Virus record (IMG/VR): IMGVR_UViG_3300031994_000009
Direction: 5' to 3' (one strand)
DNA: 64,000 nt
DNA from: a virus
Taxonomy: Duplodnaviria > Caudoviricetes
The notes under the pieces: model-generated
Databases searched by the model: none
The model's input: only the letters and a program-made list of their open reading frames with translations
Told to the model about the DNA's origin: nothing
Program-made: the position numbers and the translations under genes
Shown: piece by piece, positions 1-64,000 of the stretch
Layout: each line of letters begins with the position of its first letter
How positions within the stretch are numbered: the stretch's first letter is position 1

Positions 1-1
1 A

Positions 2-151
2 GAAGCTTGGGAGAACGTTGACAAGAAGATAACAGAGGTCCATGAGGATCTCAAGGGTGTCAAGTCGGAGGTCACTAGTATCGTCGCTTACCTTAACGGC
101 GGATACCAAAGCTTCAAGGATGAACACAAGGAAAATCCTGTTGGTTTATAA
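2..151 (+). CDS. Partial CDS (3' end), hypothetical protein
   Basis: Open frame from the window edge (EAWENVDKKITEVHEDLKGVKSEV...NPVGL) ending TAA at 149-151, followed by a hairpin. Confidence 0.6.
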   Translation, partial: EAWENVDKKITEVHEDLKGVKSEVTSIVAYLNGGYQSFKDEHKENPVGL

Positions 152-175
152 AAATCTAGATTGTTTTTTGTGAAT

Positions 176-205
176 GGATCGATCCCAGTGGGATCGATCC
201 ATTTT
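176..205 (+). terminator. GATC-core hairpin, probable intrinsic terminator
   Basis: GGATCGATCCC-AGT-GGGATCGATCC perfect stem followed by ATTTT. Confidence 0.6.
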
Positions 206-259
206 AATGTTTTAATAAAAACATGAGTATAATTAATATAAAATGTTTGTTTATGAGAT

Positions 260-706
260 TTGGCAACAAAGTTACAGGAAAAACTGAGGTGCGAGAGGAA
301 CGGTGAAGAGTTCGTTGACACAACTTTACAGAGCATAGGAAGGACGGCTGAGTCGCAGCACTATGTCAAGAATAACGATCTTCTCGAAGAGATAATAAAG
401 TGTAAGAAAGAGAACGGTGGCAAGGCTTCAGACAGGCTTGCCTCGATGTTCTTGCAGATAGCGACAAAGCTGTCAAACGGGTTGAAGTATAATAATGACG
501 ACGACAGACAGGACTGCATATATTTCGCCGTGTCTGATTGTCTTTTGTATTTCAACAGTTTCGATGAGAACCAGACGAAGAACGCCTTTGCGTACATCAC
601 GTCTATCTGTTGGAACGGTTTCGCCAAAGGATGGAGGAAGCTCGGGTACATGAAGCTTCCTAAATCCTTGCAGGTATCATTGTCAGACAACATTTATAGT
701 ATTTAG
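260..706 (+). CDS. gp55: T4 gp55-like late-transcription sigma factor
   Basis: HYVKNNDLLEEI...FLQIATKLS...FNSFDENQTKNAFAYITSICWN resembles gp55-family motifs. Confidence 0.8.
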   Translation: MATKLQEKLRCERNGEEFVDTTLQSIGRTAESQHYVKNNDLLEEIIKCKKENGGKASDRLASMFLQIATKLSNGLKYNNDDDRQDCIYFAVSDCLLYFNSFDENQTKNAFAYITSICWNGFAKGWRKLGYMKLPKSLQVSLSDNIYSI

Positions 707-709
707 AAA

Positions 710-1165
710 ATGGAGAACATAGAAGAAAAGAAATTGAATGAAATCCCATCTAACGATGGTGTGGAAAGTCTTCTGTCGAATGACAGGAATGACTTCGGTG
801 TTAACGAAACAAGTTTGCTCGATTCAAACGAAAATCTGTTTGACACTATTGATGAAAATGGTGGATCGTTGATCGGATCCGTTGCTGACACTGCTTCGTT
901 TGTCGAGATCAACAACGATGTTATGAGCGAAGAGGAAATCGAGATCAGGAAAAGGTTTTTCATGGATCCGAAGAATCAGGCTGACATATTGTTTGAGAAC
1001 TATGTCAGGGAACAGCCAATCAAGCTCAACAGGCAACAAAAAAGGAATGCTTATAGCCAATTTTTGAAGAACGCGAAGAAGGGCTTTTATAAGAGTGTAT
1101 TCAGCGAACTGATTTATGGAATATCCAAAGAGAAGTCTGAGAAGGATTTCGGGAAGCTGAATTAA
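710..1165 (+). CDS. Hypothetical protein
   Basis: 151-aa ORF packed 3 nt after gp55. Confidence 0.7.
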   Translation: MENIEEKKLNEIPSNDGVESLLSNDRNDFGVNETSLLDSNENLFDTIDENGGSLIGSVADTASFVEINNDVMSEEEIEIRKRFFMDPKNQADILFENYVREQPIKLNRQQKRNAYSQFLKNAKKGFYKSVFSELIYGISKEKSEKDFGKLN

Positions 1166-1196
1166 TCAATAAATAGGCAAAATTGATCTATTTGTA

Positions 1197-1568
1197 ATGT
1201 ATAAACAGATTTATGATATGACATATGATGATCCGATGGATGACGAGATGCCAGACGACGTAATGATGCAGAACTATGATACCACTTATGCACTTGATGG
1301 ATCTGATGCAGAAGATGAAGATGAGATCGATGAACCGTTTTATGTTGTGGCTGAACCAAAAACCTTGACTGGTGTCTTACGTGACGAATTGAAATTATTG
1401 GAGCCTGATCGCGGTACGTTGTTGTTCAGGTATATGGGTACGGATTATGAGGGTGTTCCTATGTTGGAAATTAATCCGAGTAAGTTTGTGTTCAAGATTT
1501 TGCCGAGTAACAAACTGAAGACTTTCTTGATTAACGAGATACAGTTGCGTAGGTTGGATGATAAATAA
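1197..1568 (+). CDS. Hypothetical acidic protein
   Basis: 123-aa ORF with ATAAATA at 1169-1175 upstream. Confidence 0.7.
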   Translation: MYKQIYDMTYDDPMDDEMPDDVMMQNYDTTYALDGSDAEDEDEIDEPFYVVAEPKTLTGVLRDELKLLEPDRGTLLFRYMGTDYEGVPMLEINPSKFVFKILPSNKLKTFLINEIQLRRLDDK

Positions 1569-1579
1569 GAAAACATTTA

Positions 1580-4500
1580 ATGGTAAATAACATGGCTATA
1601 AGAAAACAGATATTAGATCAGGATAATAATGAGATTCTTCCGATTACTGATACAGAATCAGTAAGGAATCCACAATCTGTAGGAGGTGTTCTTGAGAACA
1701 GATTGGTTAATCTGGAAGATAGCGTTGGCGATTTCATCCAGCGTCTTCCTGATGATCAATTCACAGAGGATAATTTTGCATCGTTTGATTCAAGTGGAGG
1801 AATCAAAGATAGCGGAAAGAAAGCAAGTGACTTCGCAACTTTGTTAGTCGCAAATAGCATCGAGCAGTTGACATCAGAACAAGTGGAAGGACTTAAAGTC
1901 GGTGATGTCGTCTCTGCAAGAGAGTTTGGGACTCTTACGCAAGAAATGGTGAATTTTACTGTTCAGTCTAAGTCAATCGAATCTTGCAGACTTGAATCGG
2001 TGTCCAGTGCACAAGTTCTTGAAGTTTCATACACGAAAGAAAACAACTTGTGGATGTTTGAAAACAGTACTGCAATGGCTTTTGAGGATTTGGCTGACAT
2101 TGACCTCAGTAACCTTTCTGGAGACGGTGAGGCAAGATTTGACGCAAAGGCTGACAAGGTTAGTGACGCTACAAGTGGTAACTTCGCAGGCTTAGACTCA
2201 AACGGCAACTTGACTGACAGCGGAAAGAAAGCATCCGACTTCGCGACGGCATCGCAAGGCGCGAAGGCTGACACAGCCGTGCAACAAGTTACTGTAGGCA
2301 CTACGACAACTGGGGCGGCTGGAACGGACGCAAGCGTCACCAACAGCGGAACGGCGACGAATCCCGTTCTTAATTTCACGATTCCGAGAGGAGCAAACGG
2401 GCAAGATGGTGCAGACGCATACAACCCGTTCAAGGGCACATATCTCATAACGGACACACTTCCATCAACAGGGCAGGCTGGCGACTACATCTACGTGGTG
2501 GACACGCAGACACCTCCAGTCACGCATCTGTATACTTGGAACGGAACTGCATTTGCTGACACAACGGAGACGGTTACTATGGGTAACGCTCAGTTCCAGA
2601 ACAGCACCAAGCAGATTTCGCAGACGAATGTCGTAAACGACTTGACTACTGGAGGCACTGAGGATGTGCTGAGTGCTGAGGCGGGAAAGACCCTTAATGA
2701 AAAAGCCATTGTGAATGTTAAAACTCTTGACAACAAAAGTGATAACATTGTCTTTGTTGATGAAAATAACAATATTCTTGCAATAATTGACAAAAACGGC
2801 ATTAAAACTAAAAACTTTGATCCAGCTTCATTTTCACCAAAGCATTCAGGGACTTTAACTTTATTAAATTCTGATATTATAACGGTTATTGGTTCTTCTT
2901 TTGGTGAAACGAGTGCTTTTCCAACCAACAAACATTGGAGCGGAATAATGTCAATGTTTTCTGATTACAGGATTCAGAATTTAAGTGCAGGCGGTTCAAA
3001 TATAGTCACCAATCTTTACAGAATAAGAAGCGGTGAATGGAATATTCAAGGAAAATATGTAGCAATAACCAATAATGAGAATCTTGATGGTTTGGATTTA
3101 ACACAATACATGGAAGGACTTGATAACCTTTGTACCACTTTGATTGGTATGGGTAAAATTCCAATTGTATGTACAAATTACCACAAATCACAATATTTCA
3201 GCATGGCAATTAAGAGATATGCCTATGAACACAACCTTATGTTTTGGGATGGTTCTGATTATTGCAATACTTTGGTTAGTGGTATATATGGTGGTTTTGA
3301 TGACGGCGCACACCTTAGAAAAAGAAATGCCCCAATGCTTGCCTACGCATATCTTAACTATATGAACCAAATGGGAAAACCATATAGTTCAATAAAAATA
3401 TTCAATATCAGGAATAGCGGTTTTTCAGGCAGTCTTGATGATTTGGTTTATTCAAATAATGTTGAAAGAGCTAAATTGTTCTGTGAATTGAAAATATCAC
3501 ATTCTCAAACGGTTGACGAATACAATAGAATTATAAGTAATTACGCAGTTGATTTTGGAAAATATGGTTTGATCGAATGCACAATACCGTCTACTTCAAA
3601 TTATGTGAATAAACTTAAATTGAATCTTGACACAAACGGCAAAAGCATAAAGGTATATATCAAGAATGTTTTGGCTGAGCCATATCCAAATACTAACCTA
3701 AGTTCAGTGGTAAGATTTAGCGTTTCTGATAGTACTATCAGCGTTCCTTCAATTGGTGATGTTTATTCCTACGGTGGTGTTAATTACACCGTTCAATCAG
3801 TTGTAATGGGTGAAAATGATTACTATTGTACTATTTATTGCTCACCCGCAACAATGCCTTCTTCACAGTCAGGAACATTGAATGTTGTTTCGCAGGTATC
3901 AGGTTCTGTTGGTTCAAGTAGTATTGCATTTGTGATGGCGGAAGAAACTTCACTTGACTTGTATTCATACATTAGTTCAGATAATAAGGGACATTGGGTT
4001 GAATTGACAGGTGAAAATGGTTCATATTCTGTTCCAACTACTTTGTTTAATGGCTCAATTCAAGTTGATAAAGTTTCATTCCTTATAATGTCAAATGAGG
4101 TTTCAAATACATTCCAAATTAAAGATGTCAGCTTAGATTATGATGTTGATGAACTGAAAACCGTTGAATCTAACAAGGATTTTGTTTGGTGTGAAAATGA
4201 CTATATAAGCACAAATGAACTTATTCAAGAATCAACCTTTGGAGTAGTAGGAACTACACAATCAACATGGTTTGATTCTAATGGTAATGGTGTTGTGTCA
4301 GTTGCTGATTATGAAAACAAATATCCAGCAGGTGCAACTTCAGAAATAGTTGTTTCTGATGTTTTATCAATGAACACCACGATAAATTCCTCAGTGCTGG
4401 ATAGGCATGGGAATATGTGGCTTGAGATATATTGCAGATATTTTCCCGATGCGCCAACACCTTACACACAAGCAAATGATACGGAAGTCAATGATATTTC

Positions 4501-4735
4501 CTATGATTTCAATGAACTGTTCATTAAATTCAGTCAGAACAGTAATGGCAGTGGTATCAACACGGTAATTCTATCTGAGGAAGTTGGACTTTATTGGAAG
4601 ATTGTCAGAATACCCATTTGTTGGTTCAGACAAGTTTACAATTCAGCGGGTAATATAACCAATATGTATTTGTCATTATATTCAAATAGCAAGAAGATTG
4701 AAATTTGCAAAGTGTCATTGAAATATGAACAATAA
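1580..4735 (+). CDS. Tail fibre/spike-like mosaic protein with SGNH-hydrolase-like module
   Basis: Duplicated DSGKKASDFAT motif, GTTTTGAAGTDASVTNSGT/collagen-like segment, then ITVIGSSFG...NLSAGGS...DGAH SGNH-like blocks; ATAAATA at 1561. Confidence 0.65.
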   Translation: MVNNMAIRKQILDQDNNEILPITDTESVRNPQSVGGVLENRLVNLEDSVGDFIQRLPDDQFTEDNFASFDSSGGIKDSGKKASDFATLLVANSIEQLTSEQVEGLKVGDVVSAREFGTLTQEMVNFTVQSKSIESCRLESVSSAQVLEVSYTKENNLWMFENSTAMAFEDLADIDLSNLSGDGEARFDAKADKVSDATSGNFAGLDSNGNLTDSGKKASDFATASQGAKADTAVQQVTVGTTTTGAAGTDASVTNSGTATNPVLNFTIPRGANGQDGADAYNPFKGTYLITDTLPSTGQAGDYIYVVDTQTPPVTHLYTWNGTAFADTTETVTMGNAQFQNSTKQISQTNVVNDLTTGGTEDVLSAEAGKTLNEKAIVNVKTLDNKSDNIVFVDENNNILAIIDKNGIKTKNFDPASFSPKHSGTLTLLNSDIITVIGSSFGETSAFPTNKHWSGIMSMFSDYRIQNLSAGGSNIVTNLYRIRSGEWNIQGKYVAITNNENLDGLDLTQYMEGLDNLCTTLIGMGKIPIVCTNYHKSQYFSMAIKRYAYEHNLMFWDGSDYCNTLVSGIYGGFDDGAHLRKRNAPMLAYAYLNYMNQMGKPYSSIKIFNIRNSGFSGSLDDLVYSNNVERAKLFCELKISHSQTVDEYNRIISNYAVDFGKYGLIECTIPSTSNYVNKLKLNLDTNGKSIKVYIKNVLAEPYPNTNLSSVVRFSVSDSTISVPSIGDVYSYGGVNYTVQSVVMGENDYYCTIYCSPATMPSSQSGTLNVVSQVSGSVGSSSIAFVMAEETSLDLYSYISSDNKGHWVELTGENGSYSVPTTLFNGSIQVDKVSFLIMSNEVSNTFQIKDVSLDYDVDELKTVESNKDFVWCENDYISTNELIQESTFGVVGTTQSTWFDSNGNGVVSVADYENKYPAGATSEIVVSDVLSMNTTINSSVLDRHGNMWLEIYCRYFPDAPTPYTQANDTEVNDISYDFNELFIKFSQNSNGSGINTVILSEEVGLYWKIVRIPICWFRQVYNSAGNITNMYLSLYSNSKKIEICKVSLKYEQ

Positions 4736-4753
4736 AATAAAAACTAATAGAAT

Positions 4754-5203
4754 ATGAATGTACTTATAAAAAATTCTGATTTCTCACAAGTCAGTGTTGG
4801 AACGGTAGGTGAACTTCCAATTGGTAGCGTTCTGTATCACGGCTTTTTACGTCCATCTGGCAATATTGACTATAGTGCAAGTAGGCTTAATTGTGTGTGT
4901 GTTGATTTGTCCCAAAGTACAGCAACAAAAATAAGAGTACATGGGTATTCAGGACGCGCAAATAAATGCTTATGCGCCTTCTATTCAGGTAGTATGCCAT
5001 CATCAGATATTACATTCACAAGTTCTTCTGAGGCTTCAGACTTTTCAACTTCAATGGGGAAACTTGGTAATATTTCAACAACTGAAACAACATCCATATG
5101 GTTAACAATGGATGTTGATATACCTGAAGGAACAAACACATTGGTTATAAATGTTGGTGAAAACGGTGAACCTAATGCTTGGGCTATTGAATTATATAAC
5201 TAA
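4754..5203 (+). CDS. Hypothetical protein, tail-fibre associated
   Basis: 149-aa ORF co-oriented with the fibre gene, with the same AT-rich, GATC-free composition. Confidence 0.6.
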   Translation: MNVLIKNSDFSQVSVGTVGELPIGSVLYHGFLRPSGNIDYSASRLNCVCVDLSQSTATKIRVHGYSGRANKCLCAFYSGSMPSSDITFTSSSEASDFSTSMGKLGNISTTETTSIWLTMDVDIPEGTNTLVINVGENGEPNAWAIELYN

Positions 5204-5250
5204 ATAGATTAGGTAGCTATGAAGTAAAGAATTTTGTTTTGGATAACATT

Positions 5251-5337
5251 ATGAGAGAGCGCAACATAATAGGAGGCTTCACGGCTACGGTGCTGGCACA
5301 TTTCATCGAGGAATGGCAGTAGATGATGGTAAAATAA
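5251..5337 (+). pseudogene. Possible remnant of a holin-like gene N-terminus
   Basis: MRERNIIGGFTATVLAHFIEEWQ*MMVK* resembles, from recall only, N-termini of Bacteroidota phage holins; interrupted by TAG. Confidence 0.25.
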
Positions 5338-5423
5338 CAAGGATTGATTGAAAAATAGAATGAAAACAGACGGTTTCATATCCGAATGCAAACAATGCTG
5401 GAAAGCCGACTAAGCCAAAACGA

Positions 5424-5470
5424 AAGAACGCCCCTCCGTTATTGGAGGGGCGTTCTTGATATTATTTTTG
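5424..5470 (+). terminator. Intrinsic terminator
   Basis: 14-bp perfect stem AAGAACGCCCCTCC/GGAGGGGCGTTCTT with T-rich tail. Confidence 0.8.
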
Positions 5471-5676
5471 TGGATGTGCGATAGGTTTCTTTTTTAATGA
5501 AAAGATTTGGAACAGTCTTTTTCTTTCTTTTTTCTTTCCTTTATCTTGCGTATCGTTTTCATTTTGTGGACATGTTGGGCATCGTCTCATTATACCAATG
5601 TTTTTCTTTGTTTATTTATTTTTGACCCATATATTTGAAAAATAAATAGAGAAACGCTTTCAGTTGTATATTAGAG

Positions 5677-6498
5677 ATGAAGATAGAGCTTCATAAGAAA
5701 AAGATAGACGAGGCCGACGATATCCAGAACGGTAACGGTGACAGCAACGCAAGTCAGGACGTTAACGTTCGTGATGATCAATCCCAAGAGCGTAACACGG
5801 AGACATCTGAGATAAACACACAGATTAACATGTGGACGTCGAGGAAGTCTCAATTGAAGACCCAGTATTCTGTGGATCTGAAGCCAATAAATGATCAGAT
5901 TACATTGTTGCAGAAGCAGAAGAGTGATTTGGAGTCGGATATACCTCAGAATGATGAGCAGTCCGCTGCACAGAGATCCAAGATGATCAACATAAACAAG
6001 CAGATCATAGAGCTTGTCAACAGGAAGCTTGTCAGGAAGACAACTTACCAGAACGATGTCAGGAACGCCGAACAGAACCTTGTTTCCTTGTATAGGCAAC
6101 AGGCCGACAACGGCGGTGATGTGGATCCGAAATGTGTCGATGAGAGCGCCAAGGTGAAGTACCGTTTTAGCAGGAAACTATATGAGGCGGTTATTAACAG
6201 GAAGGATGAGATGTACGGCATGGTTTGTATGGCTTTTGACGAAATGGAATCGTTGTCATACAGGCCAAGTGCAAAAAGGTGCGAGAAATATGCTAAAAAC
6301 ATTATAGCGTTCCTGAACAAGTTCGATTTGACTGGTGATGACGGTATGCTGTTTTCGGATTTCGTGTATAGTATGCTAGACACTAGTCATGCTTCCTTTG
6401 CGAGCTCAGAGAAGGAGAAGTTCGTTAATAACCTTATCAATGCTATGAAGGACAATCCTATGTTCAGCTGGGTGTTTAATAACGAAAATCAACAATAA
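5677..6498 (+). CDS. Hypothetical coiled-coil protein (putative virion protein)
   Basis: 273 aa, central heptad-rich region, IDEA/VDES/LYEA motifs, ATAAATA at 5642. Confidence 0.7.
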   Translation: MKIELHKKKIDEADDIQNGNGDSNASQDVNVRDDQSQERNTETSEINTQINMWTSRKSQLKTQYSVDLKPINDQITLLQKQKSDLESDIPQNDEQSAAQRSKMININKQIIELVNRKLVRKTTYQNDVRNAEQNLVSLYRQQADNGGDVDPKCVDESAKVKYRFSRKLYEAVINRKDEMYGMVCMAFDEMESLSYRPSAKRCEKYAKNIIAFLNKFDLTGDDGMLFSDFVYSMLDTSHASFASSEKEKFVNNLINAMKDNPMFSWVFNNENQQ

Positions 6499-6510
6499 AA
6501 TCAAGATAAA

Positions 6511-8745
6511 ATGGCAAAGTATAAGTTACAGAAAAGCAACAATGTTGTTAGTTGCGAGGTCCTGAACGAGAGCGATGGGCAATATGTCGTAAGGTTTGGC
6601 AACGGAGTTATTCAAAGTGTTCCGAAGAATAGGGTTTTTAACCTTGACAGGATTGACGAGGGTGTCCTCGACACTGTTAGGGGTGCAGTCAACAAGTACG
6701 GAAGGAAGATTGCTTCGAAGATAAAGGATGTTGTTGGTAAAATTAAGGGTGTGCTGACGAAAGGGTTCCTTTTCTTTAAAGGTGATGATGATTCCGTGAT
6801 GAATGTCATGTCTCCAGTTAATACTATGATCGGCGCAGATACAACTGGAACATGTATTAATTTTATTCCTGGAAGTGATGTTCAGGATTGTTGTGATTAT
6901 TATGGAATAGAGCATAGTGTTATTAGCAATTATCCGATAGAAGGTGAATATCAGGGAGCTTTACAAATGGAAGATCTTATCAGGATGATTGGAAGATCAT
7001 CGAATGAATCATATAAGAGTTCTTCTGATATAATCGATGCATTGTTTGAATCTGAAGAGGATAAAAAAGATCTTTATGGTGAGAAATATCAACGTGATCT
7101 TGAACATAGTTTACAACTTTCTACAAATTCAGCAACTGTAAAACTTGACAACGGAGATGATGTTGTTGTTAATCTGATTGATTATGATAAGGAACATATC
7201 ATTAATTATGTTACTAAATCGTATAGAAGAGCTTTACGGGGATCTGATCTGTTTTTGCCATTATTGATTTTTGGAGCACCTGGTATAGGCAAGACGGCTA
7301 TTATCAGAGGATTACAAAATGTTGCTGCTTCGACAGCAGGAATAGATTCCGATCGTGTAAGTGTTATAACAATAGGTGCTGGAAATATTGGTCCAGATAG
7401 TTTTACGATGCCAGCTACAGTGAAGGAATATGTTACAAAACCTATATATACTGATGATACTGAGGAAGATAGGAAACGTAAGGAACTTCATAATGATGCT
7501 GTTCGTAGAAACAGGAAAGCTACTCAAGATTACTTACAAGATACTGGAGATTTGTCTCGTAAAATTCAGTTTGAAACTACTAGAATCAAAGATCTTCCCA
7601 AGACGTGGGTTCCTGCTTATGATCCAAGAGATATAGGTGCGTATACGGAAAAAGAGCTTGATAATATAGCAAATGGCGGTTGGTACGATGACGATGGTCA
7701 TGAATTTGTTGGCTATGGTGGATTCTTGTTTATTGATGAATTTGTTAGAATGACAGAGTTTGGCAAGGCTTCTATTATGAATCTTCCTGCTGATAGACTT
7801 ATAGGAAATTCTTTGAAACTTGGCAGCAGGTGGATTGTTATATGTGCTGCTAATAGATTCCAAGATATGCAACAAAGCGCAAATACACAAATTACAATGA
7901 CTATTGAGCCTGCTGTTTTAACCCGTTTCGCTATTATAAATTATGTTCCATCTATAGAAGAATGGACTTCGTGGGGAAAACAGGTTAAAAGTGATGGAGA
8001 ACCTAATGTAATAGATGAAATTCTTGAATATATCAATAGCGATTATATGAGAGTTCATACAAGGGCAAATCCTGGTCATTATGGTGATTTCTATAACATG
8101 TATAAAGCAGATGGTGATGTGAACACTATCGATGGCGAAAAAGCAAGAGCTTGTCCAAGAACATGGGAGAATGCTAGTAAGTTCTTATATGAGAATTATA
8201 TATTCGAGGGTATTGAATTAACAGATGTTCCGACCGAAGAACTTGTTAACAATTTAGCAATTATTTTAGGAACGAGTGTTGCTAACAGGTTTGTTTATTG
8301 GTTGCAAATGCAAAATAAGTCGTTTACTATTGCTGACGCAAGAGCCGTTCTTACTGATGGACAGAATGCAAAGATAGAATTATATAACCAAAAAAATAAG
8401 CAAACTATAAAGAGCACGTTTGATACTATTGTTCTTTCTATGTTGGATAGAGCATTGACAGAAGTTAGGGATATTAGTAACGAGACGTTGAACAATATTT
8501 TAGGGTTTGCTGGTAAACTAGCGGCGTTAGCTGGAGATAAGGGTACTTTTGATTTGGAAATCTTGGAAAAGATTCATGATCTTGTTGGTTCAAAGTTCAA
8601 AAACAATGAGCTTGGACGAAAAGATGAAAATGGACACAGGGTTTATGGATTTGAAGATAGTTTCAATAAGATGAAGAAAGCTGGAACTTTGGCACAATTG
8701 ATGAAGATGTTGCAGCAACTGCAAAATACAGGCGAAATAAATTAA
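6511..8745 (+). CDS. MoxR-like AAA+ ATPase with N-terminal extension
   Basis: Walker A GAPGIGKT, Walker B FLFIDE, sensor ICAAN, Arg finger VLTRF, CPRTW sensor II. Confidence 0.85.
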   Translation: MAKYKLQKSNNVVSCEVLNESDGQYVVRFGNGVIQSVPKNRVFNLDRIDEGVLDTVRGAVNKYGRKIASKIKDVVGKIKGVLTKGFLFFKGDDDSVMNVMSPVNTMIGADTTGTCINFIPGSDVQDCCDYYGIEHSVISNYPIEGEYQGALQMEDLIRMIGRSSNESYKSSSDIIDALFESEEDKKDLYGEKYQRDLEHSLQLSTNSATVKLDNGDDVVVNLIDYDKEHIINYVTKSYRRALRGSDLFLPLLIFGAPGIGKTAIIRGLQNVAASTAGIDSDRVSVITIGAGNIGPDSFTMPATVKEYVTKPIYTDDTEEDRKRKELHNDAVRRNRKATQDYLQDTGDLSRKIQFETTRIKDLPKTWVPAYDPRDIGAYTEKELDNIANGGWYDDDGHEFVGYGGFLFIDEFVRMTEFGKASIMNLPADRLIGNSLKLGSRWIVICAANRFQDMQQSANTQITMTIEPAVLTRFAIINYVPSIEEWTSWGKQVKSDGEPNVIDEILEYINSDYMRVHTRANPGHYGDFYNMYKADGDVNTIDGEKARACPRTWENASKFLYENYIFEGIELTDVPTEELVNNLAIILGTSVANRFVYWLQMQNKSFTIADARAVLTDGQNAKIELYNQKNKQTIKSTFDTIVLSMLDRALTEVRDISNETLNNILGFAGKLAALAGDKGTFDLEILEKIHDLVGSKFKNNELGRKDENGHRVYGFEDSFNKMKKAGTLAQLMKMLQQLQNTGEIN

Positions 8746-8755
8746 TTTTTGAGAA

Positions 8756-9529
8756 ATGTATATTATAAAACATATCAACGAAGATCGTTTTGATGATTTA
8801 CATCGTAATGATCAAACGAATATTGAACCAGTTGATGTTAAAATTTCAGCAAATCCGAACGACGCTGATGTTTGGATGGATGTTGATGGTACTGTATATG
8901 ATAAGAAACTTTTACTCGGTATATTAAATATTGCGTTAAAAGATTTGTCTTCTACTTATAGTTCAATATATTCGGCTCTAGGTCATGTGAATGTTGACTA
9001 TGTGTCTTCGTCGAATGTTCGTACCATGGCAACAGATGGCGATTCTATATTCATATCTCCAAAGTTTGTTACTTATTTTATTGATAAGTATGGGCCAAAG
9101 GAAGCTGCTCAAATTGTTGAGTATGTTTTGATTCATGAGTGTTTTCATATCCTTTATAACCATTGTTATGAACATATGACGGAGATGTCGAAATTTCCAG
9201 ATGCTGATGTTGTTAATATGGCTCAAGATTTTCAGATCAACTATGATATAGAAAATTTTATACTTGGATCAAAGGGGACTCCAGTTTTTAAGGGGTTGAC
9301 AAAAAAAGCTGGTGGTTTATATGATGAAAAGTATGGAGGAAAAATGTGGCAGAAGATATATCCTGAGATTTTTGAGGATGGTGTTTTAGTTCCACGTTTT
9401 CCGAAGCAACAAACTCCTCCTGAATGGAAACAAGGTTTTTCAGATGGGTATGCTGAGGTTATAGAAGAACTTAGAAAACAGAAATTAATAGAACAATGCC
9501 AAATATTGAACAAGACGTTTATCAAATAA
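8756..9529 (+). CDS. DUF2201_N-like HExxH metallopeptidase
   Basis: TMATDG, VLIHECFHILYNH and VNMAQDFQIN motifs; adjacent to MoxR ATPase. Confidence 0.8.
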   Translation: MYIIKHINEDRFDDLHRNDQTNIEPVDVKISANPNDADVWMDVDGTVYDKKLLLGILNIALKDLSSTYSSIYSALGHVNVDYVSSSNVRTMATDGDSIFISPKFVTYFIDKYGPKEAAQIVEYVLIHECFHILYNHCYEHMTEMSKFPDADVVNMAQDFQINYDIENFILGSKGTPVFKGLTKKAGGLYDEKYGGKMWQKIYPEIFEDGVLVPRFPKQQTPPEWKQGFSDGYAEVIEELRKQKLIEQCQILNKTFIK

Positions 9530-12500
9530 TACAAAGCGGTCTTAGTGAAGATGAAAAAATTAGAAAGATCAAAAACATCTTTTTGAAAAATCAATCTTCA
9601 AGTAATTCTTCTAATTCTGGGGGGGTTCCGTCAAAATTGGATCCTTATGATGTTGGATATCTTTCTGGAAGGCAATATGCTATGGAAGTTTTTGCAAATC
9701 ATGGTTATCCTACTGTGATGCAAGATGTTTTTGACTTGCCGTCTGGTCTTGAGAAGATGAAACTTATAGATAAGATCCATGAGTCTTTTGCTCAAGATGA
9801 TGATATTAGAACCATTTTGAGAGATTTGAATATTGACGATAGACAGAAAGCTAAGAATATTTGTAGTATAATGTCTCAAAGTCAAGGTGGTGATCAAGCT
9901 GGAGAAAATGGTGAAAAAAATTCTGGTTCATCTGAACAAAACCAGAATATCGATAATATGACAGGGCAACAGGCCGCGAATGCCGCTCAGCAGGCGGCTA
10001 ACCAAGCCCAGCAAGCCGCTGATCAGGCACAACAGGCCTCGAATGCAGCTCAGCAGGCGGCTAACCAAGCCCAGCAAGCCGCTGATCAGGCACAATCTTC
10101 TAGTAGTTCGTCTGCTAACCAAGCCCAGCAAGCCGCTGATCAGGCACAACAGGCTGCGAATGCAGCTCAACAGGCGGCTAACCGAGCCCAGCAAGCCGCT
10201 GATCAGGCACAACAGGCCGCGAATGAATCTCAGAATTCTGCAAAAAAAGGAGATGAATCTTCTGCTAGGGCTAAAGCTAAAGAAGCAATGGATGCTGCTA
10301 ACCAAGCCCAGCAAGCTGCAAATCAAGCTGGGAATAATGGTTCCCAACAAGTAAGTTCTGGTAGTTCTCAACAAGGGTCTAATCAAGGACAGCCTAGCTC
10401 AAGTTCTGGTGGTTCTCAACAAGGGTCTAATCAAGGACAGCCTAGCTCAAGTTCTGGTGGAACTGGGTCTTCTCCATTTGGAGGACAAAGTGTAAGGGTT
10501 TTCAATAATGGAGCATTTGATGAAAATGATCCTATGGGAACAAACGATGTTCTTACTCCTGAAGAAGGTGATGCTATTCGAAAAGAAAATAATATAGAAG
10601 CTGTAGACAAGGGTCATTTTTCGAAATCCGATGTTACCGCAAGTACACAAGAATCTATTGGTGCTCTTAAAAAGGTTTATAACAAATACAAAGCAGTTAA
10701 AGGAACGGAAACGGATCCTGTTGATTTTAACGCACTGGAAAACAACTTTAAGAAAAGTAGGGAAGGTATAATTGACTGGGGTGCTGCTTTAAGACGTTTT
10801 GCGTCAAGACAATCTTCTTTGGCTATTACTGGTCCAATTATGATGAACAGGCTTGTTTATGGTGGAATTAAATCTACATATCAACGTAAATTGAAGACAA
10901 ATTTCAATAAATGCGTGCTTTATATAGATACGTCTGGTAGTGTTAATAACAATATGACACAATTGATTCCTATCATGTGTGGAGAGATTGTTAACATAAT
11001 GAAGAGTTGTAATTTCACACATGTTGATATTGTTCTGTTTACAACATCTTGTTACAAAAGGTTTGAGGTTACACCACAAAAGTATCTAAATCAAGGTGCT
11101 GTTTTGTCTGAAGTGAAAGATGGTGGAACAGATATCCAATCCGTTTATAAAGACATTTATAATACATATACAAAAAAGACAGGTAATCTATCATCAGAAA
11201 TTAATGCTGTTATTCTTATAACAGATATTTCTGGTATGGAAACTGGAGGTGATATCAATGGGACATGGGGTAAGAAATTGAAACCGCAAACATTGTCGAA
11301 AATGTTATATGTGGTTTACAATGATTATCGTTATGAATTGCTTGAACAGGTTAAACAGTCTATGAATAATCTTGTTTCATCAAAATCGTCTCATGTTGAA
11401 ATATCTCTTGAAGTTTTCAAAAGACAGATCAAGAACATGGCCAAGAAATTCAATAAAGGTGGTGTTCATTTTATGTCGGATGATATTGATAAATATGAAA
11501 ATAAAGAACAAAACGAGACAATGTCACTGAAATACAAGAGAAAATATAAAATTAATGAAGACATCGACGATCTCGACGATGATTTTTTCTCGTCGCTTGA
11601 GGATGACGATGCCATGGTAAAGACTGCTGAGGTTTCCGATGAGGAGATTTTCCGTAACAGGATTAGTAGCGCCAGAACAGCTGGTACATTGGATAGGGCT
11701 ATTCCAGATTATATCAAACAGATTTCTGACAATTTTCCGCAACTGCAAGTTGTTAAGAATATGGATGATGTGTATGGGAACGAAAATTCATACTATGTGA
11801 CTAATGACGTTACATTCGTTATCAACATGAACGTTAACAACGATAATGTAGGAAGGTTCATGAATCTTTTCGGAAACAAGGAATATCCTATCATCGTAGA
11901 TCGATTGATTGGCAATTTTGATATTGATGGTGACCGCGGATTTACAGGTTTTCCTTATGGGTTCCCACAAGAAGTTCAAGGTTCCGTTTTTATCGTCGAT
12001 TGTGATGATTTTGGTCCATATGATAAACATAAAATGACAACTGATCAAATGCAGAATTTATTTAAGTATGCACCAAATGTTATTACAAAAAATCTGTGTT
12101 TAAGTGTGATGGATAGAACGTTTCAATCTATTTGCGATTTATATGGTAAAAAAATGGAAGAAAAAGGAACACATTATTATAAATTGAATAGCGCATTTTC
12201 AAGATATTCAAACGAAAGTCTCCAGTCAATTATACAGAAGAGGATAGCCATAGGACAGGCTTATCTGAACGAGAGCTTCACAGAAGCTTCTGGGTTGAAG
12301 AAATTGTTTCCATATGACGGTATGCCGAAGTCAGATCGTGGTGTCTTGAATGATAATCTCAGAATTTTCAAGAAAGTTATCAAGCCCATCACCAATCTTC
12401 CTTGGGGCAGCTTGACTGATAAGGATGTCAAGGTTGTAGATCAAACGACAAAGATGAACGATCTTATCAAGAAGCCTTCGACAGAGTTCAATAAACTTGA

Positions 12501-14424
12501 AATGGAGAATTACGGTATCCAAATTTTCTCTGACGAGAATAACAGGATTACCATGGTTTACAGGAAGACAGGATCCAAGGATTTCAAGATGTGTTGCATG
12601 AACACGAGTAACGGTGTTATTACAGACGCGAAGGAATTGGAGCAAATAATCCAAGATAGGGTCAACAAAGCTTTCCAGATTTCTGATTTATTTGATAACA
12701 TGAACATTTCAATGAAATCCATAGAGGAAGATGACACCATTATTGAGGTCGGCGGACATTTTCTTTATATCGCTTTGGCCATAGCAATGGGTATGACCGC
12801 TTCTTATGCGGATAAACAATCCAACCAGAAACTTGTTGTTTATGATTGGGATTTGGATAATTTGATTGACAGTAAATACGTTGTAAACGGTGTTGTTGAC
12901 TTTAATGCAATCTTTGATGAGATTTCTGGAGGAAAATATCGTCAAGGGAGAAATGATGGAACCATTTTGTTTAATGGGACAAGTGTTAGTTTCGATCAAA
13001 GGAGAAAAAGAAATTATGGTGCTGGAGCATCAGAGACTTTCAAGGAGATATTGATATCGACGAAAATCAATCCTTATTCATTCTTGTCCGATGATTTCGC
13101 TAAGGCCATGTTGAAAGGCGCATCCATCAGGAAAGCTGACGAATATGACACATTTAAGTTCAGTGACATCGACTCTTTCGACAGAGACGATTTGATGGAA
13201 GCAATCAATAACCTGAAGGATGTCCATGTATATGACACTCTATTGAAGGCAAAATCATGTACGGCTTTTAGGGAACGAAATGCAAGCTTGGTTTGGGACA
13301 ATGCTCTGTTATTCCCAGATCTCAGATCACATCTCTATTCTATTGATGTGGATGTACCAGAGACAAGAGAATCTGGAAACGTGAAAAGGGCAGAGAGAGA
13401 GGTTATCGGAGCAGAGGATATCTCTATCGATAAAGTTAATTATAGCGGAATCTCGGAAGAAGCCAACAGCGTGATAGAGAAGATAAACAACCGTGTAAAG
13501 AGTTTCAAGGATCTTTCTAGGCTTGGAGTCTTTGAACACATTAAGGATGAAATCAATGATCAGACTTTCTCTGATAATGTTGATGATTTCCAAACGTATA
13601 TTAATCTGATAATCTCTGCGATCGACAAGTCTCGTGGAAAGATTGTTGAGAATGACATAGATGCAGCAAAGGAATGTGTGTCTACGTTGACAAAGATTAA
13701 GAGGAGCATTACAGATATTGCCAACGGTGATATAGATTCGCAAACAACAAGAATGTTTATCAGGAATGTTGGTTCTTTGTATGATTTCTATATGAAATAT
13801 ATCAAGGATCAGATTGATTATTTTGATGATCCTACTTTTAGAAAAAGTTTGAGGACAACGATGCAGTCGCGTCGTCAGACTTTGGCCGATCGCCGTCGTG
13901 AGCAGGATGAAAGAAGAAAGGAAGCTTTCGATGTTCAAAGAAGGACACGCGAGGAAATTCTTCGTGGAGAGTCCGAATATGACATGAAAGAATTCAACGA
14001 TATTGTCCAACAACTTTTAGACAGTGTGTTTCCAGCTAACGAACGACTGAAGTCTGCAAATTTTGCATCGATGCCGACTATGGTGAGAAACGAGTTTGCT
14101 AACAAGACTAATCTGCTCGATGTTTTTGCCGATACCTTACAGGCTGTTGCCAAGGAAGCTTCCAATGCTTCCAAGAAAGGTGACGGCAAGTTCGCTGAGC
14201 AGTTTGAGGATGATTTGTGGAGCATTGCCAACGGTTGTGTTACTATAGCCACAAGTGATCGTGTATCGGACAAAGAACTTGGAAGGTTGATTTATAAACT
14301 TATTTCGGATTGTAAGTCTATCATGGGTGACATCAATGATTATAAGAATGCTAGTAAAACGCAGTCTGCAAGGGACAGTGGAAACTATGGAACTCTTGCC
14401 CAAAGGAGATCTGCAACGGCTTAA
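9496..14424 (+). CDS. Large vWA-domain protein (MoxR partner) with Q/A repeats and long C-terminal extension
   Basis: MIDAS LYIDTSGSV, GGTD, ILITD; preceded by IDWGAALRRF and a low-complexity linker; 1642 aa. Confidence 0.8.
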   Translation: MPNIEQDVYQIIQSGLSEDEKIRKIKNIFLKNQSSSNSSNSGGVPSKLDPYDVGYLSGRQYAMEVFANHGYPTVMQDVFDLPSGLEKMKLIDKIHESFAQDDDIRTILRDLNIDDRQKAKNICSIMSQSQGGDQAGENGEKNSGSSEQNQNIDNMTGQQAANAAQQAANQAQQAADQAQQASNAAQQAANQAQQAADQAQSSSSSSANQAQQAADQAQQAANAAQQAANRAQQAADQAQQAANESQNSAKKGDESSARAKAKEAMDAANQAQQAANQAGNNGSQQVSSGSSQQGSNQGQPSSSSGGSQQGSNQGQPSSSSGGTGSSPFGGQSVRVFNNGAFDENDPMGTNDVLTPEEGDAIRKENNIEAVDKGHFSKSDVTASTQESIGALKKVYNKYKAVKGTETDPVDFNALENNFKKSREGIIDWGAALRRFASRQSSLAITGPIMMNRLVYGGIKSTYQRKLKTNFNKCVLYIDTSGSVNNNMTQLIPIMCGEIVNIMKSCNFTHVDIVLFTTSCYKRFEVTPQKYLNQGAVLSEVKDGGTDIQSVYKDIYNTYTKKTGNLSSEINAVILITDISGMETGGDINGTWGKKLKPQTLSKMLYVVYNDYRYELLEQVKQSMNNLVSSKSSHVEISLEVFKRQIKNMAKKFNKGGVHFMSDDIDKYENKEQNETMSLKYKRKYKINEDIDDLDDDFFSSLEDDDAMVKTAEVSDEEIFRNRISSARTAGTLDRAIPDYIKQISDNFPQLQVVKNMDDVYGNENSYYVTNDVTFVINMNVNNDNVGRFMNLFGNKEYPIIVDRLIGNFDIDGDRGFTGFPYGFPQEVQGSVFIVDCDDFGPYDKHKMTTDQMQNLFKYAPNVITKNLCLSVMDRTFQSICDLYGKKMEEKGTHYYKLNSAFSRYSNESLQSIIQKRIAIGQAYLNESFTEASGLKKLFPYDGMPKSDRGVLNDNLRIFKKVIKPITNLPWGSLTDKDVKVVDQTTKMNDLIKKPSTEFNKLEMENYGIQIFSDENNRITMVYRKTGSKDFKMCCMNTSNGVITDAKELEQIIQDRVNKAFQISDLFDNMNISMKSIEEDDTIIEVGGHFLYIALAIAMGMTASYADKQSNQKLVVYDWDLDNLIDSKYVVNGVVDFNAIFDEISGGKYRQGRNDGTILFNGTSVSFDQRRKRNYGAGASETFKEILISTKINPYSFLSDDFAKAMLKGASIRKADEYDTFKFSDIDSFDRDDLMEAINNLKDVHVYDTLLKAKSCTAFRERNASLVWDNALLFPDLRSHLYSIDVDVPETRESGNVKRAEREVIGAEDISIDKVNYSGISEEANSVIEKINNRVKSFKDLSRLGVFEHIKDEINDQTFSDNVDDFQTYINLIISAIDKSRGKIVENDIDAAKECVSTLTKIKRSITDIANGDIDSQTTRMFIRNVGSLYDFYMKYIKDQIDYFDDPTFRKSLRTTMQSRRQTLADRRREQDERRKEAFDVQRRTREEILRGESEYDMKEFNDIVQQLLDSVFPANERLKSANFASMPTMVRNEFANKTNLLDVFADTLQAVAKEASNASKKGDGKFAEQFEDDLWSIANGCVTIATSDRVSDKELGRLIYKLISDCKSIMGDINDYKNASKTQSARDSGNYGTLAQRRSATA
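9966..10460 (+). repeat. Coding tandem repeats (AQQAANQAQQAADQAQQA units, then 2x 48-nt SQQGSNQGQPSSSSGG)
   Basis: Near-identical DNA units gctaaccaagcccagcaagccgctgatcaggcacaa; 48-nt duplication at about 10364-10459. Confidence 0.9.
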
Positions 14425-14450
14425 TCGCAAAACATTATATATTCTAAGGG

Positions 14451-14479
14451 AAAGGAGATCGATCGTCGGTCTCCTTTTT
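14451..14479 (+). terminator. Intrinsic terminator with GATCGATC core
   Basis: AAAGGAGATCGA-TCG-TCGGTCTCCTTTTT. Confidence 0.75.
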
Positions 14480-14509
14480 CGATAAATATCAAAACATTTT
14501 TACAGGAAA

Positions 14510-15991
14510 ATGATTATTGAACTTCTGAAAACATCAGAGTCTTTACATAATAAGGAGATATCAGAGCATGATATGCTTGTTATAGAGGAACTTGTCGAAA
14601 AATATGGATGTTCCCCGATGTTTGATACATTGAACGAGGTGACTTACTATGGGAACGACGGTAACTTCAACAGGACTGGTGGATCCCGTGTACGTAGGAT
14701 AGGTGGTGCTTTGCAGTCCATTCCTAGTCTTCTTATATCTACCGCAATATCTTGGCCAGCGACACTTATAAGCGCACTTGGTGCAATATCGCATAGGATG
14801 CGTAAGAAATTCGAGGACAAGAACTCTTGGATGAACAGGTTGGATCCTAGATTCTGGAACGATTATCTTGGTACATATCATGAAAGGGAAGGAAGGAAAA
14901 GGAATTCTTCAACTAACGACAACGGAAGGACATGGGTAGACAGGGCGAAGACGGCTTTGTTCGGAGCTGGGGCAGCTGGTGCGGGTCTTCTTGCAGGGAA
15001 AGCCCTTTCAGACAAGGATAAGGCAGAAGCTGAAGAATCCCTTACAAAGGACGCCGTCGTTGCCGCAGCATTCGTTCCATATTGGGTTACTTTATCAAAT
15101 GGAGAAATTCTTAGGTTCAGGGCATCATCACCAGAGGATGCGAAGACTTTGGCCAACATGGTTATAGCTTACACGAAGAAACCTTGCTATGACACGATGA
15201 ACTGGGGAATCAAGAATAACAATTTCAAAAGGTATAGGTTCCAGTTCAGCGACGGTGAGGTTTGTTATTGGGCTGCAAGCACTAAGGAGAAAGCATATGA
15301 GCAAGCTCTCACGACAAGGATCGATCTGTGCGACCAGATGAACCAGATCAATCCAGACGTGGTCCAATTGGACAACCTTGAGGAACCGCAGATCGTCGGG
15401 AAAGTTGAGGTGTCCAAGGAACAGATCCCAGTCCCAGAGCAGAACAAGTTCATATCCGTGTCGACAGACAAGCCAGAATTCAAGGAAGATGACAAGAAGA
15501 AACTTCCTGTTCCGTTATATTCGTATGGAATTCTTGATCACTATAAGGGAGGATATGCCAATTTTATCTTGAATTTCCCAGCTACAAGCAGCAACGACGC
15601 TGTTGATATAATCCGTGATTTCGATCACAGGAATTATGCCGTAGAGGAAGTCTATGACAGGATGGAGAAGAAACTTGAGCTTTTCAAGGTCACAATGAAG
15701 GACGGCGACACTTATTTCATACCAGCAGACACGGAAAACGGCGCTTCTGAGCTTGCTAATAGGATTTATATGGAAAAGGTCAACTCTGTCAAGAAAACGC
15801 TTCAGGGAGAAGCCAGAGAGTCTTACGAGGAGTTTCTTGACGAGTACGGGAAGATGATAAGTGGAGTGAAGTCTGTTTCTAAAGTGAGTCCAAAAGACTA
15901 TACGCTGAAAAAAGGGAACCAGTTCTCCCTGAAACGATATAGAGGAAGGGGGAAGGAAGAAATAGACAATTTGGGAAATTATAATTTCTGA
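14510..15991 (+). CDS. Hypothetical putative head-internal protein with repeated small domains
   Basis: 493 aa; repeated (Y/F)xVx..DG...F.A.S/T...A modules; LNE motif; ATAAATA at 14482. Confidence 0.6.
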   Translation: MIIELLKTSESLHNKEISEHDMLVIEELVEKYGCSPMFDTLNEVTYYGNDGNFNRTGGSRVRRIGGALQSIPSLLISTAISWPATLISALGAISHRMRKKFEDKNSWMNRLDPRFWNDYLGTYHEREGRKRNSSTNDNGRTWVDRAKTALFGAGAAGAGLLAGKALSDKDKAEAEESLTKDAVVAAAFVPYWVTLSNGEILRFRASSPEDAKTLANMVIAYTKKPCYDTMNWGIKNNNFKRYRFQFSDGEVCYWAASTKEKAYEQALTTRIDLCDQMNQINPDVVQLDNLEEPQIVGKVEVSKEQIPVPEQNKFISVSTDKPEFKEDDKKKLPVPLYSYGILDHYKGGYANFILNFPATSSNDAVDIIRDFDHRNYAVEEVYDRMEKKLELFKVTMKDGDTYFIPADTENGASELANRIYMEKVNSVKKTLQGEARESYEEFLDEYGKMISGVKSVSKVSPKDYTLKKGNQFSLKRYRGRGKEEIDNLGNYNF

Positions 15992-16019
15992 AAAAAGGAC
16001 CTTGATACAGGTCCTTTTT
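15992..16019 (+). terminator. Intrinsic terminator
   Basis: AAAAAGGACCT-TGATAC-AGGTCCTTTTT. Confidence 0.75.
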
Positions 16020-16052
16020 ATTATTATATTTTCTATCGAATGACGGTAAAAA

Positions 16053-16065
16053 TCCGTATATTTGC
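16053..16065 (+). promoter_or_regulatory. Host-type (Bacteroidota -7 element) promoter TCCGTATATTTGC
   Basis: Exact 13-mer found 7 times, always intergenic; contains TAnnTTTG. Confidence 0.8.
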
Positions 16066-16207
16066 CGTTGTTTCCGTTGTACAAAAAGCTAACTTGTTGA
16101 CACGGCAATTTTTACGTTTTCTGTAATAAATAAAACACGGATTTTTGCTAAAATGAAGGTTGTATGACAACCAATACAACATATAAAAAGTTAAATATCA
16201 ATACTTT

Positions 16208-18397
16208 ATGCAAGTAATAAAAAGAGATGGTTCAGAACAGGAGTTCTGTATTGACAAGATTGTTAATGCCGTAAAGAAAGCCAATTCTTCTGTGAATCAA
16301 GTGGATCAGATGTCGGAAAACGATATTTTCGATCTCGTTTCTGATGTGAAGGCTTTGATCGGTGAAGTAGGATCGATCGACGTGGAGAGCATCCAGAACA
16401 TCATTGAGAGAAAACTGATGGAGAGAGGGTGGTACGCTGTGGCAAAGGATTATATCCTGTATAGAGAATCTCACAAGAGATCAAGATTTATGGATGAAAA
16501 GTTGAATTACATCTATAATTATATTGATTCAGACGATTCTGCTACGAATTTGTCTAACACGGATGATAACGCGAATTCATCTAAAAAGACAGTTTCCACT
16601 ATGGAAGGTGAGCTTTATAAGAATACCAATAGGGATATTCAAAGACGTATAATGAAAAGACTACTTAAAAAGATAAAGTCCCCTTACGTTGATCAGTATG
16701 TAGAAGATCTTGAACATAACATTCTTTATCAACATGATGAAACTGGATTATTGAAGCCATATTGTAGTGCATATACTTTGTATCCTATGCATATTGACGG
16801 AACATCAAATATAGATGGGACCAAAAATAAAGCTCCTAAACATTTGAGTTCTTTTGTTGGGCAATTTCAAAATCTTGTTTTCCTTCTGTCCGCACAAAAG
16901 AAAGGCGCTGGGGCTTATGGAGAGTTTTTTAATTTCTTCAGTTATTATTGTGAGAAAGAATGGGGTTGTGATTATTATAAAAGAGAAGATGAAGTTGTAA
17001 CTTCAGACACATGCTTGCATAAAATGACAATAGGAAGTACGATCGATCAGTATTTTCAGTCGATAACTTATTATATTAATCAACCCGCATCTAACAGGGG
17101 GTGGCAATCGCCCTTCACGAATTTTAACGTGTTTGATTCTTATTATTGGGATCAACTTTTCAATCATTTTGTCTTTGATGATGGGTCAAAACCAAACTGG
17201 GATGCTGTCAATTGGCTCCAAAAAAGATACATGAAGTGGTTGAACAAGGAACGCACGAAAACTTTGTTGACGTTTCCAGTTATGACAGTTTGTTTGTTGA
17301 CGGACGGAAATGATATTGTTGACAAAGAATATAAAGATTTTGTTACAACTCAGTGGGAAGAAGGTGATTCTTTCTTTGTTTATATGTCTGAAAATGTAGA
17401 CTCGATCTCATCTTGTTGTCGGTTAAAAAATGAAATTTCTGATAATACATTCTCTTCAACAACTGGTCTAACTGGCGTACAGACAGGATCTTGCAATGTT
17501 ATGACATTAAATTTGAACAGAATCGTTCAGGATTGCTACAGAAAATATTTTACAGAATTTTCTGATGATGGTAGGGCGGTAAATGTAAAAGATACGAATT
17601 ATTTTTCTTTGCTTGAGAATTATCTGAAAGATATCCTGATTAGGGTGTATGATTATCAAAAGGCATACAAGACTGGTTTGTATACTATGGACGAAAAAGG
17701 ATTGCTTCCGCAAACGACGGCTGGATATATCTCGCTTTCCAGACTTTATTCGACGATCGGTGTGAATGGTATCAATGAAGCTGCGAGGTTTCTTGGATTT
17801 AGTGTATCCAATAATAAGGATTATATGAATTTTTCTGCATGGATTCTTGGGGTAATCAATAACTTTAACAAGGAACACACATCAAGGAAATTCATGTATA
17901 ATTTGGAACTTGTTCCCGCCGAAAGTCTTGGCGCAAAGAATTACAAGAAAGATAAACAGGATGGATATTGGGTTCCAGATGATGTTAACTTGTATAACAG
18001 TTATATCTATGATGCTCATGATTCAAATACCTCGATATTGGATAAGATAGAGATGCAAGGCGGTCAGATATCGAAGAATATTACTGGAGGTCAAGCGTCT
18101 CATCTGAATCTTGAAGAAAATCTTAGCAAAGAACAATATACGAAACTTTTGGAGTATGCTGTTAAATGTGGAAACAATTATATAACATTTAATGTTCCTC
18201 AAACACAATGTGATGATTGTGGTTTTATAGCAAAACATCCATTTGATGAGTGTCCAGAATGTGGATCGACACATACAACAAAATGGACAAGGGTTATTGG
18301 ATATCTCAGACCCACAAAAACTTGGTCTAAAGATAGACAGGAAGAATATACTTATAGGTATTTTGCTAAATCTGAACAGTTAGGTGGTGCGATATGA
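16208..18397 (+). CDS. nrdD: Anaerobic (class III) ribonucleoside-triphosphate reductase
   Basis: ATP cone VIKRDG, SSCCRL active-site loop, CDDC/CPEC zinc motif, RVIGYL glycyl-radical motif. Confidence 0.95.
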   Translation: MQVIKRDGSEQEFCIDKIVNAVKKANSSVNQVDQMSENDIFDLVSDVKALIGEVGSIDVESIQNIIERKLMERGWYAVAKDYILYRESHKRSRFMDEKLNYIYNYIDSDDSATNLSNTDDNANSSKKTVSTMEGELYKNTNRDIQRRIMKRLLKKIKSPYVDQYVEDLEHNILYQHDETGLLKPYCSAYTLYPMHIDGTSNIDGTKNKAPKHLSSFVGQFQNLVFLLSAQKKGAGAYGEFFNFFSYYCEKEWGCDYYKREDEVVTSDTCLHKMTIGSTIDQYFQSITYYINQPASNRGWQSPFTNFNVFDSYYWDQLFNHFVFDDGSKPNWDAVNWLQKRYMKWLNKERTKTLLTFPVMTVCLLTDGNDIVDKEYKDFVTTQWEEGDSFFVYMSENVDSISSCCRLKNEISDNTFSSTTGLTGVQTGSCNVMTLNLNRIVQDCYRKYFTEFSDDGRAVNVKDTNYFSLLENYLKDILIRVYDYQKAYKTGLYTMDEKGLLPQTTAGYISLSRLYSTIGVNGINEAARFLGFSVSNNKDYMNFSAWILGVINNFNKEHTSRKFMYNLELVPAESLGAKNYKKDKQDGYWVPDDVNLYNSYIYDAHDSNTSILDKIEMQGGQISKNITGGQASHLNLEENLSKEQYTKLLEYAVKCGNNYITFNVPQTQCDDCGFIAKHPFDECPECGSTHTTKWTRVIGYLRPTKTWSKDRQEEYTYRYFAKSEQLGGAI

Positions 18398-18858
18398 AAT
18401 ATGTTGATAATGTAATTACTTTTTCAGAGGTTCCAGATGAGGTTTCTTTGTGTATTTCCATATCTGGATGTCCGAATCATTGTCCAGATTGTCACAGTAA
18501 ATATCTGTGGGAAGATACGGGTGAAACATTAACAGAAATCGTTCTTGACAATCTTATCAACAAATATGTTAACGGTATAACTTGTGTGTGTTTCATGGGA
18601 GGTGATTCCGATCCATGGTTTGTCGCTGGCTTAGCTAAACATATAAAGGATCGTTATTCAGAAATTAAGGTTGCTTGGTATTCAGGTAAAGATCAATTTG
18701 CCGACTGCTCCCTTGAGTATTTCGACTACATCAAGATAGGCAGGTTCGATAAGGATTATGGCCCGATCGACAAGTCTACAACGAACCAGAGGATGTACAA
18801 GAGAATAGATGGGGAATTTGTAGACATCACAGAGAAGTTCTGGAGGAAGAACGTATAA
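18394..18858 (+). CDS. nrdG: Anaerobic RNR activating radical-SAM protein
   Basis: SGCPNHCPDCHS CxxxCxxC motif; overlaps nrdD stop. Confidence 0.95.
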   Translation: MKYVDNVITFSEVPDEVSLCISISGCPNHCPDCHSKYLWEDTGETLTEIVLDNLINKYVNGITCVCFMGGDSDPWFVAGLAKHIKDRYSEIKVAWYSGKDQFADCSLEYFDYIKIGRFDKDYGPIDKSTTNQRMYKRIDGEFVDITEKFWRKNV

Positions 18859-18865
18859 TTTTATA

Positions 18866-18910
18866 GGATGGATCGATCGGTGTTTGTGGAAAGCCGATCG
18901 ATCCATTTTT
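18866..18910. terminator. GATCGATC hairpin between convergent genes
   Basis: ATGGATCGATCGG...CCGATCGATCCAT followed by T-run. Confidence 0.7.
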
Positions 18911-18927
18911 ATAAACAAACCAAAATA

Positions 18928-19707
18928 CTAATAATTAAGATTCTCAAAAAGTGTAAACTTCCTTGTCAGTATCTGTCTTTCGTTAAATTTGTGCAGGATC
19001 CAAATGGAAGCCAGTCTTTCTTGTATGAATCCACCGATCAGGCTTTGGTAGTCTATGTCCATGTTTTTCGGTCTGACTTTCGCCTGTGACAGTTTTTCCG
19101 AAACATGTCTTCTCAATGATATAGGATCTTCCAGATTATAGTATTCCGTGTAATATTTTAGCGTACCGAACAGGAACTCGCAGTATTCTTCGAAATCTTC
19201 CCATTTCAATACATATGATGTCGAGTAGAATAGTATGTTTCCTTTAATGAAATTTTGTATCCATGAGTACATGTACTGTGGATATTTCTGGTATATTATT
19301 TCTGTCAATAATTTTGTGTCTATTTGCGGATGGCACAATTCCATGTGGTATTTGATGGAAATTCCTATCCTGATTGGGTTGTTCACTATTATCCCGTATT
19401 TTGAGAAGATTAGATTGAAGTCTTCGTTTTCTGGGAACTGGATCCTTCTCCTGTATTGGCATTGGCCTATGTATTTTGTCTTTGGCGCGTTTTTCCAGAT
19501 CCAATATGTTCCTGTCGTCTCCGAATAGAAGTTGTTGAGGCTGGATATGTTGTTTCCAGTATTATCCTTTATGTTGCACACGTCCGTGTTTGTTCTTGAT
19601 GAACCTACCTGCAACGGGGTATACAATTTGTTGTCCCAGAACCCATAGTCCGTGTCTTTGAAGCATAGTTCATATATTTGGGCGTCAGTGCGTTTTTGTG
19701 TCTCCAT
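18928..19707 (-). CDS. DUF4422 (GT111-like) glycosyltransferase
   Basis: DNTGNNISSLNNFYSETTGTYWIWKN, YIGQCQYRR, GFIQERL motifs. Confidence 0.8.
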   Translation of the reverse strand: METQKRTDAQIYELCFKDTDYGFWDNKLYTPLQVGSSRTNTDVCNIKDNTGNNISSLNNFYSETTGTYWIWKNAPKTKYIGQCQYRRRIQFPENEDFNLIFSKYGIIVNNPIRIGISIKYHMELCHPQIDTKLLTEIIYQKYPQYMYSWIQNFIKGNILFYSTSYVLKWEDFEEYCEFLFGTLKYYTEYYNLEDPISLRRHVSEKLSQAKVRPKNMDIDYQSLIGGFIQERLASIWILHKFNERQILTRKFTLFENLNY

Positions 19708-19902
19708 TTTGATATCTTCTGTGTTGCGTGGTATTTATTGAATGATAAAAAATGAGATCTTTCTTGGGCGGAAAGATCTCATCTGATGTGTGAAATCTGA
19801 TCGATCGATAGATCGGATTTCTGGGTGAATCAAAAATAATTTGTCGATCGTTATATTTATCATGGAATAAATAAGATGAATCAAAAAATAATTTGTATAA
19901 TA

Positions 19903-21429
19903 ATGGAAACCATATGGACACGGGAAAAGTGTGCAGAGGAGGCGGCTAAGTATAAAACCAGAACAGAATTTTGCAAAGGAAGTTGCACAGCATATGAACA
20001 TGCGTTAGAAAACGGATGGATAGAAGATTATGACTGGATGGAGAAAAAGACGGGAATTTATAAAGATCCAGACAAATGTAGAGAGGCTGCGTCGCAATAT
20101 AAAACTCGAACAGAATTTTTAAGAGGAAATAGAGCCGCATATAGAAGTGCTCGGAATAATGGTTGGTTGGATAGTTATGATTGGATGCCAAAACCAAATA
20201 TAAAGAAAAGAACTACATGGAACGAAGATACATGCAGAGAAGCTGCGGTTTTATGCAAAAACGCTAAAGATTTTTCTAACTCTTTTCCAGCAGCTTATGA
20301 AAAGGCTGTGTATTGTGGATGGATAGACAGTTATACATGGTTTGAACGGCCTCAAGTACATAATAAGAAATGGGATGAAGATACGTGTAGAGAAGCTGCT
20401 TTACAATGTAAAAGTAGAACAGAATTTAAAAAGAAATTTCATAGAGCATATGAGTTTGCTTTCAAAAATAAATTTATAAACACATATCATTGGTTCGAAG
20501 AATATATGAAACCAGATGGTTGGTGGGATGATCCAGACCATGTAAGGGAAGAATCAAAAAGATATTTTTCAATAACGGATTTTGCAAAGGGTTCTCAGAT
20601 AGCTTATAAAAATGCTGTTCGTAATGGTTGGATAGACGAATATACTTGGCTGACACGTAGTAAAAAATCGAAGGGGTGGTGGAATGATTATGATAAATGT
20701 TTTAATGCTGCCAAGTTATATAGTAATGAATATCAAATGAAAAAACATTCTATAACTGCTTATAAATATGCCAAAGAAAACGGTTGGATAAAAGATTATT
20801 ATTGGTTTGAACCAGTAAAGGTGCGTTATTCACGAGGATATTGGAACGATAAAGAACGTGTAACTGAAGTTGCAAAAGGGTTTATCACTAGAGGTGATTT
20901 TCAAAAGAAATATCCATCTGCATATAAGTATGCGATTAAAAATGGTTGGATGGATGATTTTTATTGGTTCGGTGAAAAAATTGATTTAAAAAACGGAAAA
21001 ATAGATCAAGTTTATGCTTATGAATTTGTGAATGAACATGCCGTTTATGTGGGTAGAACCTTAATGCAAAGAGCCAAGACAAGAGATTGGGAACATATTT
21101 TTAAAGATAAAGATGCTGTATATAATTTTGCGAAAGAACATGACATTGCTATCCCAGAGATGAAAGTTCTTGAGGATAATCTTACATTAGAAGATGGAAT
21201 AAGGCTTGAAGGCGTTTATGTTGAAAAATATAGACAGGAAGGTTGGCAGATTTTAAATAGAGCAAAAACTGGTTCTATTGGAGGTCTTTTCAATCGATTG
21301 ACGAAAAAGAAGTGCATTGAGAAATCAAAATTATGTTCATCGATCGAAGAGTTTAAGAGAAAATATCCAGGTGAACATAGAAAGTCTAAGGAAAAGGGAT
21401 GGATCGATCAATTTAATTGGCTCAAATAA
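19903..21429 (+). CDS. GIY-YIG family endonuclease with tandem ~50-aa Trp-rich repeats (putative homing endonuclease)
   Basis: About 7 N-terminal W..E.C...A...F....AY..A..NGW...Y.W repeats plus one C-terminal; VYAYEF-x6-VYVGRT...R..EH GIY-YIG core; alternative start 19876. Confidence 0.75.
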   Translation: METIWTREKCAEEAAKYKTRTEFCKGSCTAYEHALENGWIEDYDWMEKKTGIYKDPDKCREAASQYKTRTEFLRGNRAAYRSARNNGWLDSYDWMPKPNIKKRTTWNEDTCREAAVLCKNAKDFSNSFPAAYEKAVYCGWIDSYTWFERPQVHNKKWDEDTCREAALQCKSRTEFKKKFHRAYEFAFKNKFINTYHWFEEYMKPDGWWDDPDHVREESKRYFSITDFAKGSQIAYKNAVRNGWIDEYTWLTRSKKSKGWWNDYDKCFNAAKLYSNEYQMKKHSITAYKYAKENGWIKDYYWFEPVKVRYSRGYWNDKERVTEVAKGFITRGDFQKKYPSAYKYAIKNGWMDDFYWFGEKIDLKNGKIDQVYAYEFVNEHAVYVGRTLMQRAKTRDWEHIFKDKDAVYNFAKEHDIAIPEMKVLEDNLTLEDGIRLEGVYVEKYRQEGWQILNRAKTGSIGGLFNRLTKKKCIEKSKLCSSIEEFKRKYPGEHRKSKEKGWIDQFNWLK

Positions 21430-21455
21430 TAGATCTTTTTCGATATGATTTTATT

Positions 21456-21468
21456 TCCGTATATTTGC
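21456..21468 (+). promoter_or_regulatory. Promoter TCCGTATATTTGC (helicase)
   Basis: Exact motif copy upstream of 21491. Confidence 0.8.
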
Positions 21469-21490
21469 AGATGGAAAAATATCAAGATAA

Positions 21491-23044
21491 ATGACTTCTA
21501 ATTCTATATTACAGAATGTATATTATCACTATGCATTATCAAACCCTTTAATCGCGGAGAAAATAAATCCAGAGTTCTTTTCTTCTAAGATATTACAATC
21601 GGCTTTTAGATTAGCAAAGGATTATGTGATAAAATATAGATCGGCTCCTACATTGGAACAGATGAAGGAGCTTGTCCTTATTAATAATATGCAGGAGCAA
21701 GTTACTGATGACTTGCTTTCTATTTTATATTCTCAGAAATCAATGCTTGATATGTATACACCAGACTGGTTATATGATCAAGTGACTAACTGGGGAATAT
21801 TTGAACAAATGAAGGCAGCTCTTGTTTCTGCAGCGGCGTATTTGAAGTTGAATCAGGAATCTGCCGAGAATGGAAATGCTCGTGAGGTTGTTGAACATAT
21901 GAAAACGATCTTCAACCAATCTTGTATTTTAGATTTTGATCAAGAAATTTCTTATGGGTCAGATTTCTGGGATGCGGAATCTCATGTTCAGAAAAAGCTT
22001 GTTAGATCGTCTCTTGGTTATCCATATCTTGATTGGTGTTTGAATGGTGGTGTTTTTGAGGGAAGTTTGACATGCATAGCTGGAGCTATGAAGAGTGGAA
22101 AATCAAATTTGATGCAAAATATTTGTGTATCTTCCGTTTTAAGAGGGGAAAACTGTGTATATATTAGTTTGGAGCTTCCAGAAGAGATGGTAATATCAAG
22201 GATGGGTGCCAACATTTTTAATATTGATTCATTGGAATATGAAAAATATTCCAATGATACTATTTCGTTCAAAGAGAGGATCAATCAATTTAAAAAATCA
22301 CAGCTTATTAAACCAGGTGCATTGATCGTTAAGGAAGCACCAACATCGTCTTGGACACCTATAGATGTCGAAACTTATGTTTTAAGTCTAGAGGAAGAAA
22401 TGGGAATCCATTTCAAGAATGTTTTTGTTGATTATATCAATATTCTGAATACTGGAAAATCTGAAAACACATATTTAATAATTAAACGTCTGGCGGAACA
22501 GTTGCGTCAGATTGCTGGAAAAAACCATTGGGCGGTTATAACGGCGACACAATTGAACCGATCGGCGTTCGAAGCGAGTGATGTTAATCCGAGCCAAGTT
22601 GCTGAGTCTGTGGGACTTGGGGCAACTGTCGACGCGATGTTTGCCCTTATAGCCGATCCCTTAATGGTTGCTCAAGGTAAAATGTATATAAAATGTTTGT
22701 ATGATCGTCTTGCACCAAGAGCCAATACTAAAAAGCTCTTTAATTGTGATATGAACCATCTTCGTATTACGGAGGATCCATCGGAAGGTATAATAGACAC
22801 TGCCCTTGTCAGCCCGATACAGACCCAGCAGAAGTTCATAAAGGGTGCTGCCGAGATGAGGAGCAAGAACCAGCAGCAATTCCAGCCAGGTGCCTTGGAG
22901 AGGCCAGATGCTCCAGAGCCGACCACGTTTGTTCATTCTACAAACCTTGTTGATTCATCGGCATCTCCTGTTCCTAATACGTTCTCATCTCCGTTATTCA
23001 ATGTGAAGGGTGCTGGATTGTTCGACAATAAACCTACACAATAA
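21491..23044 (+). CDS. gp41: DnaB-like replicative helicase (T4 gp41-like)
   Basis: Walker A GAMKSGKS, YISLEL, FVDYINI, TATQLNR, AESVGL. Confidence 0.9.
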   Translation: MTSNSILQNVYYHYALSNPLIAEKINPEFFSSKILQSAFRLAKDYVIKYRSAPTLEQMKELVLINNMQEQVTDDLLSILYSQKSMLDMYTPDWLYDQVTNWGIFEQMKAALVSAAAYLKLNQESAENGNAREVVEHMKTIFNQSCILDFDQEISYGSDFWDAESHVQKKLVRSSLGYPYLDWCLNGGVFEGSLTCIAGAMKSGKSNLMQNICVSSVLRGENCVYISLELPEEMVISRMGANIFNIDSLEYEKYSNDTISFKERINQFKKSQLIKPGALIVKEAPTSSWTPIDVETYVLSLEEEMGIHFKNVFVDYINILNTGKSENTYLIIKRLAEQLRQIAGKNHWAVITATQLNRSAFEASDVNPSQVAESVGLGATVDAMFALIADPLMVAQGKMYIKCLYDRLAPRANTKKLFNCDMNHLRITEDPSEGIIDTALVSPIQTQQKFIKGAAEMRSKNQQQFQPGALERPDAPEPTTFVHSTNLVDSSASPVPNTFSSPLFNVKGAGLFDNKPTQ

Positions 23045-23253
23045 TGAAAAACACGAACGACATATATTCTTCATTAGGTTCTTTGTTTGAATCTCCTTTA
23101 GTGAAAGTAATGTTAGATCAAACAGTTGATCCATATCTTTTATGGGAACAGAGATCAAAAAGAAGCACAGAACCGATCGATCCGAGTCTTTTTTCGATTT
23201 ATGGCATCAACAAGTTCATTGAAACGATCGATCCTTTTATTTTAATTGATTGA
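23044..23253 (+). CDS. Small hypothetical protein
   Basis: TAATG coupling to helicase stop. Confidence 0.5.
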   Translation: MKNTNDIYSSLGSLFESPLVKVMLDQTVDPYLLWEQRSKRSTEPIDPSLFSIYGINKFIETIDPFILID

Positions 23254-23255
23254 AA

Positions 23256-23405
23256 ATGGAAAATAAAGATTTACTACAAGCATATAAAGTTATAACACAG
23301 ATCATGAGAGAAGACCAACTTTTCATGGACACTTCCTTCAGGAGAGTCCAGTCTTATCTGTCAAACAAGTTGTGTGACAGTCTTGTTGACGGAGGGACCA
23401 TTTAA
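23256..23405 (+). CDS. Small hypothetical protein (49 aa)
   Basis: ATG 23256 to TAA 23405 fills the gap; below the ORF-track cutoff. Confidence 0.45.
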   Translation: MENKDLLQAYKVITQIMREDQLFMDTSFRRVQSYLSNKLCDSLVDGGTI

Positions 23406-23424
23406 AACAAACGATTTTTTATAA

Positions 23425-23886
23425 ATGCAAGACAAGATAGGAAACAGCAATTATGACAATGTGGAGTACGGTGTAGAGAGGACTACACAGACCCCGATCC
23501 AGATCGATCCCTATGCAGAGGATATGTACGAGGAGGCCACGTCGGAGAACATAGAGGAGATCTATGTAAAGAGAAAGATGATGGACGTGATGAACGAGAT
23601 ATACGAGCAGTCTGAATATTTCTCCAAGTACGGTGGGGTGAAGCCGAAGAAAGTGGAGAGATCAGATCTGTTCGGTATATACTATTACTTTAAGGACGAG
23701 TTGCGTAAACGAAGTGAGTACACTATTGTCCAGATATTCATCACCATAGCTGAGTTTTTTGATTTGAATTACAGGACATTGTACAATGATATATTGACGT
23801 TGGAGGACAAGGTCGAGATATTGGACCATTTGTCTGACGAGTATGGACTGGAAAGGCAGTTCGCAAAGTCAAACCCTTTGTTTTAA
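23425..23886 (+). CDS. Hypothetical protein
   Basis: 153-aa ORF in the replication operon. Confidence 0.7.
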   Translation: MQDKIGNSNYDNVEYGVERTTQTPIQIDPYAEDMYEEATSENIEEIYVKRKMMDVMNEIYEQSEYFSKYGGVKPKKVERSDLFGIYYYFKDELRKRSEYTIVQIFITIAEFFDLNYRTLYNDILTLEDKVEILDHLSDEYGLERQFAKSNPLF

Positions 23887-23907
23887 AAAGAAAATTTTAT
23901 AATATAA

Positions 23908-25102
23908 ATGGAAAAAGGTTTCGATTATTACGGTTTAAACGAAGTTATGGGTGTTCCAGATCCTGATAGGACGGAACAATTGATAAATGCTCTTATAAAG
24001 AGGATAAAAATGGAGACGGAAACTTATATTTTCGCAAATACTCCTGCGTCAGGATTCTGGTTAATTAAACCTGAAGTATCCAATACGTTTTCACTTTCTG
24101 GTGATTTGCACATTCTTCCGTGGCTTGATGAGAACACAACATTTACGTATGAATATAATTTAAGAGGTGATGAATTTTCTGTTCAAGCAAAATTTCTTCC
24201 GATTTTAGATATTGCTGATGTTTATGTTTATGAGGATGGATCAAGAGTTATTAGGTATTCTAATATTGAATTAAAGTTTGCATTTGGAAAGACAGATTTG
24301 AAAGATCAAGCATTTATGAGAAAAGCGTGGAATGAAATAAAGACTATATTGCGGCATGAACTTGAACACGCATATGAGGAATTAATGAGAAATACGATGT
24401 TTCCTGTTAAATATGAGGGTTCGGATGACGATCCGTCTATAAAAGGTTCTGCGTTTATGATTGGTTATGATGACATAGCACAAAAAAATATAAAGATATC
24501 TTTTGAAATAGATGACGAAAAAAAATGAGGAAAAAAAGAAGAAATTGCAATATGAACTAGAGTTTTTAAGAGCTTTATATCTTATAAACAGACTTGAGGT
24601 AAAAGCAAATGTTGCAGGGTTCTATCAGCGATTAATTAATGAATATGATACAACAGGAGATATTACTTCAGATATTAACACATATAGTGAATATAAGAAT
24701 TATAAAAAATATAACGATCTAATAGAGAATTTTTCTGATAAAGAATTATTTGACAAATATAGAGATGATATTAATCTAATGTATGGTTCTGGTGTAACTG
24801 GTATAAGAAAATTACAACTTGCCATAAAAAGCAATGCAGACAGGTTTTTTAAAAAAACAGAAAAGTTATATAGAAAGTTGAAAGACATTGTAGATCACAA
24901 ATCAGAGAATGTTGATGTTAGACTTCACGATAAGGCAAAAAGAAATTATTATGAAAAGAAGATTGCGAGAAAGGGTTTTGATTTTAAGAATTTGGACGAA
25001 AACGAAAGAATAATTATGGATGCTGTTGCGAGTCACTATTTGATAACAGAAGCTGATGAATATCTTTCTTTTGTTACGTTTATTTTTAATTTTGCAAATT
25101 GA
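23908..25102 (+). CDS. HExxH zincin-like protein split by a frameshift at an A8 run (ORFs 23908-24528 and 24512-25102)
   Basis: ILRHELEHAYE in ORF1, EVKAN in ORF2; removing one A from 24518-24525 fuses the frames. Confidence 0.6.
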
Positions 25103-25114
25103 TAGTATGTGATT

Positions 25115-26251
25115 ATGTCAAAGATAACAGAAATAAGAGAGGACATAAACCAAGTCGTTTTCATATCCGACGTGCATTTCGGGATAAGGAACGGAACGAT
25201 CGAATGGCTTGAGAACCAAAGATCGTATTTCAAGGAGTTTTTCATACCTTTGCTGAAGCAGCAGAAGAAGCAGAAGCAGAAACCATGTGTGGTTGTTGCT
25301 GGAGATTACTTCGACAATAGGCAGAATGTCGACATAGCAGTACTGAACACAGCGATCGACATCATGGCGGAAATGGCTTCCGTTTGTCCAGTCTATGTCA
25401 TGATAGGGAACCATGACATATACAAGAAATCCGATACAGACATCACGTCGCTTCGCCCTATGATTGACATGAAGAACGTAACATTGATCTATGACAGGAT
25501 GGAACTTGAGATTAAGGGAGGAAAGAGATTCTTGCTTGTGTCGTGGGTCGGTGACATGAAGAAGGAGAACAAGATTATTACGGACAACAAGGATAAGTTC
25601 GACTATCTGGTTTTCCATACGGAGTTGGCTGGAATGACTTACGCGAACAACAGGCCAATCATTAACGGGTTGCAGATCGATCTGTGTGACGACAATTGCA
25701 GGATTCTGTCTGGACACATCCATAAGCGTCAGGAGACAAAGAAGGGTTTGTATTTCGGATCCCCGTATCAGATGGAACGATCTGATATAGGAGACCAGAA
25801 GGGAATCTATATCTTTACATTGGAAGGTGAGAACATGACAAGGACTTTTGTCGAGAATAACTATTCTCCAAAGTTCCTTTGCGTGAGGTTCGGTGATATT
25901 GGAAGGAATCCTGAGAAGTGGAAGGATGTTGTTGCCAACAACTATGTAGATATTGTTTTCACGGAAGATGAGACTGCAAAAGTGAACGTGAATAATTTCC
26001 TTGATGACATTCAGGTCTATGGGCCTAAGCACATAGAGTTGCAGGTCGAGAAAAGGAAAGTCGATCTTCAGGAAGGTGTTGTGTTTTTTGACGACGCTGG
26101 AAACTTTGTTGACATGACTGTGAAACCTGATGCTACGATCGAGGAGATTTTCGATAAGAGGGTTGACCAGATGAATCTGAAGAAGGATGAGATTGAGGAC
26201 ATCAAGAAGATGAACGAGGAATATTTGAAAAAAGCCGCAGAGGAATTGTAA
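25115..26251 (+). CDS. gp47: Mre11/SbcD-like nuclease (T4 gp47-like)
   Basis: SDVHFG, GDYFD, GNHD, GHIH metallophosphoesterase motifs. Confidence 0.9.
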   Translation: MSKITEIREDINQVVFISDVHFGIRNGTIEWLENQRSYFKEFFIPLLKQQKKQKQKPCVVVAGDYFDNRQNVDIAVLNTAIDIMAEMASVCPVYVMIGNHDIYKKSDTDITSLRPMIDMKNVTLIYDRMELEIKGGKRFLLVSWVGDMKKENKIITDNKDKFDYLVFHTELAGMTYANNRPIINGLQIDLCDDNCRILSGHIHKRQETKKGLYFGSPYQMERSDIGDQKGIYIFTLEGENMTRTFVENNYSPKFLCVRFGDIGRNPEKWKDVVANNYVDIVFTEDETAKVNVNNFLDDIQVYGPKHIELQVEKRKVDLQEGVVFFDDAGNFVDMTVKPDATIEEIFDKRVDQMNLKKDEIEDIKKMNEEYLKKAAEEL

Positions 26252-26532
26252 TGGAAGAAATTTACGAAAATATCTTGCTTAACAAATCAAATTGGGATGA
26301 TGACAATCAATGTTTTATTGTTCGAAATGATGACGTTAATAATGGATTAAAAAATCTTGGCTATAAAGAGTATGTTTTTGGAGGATATCTTTATGTTTAT
26401 TCGAAGAAAGATTTAAGTTCCATTGAAATAAAAGAATATGAGAGGGAAGCAAAATCTTTTTTGGACAACACTGTTGATGTGATAACAAAAGAAATCAATA
26501 AAAGAATTCTTGATAAAATATTAAAAAGATAA
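26251..26532 (+). CDS. Hypothetical protein
   Basis: 93-aa ORF coupled to the gp47 stop. Confidence 0.6.
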   Translation: MEEIYENILLNKSNWDDDNQCFIVRNDDVNNGLKNLGYKEYVFGGYLYVYSKKDLSSIEIKEYEREAKSFLDNTVDVITKEINKRILDKILKR

Positions 26533-26542
26533 ACTATTAATT

Positions 26543-26794
26543 ATGAGTATTTTAGATTTTCAGGAAAAATATTGTAATCTTAATCAGTTTGCTGGATGCA
26601 AGCAGTTGACATGGGACACGATATCTAATTTGGAGGATGATCTTGAAGACTGTTACGAAGATCCAAAATTTTTGAATTGTGTGATTGGAGCAACACAATA
26701 TCGTATAGATACAATATTGGAAATCATGAAAGAGGATCTTCCAGATGTGGAATATCTGAAAACTGTTAGTAATGCTCTTAACGAATTAAAGTAA
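26543..26794 (+). CDS. Hypothetical protein
   Basis: 83-aa ORF. Confidence 0.6.
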   Translation: MSILDFQEKYCNLNQFAGCKQLTWDTISNLEDDLEDCYEDPKFLNCVIGATQYRIDTILEIMKEDLPDVEYLKTVSNALNELK

Positions 26795-26815
26795 ATTTTT
26801 CAATATAAGAAATTA

Positions 26816-26828
26816 TCCGTATATTTGC
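26816..26828 (+). promoter_or_regulatory. Promoter TCCGTATATTTGC
   Basis: Exact motif copy upstream of 26845. Confidence 0.8.
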
Positions 26829-26844
26829 AGAAAGTTTAAACAAG

Positions 26845-28272
26845 GTGTCAAACTATATCAAGAAGATGATCAGGCAGCATTGTTCCCCTACATTGACTTT
26901 TTATCTTGATTACAAGGTGTCTGATCTTCCAGAAAGCGTCAAATCTAGCTTGAAGCAATATAACCCTACGCTGTTCGAAAAGTGTTTGGCTAACGGTGCT
27001 AATCTCATGATATTCCTCCGTCTGGATTTTCTGCAACACTTCGACATAAGAAGGGGGAAGGGTCCTGAGAAGTACACAATCGGCCTTGCCAGAATAGCAA
27101 TAGGAGAACTCGGATACTTCAAAAACGTCAACAACCAGAGTGACATTGCCCTCCTCAAACAGCTTGTCCTGTTCGCTTATAATAACGATGAAATCAACAA
27201 GACTCTCGATTCTAACTTAAACGGCATGAATTTCAATGCGTTGAAGAAAGAACTCAATGACAAGCGAAGGGAGCATAATAAGCTGGTTCAGCAGCAATTG
27301 TCTGGAAAGGTCAAGATGAATAAAAAATACAACGTCGTTGCGATAAATTCATCGAATGAGGCGGAGAAGTACGGCAAATACACAAGCTGGTGTGTTACGC
27401 ACGGTAGCTATGATTCATATGCCAAGTGCGGATCACGGTTCTATTTCTGCCTTGAGGACGGGTTCGAGAGTGTAAAGGAGGAAGTCGGAGAAGGCTGTCC
27501 TCTGGATAATTATGGCTTGAGCATGGTTTCTGTCCTGATAGATATTGATGGAGAGCCGACTATCATCACCACTAGGTGGAACCACGAACATGATGGCGAG
27601 AACAACGAATTGTTGCACACTGCTGAACAGGTACAGAACGTCCTCGGCATACCGTTCTACGAAACGTTTAAACCATACACAAGGGATGAACTCAAGGCCA
27701 TGGGTATTGTTTCGTTCGACGAAGCCAAGGAACGTCTGGAAAATGGTGAAAATCCAAAGGATATATTCGAAACTGTTACGGATTTCAAAGAAGGTTTTGC
27801 ACGTGTCAAATTAAACGGGAAATGGAACTTCATAAACAAGGAAGGAAAAATTCTGTCTGATAAATGGTTTGATTACGTTTATGATTTCCACGAAGGTTTT
27901 GCAGGTTTCATGTTAAACGGGAAATGGAACTTCATAAACAAGGAAGGAAAAATTCTGTTTGATAAATGGTTTGATGCCGCTGTTCATTTTAGAGAAGGTT
28001 TTGCGTGTGTTGAATTAAACTTGAAATATAATTACATAAACAAGGAAGGGAAAATTCTGTCTGATAAATGGTTTGATGACACTTATAATTTCAAAGATTG
28101 TTTTGCACGTGTCAAATTAAACGGGAAATGGAACTTCATAAACAAGGAAGGAAAAATTCTGTCTGATAAATGGTTTGATGAAGTTTGTGATTTTGAAGAT
28201 GGTTTTGGTCGTGTTATTTTAGATGGAAAACGTTATATCATAGATATCAATGGAAATTTAAAACAAACATAA
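26845..28272 (+). CDS. WG-repeat (KWG-like) protein with N-terminal YGxxTxWCxT domain
   Basis: EGFARVKLNGKWNFINKEGKILSDKWFD repeats; KYGKYTSWCVT motif. Confidence 0.75.
   Translation: MSNYIKKMIRQHCSPTLTFYLDYKVSDLPESVKSSLKQYNPTLFEKCLANGANLMIFLRLDFLQHFDIRRGKGPEKYTIGLARIAIGELGYFKNVNNQSDIALLKQLVLFAYNNDEINKTLDSNLNGMNFNALKKELNDKRREHNKLVQQQLSGKVKMNKKYNVVAINSSNEAEKYGKYTSWCVTHGSYDSYAKCGSRFYFCLEDGFESVKEEVGEGCPLDNYGLSMVSVLIDIDGEPTIITTRWNHEHDGENNELLHTAEQVQNVLGIPFYETFKPYTRDELKAMGIVSFDEAKERLENGENPKDIFETVTDFKEGFARVKLNGKWNFINKEGKILSDKWFDYVYDFHEGFAGFMLNGKWNFINKEGKILFDKWFDAAVHFREGFACVELNLKYNYINKEGKILSDKWFDDTYNFKDCFARVKLNGKWNFINKEGKILSDKWFDEVCDFEDGFGRVILDGKRYIIDINGNLKQT
27790..28260 (+). repeat. 102-nt (34-aa) coding tandem repeat, about 4.5 copies
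   Basis: Unit starts at 27790, 27892, 27994, 28096, 28198. Confidence 0.9.
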
Positions 28273-28279
28273 TTAAAAA

Positions 28280-28612
28280 ATGGAAAAGAAAGAACAAAGA
28301 TGCAAGACTCTTTTTGTCAAAATTAAAGACAAAAACTTTATCGAAACATTGATTGAAAATGGAGTTGATGAAAATAGAGCGAAGGGTTTTCAGGAAATGA
28401 TGATTTTTTTGGAATCTTTTTATGTAAAAGATGGAGAGTGGGATATTGATAAACTTACAGCAAAGTTGCCATTACAAATAGATATAAACAAAAGACGAGA
28501 ACTCGTGCGTACTGGAAAGGTTGAAACAGAAGGCTCTGTTTATGTTTTGGTTGATGGAAATTGCTCAATGAGTTTAGAGGATTGGAATAAGATTTCAAAC
28601 GTAAAGGATTAA
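28280..28612 (+). CDS. Hypothetical protein
   Basis: 110-aa ORF. Confidence 0.6.
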   Translation: MEKKEQRCKTLFVKIKDKNFIETLIENGVDENRAKGFQEMMIFLESFYVKDGEWDIDKLTAKLPLQIDINKRRELVRTGKVETEGSVYVLVDGNCSMSLEDWNKISNVKD

Positions 28613-28616
28613 AGAA

Positions 28617-29000
28617 ATGAAAAGTAGAGATGAATTAAAGGAAATTTATAAATTTATTTTGGATCAAATAAATTTTGATCTATGGATAGATAATCCATCG
28701 GATTTAAATCAATTGTTTAATCTTATTTTTTGGGTGAATTATTGCGATGAATATAGAGATTTTGTATATAAGTCGTGTAAAGAAGCAAACGAAAAATATG
28801 GAGAAACTATCTTTCCATCTAATATGATTGATTATATGGATCCAGATGGGTTGTTTGAAGATTATTTGAATGATAGATTTGGTCAAGGTTTACAAACAAC
28901 ATTACTTGAAATTGATGATGGATTAAAAAGTCCGTTATTGTGTCGTTCAAAACTTTTATCGCTTGATTTTACTAAATATGTTACTGATCGTGATTTTTAA
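28617..29000 (+). CDS. Hypothetical protein
   Basis: 127-aa ORF coupled to the gp46 start. Confidence 0.6.
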   Translation: MKSRDELKEIYKFILDQINFDLWIDNPSDLNQLFNLIFWVNYCDEYRDFVYKSCKEANEKYGETIFPSNMIDYMDPDGLFEDYLNDRFGQGLQTTLLEIDDGLKSPLLCRSKLLSLDFTKYVTDRDF

Positions 29001-30682
29001 TGAAGATAATTGATCTTTCTTGGAAAAACATATTTTCCTATGGTGACGATGTAACCACTTTGGAACTTGGGGACGAGGGGAAGCTTTGGCAGCTTTCTGG
29101 GAAATCTGGTGCTGGAAAGAGCAGTCTTCTTTCCATTCCGAAACTTCTATTGTTCGGAAAAACGGAGGGAGGTGACGGAAAGCCAGTCAACGTTGCAGAC
29201 ATATCGAATTGGATCAACAAGAAAGGTTGGATTCGAGGTACTGTGCAGAACGGAGATTCCGTGTATGTGATCGAACGTACGTTCAATCCATCTACATTAA
29301 ACATATGGAAGAACGGAGAAAGTCTCGATAAGGCAGGTATGAAGAATATGCAGGGAATAATTGACACGGAGATACTTGACGGAATGCCATACAACATATT
29401 CTCCAATGTCATGAGTTTGTCTTTGAATAATTTCAAGTCGTTCATATCTATGACCCCAGCTGACAAGAGGCAGATTATTGATAAGATTTTCTCTATGGAG
29501 TTGATCAACAAGGTTTACGAGCTTGTCAAAAAGGACATGAAGGATCTTGGTAATTCCATCAATGTCAGCAATTCTCAGGTTTATTCCCTTGAACAGACAC
29601 TAAAGACATCTAGACAGGAGCTGGATAACCTTAACAATGGGTCATCGTCTGATGGGACTCAACAGATTTTGGATTCAATAAAAGTAAAGATGGAAAAGGT
29701 TGATGTTTTGTATAAGCAGCAGTATGATCTTTACCAGCAATTTAATATTCAATATTCTGAAGCTTATCAGACATATAACCAGTTAAGGATGGCTATCCAA
29801 TCAAAGAATCAAGAATTGTCTGTTATACAACAGAAGATTAACTTGTTCAATCAAGACAAGTGTCCTACATGCGGAACTTTGTTCAACTCTGAGGAATTTG
29901 CCCAAATCAAGATCGATCTTGAACAGAGCAAATCAGCGATAGAGTCTGAATTAGGGAATTATCGATCCAGTGAATCAGACCTTAACGCAAAGATACAGGG
30001 TATACAGTCTAGTATGAACGAGATCAATTCCAACATATCAAAGATAAACATAAAGAAATCTGAGCTTCAGTCTGAGTTCGCTAGGGTAGAGGCTTCCGCG
30101 AATAACATGAAAGGTGCCGATGCGATCAGGAAGATTATCAATAGCACAGAAGAGACCAAACTTGGGATAGAGAAAGGTATAATAGAGGCTAACGAGAAGA
30201 TGAAGATGTTGGAGATCATGGAAAATATGTATTCGGCTGACGGTATTAAACAGATAATGATGAACAATTATATTCCTACGTTGAATGAGGAGATTGCTGA
30301 TACGTTGAATTTCCTTGGATTTCCTTATACATTGACTTTCGACAATAATTTTGATCCACATCTCCAGTATATAGGAAAGGACATTAAACCACAGAATCTT
30401 TCTGTCGGAGAGCATAAGAAGGTTGATTTGACCGTGTTATGCTCGTTGTTGAAGATGATTAAGAGGAAATATCCACAGATAAATTTAGTTTGCCTTGATG
30501 AGACAGTGAGTTCTCTTGACTATGACAGTTCAACGGAAATTATCAAATATCTTAGGCAAATATCCACAGACATGAATCTGAATATTTTCATAGTGTCACA
30601 TACGATGTTGGATGAGAGCCTGTTTGACAAACATATTTTGATAGAGAAACCAGCTGAATATTCAATTTTGAGGAGAATTTAG
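29000..30682 (+). CDS. gp46: Rad50/SbcC-like ATPase (T4 gp46-like)
   Basis: Walker A GKSGAGKS, CPTC zinc hook within coiled coil, LSVGE signature, CLDE Walker B, VSH. Confidence 0.92.
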   Translation: MKIIDLSWKNIFSYGDDVTTLELGDEGKLWQLSGKSGAGKSSLLSIPKLLLFGKTEGGDGKPVNVADISNWINKKGWIRGTVQNGDSVYVIERTFNPSTLNIWKNGESLDKAGMKNMQGIIDTEILDGMPYNIFSNVMSLSLNNFKSFISMTPADKRQIIDKIFSMELINKVYELVKKDMKDLGNSINVSNSQVYSLEQTLKTSRQELDNLNNGSSSDGTQQILDSIKVKMEKVDVLYKQQYDLYQQFNIQYSEAYQTYNQLRMAIQSKNQELSVIQQKINLFNQDKCPTCGTLFNSEEFAQIKIDLEQSKSAIESELGNYRSSESDLNAKIQGIQSSMNEINSNISKINIKKSELQSEFARVEASANNMKGADAIRKIINSTEETKLGIEKGIIEANEKMKMLEIMENMYSADGIKQIMMNNYIPTLNEEIADTLNFLGFPYTLTFDNNFDPHLQYIGKDIKPQNLSVGEHKKVDLTVLCSLLKMIKRKYPQINLVCLDETVSSLDYDSSTEIIKYLRQISTDMNLNIFIVSHTMLDESLFDKHILIEKPAEYSILRRI

Positions 30683-30701
30683 TTTTTTGGTTCAGAAAAT
30701 G

Positions 30702-30714
30702 TCCGTATATTTGC
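30702..30714 (+). promoter_or_regulatory. Promoter TCCGTATATTTGC
   Basis: Exact motif copy 3 nt before the GTG start; TTTG upstream. Confidence 0.8.
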
Positions 30715-30717
30715 ATC

Positions 30718-31779
30718 GTGATTAGAAATCTTAGTGACATATCAGAAAAGGAACTTTCCTATCTCAGGACACATCCGATCGAGGTCTATGAAAAACTTGA
30801 TTTGATTAGATTTAAGGTTGAATGTACCAATGTTGATGGACTTGGAGGAATAACAGAGATAAAGACATCTAAGGGATCGATTATAGATGATGTTGATTGT
30901 GTCGTGAACACTGTTATGAAGGATATCGTCGATTTTGTCGATAGCAACATATCCAATAGGGTTGATGAGATTCTTGATGAGTTTAACGGGGATTGTGTTA
31001 TTAATATGTTCTATGCTCCAGTTATTAAGACTCATGTAATCGAATACGAGAAGTTTGATTGTCCTTTGTTCATAATTTCGAATGTTCAGTCTGATTGCTC
31101 TGATTGGCTTAGAAGAATTAGCAGGATTTTAACTGGAGTCCATCATCTTTCTTTTCTGTGTTGTTCGAACAAGTTGGATCATTTGCCAGATAATTTTGAT
31201 ATTAACGGAGATTCTTTTGAGAATATGTGCATCTTGATGAAAGATAATTCATGGTCTCTTAATGATATGGATAATATAGAAGGTTGTATAGTTAAGTGCG
31301 GAAGGAAAACATATCAGATCGTGTGCAAGGATACAAACATTCCTGTTGACAAAACGACGAAGAAGATATATAGGGACATGATTCTTGATAATTTCTGTAA
31401 TGTCATGATGGATAATCCTTTGACTGATTCGATATTGTCGGATAGCGAAAGTTATTTGGAACTTGTTTCTAATCTGTTTTTGTCATATTTGGATAATACG
31501 AACATTTTTTCAAGGGTATCGTTTGAACCAGAAGATCTTCTTCCTCCGACGGTAGGTTATATTGGCGAAATGTGTTACGATAGACTTCCTGTTTCAGTGA
31601 AATATGTTTGCAAGACAAATGAAGTCTATAAGAATATATTGAGAATATTGCTTATATCGTTTGATTCTAACAAAAACAAAAAGGAAAAAACAGATCAAGA
31701 TATTGATTATAAGAAGTACAATGAACTGAAAACAAAGATAAATAATAAGGCTTTTATTTCTTGGAAAGATGAGAAATAG
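30718..31779 (+). CDS. Divergent RNA-ligase-like nucleotidyltransferase-fold protein
   Basis: VYEKLD (motif I-like, lacks Gly) and IEGCIVK (motif IV-like). Confidence 0.45.
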   Translation: MIRNLSDISEKELSYLRTHPIEVYEKLDLIRFKVECTNVDGLGGITEIKTSKGSIIDDVDCVVNTVMKDIVDFVDSNISNRVDEILDEFNGDCVINMFYAPVIKTHVIEYEKFDCPLFIISNVQSDCSDWLRRISRILTGVHHLSFLCCSNKLDHLPDNFDINGDSFENMCILMKDNSWSLNDMDNIEGCIVKCGRKTYQIVCKDTNIPVDKTTKKIYRDMILDNFCNVMMDNPLTDSILSDSESYLELVSNLFLSYLDNTNIFSRVSFEPEDLLPPTVGYIGEMCYDRLPVSVKYVCKTNEVYKNILRILLISFDSNKNKKEKTDQDIDYKKYNELKTKINNKAFISWKDEK

Positions 31780-31843
31780 TAAAAACGCAAAAAGGTAAAA
31801 ATACACAAACTTAAAAAAGTAACAAACTTAAAAAATTACAAAA

Positions 31844-33007
31844 ATGTCATCAGCATTAGATCTTTTCAATCCGAGTAGCGGAGTTCAGGAAACTCCAAAG
31901 AACACCGATCTTTACAAAGTGTCATTCAAGGACAGCAAGTCTGGAGTCTACAAGTCAGTCATCAGATTCCTTCCAAATCCAAAGGATCCTTCGAGAAGCG
32001 AAGTCAGCAAGTTTGTCGTTTGGTGTAAGAACCCAGTGACACAGAAAGGCATGTACATCGACGATCCGAAGTCTGTCAATCAGGACTCGAAAATCTCGCA
32101 GATGTATTGGGCACTCAAAAAGAGTGGAATCGCATCATACGAGGCTTTCGCTGACGAATATCTTGGCGGAAAGCAACAGTATGCTTCATTGGTTCAGATT
32201 ATGGCGGATGAACAGCATCCTGAGTTGGTTGGTCAGATTAAGGTATTTGTCTATGGCAAGAAATTGCACGAGAAGTTGAACAATGAGGAATTCCCAGCTG
32301 CTGGCACTGGTATCAAGCCGTGGCATCCAGTTTCTGGAAGAAAGTTTTCCCTCGTCTGCACGAATCAGTCTAATTACAACAATTTCGATCAATCGAGTTT
32401 CTTTGACGAGAGAAACGGGAACCAAATCCTTCCATCTGGTATGTGGTACGTGGATCCCGCGACCCCGAACCAATTCACTGTGTGCAACGAGAACACAGAT
32501 GGTCAGGTCCTGCTTGATTATTTGAACAACAATGCTCCAGACTTGATGAAGTACGATTTCCAGCCATGGAATGAGATTCAGGCAAAACATGTTGACGAGG
32601 TTCTTACTTTGGCTCAGAATTTCCTGACAAATGGAACTTATGGGGCTCAATCTGTTGCTACGCAACAAGGATCTTATTTGCAACCTAACGTTGGTGCAAC
32701 TCCTGTTCAGCCAGCTTTCCCTGGTGGTATGCCAGCACAGCCGACATTCAATCCGAACCCAGTGTTCCCTGGGGCCACGATGCAACCTCAAACACAGGCA
32801 GCATCCGCTCCAGCACAGGCTCCAGTCCCTAATGTTGCGCCTCCTGTTGCTGCGCCGATCGTTGGTGTTCCTCCTATTCAGCAACCTCAGGCTCAACCTC
32901 AAGTCAGCGGAGTGACACCTCCTAATGTTGCACCACAGGGTGCTGCTCCAGGAAATGTCCAACCTCCTACTGGAATGAATATGGACGAGATTCTGTCACA
33001 ACTCTAA
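31844..33007 (+). CDS. gp32: ssDNA-binding protein (T4 gp32-like) with Pro/Gln-rich tail
   Basis: SVIRFLPN, GQIKVFVYGKK, NNFDQSSF motifs; acidic MDEILSQL terminus. Confidence 0.8.
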   Translation: MSSALDLFNPSSGVQETPKNTDLYKVSFKDSKSGVYKSVIRFLPNPKDPSRSEVSKFVVWCKNPVTQKGMYIDDPKSVNQDSKISQMYWALKKSGIASYEAFADEYLGGKQQYASLVQIMADEQHPELVGQIKVFVYGKKLHEKLNNEEFPAAGTGIKPWHPVSGRKFSLVCTNQSNYNNFDQSSFFDERNGNQILPSGMWYVDPATPNQFTVCNENTDGQVLLDYLNNNAPDLMKYDFQPWNEIQAKHVDEVLTLAQNFLTNGTYGAQSVATQQGSYLQPNVGATPVQPAFPGGMPAQPTFNPNPVFPGATMQPQTQAASAPAQAPVPNVAPPVAAPIVGVPPIQQPQAQPQVSGVTPPNVAPQGAAPGNVQPPTGMNMDEILSQL

Positions 33008-33028
33008 TCTCGGATTTCGAGATAAACG

Positions 33029-33064
33029 AAGAAAGCGAACTAAATTAGTTCGCTTTCTTTTTTG
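33029..33064. terminator. Bidirectional terminator between convergent genes
   Basis: AAGAAAGCGAACTAA-A-TTAGTTCGCTTTCTT. Confidence 0.75.
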
Positions 33065-34985
33065 TGTTTGTTGTCGGATCATCTCCCCTTAGTTGTTTCA
33101 GTTCTGATAGTATATGCCTGTCGATGTCTACCCCAACATTGAGGTTTTGTATCTGCATATCAATGTTTCTTTTCTCTTGTTCTAATGTATTAATCTTTGT
33201 GTCTTGTGCTTCTATCAATCCTTTTATTATTGTCTTGATAGGAAGTTCCCCAAGTTTCATTGTAAGTGGGGGTATTTTTTTGAGGCTGTCGATCAATATG
33301 TTTATCACAGGAATCAGAGATCCATCTATATTTCCGTAATTGACAAATAGTAACATAGGCAAAGGGCATATCCCGCATATCCCAAGACCTATAACTATGG
33401 TGACTCTGCTTGGGATTACTATAATCGGGAGATATATTATTGGAAGTCTTATCGGTGCCCCAGAAACGATAAGGCCAGTCGACCAATATATTGGAAGCAT
33501 GCAGTTGACTAATGTTGCCATCATGCAGTATTTTATCCAATAACCGAAAGAGAAGATATCCATTCTTGTCTTCAGGGAATCTTCTGTGTACACATATCCG
33601 TTCTCGTCGATCATAGATGGTGTTGTTCCGTTCATCATCGGATCGTTTATTTGTTCTTCTATGGTTTTTGGTTCCTCTATGAAATAGAAGTCATGCTTTA
33701 TTCCATCCTTGTATATTGGTGAAGGGTTTGGCCATTTTGCTTCAATAAGTTTCCTGAATATCTTTCCGCTCTGTATATTGTCCTCGTTATTCAGATACCA
33801 GTTTATTGCTCTGTCAGACAGTTCCCTAAGTATTCTTGATTCGTTTCTGGTGAGTCGCAAAAGAGGATCTATGTATTTTTGTATTTCTGCTATGACTGCG
33901 GCAAGGGCTGTTGCCGTTTCTGGAGTTGGTGGTGCTGCCATGAGAGCGGTGTATGTCGCCGCATAATTCTGCAGAGACAACAATCCGAGTTGATCTTTCA
34001 GCGTGAATATATCTTCAGTGTCTTCTTCTGGAATATATTCAGAGAAATAGTTTTGATCCATTTCGGATTCGATTCTTTTCAGTTGCACGAATGATATAGC
34101 GATCTTCTTTAGTTTATCTTCAAGCTCCCTCATTTTTTTCTCTTGTTTCGTGTCAGGGATTTCTGTTCCGTTGATAAGATCGTTTATGTTCGTGTCTTTG
34201 TATTTTTCCTCGTTGGATCTTGGAGGTGTATATCTCGTAAGGGTTTTTAGGTAGTTGAGAACTTTTTTGTATAAGGTTTCCTTTTCTATGTCGTGTATGG
34301 ATGCTTCTGTTAAATTATCGCTTTTTGTATAGAAATCATACTTGAATATTTCCTTCATCCTTCCATAGTAATCGTATGTTGTGTCATCCCAGTATTTTTT
34401 CAGGGTTTTGTTGCACATTTTCTGGAACTTGGATATAAGGGACTCAATGTTGCTTCCGTTGTATTCTAATCTTTCCCTTATTTGCATGAACGATGTTATG
34501 TGGTAATATAGTTCAACAACATAAGGGTTGTTTTCGTCATAGACAAAATTGTCGCTGTTGATGTATTCCGAATACATGTCATATAGCATATATTCTGTCA
34601 CTTTCCCAGAGTTATTCCCGTATGAGTCGACTTTGTTGTATTGATCTATGATTTTCTTGAAATATTTTTTCTTTGTTGAATCCAGATCCCTTTTCAGAGA
34701 CATCATGTCATCTGATTCGCACTTTGATTTTATGTTTGTCGATGAACATATTTCTTTTACCTTGTTGTTGTATTTTTCTATGATTTTGTCAGAATCCTTC
34801 TTATATTTGTCTACCATACTCTCAGTTGAACCGAGTATATAAGGAACAATATAATTTACGTGTTCGATCGAGTTTAGGGCGAGATCTGCGAACCTGAATC
34901 TTAGTATATAGTCTTTTATGAAATTAGATACGTTGGCGTTTTCTTGTAAGATGTCATTAACTTCATTAAAATCTTCCCTGTTCAT
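33045..34985 (-). CDS. Hypothetical protein with hydrophobic C-terminal region (putative structural)
   Basis: 646 aa, last gene of the minus-strand late operon. Confidence 0.65.
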   Translation of the reverse strand: MNREDFNEVNDILQENANVSNFIKDYILRFRFADLALNSIEHVNYIVPYILGSTESMVDKYKKDSDKIIEKYNNKVKEICSSTNIKSKCESDDMMSLKRDLDSTKKKYFKKIIDQYNKVDSYGNNSGKVTEYMLYDMYSEYINSDNFVYDENNPYVVELYYHITSFMQIRERLEYNGSNIESLISKFQKMCNKTLKKYWDDTTYDYYGRMKEIFKYDFYTKSDNLTEASIHDIEKETLYKKVLNYLKTLTRYTPPRSNEEKYKDTNINDLINGTEIPDTKQEKKMRELEDKLKKIAISFVQLKRIESEMDQNYFSEYIPEEDTEDIFTLKDQLGLLSLQNYAATYTALMAAPPTPETATALAAVIAEIQKYIDPLLRLTRNESRILRELSDRAINWYLNNEDNIQSGKIFRKLIEAKWPNPSPIYKDGIKHDFYFIEEPKTIEEQINDPMMNGTTPSMIDENGYVYTEDSLKTRMDIFSFGYWIKYCMMATLVNCMLPIYWSTGLIVSGAPIRLPIIYLPIIVIPSRVTIVIGLGICGICPLPMLLFVNYGNIDGSLIPVINILIDSLKKIPPLTMKLGELPIKTIIKGLIEAQDTKINTLEQEKRNIDMQIQNLNVGVDIDRHILSELKQLRGDDPTTNTKKKAN

Positions 34986-35389
34986 TGTAATCCAAACTTG
35001 TTTTTGAAGTCTTCCTCTGTCATTTCTGCCGACAATCCGAGAGAGGATAGGATTTCGTTGTAGTCTGTCTCGTATGTTCCTATGATGTATTTGTCAGTGA
35101 CTTCTGTTATTATTCCATTAATTTTTGATTTCACTGGTATCCCCTTCATGTATGCAATCGTGTCGTCTATCTTGATATGCTGATTGACTTCTACTGTTAT
35201 CGTAGGATTGTTGGAACCGAACTCTATGACGAAACGTTCTGCGGAATCCGTGCCTCCATCCATTCCTGTCGATTCTGAGAATAACTGATCGAAATCTGTT
35301 GTCTCATCTGGAGGGCATATTGATATCTTGCACAGTCTCTGTAGTGTTTGGAATCCGTTGATTATCTGTTCTTGGTTTTGTGCTGCCAT
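34982..35389 (-). CDS. Hypothetical protein
   Basis: 135 aa; ATGA overlap with the next gene. Confidence 0.6.
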   Translation of the reverse strand: MAAQNQEQIINGFQTLQRLCKISICPPDETTDFDQLFSESTGMDGGTDSAERFVIEFGSNNPTITVEVNQHIKIDDTIAYMKGIPVKSKINGIITEVTDKYIIGTYETDYNEILSSLGLSAEMTEEDFKNKFGLQ

Positions 35390-35945
35390 TTAACGAAAAA
35401 CCTTTTTCTTTGTTGTTGCACATTTGTATGACTATACTTTTCCGTACAAATGAATCATTTTCTCTTTTTAGTTCCTTTTCTGAAAAATCTGGATCTTTTA
35501 TTTCAGATAGAGGATTGTTTGGATCCGTTATAGGTGTTGCTGCATCTATTTCTGCCTTATGTGCGGATCTAAACGCAAGCATTGTTCCAGCAAGTGCTCC
35601 TATTAGTGGGAGCAACGATCTTGCCATTGCATTGAAATCGAAGCCGCTTTTGTCTTCGCCGATATCGATCCCTATGATTGCTTCGAGCTTACCCATCACA
35701 TTTTTCCATGTGTCTTCTGTTGTACTTTTCAGATTCTTTACAGCATCTAAGATTTCTTTAAGTATTTTAAACTGCATGGTCTTTACCAGAAGCCGTTTTT
35801 CCTCTGGCTTCATTTCGTCGAGTCTTTTGGATAACTTGACCTTGTTTGTTACATAGCTTGCATAGTTCGCGTCTGTTTCTGACGGATCGACTCCTGGTTC
35901 ATAGTTCTCCAGATCTTCTATCCCTGTGTTGTATATGAGTGGCAT
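35304..35945 (-). CDS. Hypothetical protein
   Basis: 213 aa; one hydrophobic helix. Confidence 0.6.
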   Translation of the reverse strand: MPLIYNTGIEDLENYEPGVDPSETDANYASYVTNKVKLSKRLDEMKPEEKRLLVKTMQFKILKEILDAVKNLKSTTEDTWKNVMGKLEAIIGIDIGEDKSGFDFNAMARSLLPLIGALAGTMLAFRSAHKAEIDAATPITDPNNPLSEIKDPDFSEKELKRENDSFVRKSIVIQMCNNKEKGFSLNGSTKPRTDNQRIPNTTETVQDINMPSR

Positions 35946-37474
35946 TAGATTATGTACATAGTTCCATGGTTTCCAGAAGTCGCGTCAGATCTATAAGATG
36001 GCCAGTATTGTCTTCTTTGTTGACCGTTTGGCCTCTTGTATCCTATATGTACCCAAACGGATCTTGCTGTTTCGTATGGTCCTGTGTGTTCTACGAGGAT
36101 CTGATCGAATTGTATGCTTGGATTGTTCGTCAGAAAACTATATATGAATTCTGATAGTTTTTGAACTCTATCCTTTTTTTCTTCAATGGTGCTGAAAGCT
36201 GGCTGTACATCTATCGCCCATCCTTCGATGTGTGCAGAACCCGTTGCCTTTTGTGTTGTACCGTCGGAATATTTGTATCCCACTGGGCGGTATCCAGAGG
36301 TGATCCACCATGTTGGGTCAAGACCTATTCCTGTCGCATATGTCTCCCATCCTTTACGCAAAGGGACCCATAGGTTTCTCATAGCATCTATTATATGTTG
36401 TCTTATAGTCTCACTTGCGCTGTATTTGGATCCTCTGTCATAGATTTTGCTTAGCGTGACTTCCTTGTAGTTATATTCGGTTGATGTCGGATCATAAACA
36501 TATGTGTCTGTTTCCATTATTCCTGGTAATTGATTGTAACTGTATTCTCCTGGTTCGGAGTTTTCATATATTAATGTATTTGGTATATAGTTGTAAGGCG
36601 GTTCCAAGACAGTTTCGAACAATGCTATGTCTTGGTCGTTTGTTTTATAATATTCTTCGTATAGTGCATCAAGTTCAGCGAAATAATCCCTTGATGAAGT
36701 TAATTTTGTTTTTACTGGTATGAATGCTGCTTGAGCTGTTAAGGTTTCCGCGTCGCTTATATTTGTTATCTCTACAGGGATTTGTGCAACAGCTTTTTTT
36801 ATGGCATATGTTGCCATTTCGTATGGTTGTGGTATGACACCGTTGATGAGAGGTATAGATAGAGTTCCAGCTTGACTTAGATACGATAGAAAATCACAAG
36901 GATCCGTTATAAGTTTAGGGATAGCTGTTAGTATTGTAGGTGCTATCGGATCCATTTCTCCAAGAAGATTCATATCTAATTCGGAAATTCCAGACTCGAT
37001 TTCTTCGATTTGTTCATCCATGATTGATGTAGGCATAGGTATGCCGTGAGACTGTTTGTATGAGCGAACCGCATCTATCAAAGCGTCTTTTTCTGCTTGG
37101 GTTTCAAGATCTCTGTAGAACCCTGTTCCAGATTCCACGATCTTTCCGTTTATTTTCTTCTCGTATTTGTAAGCGCTTCTGCTGTCTTGATCTGTTATAA
37201 TGAATTCTATCGTGTTTCCTGTCGAATTGTTCTTGACTTTAAGGTTGTGATCGTTTATGAAGTCGTTGACAGCTGTATACCAATCATCAAATTCTGTCAT
37301 AGGAACTGGGCAGTTTGGTTGTCCACTCATTATCTGGTATCCAGAAATATCTTCATCACATGTCTGTATTCCTTTATCGTCAATCCTGACCGTATGGTAT
37401 TTCTCCATCTTGGAATACGTGAACGTCTTGAAGCTGTTGGTGATGTCATTCCTTGATATTTTAAAAGTTGCCAT
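35945..37474 (-). CDS. Protein with C-terminal peptidase M15 (peptidoglycan hydrolase) domain
   Basis: ITSGYRP, SAHIEGWAID, WVHIGY M15 zinc motifs. Confidence 0.8.
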   Translation of the reverse strand: MATFKISRNDITNSFKTFTYSKMEKYHTVRIDDKGIQTCDEDISGYQIMSGQPNCPVPMTEFDDWYTAVNDFINDHNLKVKNNSTGNTIEFIITDQDSRSAYKYEKKINGKIVESGTGFYRDLETQAEKDALIDAVRSYKQSHGIPMPTSIMDEQIEEIESGISELDMNLLGEMDPIAPTILTAIPKLITDPCDFLSYLSQAGTLSIPLINGVIPQPYEMATYAIKKAVAQIPVEITNISDAETLTAQAAFIPVKTKLTSSRDYFAELDALYEEYYKTNDQDIALFETVLEPPYNYIPNTLIYENSEPGEYSYNQLPGIMETDTYVYDPTSTEYNYKEVTLSKIYDRGSKYSASETIRQHIIDAMRNLWVPLRKGWETYATGIGLDPTWWITSGYRPVGYKYSDGTTQKATGSAHIEGWAIDVQPAFSTIEEKKDRVQKLSEFIYSFLTNNPSIQFDQILVEHTGPYETARSVWVHIGYKRPNGQQRRQYWPSYRSDATSGNHGTMYII

Positions 37475-38114
37475 TGATATCCTTTTGACATGTTTTTAAA
37501 CACCAATATGAATCTGCTATGTCATCCATGCACATGATGTAGTTTGTCTTTTTCTTTAATAGTTGTGGGTTTTGTTTGAGTATTTCCACTATCCTGTGTA
37601 TGTTATCTGGTTCTTTTCCGAAAGCTTCGATCATAGCGTCTTTTCCGAGACCTCTTTTTGAGCACCCAGCTGTTTTCTTTATTGTTATTGGTGAATATGT
37701 TCTGAAGTTTTTGAAACCAGCTTGTATAAGCCTGTCCATAAGGATGTATTTGTAACCAGAAAGATCGAGGGCAGCGTCTCCTTTAGCAGAAAAAGCAAAA
37801 CCTTCATTGGCTATGATTGCTGAGTCTATATGATAATTTGTTCCGTGTATGATTTCATATATTGTTTTTGTTATTGTGTCAGCAAGTTCTGTCGATCTTC
37901 TCATGTGTTCAAGTATAAGTTCGTGCTGTGTAAACTCTTTGTCTTTTATCTTTTCAAGTTTTCTGTTATAAACATGTATTCCGCAGTCATCCAGTCTTTC
38001 ATACGATGTTTTGTCTATGTCTGACGGCCAGACATAGATTTCGATCTTGTCGTCGATCATACATGTCATTGCTGGTTTGTTGCATGAAAAATCGAATGCG
38101 AAAATAGGTTGCAT
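37461..38114 (-). CDS. RuvC-like Holliday junction resolvase
   Basis: AFDFS, NEGFAF, PITIKK, DIADSY RNase H-fold pattern. Confidence 0.75.
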   Translation of the reverse strand: MQPIFAFDFSCNKPAMTCMIDDKIEIYVWPSDIDKTSYERLDDCGIHVYNRKLEKIKDKEFTQHELILEHMRRSTELADTITKTIYEIIHGTNYHIDSAIIANEGFAFSAKGDAALDLSGYKYILMDRLIQAGFKNFRTYSPITIKKTAGCSKRGLGKDAMIEAFGKEPDNIHRIVEILKQNPQLLKKKTNYIMCMDDIADSYWCLKTCQKDINGNF

Positions 38115-38208
38115 TTCTTATAAAATAATAATTTCTTTGTATTTATGGGACGCGAAGTAAAACGTATGCTTTTTGTAAATAAATACCGAAACGACAATTC
38201 ATTGTACA

Positions 38209-41200
38209 ATGAGTTTTATAAACGAAGATAACACTAGTGGATTCCATACGGGAACAGTACATACTGGTGTTCATAGATCGGTTACTGGAGGAAATGATGC
38301 TCCAGTTGATGTTGGTCTTCCTAAACTTAAACAATCTGTAAAAAAAGCTAAAGATATTCTTATGGGAAAAGATGGTGGAAATGACATGAACAGTGGAAAC
38401 GGCGGAACAACACATGTTGACAGCCATGATGTTTATAATTATAATTATGATTATAGTGTTCATCATTCTGGTGTCGCCGATGGTCTTGCTTGGTTCGGGA
38501 CACATTTTAAAGAGATAGCTATAGTTGCGGCTGCATCAGCTGCCGTTCTTGCGATAGCTAAGCTTATAAAAGGTGCTAATAAAAGCATCAAGTTGCGTTA
38601 TAACAAGGTCGTAAAGTCTTTGCAGAAGGCACAGAAGGATTTCACTCTTGCCCCAGATGGAATGAACATGAAGTCAATATTGCCAGGAATAGGAAGCAGA
38701 TTAAATGACTGGATTACAAGAACATTTTCTGGTAATTGGAAATCAAGGAAGGGTTGGAAAAGGCAAACGGCTGGAAATATTGGTCTTCATCCATTCTGTC
38801 AACAGTATATAGATGAGATCGAGGCTGATTATAGAGTTGCTACAGCAGCTTTCAGCAAGATTAAATTAGGTGCTGATAGTCTTGATTCCAAGGAAGCTGG
38901 AAGAAATACGGATTCCAGTGTTGGAGGCGCACAATCAAATGTCAGCACATCAGCGTATTCTGGAAAGATATACTCGAGTTTCCATGAAGCGTATTCAAAC
39001 GAATTGTTGAATGAAGGTGTTTCTAAAGATAAACTGGATGAATCGATTCTTGCGACAATTTCTGCTGGTGTTGCGCTTACATCTTTGGCGGTAAAGGCGG
39101 GAACGTTCCTTTACCAGAGATTTAAGAACGGAAAACCAGAGGGTGATCCTAAGGCAATCCAAGTGACGGCTGAATCAACAAGGGAAATTTGCTATGCAAT
39201 TATCAATAACTATGCGGATAAGTATGTTAATATGAATCAGGTATTCAAGGAACTCGGAATAGATTCCAAGTCTCTTGCTGATCTTGACAAATCGTCTGTT
39301 GATAAACTTAGGACAATTCTTGAGAAATACGAGAAGCCTGAGAAGAACGCATATACAAAGCAGTATTCCAGAATCAACGACGCATATAAGAAGATGTTGA
39401 ATCACTATTATAAGATTGGTGATGGCATAATCGAGAATTTCGTCAAATATTCTGAAGCTTCTGACGAGAAGCACGCCAACCTTATTGTCGCGTCAAAGGA
39501 GAAACTCAAGAATATGTGGGACTCTCAGAAGGAATTCTATGAGAACAATTTTTCGCATGTTATTGTCGAGATAGTCGCAAGCGAGGCTTATATCAATTAT
39601 CTTGATTTCATCATTAACAAGGTCTTGCCTGTATTCAAGTCTGGATTGGCTGGTGATGCAGATTATATTTTCGATGTTGTTCCAAAGAAAGGTGAATATT
39701 ATATAATCAGACAGACTGGAGATCAACCTGTTATTGATGGGACGTCTGAACTAAAGGGAAAATCTGGAATAGCAGAAGTTGTAGGGTTTGACAAGAATAA
39801 TAAGAAGATTATATTTAAGTTTGTTGGCGCATTAAATGATTCTAATGGATATACAGTGTCTGATGAAGGAATAGCCACTCTTGATAATTCAGATAAACCT
39901 TCGATCGACTATGATGTCTATAAGGATAAAGGCGATATAGAGCTTGAATATGGAAAGTGGCTTTCTGTCGATCCTATTCAGTTGAAGTGGACACCAGAGA
40001 AAATATCTACAATATATTACAAACATATTGATATTGATGAAGATAATAAGGGTTGTACGCAATTTGTGTATTCAAAGACAACATATGAAGATGCGGATAA
40101 GGGTTACAATAAATTTTATCTGGTTACAACAAAGAGATCAGACTATGATGTGATTAATTTCACCGAGATTGATTATGATGGTTTGATGAGATCTGATGAT
40201 TTCGAACGCATGTGCGAACGTGAACTTGACATGTATTCGACGTGGGAAGACGAAGATCATATTAATTATTGGAATAGTTTGATTGATAAAAACGAGAATA
40301 AAAAGGATGCTGGCAAGATCGACGAGGTTGTCGAGATTATCAAGAATACTCCAGAGAGAAAGGATGTTGAAGACGATAAGGATAAAGATGAAAACAAGCC
40401 AGAAGTTCATGCCGTGTCCAAATTGTACAAGAGGACGACAAAGACAGACAGGGGTAGGGAGATAGAGGAATACGCATATGCTGTGATAGAAGAGAGCGAT
40501 GAGTCTTTTAAGTCTTGCTCCAAGGAGATGTTGAATGAAGACGGATCTCTTGATGAAGCTTTGTTCAAGCGTAAGAAAAAGAAAGACAAAGAAGAAAAAG
40601 CTGATGATAGCGAAAAAACTGATTTAGATAGTTCGGATGATGAAAAGAATCGCGATGAAAATACAGATATTAATGCGGAAGATGATGATGATCCATTTAA
40701 ACCGTCTGGTGAAGGGACTCCTGTTGTAGAACCAGGATCTGATGCCGCATCCAAATCTGTCGTTAGGATGATTATCTGCGGAAACATCGATAAGGCTTCT
40801 GGAAAATCAATCATGGATGATATCAAGGATAATAAGTTTGACGGTTCAAGTATTACGATCGATCCAGCTTGTTCCATAGATGATGTCGACAAGGAGTTTG
40901 AAAAACTTGGATTCGAGACTGTTGAAGAGAATGCAAACAAGATTAAAGGAAAACTCCTTCAGTCTGTGATGCAGCAATCTGGTAAAGTAAGGAAGACAAA
41001 TGTCGGCGCGTTCAGGATAGATGACGTTGAATCCGCATTGAAGGAGACGGAGAATCGCGAAGGCGCCCATGAGAAAATCAATGCGGACGCCGATAAGATA
41101 GCAGAAGGTATTATAGAGAAGATCAAGGGTGTTCTTACTGGTAGCCCTAAGGATATGTTTGGTAGGAGAAAACTTACAGATCCAAATAATCCTACGGAAA

Positions 41201-42723
41201 GTATTAAGTTGAAAGGAAAGGCATGGAATATCTTCTTGATGAAGAAGCCTTTCTCTGAACAACCTTATGTCGAATATGATACTGAAGCAAAGGATGACAA
41301 CACTGGGAAAAAGTTTACGCTTTATCTGTATCCGACGATTATAACAGAAGCTGGTGCAAAAACAAAATCTGTATTGGAAGGAAAGCCGAAATACGGTGTA
41401 ATCATATATTTGAATAAAGATATTAATGAGGTTGTGCCTCTCGATAAGTCAGAGATCGAGTCCGCTGTCAAGAATATGTTCAATGCTCTTGCTGAAGGCG
41501 GTAAGATCGAACCATCTAGATTCGAGCCCATTGAACCAAAATCTTCTGATGAAGAAAAACCATCTGAAGATGAAGAGAAGATTGATACTAAAGGACTTTC
41601 TCCAGAAGATTTGAAACTGGCTGAATCAATCAACAGCATATTTGATGTCGTTAGCGTGATTGAGACAGAAGGTGGATCGTATAAGTTCCATAACAATGGA
41701 AAAAAGCCTTCCAATATAGAAGTGAATTCATCAGAGGGTGATTATGATTTTATATCAGTTACGTTGAAGGATTGGAAACACACTGGATTGACGTTAACGT
41801 TTAAGGATGGTAAAATAGATGTTCAGACTGCTATTGGTTTAAAAAATTCGGAGATTTCCGAGTTGAATAAATGGACAAGGAAAGAACTTTTCTATAATGT
41901 TAGAACATCACTTTACAATATTATTGATAAGATTAAGGATGAGAATAAAGAAGGAGGATCGATCGACACGTCAAAGATGAACGATGTTCAGAAGAAACTT
42001 GTTGCGGATATAGAGGACTTGTTGAAGATTGTTAAGGTTGAAAAAACGAATGATGGAAAACTTTTGTTCGACGTAAATTCATCCAAGAAATCTGGGAATG
42101 TTGAAATTGTCACAAATGCTGGAAAGATGGCAGCATTCACCGCACATTTTGATGGTGTTGGTAATTTAATTGTTCTTGGCAATTGTTCTGGAAATTCTGT
42201 CACGATAAACTCTAGATATAATGGAGAAAATGGACAGGCATCTCAATTAAAAGAATGGAGCGTTAAATCTATATATGACGTTTTATCTACCAGAGTTGGA
42301 GAAGAACAAAATAAGAAATCGGATGAATCTGTGAATATCACATATAAGACAAAGACTTCTGTTTCTGAATCTACGAATATTTCTACAGTAAATATAAAGA
42401 GAAAGATCTCTGGAAGGTTCAAGAACTGGTATGTTTTGTCAGAGGCTGTATATGACGATGGATCTGGGTATAAGTCGAAACTTGATAACACCAGAATGAT
42501 AGATTCTATGACAGAGAGATCCGATTTCTCTAAGTTTGCCAAGGCATCTAAGCTCGCTAAGTTCATGCCTTTTGAATCCCAACAGGAATACACACTTGTT
42601 TCCGATAAAGGACATACTCCTTCAGTCGCTACGCCTTTGTATGAGTCTGTTGTTCTTGTCAAGTTCGACAAAATGGACAATGTGATAGATAAGATCGTTG
42701 TCGGAAAGTTCAAAATAGATTAA
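38209..42723 (+). CDS. Very large hypothetical protein, putative head-internal/ejection protein
   Basis: 1504 aa; many INE/LNE/LDE/LYE motifs; two Ala-rich hydrophobic helices; ATAAATA at 38179. Confidence 0.65.
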   Translation: MSFINEDNTSGFHTGTVHTGVHRSVTGGNDAPVDVGLPKLKQSVKKAKDILMGKDGGNDMNSGNGGTTHVDSHDVYNYNYDYSVHHSGVADGLAWFGTHFKEIAIVAAASAAVLAIAKLIKGANKSIKLRYNKVVKSLQKAQKDFTLAPDGMNMKSILPGIGSRLNDWITRTFSGNWKSRKGWKRQTAGNIGLHPFCQQYIDEIEADYRVATAAFSKIKLGADSLDSKEAGRNTDSSVGGAQSNVSTSAYSGKIYSSFHEAYSNELLNEGVSKDKLDESILATISAGVALTSLAVKAGTFLYQRFKNGKPEGDPKAIQVTAESTREICYAIINNYADKYVNMNQVFKELGIDSKSLADLDKSSVDKLRTILEKYEKPEKNAYTKQYSRINDAYKKMLNHYYKIGDGIIENFVKYSEASDEKHANLIVASKEKLKNMWDSQKEFYENNFSHVIVEIVASEAYINYLDFIINKVLPVFKSGLAGDADYIFDVVPKKGEYYIIRQTGDQPVIDGTSELKGKSGIAEVVGFDKNNKKIIFKFVGALNDSNGYTVSDEGIATLDNSDKPSIDYDVYKDKGDIELEYGKWLSVDPIQLKWTPEKISTIYYKHIDIDEDNKGCTQFVYSKTTYEDADKGYNKFYLVTTKRSDYDVINFTEIDYDGLMRSDDFERMCERELDMYSTWEDEDHINYWNSLIDKNENKKDAGKIDEVVEIIKNTPERKDVEDDKDKDENKPEVHAVSKLYKRTTKTDRGREIEEYAYAVIEESDESFKSCSKEMLNEDGSLDEALFKRKKKKDKEEKADDSEKTDLDSSDDEKNRDENTDINAEDDDDPFKPSGEGTPVVEPGSDAASKSVVRMIICGNIDKASGKSIMDDIKDNKFDGSSITIDPACSIDDVDKEFEKLGFETVEENANKIKGKLLQSVMQQSGKVRKTNVGAFRIDDVESALKETENREGAHEKINADADKIAEGIIEKIKGVLTGSPKDMFGRRKLTDPNNPTESIKLKGKAWNIFLMKKPFSEQPYVEYDTEAKDDNTGKKFTLYLYPTIITEAGAKTKSVLEGKPKYGVIIYLNKDINEVVPLDKSEIESAVKNMFNALAEGGKIEPSRFEPIEPKSSDEEKPSEDEEKIDTKGLSPEDLKLAESINSIFDVVSVIETEGGSYKFHNNGKKPSNIEVNSSEGDYDFISVTLKDWKHTGLTLTFKDGKIDVQTAIGLKNSEISELNKWTRKELFYNVRTSLYNIIDKIKDENKEGGSIDTSKMNDVQKKLVADIEDLLKIVKVEKTNDGKLLFDVNSSKKSGNVEIVTNAGKMAAFTAHFDGVGNLIVLGNCSGNSVTINSRYNGENGQASQLKEWSVKSIYDVLSTRVGEEQNKKSDESVNITYKTKTSVSESTNISTVNIKRKISGRFKNWYVLSEAVYDDGSGYKSKLDNTRMIDSMTERSDFSKFAKASKLAKFMPFESQQEYTLVSDKGHTPSVATPLYESVVLVKFDKMDNVIDKIVVGKFKID

Positions 42724-42724
42724 T

Positions 42725-43531
42725 TTGTTTGACATGACCTATTTGCAAGATAGAAATATGATTCAATACTATAGGGACTCTATCATGGAGTCCCTATCGG
42801 AGATTGATGATTCTAGATATAAAATAGGATTGATAAAAAGATCCGATCTGAATAGGGTTATTAACCTGACTGAGGCTTATTCTGTAATGTGCAAGATAAG
42901 GGGTGTTTTCCTGTGTGAAGCTGAAATGTTTGCGAAGTCAGTTGAACGTCTGGTTAAAGAATACAAATATAGAATAAAGACTTTGAACGAAGGGTTTGAG
43001 AATCCGTTTGATGATGACGATACGATTGATATAGACACAAGATACGAGGATCAATGCGATGTCGAGCCAGAAGGATCCGTAAAGATAAAGAAAATCGGAT
43101 TATGGAACGATAACACTAACAGCAAAGTGAACTATATAGACGGAAAGATCGTTTCTGGTCAGTTCTTTGCTCCAAATGATACGATCGAGATTTGTCCAGT
43201 AAGGATAATACATCCTTCTGACATGTATTCTAAAACAGTTAGGGAGTTCACGTTCGATATCGATCCAGAGAGAAATCTATATGGAATTCCTTTCGGATAT
43301 GCTTCTTATTACAGGAGTAATCTTGACTGTAATTTGGAGCCTAATGCAGACTATGAGTATATAGATGGGACAAATAAGTCGATCAGGATATATGCGACAC
43401 GTCCTATTAAGAAAGGGAACGAGATTGTCTTGCAGGCGAGCAGGGACATGTATGACAACGAATTCAACGATTCCGATTTTCGTTATGACAAGGAACCGTT
43501 CTATTCGATCAAAAACGTAACAGTTGTTTAA
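42725..43531 (+). CDS. Degenerate SET-domain protein with N-terminal extension
   Basis: IEICPV...FGYASYY...EPNADY...IYATRPIKKGNEI follows the bacterial SET pattern; NHS and terminal Tyr not conserved. Confidence 0.7.
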   Translation: MFDMTYLQDRNMIQYYRDSIMESLSEIDDSRYKIGLIKRSDLNRVINLTEAYSVMCKIRGVFLCEAEMFAKSVERLVKEYKYRIKTLNEGFENPFDDDDTIDIDTRYEDQCDVEPEGSVKIKKIGLWNDNTNSKVNYIDGKIVSGQFFAPNDTIEICPVRIIHPSDMYSKTVREFTFDIDPERNLYGIPFGYASYYRSNLDCNLEPNADYEYIDGTNKSIRIYATRPIKKGNEIVLQASRDMYDNEFNDSDFRYDKEPFYSIKNVTVV

Positions 43532-43573
43532 TTTATACGTCAATAAATAGAAAAGAAAAATACTTTATATACG

Positions 43574-44440
43574 ATGAGATCTTTTGATAAAGCATATAAG
43601 ACTTCAAGGCAGCGCACACTTAACGAGCAACAGAAGGCTTTCGCAGTTGACAGGGCAAAGTTGATTGCTGCGGTTAAGAAGGAATACGGAATACAAGATT
43701 TTAACGCTCTTTCTGAAAAAGAGAAAGCTGAGTATAAGTCCGTTATAAACGAGATGTGGAGTAAAGATGGCGGTTTGAACGAGAATGGTTTGCGATTTAT
43801 TATGGAAGGTAGCATGCCTTTAACTGAAAAATCATCGGATGAAAAGATAGAAAGTTGGTTCAAAGGGAAAATAAGAGAAGATCTTGATAATGTCATTATG
43901 CATCTTGTATCCAAAGGTGAGTGCAAGTGCGTCGTTGATTTGAAAAATCAGATAGAGAAATCTATAGGAAAGAAAGTTAAGATTTCTTTGATTAGAAAGT
44001 GGCTTGGTGAGGTTATTTGTAAGTATATTGCTACTAAGATTAATGGAATCTCGTTTATGCCTAAATCTATCCATGAATCAATTGAATGGAAACATAAAAA
44101 TCAGCCAGGTTTTGTTCCAGATGAAGATATAGATACAGAATCGATAAAAAAAGAATTGATAAGTTTTGGGTGGGTAGAAGATTCAAAACGAAATCTGGTG
44201 TACAGATTAAATGCTGGGAATATAGGAAAGTTTAATTTTTATTTTCTTATAGATATGTCTAATAAGAATGAAGGAATATATTTTGGATTATATGCACATA
44301 ATGGCGATAGAGAGTTTAATGTGGATTCAACAAATTGTGGAAGGTTTTTTAATTGGGTTGAACTAAAGAGATTTGCTCTTAATAAAACTTGGTTGGAACG
44401 TACCATACAGGATGTAAAAAACAAAATGGACAGAAAATAA
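43574..44440 (+). CDS. Hypothetical putative head protein
   Basis: 288 aa with LNE/INE/IHES motifs; ATAAATA at 43543. Confidence 0.6.
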   Translation: MRSFDKAYKTSRQRTLNEQQKAFAVDRAKLIAAVKKEYGIQDFNALSEKEKAEYKSVINEMWSKDGGLNENGLRFIMEGSMPLTEKSSDEKIESWFKGKIREDLDNVIMHLVSKGECKCVVDLKNQIEKSIGKKVKISLIRKWLGEVICKYIATKINGISFMPKSIHESIEWKHKNQPGFVPDEDIDTESIKKELISFGWVEDSKRNLVYRLNAGNIGKFNFYFLIDMSNKNEGIYFGLYAHNGDREFNVDSTNCGRFFNWVELKRFALNKTWLERTIQDVKNKMDRK

Positions 44441-44456
44441 TCATATTTGATATCAA

Positions 44457-44993
44457 ATGAAATTCAATAAAGATACATTCCTTAATGAAATAGTGGACAA
44501 GGTCCAGTCCGCGATCGATAAAAACCTTATAACAAAGGAAGATGTTGAGAACAACGACACGGATCGTCTTCATGGGTTTGTCCAGTATGAGCTTCTGAAC
44601 TATATTGAGGACAGGAAGTTCGCCATAGATGTGTTGAAAGACTTCAATTTCGACGAGAGGAAGGATTGGAGGGATCTTCAGGAACAATATGGGGAGTTCA
44701 GATCTCTAATGGACATTGCACTTGTTAATCTTTGGAAATATCTTGAGTCTGAGAACGCGACAGAGTATTCATATTATGTTCACGATAACAAGAAGGATCA
44801 GAATATGCTTGCTTTGGTTCATGACAAGGAGGATTTCCAAGATCCTCGTGAAGGGGACAATCCAGACGAATCTCCAAGAGAGAAGCGTGATATGGAGATC
44901 AATTTCGATGCCCTTCGTAAGAACGATAGGGAAGATGAACATGATTTGGAAGAGATCGGGCGTCCTCGAAGAAAGATAAGGATTAACAGATAG
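44457..44993 (+). CDS. Hypothetical protein
   Basis: 178-aa ORF upstream of the protease. Confidence 0.65.
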   Translation: MKFNKDTFLNEIVDKVQSAIDKNLITKEDVENNDTDRLHGFVQYELLNYIEDRKFAIDVLKDFNFDERKDWRDLQEQYGEFRSLMDIALVNLWKYLESENATEYSYYVHDNKKDQNMLALVHDKEDFQDPREGDNPDESPREKRDMEINFDALRKNDREDEHDLEEIGRPRRKIRINR

Positions 44994-45105
44994 ATCGATT
45001 TCCATAAAGCATAAGGAGCCGATAGACTCCTTATTTGTTCAATATAACACATAAAATATAGATAATAAGACGATAAATAAATAAATTCGATTATTTTTCT
45101 AACAA

Positions 45106-47022
45106 ATGAAAAGTTTTTTGATTTGCGGAAACTCATCTAAGCCGATGAAGCTCAACGAGAGTGAGAGCACATCAGATCGATATATACTCCAAGGCTTGTT
45201 TGCTGGTCCGTTCGGTGTAGAGAACAGGAACAAGAGAATCTATGAAGTTGATGAATACCTTAAACATCTTCAGTATCTTCGTGATGATATCAAGAAAGGT
45301 GAGCCTTTGCTTGGTGAACTTGATCATCCAGACGATAGGTTTGAGGTTAAGTTGAAGGAGGCTTCTCATAGAGTTCTGGATCTCTGGTACGATAAGTCCA
45401 CAAACACGATCCAAGGTAAGATTGAGTTGCTTAACACGCCAAATGGCAAGCTTGCTCAGGCTTTGGTCGATCAGGGCATTCCCCTTCATATATCGTCAAG
45501 GGCCGCTGGTACGGTAAATAGTGACAAAACTGTTAGTATCCAACAGATTTATACATTTGATTTGGTATGTAAACCAGGTTTTGCTGGAGCTGTTCTTCAT
45601 CGTGTTAATGAGTCTAAAACATCCGATAAATATACGGATAACGTTTATAAGTTTCTTACGGAATCTGAGAGGTTTGAGGCGAAAAACGCTGCTCCTCAGT
45701 TTGGGATGCTGAATGAAGATGTTTCTATTATGGAGATTAATTCTGATGCGAAACTGAGGAAGGAAGCCAAGAATATTAAGGAAAATAATTCAGACGATTA
45801 TATGGAAGACATGCATAAAGATAAGGAAGTTGTCGATGCCGTCAATGGCGCGATGTCTTATCTTAACGACAAGTTCCCGTCTACAAAGAAAATAACGTAT
45901 GAATACACGGAAAGTGAAGATGCGGAGAATTTCAGGTATGACGGTGGAAAGCTATATATCAATCCTTTTGCTATTAAGAGAGTGATTGAGAGATACGGTA
46001 ACAATAAGGATTATGTCATTGAAAAAGGCATCATTGATGCTATTACATCATATAACAAGGATATGTTTAAGGATGAAAACACTGAAGCTATGGAAGAGAT
46101 TATGGATAAAGCATCTAGGATCTTGAACAATGCGAATGGAATTCACGAGGAAGATGAGTCCGATAATGATAAGGCAGATGACGGGAAGGATTCCGATAAA
46201 GATTCCGATAAGGACGACAATGGTGTGGAAATTATTTCTGTCAGGGCTGAAACTTCTGGCGAAGGTGTAGAGATTATCGGAGTTGAGGCTGATGATAGCA
46301 AGGAAGATGATGATAAGGAAGATGATAAGGATTCGGACGATGAAGACAAGTCTGATGAAAATGATGACAACGAGGATGGCAATGAGTCTACCGATGAGGG
46401 TAAGGTGAAGACTCCAGAAGGAAAGGAAAAGGAGATGCTCCTCGACTGTGATGAATTAAAGGAGAGAAAGACTAATTTCATGGAAAAGTTGGACGATAAG
46501 ATTGAAGCCATAAAAAACAAGGGCGATCAACGCAAGGCTGACGAATCCTACAATATACAGAAGTACCCGATGTCCCGTTTGCTGAACGAATCTAATTTCG
46601 CTGGTTTCATGGGTCTGAAAGAGTCGCAGAAAAACAATGTGATCAACTATCTTGTGGACAACGGAATCGCTGATATCGACAGTGTCAACGAGAATTGGAA
46701 GAACGGAATCGAGTACAGGCAAGAGACCGAGGTTTGGCTGAAGTATGCTCCAAAGGAGTATAGGGAGATGTTCGAGAATGCAAGCGAAAGCGTCAAGGAT
46801 TCCATAAGGAACACAGCTTCGTTTATACTCTTCGAAAACCAGAACGACATAAACGTTTTCTGGGAGAACACTGGCCTTACCAGCGCAGAAGGAGCAAGGA
46901 TGCTCAACGAGCAGTTTGTTTCCTCTATGCCTAAAGTCGTTGCGCCTGTGAAAGAGGAACTTCCATACGGAAAGGACTTCATCAACGCTGTGACAGAGAT
47001 GGCAGCGGCATATAATCGTTAA
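45106..47022 (+). CDS. gp21: Prohead protease (gp21-like) with long acidic, scaffold-like C-terminal extension
   Basis: NRNKRIY, GELDHP (His), ISSRAAG (Ser), TFDLV (Asp); directly upstream of the capsid gene. Confidence 0.9.
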   Translation: MKSFLICGNSSKPMKLNESESTSDRYILQGLFAGPFGVENRNKRIYEVDEYLKHLQYLRDDIKKGEPLLGELDHPDDRFEVKLKEASHRVLDLWYDKSTNTIQGKIELLNTPNGKLAQALVDQGIPLHISSRAAGTVNSDKTVSIQQIYTFDLVCKPGFAGAVLHRVNESKTSDKYTDNVYKFLTESERFEAKNAAPQFGMLNEDVSIMEINSDAKLRKEAKNIKENNSDDYMEDMHKDKEVVDAVNGAMSYLNDKFPSTKKITYEYTESEDAENFRYDGGKLYINPFAIKRVIERYGNNKDYVIEKGIIDAITSYNKDMFKDENTEAMEEIMDKASRILNNANGIHEEDESDNDKADDGKDSDKDSDKDDNGVEIISVRAETSGEGVEIIGVEADDSKEDDDKEDDKDSDDEDKSDENDDNEDGNESTDEGKVKTPEGKEKEMLLDCDELKERKTNFMEKLDDKIEAIKNKGDQRKADESYNIQKYPMSRLLNESNFAGFMGLKESQKNNVINYLVDNGIADIDSVNENWKNGIEYRQETEVWLKYAPKEYREMFENASESVKDSIRNTASFILFENQNDINVFWENTGLTSAEGARMLNEQFVSSMPKVVAPVKEELPYGKDFINAVTEMAAAYNR

Positions 47023-47094
47023 AATATTGCGAAAATAGCTCATAAACCGTCAAAATCATAGCAAAATGGTCTAAAATGACCGAAAATCAGGTTA

Positions 47095-47101
47095 ATAAAT
47101 A
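47095..47101 (+). promoter_or_regulatory. Putative late promoter ATAAATA (T4 TATAAATA-like) for the capsid gene
   Basis: Motif recurs about 10-50 nt upstream of most structural genes on both strands. Confidence 0.65.
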
Positions 47102-47150
47102 AATCAAAGACTTTTTAGCCTGAAGTAAAAACAAATTACAAAACAACAAA

Positions 47151-48929
47151 ATGGCAAAGAATAAAGTAAATATCGCAGCTATCCGTGAAGCTTGGGGTCC
47201 TGCCATCAAGACTATCACTAACAACGCTGTTAACGAGTCCAGCGACAAGTTCGACTGGATGTGCGAGTACGCTCATTATCATACCATGGCTCTGAACGAG
47301 GAAGCCATCGGTGGAGCTACATTCCCATTCAATACGCTGTATAACACCAACGGTATCGGTAACGCTCAGCCCGCACAGATGGCTGGCATGACTGGTGTCG
47401 ATCAGGGTTCGGCTGCAGCCAAGGGTTCTGGTGACAAATGGCCTGCATTGCTTCCTATGGCTCTGCAAGTTGCCGCAAGGACTATCGGTTTCGATTTGGT
47501 CAACAACCTGCCTACCCCTGGTCCTACCTACGTGATTCCTTTCTTGGATTACGTTTACAGCGGTTCTAAGGATGCATACGGTGCAACTCCTTCGTACAAT
47601 GGTGCTACTGCCAATCCTAAGATTGGAACTAAGCTCGGTTCGAAGGTTGATCCTGCTTACAGTTTGTATGAGGCCCCTCACGCATTCCGTGCAAAGATGG
47701 TCATCGACGCAAGCAAGGCCGAAGCTGTCCAAGCAATGAAGGATGCTTCTCAAGGTTTTAAGATTGGTGATGGTAGTGTTGAAGCTGGTACTGCAATGAA
47801 TGTCCAGTTCATCGGTTTGAGCCGTCTTTCGGCTGATCCTATGTTCAAGGTCATGGCTGATTCGAAGAATGTTTCTTTGGGTACTGTGTTCACCGCTGAT
47901 GCTTCTATCAGTGTCACTGTTGGTGGTTTCACTTTCTCGTTGCAACGTCCTCGTCTGATCAGCGCCCTTGAGGATCAAGTCCTCGGTTTCACTGGTGCTG
48001 GCAAGTATGACAGCGATCCTTGGAGCGGTACGTTCCAAGATGACATGCACCTCTATGAGCCTATGGATCGTGCAACTGGTGAGATGCAGTATCCTCGCCA
48101 GATGAGCTTGAAGGTGTTCACTAAGTTCGGTCAGGTTGGTACACAAAGTGTTGCCGTCGCCGTCACTCAAGAACAGGTCCAAGACCTGCAGAAGCAGTGG
48201 GGTATCGATGTGCTGAAGCTTGTGGAAAACGCTGGTATCAATGAACTCTCACAGAGCATCAACAAGCACATCTTGAGCCGTCTGTTCGCTCTCGGTTGGA
48301 GGAACCACGTTGAGGCTTACGAGGCTGAAGGTGTGAACCTGAACATCAGCATGACTGGTGTCGCAACAACCAAGACTTGTGTGACTTATTTCGACGATGC
48401 TCAGACTGAAGAGCTGGTCACTATGGACGTTCCCGCAATCACCAACTATGGTAACTTCGAGAACTTCGACACCATCTCCAAGAGGATCGCAGTTAACATG
48501 ATGTATGCTGGTAACATGGTGATGAACCGTGGACGTAGAGGTCCCGCAAACTTCTGCGTGACTAACTACAAGATCGCCACCATCCTGCAGAGCAACGCTC
48601 AGTATTCGTTCGCTCCTATCGCCAACACAATTAACCAGAACAACGGTAGCCTGTATCCTGCTGGTCAAATCAGCGGTCTGACGGTGTACGTCGATCCTTA
48701 CATGCAGGCTTCTGACACGAGAGTGCTGGTTGGTCGTAAGGGTGCCAAGGATGAGCCAGGTGTGTTCTTCTGCCCATATATCATGGCTGAAAGCGTCCGC
48801 CTGATTGCAGAGCAAACCGCAAGCCCGAAGGTTGTCATCAAGAGCCGTTACGCTCTGGTCGACGCAGGTTTCTATCCTGAGTTGAACTATGTGACCTTCT
48901 TCGTGAACACTCCAGATCAACTGGTTTAA
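47151..48929 (+). CDS. gp23: Major capsid protein (T4 gp23-like)
   Basis: TIGFDLV..P..GP, EQVQDL..QWGID, NELSQSINK, RRGPANF, FCPYIM, KSRYAL; strongly biased codon usage. Confidence 0.93.
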   Translation: MAKNKVNIAAIREAWGPAIKTITNNAVNESSDKFDWMCEYAHYHTMALNEEAIGGATFPFNTLYNTNGIGNAQPAQMAGMTGVDQGSAAAKGSGDKWPALLPMALQVAARTIGFDLVNNLPTPGPTYVIPFLDYVYSGSKDAYGATPSYNGATANPKIGTKLGSKVDPAYSLYEAPHAFRAKMVIDASKAEAVQAMKDASQGFKIGDGSVEAGTAMNVQFIGLSRLSADPMFKVMADSKNVSLGTVFTADASISVTVGGFTFSLQRPRLISALEDQVLGFTGAGKYDSDPWSGTFQDDMHLYEPMDRATGEMQYPRQMSLKVFTKFGQVGTQSVAVAVTQEQVQDLQKQWGIDVLKLVENAGINELSQSINKHILSRLFALGWRNHVEAYEAEGVNLNISMTGVATTKTCVTYFDDAQTEELVTMDVPAITNYGNFENFDTISKRIAVNMMYAGNMVMNRGRRGPANFCVTNYKIATILQSNAQYSFAPIANTINQNNGSLYPAGQISGLTVYVDPYMQASDTRVLVGRKGAKDEPGVFFCPYIMAESVRLIAEQTASPKVVIKSRYALVDAGFYPELNYVTFFVNTPDQLV

Positions 48930-48958
48930 TCACTGCGGGTAGCAAGCGATTGACTACG

Positions 48959-48997
48959 GAAGGCCGATTCGATAGAGTCGGTCTTCTTTTTTTTTTG
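48959..48997 (+). terminator. Intrinsic terminator after the capsid gene
   Basis: GAAGGCCGATTC-GATA-GAGTCGGTCTTC followed by a long T-run. Confidence 0.85.
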
Positions 48998-49026
48998 TAT
49001 ATTTTCTTTTTTTGGTTTGGAAATGT

Positions 49027-49039
49027 TCCGTATATTTGC
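49027..49039 (+). promoter_or_regulatory. Host-type promoter TCCGTATATTTGC driving the cas gene
   Basis: Exact motif copy with upstream TTTG; 20 nt before ATG 49059. Confidence 0.8.
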
Positions 49040-49058
49040 AGCACTAAAACTAACCAAT

Positions 49059-51329
49059 ATGGGACATGTACGTTTGCAAAAAAGAGAGGGAGAGGTTTAT
49101 AAGACCTACAAACTTAAAGTAAAGAGCTTTTCTGGCAATGTAGACATTAAAGCTGGTATCGTTGAATACGATCAAAAGTTCAACAACGTGAGCCAATGGA
49201 TCGCAGATCACCTAACTTCGATGACTATCGGGGAAGCGGCAAGCAGGATTAGCCCTCATAAGATGGATTCGCAATATGCAATGACATCTTTGAGCGACGA
49301 GTGGAAAGATCAACCACTTTACAAAATCTTCACGAGAGGTTTCGGTGGAATGAACGCCGACAACCTTATTATCGAATGTACTAAGACGGAAGAGAATTGT
49401 AAATATGACAAAGAGAAGTCACTTGGTTTCTCTGAATCTGTTTTCAGGACTTTTGGTTTTGCCGCAAATGCTTCTTCAGACATGAAATCGAGAATGACCC
49501 AAGCAAAGGTCAAGATTGGAAGAAAGAATATCGATGAGGATTCGGCTGATGACGAAAAATGCCTGCAAGCGATCTATGAGATTCAAAAGAATGAGTTGCT
49601 TACTGACGATAACTGGAAAGATCGTATCGGATATCTTGAGATGAAGGGCGATCAGGAAAGGGAACTCGAAAGAACTACAATCCTTTATGATTATTATAGG
49701 GCCAACAGAACAACAGTGTTGGATAAGTTGGATAATCTTAAAGTCGAAACGTTAAGCAAGTTCCGTGGAAGCAAGAGAAAATCCGACAGAAAGATTTTGA
49801 CTCTCAATGGCATATCGTATGATATAAAGAGAAAGGAAGGTTGCCAAGGGTTTGAACTGAAGTTTTCTGTCGACAAGAACCATATGGAGTTCGATTTGCT
49901 TGGACATCGTGCTTTGATCAAAAACGGAGAGATGCTGGTTGATATAGAGAATTGCCATGGATCTCAGTTATCTTTAGAAATAGATGGAGACGACATGTAT
50001 GCCATTATCTCGATGAGAACGTTCTGTGAAAAGAATGAGTCAAAGCTTGAAAAGATTATCGGTGCAGATGTCAATATTAAGCATATGTTTCTTATGACAT
50101 CAGAAAAGGATGACGGAAACACGAAATGCTATGTCAATCTATATAGAGAGTTGTTGTCCGATAGTGATTTTACAGATGTCCTGAATAAGGAAGAGTATGA
50201 GATTTTCTCCGAACTTTCAAAATATGTAATGTTCGGTTTGATCGAGACTCCGTATCTTGGATCCCGTGTTATAGGAACGACACAACACGAGAAGATCGTC
50301 GAGGATAAGATTACTTCTGGAATGAAGAAGATCGCCATCAGACTGTTCCAAGAGGGGAAGGTTCGCGAAAGAATCTATGTTCAGAATGTGCTGAAGATCC
50401 GTGCCTTGCTGAAAGCTTTGTTCTCTACGAAACTCGCTTACTCGAATGAACAGAAGATCTATGACAATCTGATGAGATTCGGGGAAAAGGATGACAGGAG
50501 AAAGGATGAAGGTTTCCATACAACGTGCCGTGGAACCAGCCTTCGTTCGGAAATGGACATGCTTTCCAAGAAGATCCTTGCGTGTAGGGACAATATCGTG
50601 GAATACGGTTATTATGTGATCGGACTGAACGGGTTCGATGGGATTTCCCTTGAGAACTTGGAGAGTTCAACTTTCATGGATGTTAAGATCAGCTATCCAT
50701 CTTGTAATTCTATGCTGGATCATTTCAAGCTAAAAGGGAAGACAATCGAGGAAGCGGAAAATCACGAAACTGTCGGGAAGTTTATCAAAAAGGGGTATTA
50801 TGTCATGACTCTCGTTAACGGGAAAATCAACGATATAAATTATTCGGAAAAAGCAGTAATGCTTCACAAGAAGAACTTGCTGTACGACACTGTCATCAAG
50901 TCTACACATTTTGCAGATGTGAAGGATAAGTTTGTGGAACTGTCGAATAACGGAAAGGTCAGCGTTGTCATCGTCCCGCCATATTTTTCTTCGCAAATGG
51001 ACAGTGTTACTCATAAAGTGTTTACTGAGGAGATTGTTGTTCAGAAGAAGAGCAGCAACGGAAAAGTCAGAAAAACGAAGAAGACAGTTCTTGTAGACAA
51101 GAGAAAAGTGAGAAAGACACAGGAGTCGCATATCAATGGTCTTAATGCTGACTATAATGCAGCACTCAACCTGAAATATATCGCCGAAACAATTGATTGG
51201 AGAAGTACGCTTTGTTTCAAGACATGGAATACGTATGGTTCTCCTCAATGGGACTCGAAGATCAAGAACCAGAAAACGATGATCGATCGACTGGATTCGT
51301 TGGGTGCAATAGAATTGAAAAACTGGTGA
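49059..51329 (+). CDS. cas12: Compact type V CRISPR effector, Cas-lambda-like (phage Cas12 family), 756 aa
   Basis: RuvC-I IIGADVN (D337), RuvC-II ISLENL (E532), RuvC-III NADYNAA (D698); YKTYKLKVK N-terminus, SDEWKD, HFADVKD, SQMDS motifs recalled from Cas-lambda; array starts 89 nt downstream. Confidence 0.9.
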   Translation: MGHVRLQKREGEVYKTYKLKVKSFSGNVDIKAGIVEYDQKFNNVSQWIADHLTSMTIGEAASRISPHKMDSQYAMTSLSDEWKDQPLYKIFTRGFGGMNADNLIIECTKTEENCKYDKEKSLGFSESVFRTFGFAANASSDMKSRMTQAKVKIGRKNIDEDSADDEKCLQAIYEIQKNELLTDDNWKDRIGYLEMKGDQERELERTTILYDYYRANRTTVLDKLDNLKVETLSKFRGSKRKSDRKILTLNGISYDIKRKEGCQGFELKFSVDKNHMEFDLLGHRALIKNGEMLVDIENCHGSQLSLEIDGDDMYAIISMRTFCEKNESKLEKIIGADVNIKHMFLMTSEKDDGNTKCYVNLYRELLSDSDFTDVLNKEEYEIFSELSKYVMFGLIETPYLGSRVIGTTQHEKIVEDKITSGMKKIAIRLFQEGKVRERIYVQNVLKIRALLKALFSTKLAYSNEQKIYDNLMRFGEKDDRRKDEGFHTTCRGTSLRSEMDMLSKKILACRDNIVEYGYYVIGLNGFDGISLENLESSTFMDVKISYPSCNSMLDHFKLKGKTIEEAENHETVGKFIKKGYYVMTLVNGKINDINYSEKAVMLHKKNLLYDTVIKSTHFADVKDKFVELSNNGKVSVVIVPPYFSSQMDSVTHKVFTEEIVVQKKSSNGKVRKTKKTVLVDKRKVRKTQESHINGLNADYNAALNLKYIAETIDWRSTLCFKTWNTYGSPQWDSKIKNQKTMIDRLDSLGAIELKNW

Positions 51330-51418
51330 TTTTGATCATGGTTTTGAAACAAAATATTGATTTTTCGTTCTTTGACATGCTTGTTAAAAATTGAGTATCA
51401 GTTTAATATAAAGAATAT
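51330..51418 (+). promoter_or_regulatory. CRISPR leader
   Basis: AT-rich 89 nt adjoining the most conserved repeats. Confidence 0.6.
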
Positions 51419-52034
51419 ATTGTTGTAAATGGCTTTTTATGGGCAACGAACAACTCTCGTCCGATTTCCACCGATACCTAAGACATTGTTGTAAATGGCT
51501 TTTTATGGGCAACGAACAACTGTATGACAGTGAAATTGTCGGGCGTAAAAATTGTTGTAAATGGCTTTTTATGGGCAACGAACAACTCAGGGGCAGTGGC
51601 CTCATCGTCATAGAACATTGTTGTAAATGGCTTTTTATGGGCAACGAACAACACGCTTTCAACTGGTGAAAAACTTGCATTAACTGTTGTAAATGGCTTT
51701 TTATGGGCAACGAACAACTCGAATGGCTATGGCTTGGGTGAGTTCGAAACTGTTGTAAATGGCTTTTTATGGGCAACGAACAACTCAACTTCATCTGATA
51801 TGACTTTTACTTCAACTGTTGTAACTGGCTTTTTTGGGGTCATGAACAACGGATCGTTCCCTGTCGATGAACATCCATGCATTGTTGTAAATGGCTTTTT
51901 TGGGGCCGCGAACAACCCTATCATAGGCATCATGTTTATTTATACATTGTTGTAAATGGCTTTTTTAGATCCGCGAACAACCAACAGAATGATGAAGTTT
52001 TGCAAATGTTATTGTTGTAAATGGTTTTTTTTTT

Positions 52035-52528
52035 GGGAATTATATACCTGATGGCACAAAATGAATAATAACAAATTAAAATACAATAAGATGAAGAAGA
52101 TTTTTATTATGTGCTTAATTGCACTTGGAATGATGTTTATCTCTTGCACTAAACAAAGAGATTCTTATTATGTGAAATATGAAGTTGTTGTAAGCAATCC
52201 GCCTTACAATGCTCCTTCAGCACAATTAGAATTGCTTACTGAAAATACTATTGTTACAAAATCAATAGTAGGCTCATTTACAGAAGTTTATGGTCCATAT
52301 AAATACCATGACAGTACATATTTAAAAATAAGTTGTAATCACGGACATTATAGTTGGAATACAGTAAACGCTTATGGGAAAATATATGTTTCAAAAAACG
52401 AAGAGCCATTTGTGTTAAAACAAGAAATTTCAACAAGATTGGGAGGTGATTCAGACCATGATAATTGTGAAATTTCATATATTATTGACTTTTGATTTTA
52501 ATCTTGTGCCAACAAGTATATAATTACC
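52035..52528. mobile_element. Non-autonomous TIR-bounded cassette (IS1595/ISNwi1-like ends) carrying a lipoprotein gene
   Basis: 28-bp TIRs, 24/28 identical (GGGAATTATATACCTGATGGCACAAAAT vs revcomp GGTAATTATATACTTGTTGGCACAAGAT); T10 on both sides; no transposase. Confidence 0.8.
52091..52495 (+). CDS. Lipoprotein (passenger gene)
   Basis: MKKIFIMCLIALGMMFISC signal peptide II/lipobox; 134 aa. Confidence 0.8.
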   Translation: MKKIFIMCLIALGMMFISCTKQRDSYYVKYEVVVSNPPYNAPSAQLELLTENTIVTKSIVGSFTEVYGPYKYHDSTYLKISCNHGHYSWNTVNAYGKIYVSKNEEPFVLKQEISTRLGGDSDHDNCEISYIIDF

Positions 52529-52655
52529 TTTTTTTTTTAGGGCCATGAACAACGGGGCCATGAACAACTATGATTCTTTATCTCGCCATGTGGCGAGAAA
52601 ATTGGCGAGAATTTGATGAGATTCTATAAGATTGATTTTTTTCAAAAATAAAAAA

Positions 52656-52668
52656 TCCGTATATTTGC
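52656..52668 (+). promoter_or_regulatory. Promoter TCCGTATATTTGC
   Basis: Exact motif copy 3 nt before ATG 52672. Confidence 0.8.
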
Positions 52669-52671
52669 ATC

Positions 52672-53106
52672 ATGCAGATCTTTTTACCATACAAATCACC
52701 GATCGACGTTGCCAGAACATTGGATCCTCGTCGTCTTAACAAGCAGATCATAGAATGTCGACAGATTCTTGCAGCCATAGATCAAAAATCCCTTGCATGG
52801 GCACACCATCCAGTTGTTCTCATGTATAGGGAACATCGATCGTTTGTAGAGAACTATATGTACACACTTGAGTGCTATCAGAAGAATGACATATCTACAG
52901 CTGAGTTTTTTAGCACAGTTGCCATAGGATGGATTCCGTGGTTTGTGACGGAGGATTTCATCATCCAGCATAGAAGAAGGCTCTACACGAAAGATAATGG
53001 CTTCTACAAGGATTTTTCTGTGTATGGAGAGAGCGAAGAGAATTGGTATGTCGTGGATGGTAAGCTTATTAAATATAAAAACGGAAAAATACAAAAAGAG
53101 AAATAA
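52672..53106 (+). CDS. Pyrimidine-dimer DNA glycosylase/DenV-like family protein
   Basis: MQIFLPY...LDPRRLNKQIIECRQIL...HHPVVLMY. Confidence 0.75.
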   Translation: MQIFLPYKSPIDVARTLDPRRLNKQIIECRQILAAIDQKSLAWAHHPVVLMYREHRSFVENYMYTLECYQKNDISTAEFFSTVAIGWIPWFVTEDFIIQHRRRLYTKDNGFYKDFSVYGESEENWYVVDGKLIKYKNGKIQKEK

Positions 53107-53109
53107 GAT

Positions 53110-53301
53110 ATGACAGTAAAAGAACTTATAGAAGAATTAAGTCATTATAACCCTAATGCATTAGTTACAGTTGGAGATAACTTGTACAACGGAATATCAA
53201 TATCCATCAGCGGAGGTGATGGGTGTACGAAATTGGATTGTGATTTTGTATGCTTTGATAAAATTAATAAGCAAGAGAATAATGAAAGCGCACCCTTGTA
53301 A
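53110..53301 (+). CDS. Small hypothetical protein
   Basis: MTVKELIEEL start common in small phage ORFs. Confidence 0.6.
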   Translation: MTVKELIEELSHYNPNALVTVGDNLYNGISISISGGDGCTKLDCDFVCFDKINKQENNESAPL

Positions 53302-54247
53302 ATACATAGTAAAAGAAGATTTTGACTATAACCCTTCTTATGGAGACACTACTGACGAAGAAAGAACGACACATTTTAAAAAAGGTGAGGTATATGTATT
53401 TGAACCTTATCTTGGGAAATGTTATAAAGAGGGTGAAATGTCATTGGTGACTCACATATTACCTGAAATGAATAACCATTTCGTTTGGAGAGAAGAATTT
53501 TTCAAAGAACATTTTATCAAAAAAATCATGAATAAGCTAAAAACAGTCACATTTACTGGAATTGATGAAATGACCGATATAGAAAGACTGGTCGATATTC
53601 AAAATAGATATCCTTATGCCGAGTTTGGTGTGTTGATGTCTATGAATTGGGCAGAGAACGGGAACAGATATCCGAATCCAGATATACTTGATAGACTTTG
53701 TGGACATGGTTTACATTTGTCATTGCATCTTTGCGGTCGTTTGTCAAGGGAGTCGTTCATGGGAAATTGGTCAGATCTCTTAGAAATTTGCCAAGTTAAC
53801 GAAGAAAAGGTAGGAATGTTCGACAGGATCCAGCTGAATGTGGCACATCAGGGTGTCGATGGTTTGATCAAGATAGATGGATGTCCTTTTGATGTAAAGC
53901 AGTTTATCATCCAGCAGAGATCTCCAGATGATTGTGATCTTTATAAGATTAACGAAGAAAATCCTTTGATATCGATGCTATGTGACATGTCTGGTGGACG
54001 TGGCGTTTTTGATATGGCATTCTTGCCATATGTTGGAAAAACAAGTAAAATGGTAGGATATGCTGGAGGTCTTGATGAAGATAATGTAATATTCAGGCTA
54101 TATCAGATAGAGGAGTCTGAACCAGAAAACGACTACTGGATTGACATGGAGTCTTCGTTGAGGAGAAACGAGAATGATCTTTTTGATCTTGATACTATTG
54201 AACGTATTTTGGAAAAGATAGACAAGTGGATGAAAAATTATGGATAA
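53282..54247 (+). CDS. TrpF-like TIM-barrel protein (possible internal start at 53528)
   Basis: VTFTGID, HLCG, RIQLN, DMSGGRG, GYAGGL, WIDMES motifs. Confidence 0.65.
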   Translation: MKAHPCKYIVKEDFDYNPSYGDTTDEERTTHFKKGEVYVFEPYLGKCYKEGEMSLVTHILPEMNNHFVWREEFFKEHFIKKIMNKLKTVTFTGIDEMTDIERLVDIQNRYPYAEFGVLMSMNWAENGNRYPNPDILDRLCGHGLHLSLHLCGRLSRESFMGNWSDLLEICQVNEEKVGMFDRIQLNVAHQGVDGLIKIDGCPFDVKQFIIQQRSPDDCDLYKINEENPLISMLCDMSGGRGVFDMAFLPYVGKTSKMVGYAGGLDEDNVIFRLYQIEESEPENDYWIDMESSLRRNENDLFDLDTIERILEKIDKWMKNYG

Positions 54248-54404
54248 AATTTTAAGAACGGATAGGATTGCACAGGATGTCGGAATGTTGTGCAAAGTTA
54301 AATCTGATAAAAATGCTATAGCTATTTTGTGCGATTTGCTTTATTTTACGAATTTGAAAACAAAATGGAAGGATGATGTTGTTGTCGCGATCAATGAGAT
54401 TTGA
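54240..54404 (+). CDS. Small hypothetical protein (54 aa)
   Basis: ATG overlaps the previous gene end; followed by a terminator. Confidence 0.45.
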   Translation: MDKILRTDRIAQDVGMLCKVKSDKNAIAILCDLLYFTNLKTKWKDDVVVAINEI

Positions 54405-54430
54405 CCAGAATATTTTTCAGAACAATAAGA

Positions 54431-54466
54431 AAAAGGCACCTCTTTAGAGATGCCTTTTCTTTTTTG
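54431..54466. terminator. Bidirectional terminator
   Basis: AAAAGGCACCTCT-TT-AGAGATGCCTTTT between convergent genes. Confidence 0.75.
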
Positions 54467-54472
54467 TATATT

Positions 54473-55831
54473 TTATAGAACTTCTATCTTAAATACTCCA
54501 GCTGTATATTGGTTCGTAGATTCATATACTGTGTATGCTATTCCATTTATAACAGCCGTGTATGTTTTTGTTGGCATCTCGAATCCACCCATCTTTATAT
54601 AAGGTATTGTCATGTAAGGAGGAACTATGAAGAATATCTTGTCCCCGTTTCTTTCTGTGTATATGTCATACAGACCTTTAGGATCTTCAGTTTCCTTGTA
54701 TGTTGTTATATCAGTGTACGATTGTCCAGCTCCATAATATATTACAGATGTTTCTGGGGTAGGTGGAATTGGATTTGGAACATCTATGTATAGGATATAA
54801 TTTCCAGCGGTGTATACGTTTGTTGATTCATAAACTGTATACAAGTCGTCTTGTGTGTTATATGCGATCATAGGGACATCGAATCCGTTCATCGTGATCT
54901 TGAATCCGTTCAGGTTCTTTGGTATAATGAAGAAGAACTTGTCCCCGTTTTCGTTTACTGTTATGTTGTATAGACCAGCTGGAGTTGTATTGTGTATCTC
55001 TGATGTTGCATCTTTATATGTTTGCCCAGCACCATAGTATATTGTAAGTACAGCTGTGACTGATGTTTGCGATGAAAGGATCTTTCCACCTCCAAAGTCT
55101 GCTGTTGCTTTGAATTTTATCGTTTCTGATGTTTCTGGAGTAATTAAGTATGATGTTGTCAACACTTTACCGCTTCCGTTGTTAAGGATGTTATTGCTTG
55201 CGTCGTATATAGTTATAAGATTTGCGTCGTTTGAACATTTTGCCGTTATTGATATTAGTGTATCTATTCCTACGTCGATTATGTTAGGATTGGCTGTTAT
55301 CACTATGGAGTCTTCAACATGTTCGTTTATTGCCCTTACGTTGTATATTCCTTCGTCAAATGTCTCCATGGTTTCGTGAAGCGTATAGGATTTAGAACCT
55401 ATTATTATGTTAGATATTGCTGTTGGTTCAATGGATCCGTTTATGTCAAATCTTACATTGGGCATGGATGAAGGAAACCCTATGTATATCTTAGACCCTG
55501 TTTCCGTGACCGTAATTTGAAAAGACATATATGGTGTATTTGAACGGATGGAGTTTTGCATAACAGCGATTTTTTCTGTTCCAGCTCCGTAATATATTAT
55601 GGACAAAGAACCTGTTGATGTGTCCATCATGTCCCCGTTGAATATTTCTACGGCACCATTGATAGAACCTATTCCGAATAAAAGTCTTGCGCTTTTTGTC
55701 GTTTCGTCTTCGTAGTATGGGACAACGGCTGGTTCCCCAAGGACTAATCCCTTGTCTACAAGGTGCTTTACAGCTGTTTCGTAATTTGGTGCTATATACT
55801 TATATGCGTTGAATTTGTTTGTGTTCGGCAT
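54473..55831 (-). CDS. Putative structural protein with three IYYGAG-initiated beta-rich repeats
   Basis: Repeats IYYGAG...NGDK.FFI.P...YTVYESTN.YTAG; late motif at 55851-55857. Confidence 0.6.
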   Translation of the reverse strand: MPNTNKFNAYKYIAPNYETAVKHLVDKGLVLGEPAVVPYYEDETTKSARLLFGIGSINGAVEIFNGDMMDTSTGSLSIIYYGAGTEKIAVMQNSIRSNTPYMSFQITVTETGSKIYIGFPSSMPNVRFDINGSIEPTAISNIIIGSKSYTLHETMETFDEGIYNVRAINEHVEDSIVITANPNIIDVGIDTLISITAKCSNDANLITIYDASNNILNNGSGKVLTTSYLITPETSETIKFKATADFGGGKILSSQTSVTAVLTIYYGAGQTYKDATSEIHNTTPAGLYNITVNENGDKFFFIIPKNLNGFKITMNGFDVPMIAYNTQDDLYTVYESTNVYTAGNYILYIDVPNPIPPTPETSVIYYGAGQSYTDITTYKETEDPKGLYDIYTERNGDKIFFIVPPYMTIPYIKMGGFEMPTKTYTAVINGIAYTVYESTNQYTAGVFKIEVL

Positions 55832-55845
55832 TTTTTAATAATGTT

Positions 55846-56604
55846 TTATATATTTATCGGAACATATTTGAATTTTCTGATTTTCATTGGGTGAGATATA
55901 AACACTTCTTTTTTGTCTGGGTTTTCGCACCATACGTTAAATATGATGTTCATTCTGCATTCTCTTGAAGGGGTTTTTGTATTGATTCTCATCATTTTGC
56001 ATATATCTCCTTTTACTTCTCTGAATTTCTTTCCGTTGACTTTGAACACTATACTGTTTGGTAGCCATTCGCATTCATACTTTATGAAATTGAATTCTGG
56101 ATTTTTTGTCTGTTTAGTCCATGGTATATTTTTTGAACCGATCGATCTATGCGCCATGAAGTCGTTGTTGTAGTGGACATTTGTAGTTGTACGCCACGAA
56201 AGCTGTAGATATGGAGGCTGTCTTATAAAAAGTTTAAGGTAGTTTCCATATCCAGACCATGCCTCCATGATGTCTATCTCTGGGGGCCAGTTTCCGTCCC
56301 CTGACAACCAGAACGATGGCCATAATCCTTTTCCAGAAGGAAGTTGTATTTCAGCGGAGAATGTGCCGAAAGAGAAGCTCTCTACTGATCTCATTGTTGC
56401 TACTTCTATTGCTGGATTGTATGTGTTACCATCCCAATGATGAATTGTTTTTGGGTTTCTTTTGATAGAAAGCTCCAATGTTTCGTTTTCTGCGCATCTT
56501 ATTGTATCTTGACTGTACCAATACCATGGGGATTCTGGATGAATTATTCTCCCCCCTTCCATCTCTGAATGCCAATTGTATCCGCACCATGAAAATTTTA
56601 ACAT
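55846..56604 (-). CDS. Glycoside hydrolase family 16
   Basis: GLWPSFWL and WPPEIDIME catalytic motif. Confidence 0.85.
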   Translation of the reverse strand: MLKFSWCGYNWHSEMEGGRIIHPESPWYWYSQDTIRCAENETLELSIKRNPKTIHHWDGNTYNPAIEVATMRSVESFSFGTFSAEIQLPSGKGLWPSFWLSGDGNWPPEIDIMEAWSGYGNYLKLFIRQPPYLQLSWRTTTNVHYNNDFMAHRSIGSKNIPWTKQTKNPEFNFIKYECEWLPNSIVFKVNGKKFREVKGDICKMMRINTKTPSRECRMNIIFNVWCENPDKKEVFISHPMKIRKFKYVPINI

Positions 56605-56666
56605 TTTCTAAAAATAGTTTTTGTATTTATCTAAGATGATAAATATCAGAAAATGAAGAAAATACA

Positions 56667-57008
56667 ATGGAGAAAAATATTTGTGTGACTTTACCAAGTA
56701 ATGTCGACTGGTCAGATTACGAGAAAGAGCTTGAACAAGTTAAGGACTATAAGATGGTTATGAATTTTCGTGTTCCGTTCTTGCCGAAAAAAGAAGACAG
56801 ACCTTTCATAAAAAGATGTTACGTTTGCCATAGAGGTTTTGTTGTGGGTTGGATGGATGTTGTCGGATTTGTCGATGAATTCGATTTTGAATGCCAAGCG
56901 ACAGGGAAAAAATGGAACGGAAAATTTATTCAGAGATCTGGTCCGTTCCATCCCATTGCTCCAGTTCCTATGAAAGGTTTTCGTGGTTTTCGGTATGTTG
57001 ATTTTTAA
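56667..57008 (+). CDS. Hypothetical protein (possibly ASCH/PUA-like)
   Basis: 113 aa, PMKGFRGFRY terminus. Confidence 0.55.
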   Translation: MEKNICVTLPSNVDWSDYEKELEQVKDYKMVMNFRVPFLPKKEDRPFIKRCYVCHRGFVVGWMDVVGFVDEFDFECQATGKKWNGKFIQRSGPFHPIAPVPMKGFRGFRYVDF

Positions 57009-58051
57009 GGCATTCCTGGTATGCCGAACGATCTTGCCCCTGCTGGGACGAAACCAGTCGCTAGCCATACAATGAACCTTATGTTGAGGATCGATAGCTT
57101 TTCGTACCGTGGAATGGGTTCCGCATCGACTAGTGTCATCAGTATGAGGTTTGTTGCTGTTTTGATAGTCTGGTGATCGAATTGTTGGAGAGTTCCAAAC
57201 TGGCCTGGGTTAAAATCACGTCCAGCGGTTGCGGCTCCAGCCGTCGCCATTAGAGCGGTGTTCGTTTTTTTTATAACGCCGTTTGCCTCGTTGATCTTTT
57301 GCTGGACGGTGGAAATCGTTTTTGCGACTGGATCTGGTATAGTGTTGTTTATCGATCTGTTTACGTTCATGATTTGCATCTTTGTCGTCATGAAACTCTT
57401 AGGCGTCATGAAAAAGCACATTCCAGCTGCGTCTACACCCATTATTGGTATGCTTGCTATAATTGTTATTATAACATTGATAATTTGCATTATTCCGTTA
57501 ACGACTTGTGCAAGGGCATTAAGTGCAGCAATAGGTGCTGCAAGGGCTGGATTTGCAGCAGATCCTTTTCCCTTCAACAAAGATTCCAGTGTCTTTTTGA
57601 CAACTTTTGCCTCTATGATTTGTATGGTCTTTTTGACCTTTTCGATCCTGTATTTTACGATTTGGAACTTTTTCAGTATGATTTGGGATGCTATGTATTT
57701 CGTGTATTTCGCATCAACCGATATCTGAATGTCGTCTTCGTTAATGTTTTCAAACATGCCAGTGTCATATTGTATGTCATCTGACATCCCGTTTGATACT
57801 GCAATTATCATGGATTTCTGGATATTTACAAGATCAGATGATATTCCTCCAAGTCTTGTCGCGAAAGAACTTATGTCACACATGTCGAATTTATCTGGAA
57901 ACGATTCAACAATGGCTTTTTCAACTTTTCCTAGGTTTTCTTCCGCATTGCATACCGCATCGTATGATAAGAATAGTTTTTGCGCTATTTCGGATGAGTT
58001 GAAAGTTGATCCAGTTACAGGATAATTTGTTTCTCCAGTTGTTTGTGACAC
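57005..58051 (-). CDS. Hypothetical putative structural protein
   Basis: 348 aa, hydrophobic helical region; late motif at 58130-58136. Confidence 0.6.
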   Translation of the reverse strand: MSQTTGETNYPVTGSTFNSSEIAQKLFLSYDAVCNAEENLGKVEKAIVESFPDKFDMCDISSFATRLGGISSDLVNIQKSMIIAVSNGMSDDIQYDTGMFENINEDDIQISVDAKYTKYIASQIILKKFQIVKYRIEKVKKTIQIIEAKVVKKTLESLLKGKGSAANPALAAPIAALNALAQVVNGIMQIINVIITIIASIPIMGVDAAGMCFFMTPKSFMTTKMQIMNVNRSINNTIPDPVAKTISTVQQKINEANGVIKKTNTALMATAGAATAGRDFNPGQFGTLQQFDHQTIKTATNLILMTLVDAEPIPRYEKLSILNIRFIVWLATGFVPAGARSFGIPGMP

Positions 58052-58102
58052 AGTGAGTTATGAATTGTTTTTTAATAGAACACTTTTTTGTTCAGCTAAT
58101 AT

Positions 58103-58115
58103 TCCGTATATTTGC
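58103..58115 (+). promoter_or_regulatory. Promoter TCCGTATATTTGC (DNA polymerase)
   Basis: Exact motif copy with upstream TTTG. Confidence 0.8.
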
Positions 58116-58164
58116 GTCGAAATCTTCCTTATTTATTGGGATTCTTTAAAAATGCTTTTTCAAA

Positions 58165-59673
58165 ATGATTGTAAATCACGAAGTAAGAGATTATACAAGA
58201 AATGGAGTAAAGGTTCTGGATCCGTATGGTAGAGAACAGAAGTTCCTTTATATATCATATGTAGGAAAGGATGGTGAGATAAAGTCCTATTTTTGGATAC
58301 TTCCACAAGAGCTTATGTACTCATGGAAGCTTGCGACAAAAAAGGATATACCAGATCCTCAATATGTGTCGTGGGACAACAAGCCTGTCGTGAAGGTTCC
58401 GATCGTTGGAAAGTTCAGTGATCAAAGGATCCATGAGATTTTCATGGACATGGAAAGGTGGTATCCAGACGATGAAAACCTTAAAGACATTCGCAAGTTG
58501 TATATTCCAAAGACAGCATATCTTGATATTGAAGTCAATGTTGATGATACTGGATTCCCAGAGGCAAAGGACGCAAGGAATACCGTCAACACCGTTTCTT
58601 TCATCAAGGATGATGTCGCGACTGTTCTTGGGTTGGCTGATCTTTCTCAATCTGATATAGACTGGATCCAAAAAGAGATTGACAAGCATTGTGAGCCGTT
58701 GGGCGTTAAGTACAAATTCGTTTACAGATACTTTGATTCGGAGGTTCATCTGTTACATTCATTGTTTTTCGATTACATAGCGAAGACACCTTGCATAACG
58801 GGATGGAACTATTTCGGATACGACTGGCCTTATCTTGTGAACCGTGCAGCCAATCTTGGTATAGACATATCGTCATTGTCCCCCACTGGGACATGGGTTC
58901 CGTATGTCTCAAAGGATCCAGCGATCGATAAGGTGACTGTTCCTATGCACAAGTGCATGTACGACTATATGGAGATCTATAAGAAACTCGATAGATCGAT
59001 ACAGCCTAAGGAAAGTAACAAGCTCGATTGGGTTGCGGACAGGGTCCTTGGAATCAAGAAGGTTGCCCATCAGCTTGGGTTCAAGGAGATGTGGGAACGC
59101 CAGAAGAAGGAGTATGTTTTCTATAACGCGATCGATAGTGTTTTGGTGAGAGAAATCGACAAGAAGCTCAAGACAAGCGCTGTCATGTTCGGTCTAGCTT
59201 CCCTTATGAATGTTCCGTTGTTGTCGTCGTTTGCATCATCCAAGAGTATCGAGATTGTGCAAGCCGAATACCTCTATAAGGAAAACAAGGTTTTTCCAGT
59301 TGTCAAGAAATCCCTAGAAAAGAAGGAATATGAGGGTGCGTTTGTGTTCCAGCCAATTCCAGGGATATACAGGAATGTGTACTGTCTAGATTATGCTTCG
59401 TTGTATCCGACAACAATGCGTCAGTTTAACATATCGCCAGACACTTTCCTTTTCAAGGACAAGAACTATACACCCAAGGATAACGAGATAAAGTGTGTGA
59501 ATGGTTCCGTTTACAGGAATGACATAGAGGGTTTCATTCCTAAGATATTGGGGGATTTCTTCGCTAAAAGAAAAGCTTATAAGAAGGAGATGGTCAGGGC
59601 ACAGAAGGAGAGATATAAGTTGGAGGAGATTCTCGAAAGACGAGAGAAGGAACTTTCTGAAAAAATGAAATAG
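58165..59673 (+). CDS. gp43: Family B DNA polymerase, N-terminal subunit (exonuclease plus motif A) of a split enzyme
   Basis: ExoI DIE, ExoII GWNYFGYDWPY, ExoIII YNAID, motif A DYASLYP; stops in the fingers helix with no KxxxNSxYG or YGDTDS. Confidence 0.88.
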   Translation: MIVNHEVRDYTRNGVKVLDPYGREQKFLYISYVGKDGEIKSYFWILPQELMYSWKLATKKDIPDPQYVSWDNKPVVKVPIVGKFSDQRIHEIFMDMERWYPDDENLKDIRKLYIPKTAYLDIEVNVDDTGFPEAKDARNTVNTVSFIKDDVATVLGLADLSQSDIDWIQKEIDKHCEPLGVKYKFVYRYFDSEVHLLHSLFFDYIAKTPCITGWNYFGYDWPYLVNRAANLGIDISSLSPTGTWVPYVSKDPAIDKVTVPMHKCMYDYMEIYKKLDRSIQPKESNKLDWVADRVLGIKKVAHQLGFKEMWERQKKEYVFYNAIDSVLVREIDKKLKTSAVMFGLASLMNVPLLSSFASSKSIEIVQAEYLYKENKVFPVVKKSLEKKEYEGAFVFQPIPGIYRNVYCLDYASLYPTTMRQFNISPDTFLFKDKNYTPKDNEIKCVNGSVYRNDIEGFIPKILGDFFAKRKAYKKEMVRAQKERYKLEEILERREKELSEKMK

Positions 59674-59690
59674 TTTAAAATCAATAACTT

Positions 59691-60137
59691 ATGATTACAG
59701 AAGGATTAAAATGTGTCCGTTGCGGACATGAACTTGAAGTAGAGGATATCCAAGATTTTGATGATGAAATAGGAACGACTACGATTTTGTTTTGTCCGTA
59801 TTGTGGGGCGATATATGAGGAAACCGAGCCATTGGATGAGGATAAGCAGAATTATGAATTCTACAAGGATGGTATGGACATTTCTGGAAGGTTGGATGAA
59901 CCAGATATCATGAATGGACATTGCCTGAATTGTGGGCATAAGGTTTCTATGGCAAACAATTTCATGCTTTCTGACTATGATGATACGGTTACTGAGGATG
60001 ATGACAAGATGAACTTTGTCTTGAACGAGTGCCCATATTGCGGGATGAATGAGGTTCGTTGGGATAATTCCGATAATGAGAGTAAAGTTTTCCCTTATTG
60101 GACAGAAAATCAAAACGAAGATGGGCAGGAAGCGTAA
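59691..60137 (+). CDS. Double zinc-ribbon protein
   Basis: CVRC/CPYC and CLNC/CPYC pairs. Confidence 0.7.
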   Translation: MITEGLKCVRCGHELEVEDIQDFDDEIGTTTILFCPYCGAIYEETEPLDEDKQNYEFYKDGMDISGRLDEPDIMNGHCLNCGHKVSMANNFMLSDYDDTVTEDDDKMNFVLNECPYCGMNEVRWDNSDNESKVFPYWTENQNEDGQEA

Positions 60138-60828
60138 TGGTGGAAGTTTTTTCGAGAGTAATTCATTTGCCTTATTTTCCGACGATCCTGTTGTCCCTGT
60201 GGTGTGCCGTGATAACGATAGTACTAATTGTAAGGGGAAGACATCACAGGAAGTTCAAGAAGATGAACGAACTGGAACACAATCAGCTGATGAAAAACCA
60301 GAACACGTTGAATCAGCTAATAAAGAAGCTCACCGTGTTGCTAAAAGAGGATTCAGAGCTATCCAGAACGCTCAAGGCGACGGTCGTCCAGAAAATACTC
60401 CCGTTCGTGAGGAACGACATGGAGACGCGAAACCTGATAAAAGAGATAGAAAAGGCGGAGAGTCTGAAAAAAGAGGCGATGGATCAGTTAAGGGACAAGT
60501 CAAAAGAACTAGACGATCTAAACAGAAAGTACAGGAAATTGAAGGAGGATCTGGAACTGGAAAGGACAACAAAGCCTCTGGTGAAACTTTAGAAGAAAAG
60601 AAGGACGTTGACTATGACAAGTTCCCGTTGGTCGAGTTTGAACCTTCGTCGAAAGTTTTTTCCAAGAAGATAACTGGTAAACCGAGAGACACCGAAGATC
60701 CTTTCACGGTTGAAGTTGTCATAGACAATCTTAGGTATAGAGTATCGAGATGCTCAATAAAGGGGGATACTTATGTTCAGGGCTTGGACAGCAGGTTTAT
60801 CGTCAGTAAATTGATTACTAAAAAATGA
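60121..60828 (+). CDS. Hypothetical protein with disordered N-terminus, overlapping 60137-60592 in another frame
   Basis: Open frame; stop overlaps the next ATG (ATGA). Confidence 0.55.
   Translation: MGRKRNGGSFFESNSFALFSDDPVVPVVCRDNDSTNCKGKTSQEVQEDERTGTQSADEKPEHVESANKEAHRVAKRGFRAIQNAQGDGRPENTPVREERHGDAKPDKRDRKGGESEKRGDGSVKGQVKRTRRSKQKVQEIEGGSGTGKDNKASGETLEEKKDVDYDKFPLVEFEPSSKVFSKKITGKPRDTEDPFTVEVVIDNLRYRVSRCSIKGDTYVQGLDSRFIVSKLITKK
60137..60592 (+). CDS. Membrane-anchored coiled-coil protein nested within the previous gene
   Basis: TAATG coupling to the zinc-ribbon gene; TM helix TILLSLWCAVITIVLIV followed by coiled coil. Confidence 0.6.
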   Translation: MVEVFSRVIHLPYFPTILLSLWCAVITIVLIVRGRHHRKFKKMNELEHNQLMKNQNTLNQLIKKLTVLLKEDSELSRTLKATVVQKILPFVRNDMETRNLIKEIEKAESLKKEAMDQLRDKSKELDDLNRKYRKLKEDLELERTTKPLVKL

Positions 60829-60947
60829 GGATTGCTCTTGGTGTTTTTATTGTTGTGATTTATATCTCATTGAAAATCTGGATCCTTATCGAGATTTTTC
60901 AGTTTGTTTTATATACTGTCTATTTTATTTTAAAAAAGAAACGTTAA
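60825..60947 (+). CDS. Small membrane protein (40 aa)
   Basis: MRIALGVFIVVIYISLKIWILIEIFQFVLYTVYFILKKKR; ATGA overlap. Confidence 0.5.
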   Translation: MRIALGVFIVVIYISLKIWILIEIFQFVLYTVYFILKKKR

Positions 60948-60963
60948 ACTAAAAATAAATAAA

Positions 60964-61956
60964 ATGAACATGTATCAATGGGCAGAGAATGAGTGTAGAC
61001 TCGCCTGCGGGAAAGAAAATCCAGATCATAATTTCGATAGTGACGATTTCGATTATGGATGTAGCTGTTACAAGTCAGCATTGAAAGCTTATAAATCTTT
61101 ATTGGATGATGGACATAGCGGTATGTCTTTTAGTTTTACAAAAAGAATACTTGAAAGGCTTATGGATAATCAGCCGCTCACGCCGATAACAGACGATGAT
61201 TTTTTTAGCGTAGAAAGAGGTACAGAAGAGTATCCTATGGAATCTGAGGAATATTTAAAGGAACGTGGATTGAAATCTGATCTTCAATGTCTTAGGATGA
61301 GCAGTCTATTCAGGACAGAAACGATCGATGGCTGCGTTAAGTATCATGACATAGATAGATATTATTATGTTGATGTTGAATGTCCGTCGGATACATATAG
61401 TTCTTCAGCTGATTTTCTTGATGAAATGTTTCCGATTACCATGCCGTATAATCCAGAGGTTGGGAAATACGTCATATATGCACAAACATTTCTAAGTGAT
61501 GTAAACAAAGGTGATTTTGATACTAAGGGAATTCTTTATCTGAAAACTCCAAGTGGAGAAAAAGTTGATGTTGGAATATACATGACAGAAAAAGATGGAA
61601 AAATGGTTCGTATTAATAGGGATGAATATGAAGATTTGTTGAAACATCGTGTTGATAAGTTATACAAGAAAGTTGCTAACCATTTGCTTTGGACGCTTTT
61701 GTCAAATTCGGCATCAGACGAAGAGATCGAACGCCGCGAAAGAGCTTATAACGGACTTTCAACAACAATGAAGCTAGGGTTCGAGGAACATCTTTGTGAA
61801 CTTTGCGAGTTTTTCGAAAACCCAGATCATTGGAAATATAATACATTCAACATTTCTCAAGCTCTTTGCAAAAACGACACAGAATGTTTCAAAGATGTAC
61901 CAGAATTGGTTGAAATTTCAAATTATTTGCAAACGATTTTAAAGGTTATTGAATAA
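60964..61956 (+). CDS. Hypothetical phage protein
   Basis: 330 aa; DGHSGMS and PLTPITD motifs. Confidence 0.7.
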   Translation: MNMYQWAENECRLACGKENPDHNFDSDDFDYGCSCYKSALKAYKSLLDDGHSGMSFSFTKRILERLMDNQPLTPITDDDFFSVERGTEEYPMESEEYLKERGLKSDLQCLRMSSLFRTETIDGCVKYHDIDRYYYVDVECPSDTYSSSADFLDEMFPITMPYNPEVGKYVIYAQTFLSDVNKGDFDTKGILYLKTPSGEKVDVGIYMTEKDGKMVRINRDEYEDLLKHRVDKLYKKVANHLLWTLLSNSASDEEIERRERAYNGLSTTMKLGFEEHLCELCEFFENPDHWKYNTFNISQALCKNDTECFKDVPELVEISNYLQTILKVIE

Positions 61957-61977
61957 TTTTATAATTTCTAATTTTTG

Positions 61978-62577
61978 GCGATCGATCCACACGGGTCGAT
62001 CGCTTTTTGTTTTTACAAACATCCAAAACCATCAGATAAATAATATAAATGAAAAAAAATCAAGGTTTTGGCTACAATAAAATCAGATAGGGTTGATTAT
62101 AAGAAGCTGTTGAACTGGATTGATTTTTTATTTGGATAAATAATAAAAGAAAAAAGATATAATTATAATGCCAAAGTTTTATTTGAGAAAAAATGAACAA
62201 GATAAACATCATATAAATGAAAATTATATGGGTAATGATGCAGATAAAATGTTGTATGCGTCTAAGGTGTTTGAACAAAGCATACAACAGTATGAGGAAA
62301 TTATAAAAAAAGATCATAATAGGAAAGTTGAACTAGGAAGATCTTTTCTAGAACAATTAGCGAAGATGTTATACGAATTTCAAAAAACTTTGATAGATAA
62401 TAAAAAATAGAATCATAAAATATATAAAAAGCGATCGATCCTATGGGGATCGATCGCTTTTATTTTTCGCCCCATCAAAAAACAGGCATAAATACCATAA
62501 ATGAAGCATTTATAAGGTTTTGAGCACAATAAAATCAGATAGGGTTGATTATGAGAAGCTGTTGAACGGGATCGATC
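61978..62577 (+). repeat. Imperfect direct duplication (hairpin, promoter and gene start) flanking an 80-aa gene
   Basis: 62074-62115 vs 62526-62567 are 41/42 identical; both preceded by GCGATCGATCC hairpins and ATAAATA. Confidence 0.85.
62168..62410 (+). CDS. Small hypothetical protein
   Basis: 80 aa; own ATAAATA at 62136; INE motif. Confidence 0.55.
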   Translation: MPKFYLRKNEQDKHHINENYMGNDADKMLYASKVFEQSIQQYEEIIKKDHNRKVELGRSFLEQLAKMLYEFQKTLIDNKK

Positions 62578-63206
62578 CAGTTAAGACGACAACATCTATA
62601 CTTGACGTTCCGTCTGAAGCAGTCGTTCCCACTCCTTCAAACGTTGCTTCAGCCGTCGACTCTACTACACCTTCGGAAACGATGCAGGTGAAGATGTTCA
62701 CGTTCGATTACGATTCTGTCAAGAAGGGCCTCAGGAAGAAGGCGAGAAAGAGTATTATAAACATCGTCCAGCATATCATCCCAGCGGATATCATAGAGGA
62801 AGCTTATATACAGGACAAGCTTGAACAGGATATAGAGACTCTTACGGAGCTTTACATGCAGCTTGAGCTTAATAAGATAATGCAGAGATCTCAGGTGGAT
62901 CTTGTAGCTTCTGGTAACACTATGCCTAGGATGTACGAGGTGTTCGGTCAGATGACGGACAGGGTACAGTCGATCAACAAGCAGATAGTGGACACGGAGC
63001 AACGGATAAGGAAGACATATGTCGATCTGAAGTTCGAGATCAGGGACAAGCAGAGCGAGGAGTTTGGGGCCATTGGCGCGGCTGCTATAGAGAATCCGTC
63101 TGGAACCATGATCACGTCCACTAGGGATTTGATCGCTGGTGCTAGGAAACGCCACATAGATAAGATAAGCAACGCTAACGAAACAGAATTTGAGATACAG
63201 GAATGA
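62520..63206 (+). CDS. Hypothetical helical protein (possible terminase small subunit)
   Basis: 228 aa, PRMYEVFGQM, upstream of gp25 and terL; TTG start. Confidence 0.5.
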   Translation: MSTIKSDRVDYEKLLNGIDPVKTTTSILDVPSEAVVPTPSNVASAVDSTTPSETMQVKMFTFDYDSVKKGLRKKARKSIINIVQHIIPADIIEEAYIQDKLEQDIETLTELYMQLELNKIMQRSQVDLVASGNTMPRMYEVFGQMTDRVQSINKQIVDTEQRIRKTYVDLKFEIRDKQSEEFGAIGAAAIENPSGTMITSTRDLIAGARKRHIDKISNANETEFEIQE

Positions 63207-63577
63207 TAAGGGAAATATACATAAGGGATGAGAACGATCCCTATTTCAATCCTACGATAATAGATTACAGCAACGAGGTTGAGTCCGTCATATCACAGAT
63301 AAGGATGATACTCGGAACGAAGAACGGAGATGTTCTTGGATCTTATGATTTCGGTGTTGATCTTGAGGATATGGTTTTCAACACTAGGTTCGCGGCGGAT
63401 CAGGTTATGGAGAAGGTGAATGACCAGATTGACAAATATGTTAAGCATAGCGATCAGATTTACGTATACTGTGACATATCGTTCGGTGATTCTGGGATGG
63501 GGTATGACTATGCCATATTGGACATTTATATCAATGGTGTGAAGAGTATTGGTTTTGTAATAGACAAAAACGAATGA
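63203..63577 (+). CDS. gp25: gp25-like baseplate wedge protein
   Basis: SQIRMILGTKNGDVLGSYDFGVDL motif. Confidence 0.75.
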   Translation: MIREIYIRDENDPYFNPTIIDYSNEVESVISQIRMILGTKNGDVLGSYDFGVDLEDMVFNTRFAADQVMEKVNDQIDKYVKHSDQIYVYCDISFGDSGMGYDYAILDIYINGVKSIGFVIDKNE

Positions 63578-63585
63578 GTCGATGA

Positions 63586-64000
63586 ATGGCAAAAGAACCT
63601 CAGCATGAAGTAAGGCGTCAGAGAAGAATATATTCAACAAAGTTGATCGATCAGCTTATCAAAGATCGACAGAATGGGTATGAGATAGACTTTGATCCTT
63701 TTTTCCAAAGAGATCTTGATCTTAGGGCGGAAGGCGTTCCGTTTAATATGACAGAATGGGAACTGAACGAATATCAAAAATGTTATGATGATCCGATTTA
63801 TTATACAGAGAATTATGCGAAGTTCATGACGGATTATGGATTGTCAACGGTTGAATTAAGAGATTTTCAAAAAAAGATAATTTCTGCGGTAACAGCGGAA
63901 ACTTATGATGCATCATCAGATTTGTTAATACCTGATAATCAGAATGTTATAATAATGGCTGCACGTCAGACGGGTAAAACCACAACAATTTCCGCTTTTT
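63586..64000 (+). CDS. terL: Terminase large subunit, 5' part (runs off window)
   Basis: EYQKCYDDPIYY, LRDFQ adenine-binding motif, Walker A ARQTGKT. Confidence 0.9.
   Translation, partial: MAKEPQHEVRRQRRIYSTKLIDQLIKDRQNGYEIDFDPFFQRDLDLRAEGVPFNMTEWELNEYQKCYDDPIYYTENYAKFMTDYGLSTVELRDFQKKIISAVTAETYDASSDLLIPDNQNVIIMAARQTGKTTTISAF

Follow-up and report, generated by a model that had tools for sequence, protein, structure and literature searches.

In a T4-like rumen phage, a 3.5-kb cassette flanked by the genes for the major capsid protein and a denV-like protein is very probably a minimal type V interference module of the CRISPR-Cas-lambda kind, made up of an effector gene and the array belonging to it but free of adaptation genes. 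The 64-kb stretch of DNA that was analyzed (hereafter the window) encodes the S77 prohead protease and the Gp23-type major capsid protein (47151-48929; Pfam Gp23, E 1e-35) directly upstream of the cassette, with gp32, DnaB, family B polymerase, NrdD and Tad3 elsewhere. The Cas-lambda family effector gene (49059..51329, + strand) runs from an ATG at 49059 to a stop at 51329 and encodes 756 aa, and an alternative in-frame TTG start upstream at 49017 would give a 770-aa form. Judged from its sequence, the protein is a divergent new member of the described Cas-lambda family and not a new kind of system.

Homology to Cas-lambda extends over the full length of the protein. A phmmer search of PDB sequences matched Cas-lambda1 (8dc2_A) over residues 10-752 with an E value of 3.5e-136 and Cas-lambda2 (9izp_A) over residues 9-753 with an E value of 5e-110, and the sole match beyond Cas-lambda entries in this search, which extended to E 10, had an E value of 0.21, the level of chance. 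The C-terminal RuvC triad is intact, with D337, E532 and D698 lying within the motifs IGADVN, SLENLE and NADYNAA, and the three columns are conserved in 40/40, 40/40 and 39/40 sequences of a 40-member family alignment. In the alignment to the PDB sequences, D337 falls on the position that carries D324A in the catalytically dead Cas-lambda2 structure 9izm. Among 1.84 billion cluster representatives, 46 relatives were found at E < 1e-30, and the nearest full-length relatives outside the effector's own lineage are 38-39% identical to it. Identity to the characterized Cas-lambda enzymes is estimated from alignment at ~40%, on the basis of a bit score of 458 for Cas-lambda1 against 442 for a relative measured at 38%. 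The effector had no match in Pfam, PADLOC or NCBIfam, and these nulls say nothing against the assignment because none of the three libraries contains a Cas-lambda model. Neither the 756-aa nor the 770-aa form was present as an exact sequence in the protein collection searched, a search of IMG/VR for related loci returned no relative, and megablast of the window against GenBank phages gave no match.

An AT-rich leader of 89 nt (51330..51418, + strand) separates the cas stop from the first repeat, with no terminator predicted between gene and array. The array (51419..52034, + strand) comprises repeats 1-9, the 5' half of repeat 10 and nine spacers; the ten 36-nt repeats start at 51419, 51485, 51551, 51617, 51683, 51749, 51815, 51881, 51946 and 52011 and have the ends ATTGTTGTA...AACAAC, and the spacers (30 nt in seven cases, 29 nt in two) set a period of 66 nt. 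Repeats 1-6 are nearly identical, and degeneracy rises through repeats 7-10, the last of which is split by a 494-bp insertion (52035..52528, + strand) with 31-nt inverted repeats at its ends; the 3' half of repeat 10 follows, together with another 15-nt repeat end (52529..52568, + strand). The insertion encodes a 144-aa lipoprotein-like ORF (52061-52495) that has no Pfam match and whose N-terminus weakly matches a lipoprotein family model. A decaying and interrupted distal array speaks against the reading as a working module. The leader differs at 3 of 89 nt from that of the related locus L001, while the synonymous divergence of the adjacent cas gene is 0.18. It is also alignable with the leader of a second related locus, L002.

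For the repeat, folding predicts a stem of 5 bp, G(-33):C(-1) through U(-29):A(-5), together with a hairpin whose U-rich loop occupies -19 to -15. This is the architecture solved for the Cas-lambda2 crRNA, where a 5-bp terminal stem is combined with a hairpin bearing a U-rich loop (PMC12141684). Weak at -6.2 kcal/mol (z -1.7), the inner hairpin of repeats 1-6 counts against the module reading; compensatory changes across arrays of the family support the fold. The arrays of L013, L014 and L002, whose effectors are 38-61% identical, consist of 36-nt ATTGTTG...ACAAC repeats, and in the repeats of four loci compensatory changes occur at all five inner-helix pairs; paired cells amount to 91.9%, against 78% in shuffles (0/500 reach the observed value), and drop to 31-67% in a control in which the pairing partners were slid. 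The reverse orientation of the array, with GTTGTT... repeats as in Bacteroidota type II-C/VI-B systems, was rejected: effectors of those types are absent, and read on the + strand the repeat fits the solved Cas-lambda2 scaffold position by position.

No Cas1, Cas2 or Cas4 Pfam family was detected in the 45 other ORFs of the window, no adaptation genes were called beside the relatives of the effector, and between its borders the cassette has room for nothing beyond effector, array and inserted lipoprotein gene. Similarly, the best matches to the repeat outside the array span 11-13 nt in the window, so that in silico no anti-repeat longer than 13 nt, and hence no tracrRNA, is indicated. The 18-nt repeat core had three single matches in IMG/VR, which are probably due to chance, a two-repeat pattern recovered no sister array from JGI metagenomes, and a degenerate two-repeat motif of the family was found neither in GTDB (185,579 reference species genomes) nor in IMG/VR. 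Collectively, these data bear out the core of the initial annotation, which had described a 756-aa ORF with an intact RuvC triad, a 36-nt-repeat array beginning 89 nt past its stop with the repeat ends given above, and a locus free of cas1, cas2, cas4 and an anti-repeat, and which had named Cas-lambda and taken the protein most likely for a divergent member of that described family: the ORF, its motifs and the family alignment agree, the repeat fold is typical of the family, and both characterized enzymes match the protein over its full length.

Comparison with known systems (family facts from PMC12141684 and PMC11641405) places the effector nearer to Cas-lambda1 than to Cas-lambda2. Cas-lambda1 (PDB 8DC2; Al-Shayeb et al. 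2022, Cell 185:4574, as cited in PMC12141684) is of the same length class (747 aa against 756 aa), has the same RuvC motifs and is likewise phage-encoded in a crRNA-only locus without adaptation genes; the differences lie in the sequence, at the estimated identity given above, and in several short indels. Cas-lambda2, which originates from a cattle microbiome (PDB 9IZM, 9IZP-9IZS; PMC12141684), is the more distant of the two but resembles the present system in its 36-nt repeat, equal 5-bp terminal stem, U-rich loop and orientation, as well as in its type of habitat, the cattle gut or rumen. Its residues Lys8, Arg271, Asn625 and Tyr709, which hold the first pair of the crRNA stem and its neighbours (PMC12141684), are matched by K20, R284, N631 and Y726 of the effector, the majority residues of the family. 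In contrast, the Cas-lambda2 contacts to the stem-loop and U-rich loop (Tyr409, Gln412, Lys413, Lys416 and Lys436) differ in the effector, and the junction before the stem reads GA here and AA in Cas-lambda2. The Cas-lambda2 PAM contacts N89/T113/F118 correspond to N102/S127/F132, whereas on our reading of the alignment two of the five PAM-contacting positions, Ile237 and Gln239, are not conserved, and a 5'-TTR PAM, which together with RuvC-dependent pre-crRNA processing is a trait of the family, should therefore not be assumed for this effector. Cas12j (Cas-phi) of huge phages is similarly compact (~750 aa), phage-encoded, crRNA-only and devoid of adaptation genes, and its only RuvC site carries out pre-crRNA processing as well (PMC12141684); membership in that family was rejected, as no Cas12j chain appeared among the PDB sequence matches at E values up to 10.

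The borders of the cassette were defined from sibling rumen phages. Homology to siblings in which the site is empty (L009, L011 and L012) ends at 49049 and restarts at 52563, which sets the borders at ~49050 and ~52565; junction alignments place the left border (49050..49051) inside a short AAC microhomology, and the right border falls inside the final AACAAC of the repeat. The interval of the initial annotation, 49027-52568, was nearly equal to these independently derived borders. To the left, an intrinsic-terminator-like hairpin with a T-run (48958..48997, + strand) lies 3' of the major capsid gene; it belongs to the backbone and is kept in siblings with and without the cassette. It is followed by a TATATTTG box of the TAnnTTTG type (49031..49038, + strand), 21 nt before the cas ATG, which is probably the -7 element of a promoter. 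To the right, the backbone resumes (52569..53106, + strand) with ~100 nt of conserved non-coding sequence containing a hairpin, a second TATATTTG box (52660-52667, + strand) and the Pyr_excise (T4 denV-like) gene (52672-53106, + strand). The effector had been credited with its own promoter downstream of the capsid terminator; box and hairpin are indeed found there, but the box is part of the backbone and not of the cassette, because it is retained in siblings that lack the cassette. Several further ORFs of the window have the same 8-mer in the 60 nt before their start. Across the window as a whole the motif is not enriched (75 matches against 63 +/- 8 expected), which weakens the promoter assignment.

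The siblings also differ in what the site contains. In L008, which has the box as well, a TnpB-like gene stands in place of the cassette. The 58%-identical Cas-lambda copy of the related locus L002 is broken into two ORFs. In one phage the capsid is 99% identical and Cas-lambda 78% identical, a pairing that points to allele exchange.

By homology with Cas-lambda1 and Cas-lambda2, a mechanism may be proposed for the module, in which expression timing, crRNA processing, PAM, DNA cleavage and biological targets are inferred; the early expression and the use against competing elements or the host that the initial annotation suggested belong to this proposed part. With the backbone box at 49031 as promoter, the cas gene and array would be read on the + strand, probably into a single transcript. 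Recognition of every 36-nt repeat by the protein would rest on the 5-bp terminal stem (G4:C36 to U8:A32) and on the hairpin carrying the U-rich loop; the protein would then cut guide-matched dsDNA beside a 5' T-rich PAM using the D337/E532/D698 site. Competing phages or other mobile elements that share the host are the most likely targets.

Alternatively, the cassette may be a decaying relic that is leaving the phage lineage and has lost interference, as might be suggested by its loss or replacement in close siblings, the degeneracy of repeats 7-10 with the insertion that splits repeat 10, the L002 copy in two ORFs and the lack of targets in the collections searched. However, selection on the cas gene is strongly purifying: comparison with L001 yields 73.5 synonymous and 15.5 non-synonymous differences, a dN/dS of 0.047 over 2.27 kb that is similar to the 0.053 of the capsid gene. 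Moreover, neither the catalytic triad nor the contacts to the crRNA stem are disrupted, the six repeats closest to the leader hardly differ from one another and the leader itself is conserved, and we regard decay of the system as highly unlikely.

Some other type V effectors have been described as silencing regulators, and the present protein might by analogy be an RNA-guided binder that silences host or phage genes without cleavage. The spacer searches are relevant to this reading, as they returned no target. Matches of the whole array to GenBank phages by blastn were at chance level only (E 0.2 to 8); exact matching found none for the 24-nt 5' parts of spacers 1-5 in IMG/VR, none for spacer 1 in JGI metagenomes and none for spacer 3 in GTDB species genomes; and no spacer matched the window or 16 related loci, cassette-less siblings among them, over more than 16 nt. 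The large collections were searched for exact matches only and with spacers 1-5. A protospacer from which a target or PAM could be read turned up in none of the collections searched, a result that counts against the interference reading. The spacer G+C of 42%, slightly above the 38% of the phage, would also be compatible with regulation. Against it, the RuvC triad is intact and both characterized family members, Cas-lambda1 and Cas-lambda2, cut dsDNA (PMC12141684), self-matches of the spacers in the window are no longer than 12-14 nt, and spacer 3, the one tested, has no match in reference genomes, all of which makes a purely regulatory role very improbable. A transposon-type TnpB nuclease with an omega-RNA-like guide and incidental repeats is extremely unlikely, despite the shared RuvC fold family and the weakly TnpB-like protein encoded at the same site in L008. 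Profile searches of Pfam, NCBIfam and PADLOC found no TnpB or OrfB_IS605-type match, no transposon ends were seen, the window has no TnpA of the IS200-IS605 kind, and the only full-length match is to Cas-lambda. In addition, the gene is directly followed by a regular 66-nt-period array whose spacers are unique and whose repeats covary across the family, and the L008 protein has no significant similarity to the effector.

The near-identity of repeats 1-6 beside the degenerate older repeats can be read as growth of the array at its leader end. Such growth without adaptation genes might proceed through a non-cognate host integrase acting on the foreign repeat or by an unknown Cas1-independent route, with arrays and effector alleles shuffled among phages through recombination at a hotspot whose right border is a repeat end. 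We consider this scenario improbable and offer it as speculation; entry of spacers by either route would follow only if the rest of the phage, whose contig measures ~181 kb, likewise lacks Cas1-Cas2.

Taken together, the effector appears, from sequence comparison, to be one more divergent and apparently functional Cas-lambda in a family of ~50-60 known members, and as its native repeat and leader accompany it, it is a reasonable candidate for compact-editor and PAM-diversity screens. What is new is the definition of the cassette by its siblings, the empty and TnpB-like sites, the promoter box of the backbone, the purifying selection and the signal of allele exchange. This population picture in rumen phages is a more useful biological result than the enzyme itself: within a single phage lineage, one site may be empty or may be occupied by the Cas-lambda cassette, by a diverged Cas-lambda allele or by a TnpB-like gene unrelated to it, and the sibling series thereby constitutes a natural presence/absence set for what a phage gains from carrying CRISPR.

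The effector encoded beside the capsid gene gives full-length matches to the two structurally characterised Cas-lambda enzymes, and its landmarks were recovered as the initial annotation had described them. The 756-aa ORF (+ strand, ATG at 49059, stop at 51329) lies downstream of genes for a prohead protease (S77) and a Gp23-type major capsid protein, carries D337, E532 and D698 within IGADVN, SLENLE and NADYNAA, respectively, and is followed 89 nt past its stop by a CRISPR array. A sequence search against all PDB chains returned only two molecules matching over the full length, Cas-lambda1 (8dc2_A, E 3.5e-136, residues 10-752) and Cas-lambda2 (9izp_A, E 5e-110), with the next match at E 0.21; identity to these enzymes is estimated at about 40%. 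D337 falls opposite the alanine of the Cas-lambda2 D324A dead mutant (9izm), where wild-type 9izp has Asp, and the catalytic columns are conserved in a MAFFT alignment of 40 family members (D in 40/40, E in 40/40, D in 39/40). When 1.84 billion cluster representatives were scanned exhaustively with HMMER, 59 relatives emerged, 46 with E < 1e-30 and almost all 730-800 aa long; the family is small, consistent with the roughly 55 members reported (PMC11641405). Within it, the effector has its own small lineage, with members at 98%, 78% and about 60% identity. The first interpretation is essentially right: the protein belongs to the described Cas-lambda family as a divergent and apparently functional member, and does not represent a new system.

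Grouping with transposon TnpB, named beforehand as evidence against this assignment, was not seen: the effector had zero matches in Pfam, PADLOC and NCBIfam, TnpB/OrfB models included, and draws no Cas-lambda match there because none of these libraries contains such a model. Gene callers give longer ORFs of 768-770 aa, the 770-aa version starting at an in-frame TTG at 49017; the ATG at 49059 is favored because the promoter box belongs to the phage backbone and because relatives align from the N-terminus (for P0013, 1-752 to 1-751).

The array starts at 51419 on the + strand, after an 89-nt AT-rich leader, and comprises ten 36-nt repeats with ends ATTGTTGTA...AACAAC at a period of 66 nt, 65 nt further on (seven spacers of 30 nt, two of 29 nt). 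There is no variation among repeats 1-4; a single base sets repeats 5-6 apart, and repeats 7-9 carry several differences in their 3' halves. A 494-bp insertion at 52035-52528 interrupts repeat 10. Inverted repeats of 31 nt, 84% complementary, flank this insertion, and its sole coding content is a 144-aa lipoprotein-like ORF (52061-52495) with no family match. Beyond the insertion, at 52529-52568, come the remaining 3' part of repeat 10 and a further 15-nt repeat end. That repeats 1-6 are nearly the same while repeats 7-10 have decayed is what acquisition at the leader end would be expected to produce. The cassette has insufficient space for adaptation genes; as initially proposed, Cas1, Cas2 and Cas4 are absent from the 24 families detected by a Pfam scan of 45 other window ORFs, and no adaptation genes occur in the neighborhoods of the Cas-lambda relatives examined. 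No arrays were found in 185,579 species genomes or IMG/VR with a degenerate two-repeat family motif, so these collections lend no support to a host array whose repeats would be compatible.

In the Cas-lambda2 crRNA (PMC12141684), a 36-nt scaffold derived from the repeat precedes the guide on its 5' side. Five base pairs, G(-33):C(-1) through U(-29):A(-5), form the stem of this scaffold; its hairpin is distorted, with the U-rich loop at positions -19 to -15, and there is neither a pseudoknot nor a tracrRNA. The window's + strand repeat is predicted to adopt this fold, pairing G4:C36 to U8:A32 around an inner hairpin, with UUUAU at positions 18-22. Arrays lie directly downstream of effectors 38-61% identical in three other loci (L013, L014 and L002); their repeats are likewise 36 nt long and share the ATTGTTG...ACAAC ends, and their spacers measure 29-30 nt. 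The outer helix hardly varies across an alignment of 21 distinct repeats, and the inner helix has changed on both sides at 5/5 pairs; 91.9% of cells are paired, compared with 78% in shuffles (the observed value reached by 0/500), and sliding the partners by 1-3 columns lowers pairing to 31-67%. Moreover, Lys8, Arg271, Asn625 and Tyr709 of Cas-lambda2, which grip the first stem pair and its neighbors (PMC12141684), correspond to K20, R284, N631 and Y726 of the effector and are the majority residues across the family. No anti-repeat was found in the 64-kb window, in agreement with the first reading. To the extent that sequence can tell, the repeat fold, family repeats, stem contacts and lack of an anti-repeat together support the array orientation, a cognate repeat and independence from a tracrRNA. 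Within a single Cas-lambda array of another locus (L013:7335-7950), the inner hairpins differ between repeats in a compensatory manner (ACCAT/ATGGT, ACTAT/ATAGT, ATCAT/ATGAT), which is unusual for an array that grows by copying of its leader-proximal repeat.

Protospacers were found neither in GenBank phages, the window and sibling phage loci, nor in IMG/VR (spacers 1-5), JGI metagenomes (spacer 1) and GTDB genomes (spacer 3). In the alignment, three of five Cas-lambda2 PAM contacts are matched in the effector (N89 by N102, T113 by S127, F118 by F132), and I237 and Q239 are not matched; a T-rich 5' PAM is plausible. The cassette may have an anti-competitor or anti-host role and may be expressed "early". 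Elsewhere in the window, a 330-aa protein (60964-61956, +) matches Pfam Tad3, the inhibitor of type I Thoeris, over its N-terminal 140 residues (E 3.5e-23), so the phage likely carries an anti-defense gene besides its CRISPR system.

Comparison with L001, a contig from an independent assembly that keeps the protease-capsid-cas order, encodes a 98% identical effector and stops within the first repeat, argues against relic status. Between the two cas genes, 73.5 differences are synonymous and 15.5 non-synonymous (dN/dS 0.047, compared with 0.053 for the capsid and 0.31 for the protease), and 3 positions of the 89-nt leader have changed despite a synonymous divergence of 0.18.

The borders of the cassette are given by four empty-site siblings (L009-L012), in which window position 49049/50 is fused straight to 52563-52568, so that the denV-like (Pyr_excise) gene region comes immediately after the capsid terminator and promoter box. 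These junctions place the cassette at about 49051-52565 (3.5 kb), with AAC microhomology and a right border inside the array's last AACAAC. A host-type promoter had been proposed downstream of the capsid terminator: a terminator-like hairpin (48958-48997) is indeed followed by a candidate promoter, a TATATTTG box (49031-49038), but this box and its surroundings also occur in empty sites, and the cassette is positioned behind a putative backbone promoter and brings none of its own. On the other side, about 90 nt of non-coding backbone between two TATATTTG boxes (52569-52659), with a CTCGCC...GGCGAG hairpin inside and a T-run at its end, is kept in cassette-bearing, empty-site and alternative-cargo siblings and could represent either a small transcript or a regulatory leader for the denV-like gene.

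The contigs whose capsid proteins fall into the window's 90% cluster derive from assemblies of cow rumen, and the name of one record includes PRJEB21624 (a cow-rumen project). In one sibling (L008:11876-13651, equivalent to window 49028-52562), an unrelated cargo of 1.78 kb occupies the site, namely a 544-aa ORF (P0070) with RuvC-like SIDLN and VEDL motifs and no adjacent array; its match to the TnpB-related TIGR01766 is weak (E 0.034), it has more than 500 homologues, frequently several on one contig, and it is probably a TnpB-like mobile element. Another contig has a capsid 99% identical to the window's and a Cas-lambda just 78% identical, evenly over its length, with only 270 bp between this Cas-lambda and the next gene; this indicates that the cassette allele was swapped by recombination. 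Two JGI contigs (3300024486 and 3300034645) that match the window at 100% identity for 2.7-3.5 kb stop at 48955-48990, at the capsid terminator just before the cassette, which fits a polymorphic site and suggests assembly breaks caused by population polymorphism. A far more distant phage fragment (L002) retains the order Cas-lambda, short array, Pyr_excise, with a Cas-lambda about 58% identical and broken into two ORFs and a Pyr_excise 56% identical; the linkage is thus old, and the empty sites are more likely losses, a direction that we infer. On another rumen phage contig, a Cas-lambda relative (L014:1-774) has an IS200/IS605 TnpA-TnpB pair (Y1_Tnp, OrfB_IS605, Cas12f1-like_TNB) about 4 kb away. 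What is new here is the definition of the cassette borders and the population context of the capsid/denV site, which add to the described family a series of presence, absence and replacement at one phage hotspot, together with evidence of selection and allele exchange.

Follow-up and report, generated by a model that had tools for sequence, protein, structure and literature searches.

A lipoprotein gene carried by a probable IS1595-derived mobile insertion cassette in the terminal repeat of a phage Cas-lambda CRISPR array

The stretch of DNA analysed here (64 kb in its whole length, hereafter the window) is of phage origin and encodes a major capsid protein of T4 type (Pfam Gp23, 1.1e-35) as well as a prohead protease. 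Immediately 3' of the capsid gene lies a 770-aa ORF that, in a phmmer search of the PDB, matches CasLambda (8DC2, E 3.6e-136) and CasLambda2 (9IZP, 5.5e-110) over nearly its full length, and to which a Pfam search assigned no family. Judged by this homology and by the repeat-spacer array that follows the effector gene, the system encoded in the window is a Cas-lambda (Cas12n) CRISPR system. The gene located just 3' of the array (52672-53106) is that of a pyrimidine-dimer DNA glycosylase (Pfam Pyr_excise, 1.6e-10). The features of the locus are collected in Table 1 together with those of the related elements considered below.

Table 1. Features of the Cas-lambda locus and of elements with related ends (transposase identities are relative to the copy of phage G002).
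Sequence	Feature	Positions	Strand	Length	Remarks
Window	Cas-lambda (Cas12n) effector gene, 770-aa ORF from the first start codon	49017..51329	+		phmmer against PDB
Window	AT-rich leader, from the Cas-lambda stop codon to the first repeat	51330..51418	+	89 nt	sequence
Window	CRISPR repeats 1-9 (36 nt) and spacers 1-8 (30 nt, one of 29)	51419..51981	+		
Window	Spacer 9	51982..52010	+	29 nt	
Window	5' half of terminal repeat 10	52011..52024	+		14/14 identical to consensus
Window	Left T10 run, target T-tract of the repeat	52025..52034	+		holds left copy of presumed 8-bp duplication
Window	Probable mobile insertion cassette (transposase-less IS1595 derivative)	52035..52528	+	494 bp	29% GC
Window	Left terminal inverted repeat	52035..52059	+	25 nt	
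Window	Cargo gene, predicted 134-aa lipoprotein	52091..52495	+		invariant Ser18-Cys19; predicted 8-strand beta-sandwich
Window	Right terminal inverted repeat	52504..52528	-		22/25 identical to left
Window	Right T10 run	52529..52538	+		holds right copy of presumed duplication
Window	3' half of terminal repeat 10	52539..52553	+	15 nt	
Window	Near-exact tandem copy of the repeat's 3' half	52554..52568	+	15 nt	unexplained by transposition
L006	Cassette, 90-aa ORF	9310-9664		355 bp	exact T6A2 octamer flanks
L017 (phage G002)	Cassette, 291-aa ORF	1501-2786		1286 bp	A-run flanks
L027	Complete element, transposase 98% identical	2875-5034		2160 bp	flanks without match
L028	Complete element, transposase 97% identical	2875-4359		1485 bp	exact A5T3 octamer on both sides
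L029	Complete element, transposase 55% identical	2902-5234		2333 bp	exact T4A2T2 flanks
L030	Complete element, transposase 51% identical	1604-4690		3087 bp	flanks match at 7/8 positions
L110 (Bacteroidia genome)	Complete element, transposase 38% identical	18-1523		1506 bp	exact T5ACT flanks

The array begins with nine full repeats of 36 nt, the first of which starts at 51419 and which follow each other at a spacing of 66 nt seven times and then of 65 nt. Repeats 1-4 are identical and repeats 5-9 differ from the consensus at 1, 1, 7, 4 and 6 positions, i.e., the identical repeats lie at the leader end of the array and the degenerate ones at its far end. Repeat 10, which begins on register at 52011, is split at its central T-run by an insert of 494 bp; its 3' half is very similar to the corresponding parts of repeats 7-9. 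The coordinates, the split of repeat 10 and the counts given in the initial annotation of this DNA proved exact to the base when compared with the sequence and with the outcome of a repeat search. No match to any of the nine spacers was found in the collected loci or elsewhere in the window.

The insert is bounded by inverted repeats that are identical at 22 of 25 positions, at 24 of 28 over a longer span (the value proposed initially, which is confirmed) and at 84% over 31 nt in the repeat search. Two copies of the 25-nt end are present in the window, in inverted orientation and at the two borders of the insert, and none of 100 shuffled versions of the window contained two copies with up to three mismatches. 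The GC content of the insert is 29%, compared with 38% for the window. The 134-aa ORF is the sole sizeable ORF on the + strand of the insert, in agreement with the earlier statement that only a lipoprotein is encoded there. A tblastn search with an IS1595 transposase as a query found no transposase in the 64-kb window, and a search of the insert region against Rfam returned nothing. A sigma-54 promoter, suggested by a TGGCAC sequence inside the end, was discarded because the -12 element is missing. The absence of GATC from the insert, pointed out at the outset, is real but not significant, since the composition of the insert itself predicts 1.3 copies and 10% of the 494-bp windows of the phage are also free of GATC; avoidance of this tetranucleotide was therefore dropped as a sign of foreign origin. 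In the whole window, GATC is present in 420 copies (6.6 per kb), about twice our own base-composition estimate.

The T10 runs on both sides of the insert are compatible with an 8-bp target duplication, the exact length of which is hidden by the homopolymer flanks. When the insert is excised in silico together with an 8-bp duplication, the product is a repeat of 41 nt with a T12 run, as compared with the normal 36 nt, and so the T-run either expanded before the insertion or slipped afterwards. This is the one detail that sits awkwardly with the transposition model. One may ask whether the split repeat was instead created during assembly, through a mis-join at two homopolymer T-runs that put foreign low-GC DNA into the array: both junctions are T10 runs, and the GC content of the insert is below that of its surroundings. 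A chimera, however, would not be expected to consist of a complete element, both inverted ends of which exactly abut the on-register halves of one and the same repeat. Furthermore, the ten in-frame codons in front of the start are the same in one homologue of the cargo protein from another assembly, which suggests, at the protein level only, that the cassette is present as a unit in other DNA too. An assembly artefact is thus extremely improbable.

A blastn search with positions 49000-53200 gave no match among 50,697 phage records and hence no empty allele. No relative of the window array was found in IMG/VR with the Cas-lambda protein as a query; the CRISPR repeat pattern gave three chance matches in coding DNA and no arrays in the same database, and JGI metagenomes searched with a Cas-lambda alignment returned only the twin of a second Cas-lambda phage, G001, described below, and no relative of the window array. 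The nine intact repeats serve as paralogous empty sites only.

Elements that share the ends of the insert and encode a transposase do exist. When the core of the end sequence was searched for in IMG/VR, four phage contigs were found, in which a relaxed search of the whole records detected 4, 9, 2 and 2 copies of the end motif, compared with none for the reversed control. One of these phages, G002 (147 kb), encodes a transposase of 311 aa with matches to PF12762 (1.1e-44) and PF12760 (7.8e-9; L024, 91-1026) and a score of 203.7 bits on the NCBIfam model NF033547, the cut-off of which is 75. A passenger ORF of 185 aa comes next after the transposase gene, and beyond it lies a copy of the end motif. 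Having the Zn_ribbon_IS1595 and DDE_Tnp_IS1595 domains, the cognate transposase is, by domain content, an IS1595 enzyme. The G002-type transposase has thousands of relatives, none of which carries an ISfinder name.

When the G002 transposase was used as a query, complete copies of the element were found in other phage contigs (Table 1). An end search of Bacteroidota genomes for the autonomous partner had been recommended in the initial annotation: the exact end motif is present in only 2 of 401 sampled Bacteroidia genomes, a rarity that counts against the proposed origin of the cassette, and one of the two occurrences is a complete IS1595 element (L110), which shares the outer 13 bases, GGnAAyTATATAC. 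Of the six complete relatives that share these ends, five have 8-bp duplications at their borders, and these are composed solely of A and T in all cases but one. If the eight elements of Table 1 are taken together, matching flanks are seen in seven, in six of which they are A/T-only. The lack of matching flanks around one autonomous copy, L027, counts against the transposition reading. Over 26-31 nt, the left end of the cassette shows 96% identity to the end that lies distal to the transposase gene in the L027 and L028 elements, the longer matches (to 31 nt) taking in a few flanking T bases, and overall the cassette ends are 92-96% identical to the ends of these two elements over 26-31 nt (blastn). 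The ends, 25-31 nt in length, are all that blastn finds in common between the window insert and the full elements.

The IS1595 family is defined by 8-bp duplications and by a transposase that has a zinc finger at its N-terminus and a DDE domain at its C-terminus (PMC8101967). The assignment of the insert to IS1595 made from the ends and the presumed target duplication is thus borne out at the family level, because the same ends bound elements with an IS1595 transposase and with 8-bp duplications in five of six cases; the expectation that such elements carry passenger genes is upheld by the full elements, which bear passenger ORFs beside the transposase gene. The GG..TAT tip of the cassette fits the presumed end consensus of ISNwi1, and the insert may belong to this subgroup, as proposed initially.

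It could be argued that the inverted 25-mers are not transposon ends at all and represent a regulatory motif of these phages, a promoter/terminator module at which genes are exchanged by homologous recombination as they are in the promoter-stem-loop cassettes of T4-type phages. The motif is indeed frequent in these phages and often stands alone beside hairpins and T-runs, and in G001 its copies have been duplicated together with about 40 nt of flanking sequence, which is a signature of recombination. However, the same motif bounds elements with an IS1595 transposase, and duplications flank five of the six complete relatives, one of which resides in a bacterial genome; moreover, paired copies of the motif are inverted rather than direct, and recombination between such motifs cannot yield a split repeat. 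A promoter/terminator module is largely refuted by the transposase-bearing copies with their duplications, and this explanation is highly improbable.

The element tips in phage contigs nearly always adjoin runs of A or T, often the T-run of a terminator hairpin. Tips located in or beside the T-runs of hairpin terminators are seen in L006 (9270-9310), L012 (1420-1530) and L015 (1524-1560). At some solo ends the motif is directly followed by a hairpin with a T-run, and it may be that the elements bring or replace terminators.

The cassette of the window has counterparts among the transposase-less elements of other phages. Several cassettes share the ends yet carry different, unrelated small genes. 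In three of them, irrespective of the flanking sequence, the start of the cargo ORF is located 27-33 nt inward from the same end. Most of the other cargos, like that of the window, have no match in Pfam, NCBIfam, PHROG or PADLOC; the exception is a GHKL-type ATPase of 520 aa encoded by G001. In the G002 cassette, a GC-rich segment of ~350 nt with several hairpin-like parts (L017, 1524-1870) precedes the 291-aa orphan ORF; a search of this cassette against Rfam gave no match.

Further derivatives are those of G001 (IMG/VR contig 3300031994_000044; L004 5578-10620, the same as L109 and L112), a phage with a Cas-lambda effector 36% identical to that of the window. The last ~35 codons of the transposase gene are still present inside the G001 elements, which are, as this remnant indicates, decay intermediates on the way from a passenger-carrying IS to a cassette. 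The effector gene and the array of G001 lie between the tips of two IS1595-derived elements, one located 32 nt past the terminal repeat and the other just upstream of the effector gene. A block composed of a degenerate CRISPR repeat, about 32 nt and an element end is present twice, the extra copy being located further upstream, and so is a block composed of an element end and its flank of about 40 nt; these paired blocks point to a segmental duplication. The element situated between the duplicated blocks is the one that encodes the 520-aa GHKL ATPase, which matches the PADLOC model MzaB (2.8e-22).

The cargo of the window cassette is predicted to be a bacterial lipoprotein with a signal peptide and a lipobox cysteine. 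By inspection, its N-terminus is hydrophobic and terminates in a Ser-Cys pair that does not vary among 11 homologues. The AlphaFold model (pLDDT 79.5) contains the N-terminal helix and an eight-strand beta-sandwich, the best PDB match of which is the generic sandwich of MmpS5 (Foldseek E 6.5e-3), with no specific fold match; the neighbours of the protein in a language-model atlas are unnamed Bacteroidota lipoproteins and an MmpS-like family. The protein itself has no match in Pfam, NCBIfam, PHROG or PADLOC. About ten clusters of homologues were found, with identities of 53-88%, and one cluster comes from a genome bin of Bacteroidales. An in-frame start codon located upstream, at 52061, would extend the protein to 144 aa, and the leader of ten codons shared with the homologue from another assembly suggests, at the protein level, that the lipoprotein gene moves together with the 5' part of the cassette. 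More distant relatives, 30-33% identical and present in one Bacteroidia genome and in one IMG/VR contig, are lipoproteins that lack the ends, from which it follows that the cargo gene is of host type, as had been claimed before. Its product could act at the host envelope, for instance by masking a receptor or by excluding superinfecting phages, but such a role is proposed tentatively and is rather doubtful. The gene may be expressed by read-through from the promoter of the array.

The consequences of the insertion for the array can be considered in the light of the published processing mechanism. Cas-lambda1 and Cas-lambda2 cut pre-crRNA within the spacer, 16-18 nt past the repeat-derived scaffold (PMC12141684). 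A cut inside the spacer means that a guide needs only the repeat on its 5' side, and the loss of the terminal repeat should therefore spare all nine guides. A crRNA of the window array would consist of the upstream repeat and 16-18 nt of the spacer, and the terminal repeat would guide nothing useful. All nine spacers thus probably stay usable despite the insertion, and the site would be a tolerated landing place, neutral for CRISPR function.

A different possibility is that a function explains why the cassette came to lie, or was retained, at the end of the array: the lipoprotein gene would be transcribed together with pre-crRNA, so that its product is made each time Cas-lambda is expressed, and this coupling would have been selected. 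The cargo gene and the array are on the same strand, a simple consensus scan of positions 51200-52800 revealed no terminator-like site, and the tip of an element of the same family is found 32 nt past the terminal repeat in G001, the second Cas-lambda phage. Opposed to this is the absence of same-family element ends within 6 kb at four of the six distinct Cas-lambda loci, namely at the four further loci from IMG/VR (five were found, two of which have the same sequence). Insertions of this family are also seen in the T-runs of terminators and in other A/T runs without relation to CRISPR, and the position of the cargo start close to the element end in three cassettes suits expression from the element itself. 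Selection for such a coupling is very unlikely, and a specific link between the elements and Cas-lambda arrays was dropped because only two of the six distinct loci carry an element; their association is unproven. That IS1595-derived cassettes act as a principal means for large rumen phages to exchange small accessory genes, and also shape Cas-lambda loci, is unlikely as well; on this reading, which draws on the arrangement in G001, whole Cas-lambda modules might pass from phage to phage as compound transposons. In another Cas-lambda array, that of L116/L117 (about 8415-9990, at least 20 repeats), one start-to-start gap measures 196 nt, compared with 66 nt, and probably contains two decayed repeats or a small insertion.

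Taken together, these data make it very probable that the insert is a mobile insertion cassette (MIC), a deletion derivative of an IS1595 element that was mobilised in trans and landed in the T-run of a repeat, with the function of the array spared. Its ends are the same as those of transposase-bearing elements, it has no transposase gene, and it contains a passenger gene. According to the definitions of MICs and transporter ISs (PMC3129680), the full elements are transporter ISs and the element of the window is a MIC. The original proposal of a non-autonomous IS1595-type cassette, mobilised in trans and inserted into the T-tract, is thus supported both by the complete IS1595 elements with the same ends and by the lack of a transposase in the window.

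The following course of events would account for the locus. A passenger-carrying IS of the IS1595 family would have given rise to a deletion derivative that kept the two ends of ~25 nt and one passenger gene. An IS1595 DDE transposase supplied in trans would recognise these ends and paste the cassette into an A/T-only octamer, which would be duplicated in the process; the transposase could come from a copy in the host chromosome, from a co-infecting phage or from a region of the phage outside the window. The cassette would have landed in the last repeat of the Cas-lambda array, which had already degenerated, with the central T-run of this repeat as its target. A/T-only octamers make up 1.7% of window positions. 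The intact repeats have at most seven consecutive A/T bases and thus contain no A/T-only octamer; in the terminal repeat, the C that precedes the T-run has been lost through a C-to-T change and the run is longer. It is because the terminal repeat alone offers an A/T-only octamer that the insertion would have occurred there.

Phage genomes are usually considered poor in insertion sequences. A single IS1595 lineage turns up, together with its transposase-less cassettes, in several large rumen phage contigs that are unrelated to each other, each time with a different orphan gene, and such cassettes may offer virulent-type phages a concrete way to gain accessory genes one at a time. The terminal repeat of a Cas-lambda array would be a safe harbour for them, in agreement with the published mechanism of processing. 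The findings also mark a small lipoprotein of Bacteroidota type as a candidate phage accessory gene.

The lipoproteins Llp of phage T5 and Cor of phages phi80 and HK022 block superinfection. Like the cargo of the cassette, they are small lipoproteins encoded by accessory genes of phages; no relation to the cargo was found in either sequence or fold. In bacteria and archaea, ISs and MITEs are found inserted in CRISPR arrays and in cas genes. In contrast to these, the array considered here is encoded by a phage and belongs to a Cas-lambda system, the repeat that is hit is the dispensable terminal one, and the element brings a gene with it. ISs of the IS1595 family and their passenger-carrying 'transporter IS' forms are reportedly treated by Siguier, Gagnevin and Chandler (2009). 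The partner elements of the cassette share with these forms (PMC3129680, PMC8101967) the transposase with a zinc ribbon and DDE_Tnp_IS1595, the ends that start with GG, the 8-bp duplications and the passengers; the element of the window differs from them in being devoid of any transposase gene, and the targets observed here are almost all A/T-only octamers. A close parallel is offered by MICs, a category defined by ISfinder/ISsaga (PMC3129680), such as MIC231, which derives from IS231 in Bacillus cereus and resembles the window cassette in its IS-type inverted ends, the absence of a transposase, the presence of one or more passenger genes and mobilisation in trans by the cognate transposase. 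Unlike MIC231, the cassette descends from the IS1595 family and not from IS4/IS231, and it sits in a large virulent-type phage, inside a CRISPR repeat. The element belongs to a known kind and has an unusual location; it represents neither a new kind of element nor a new CRISPR mechanism.
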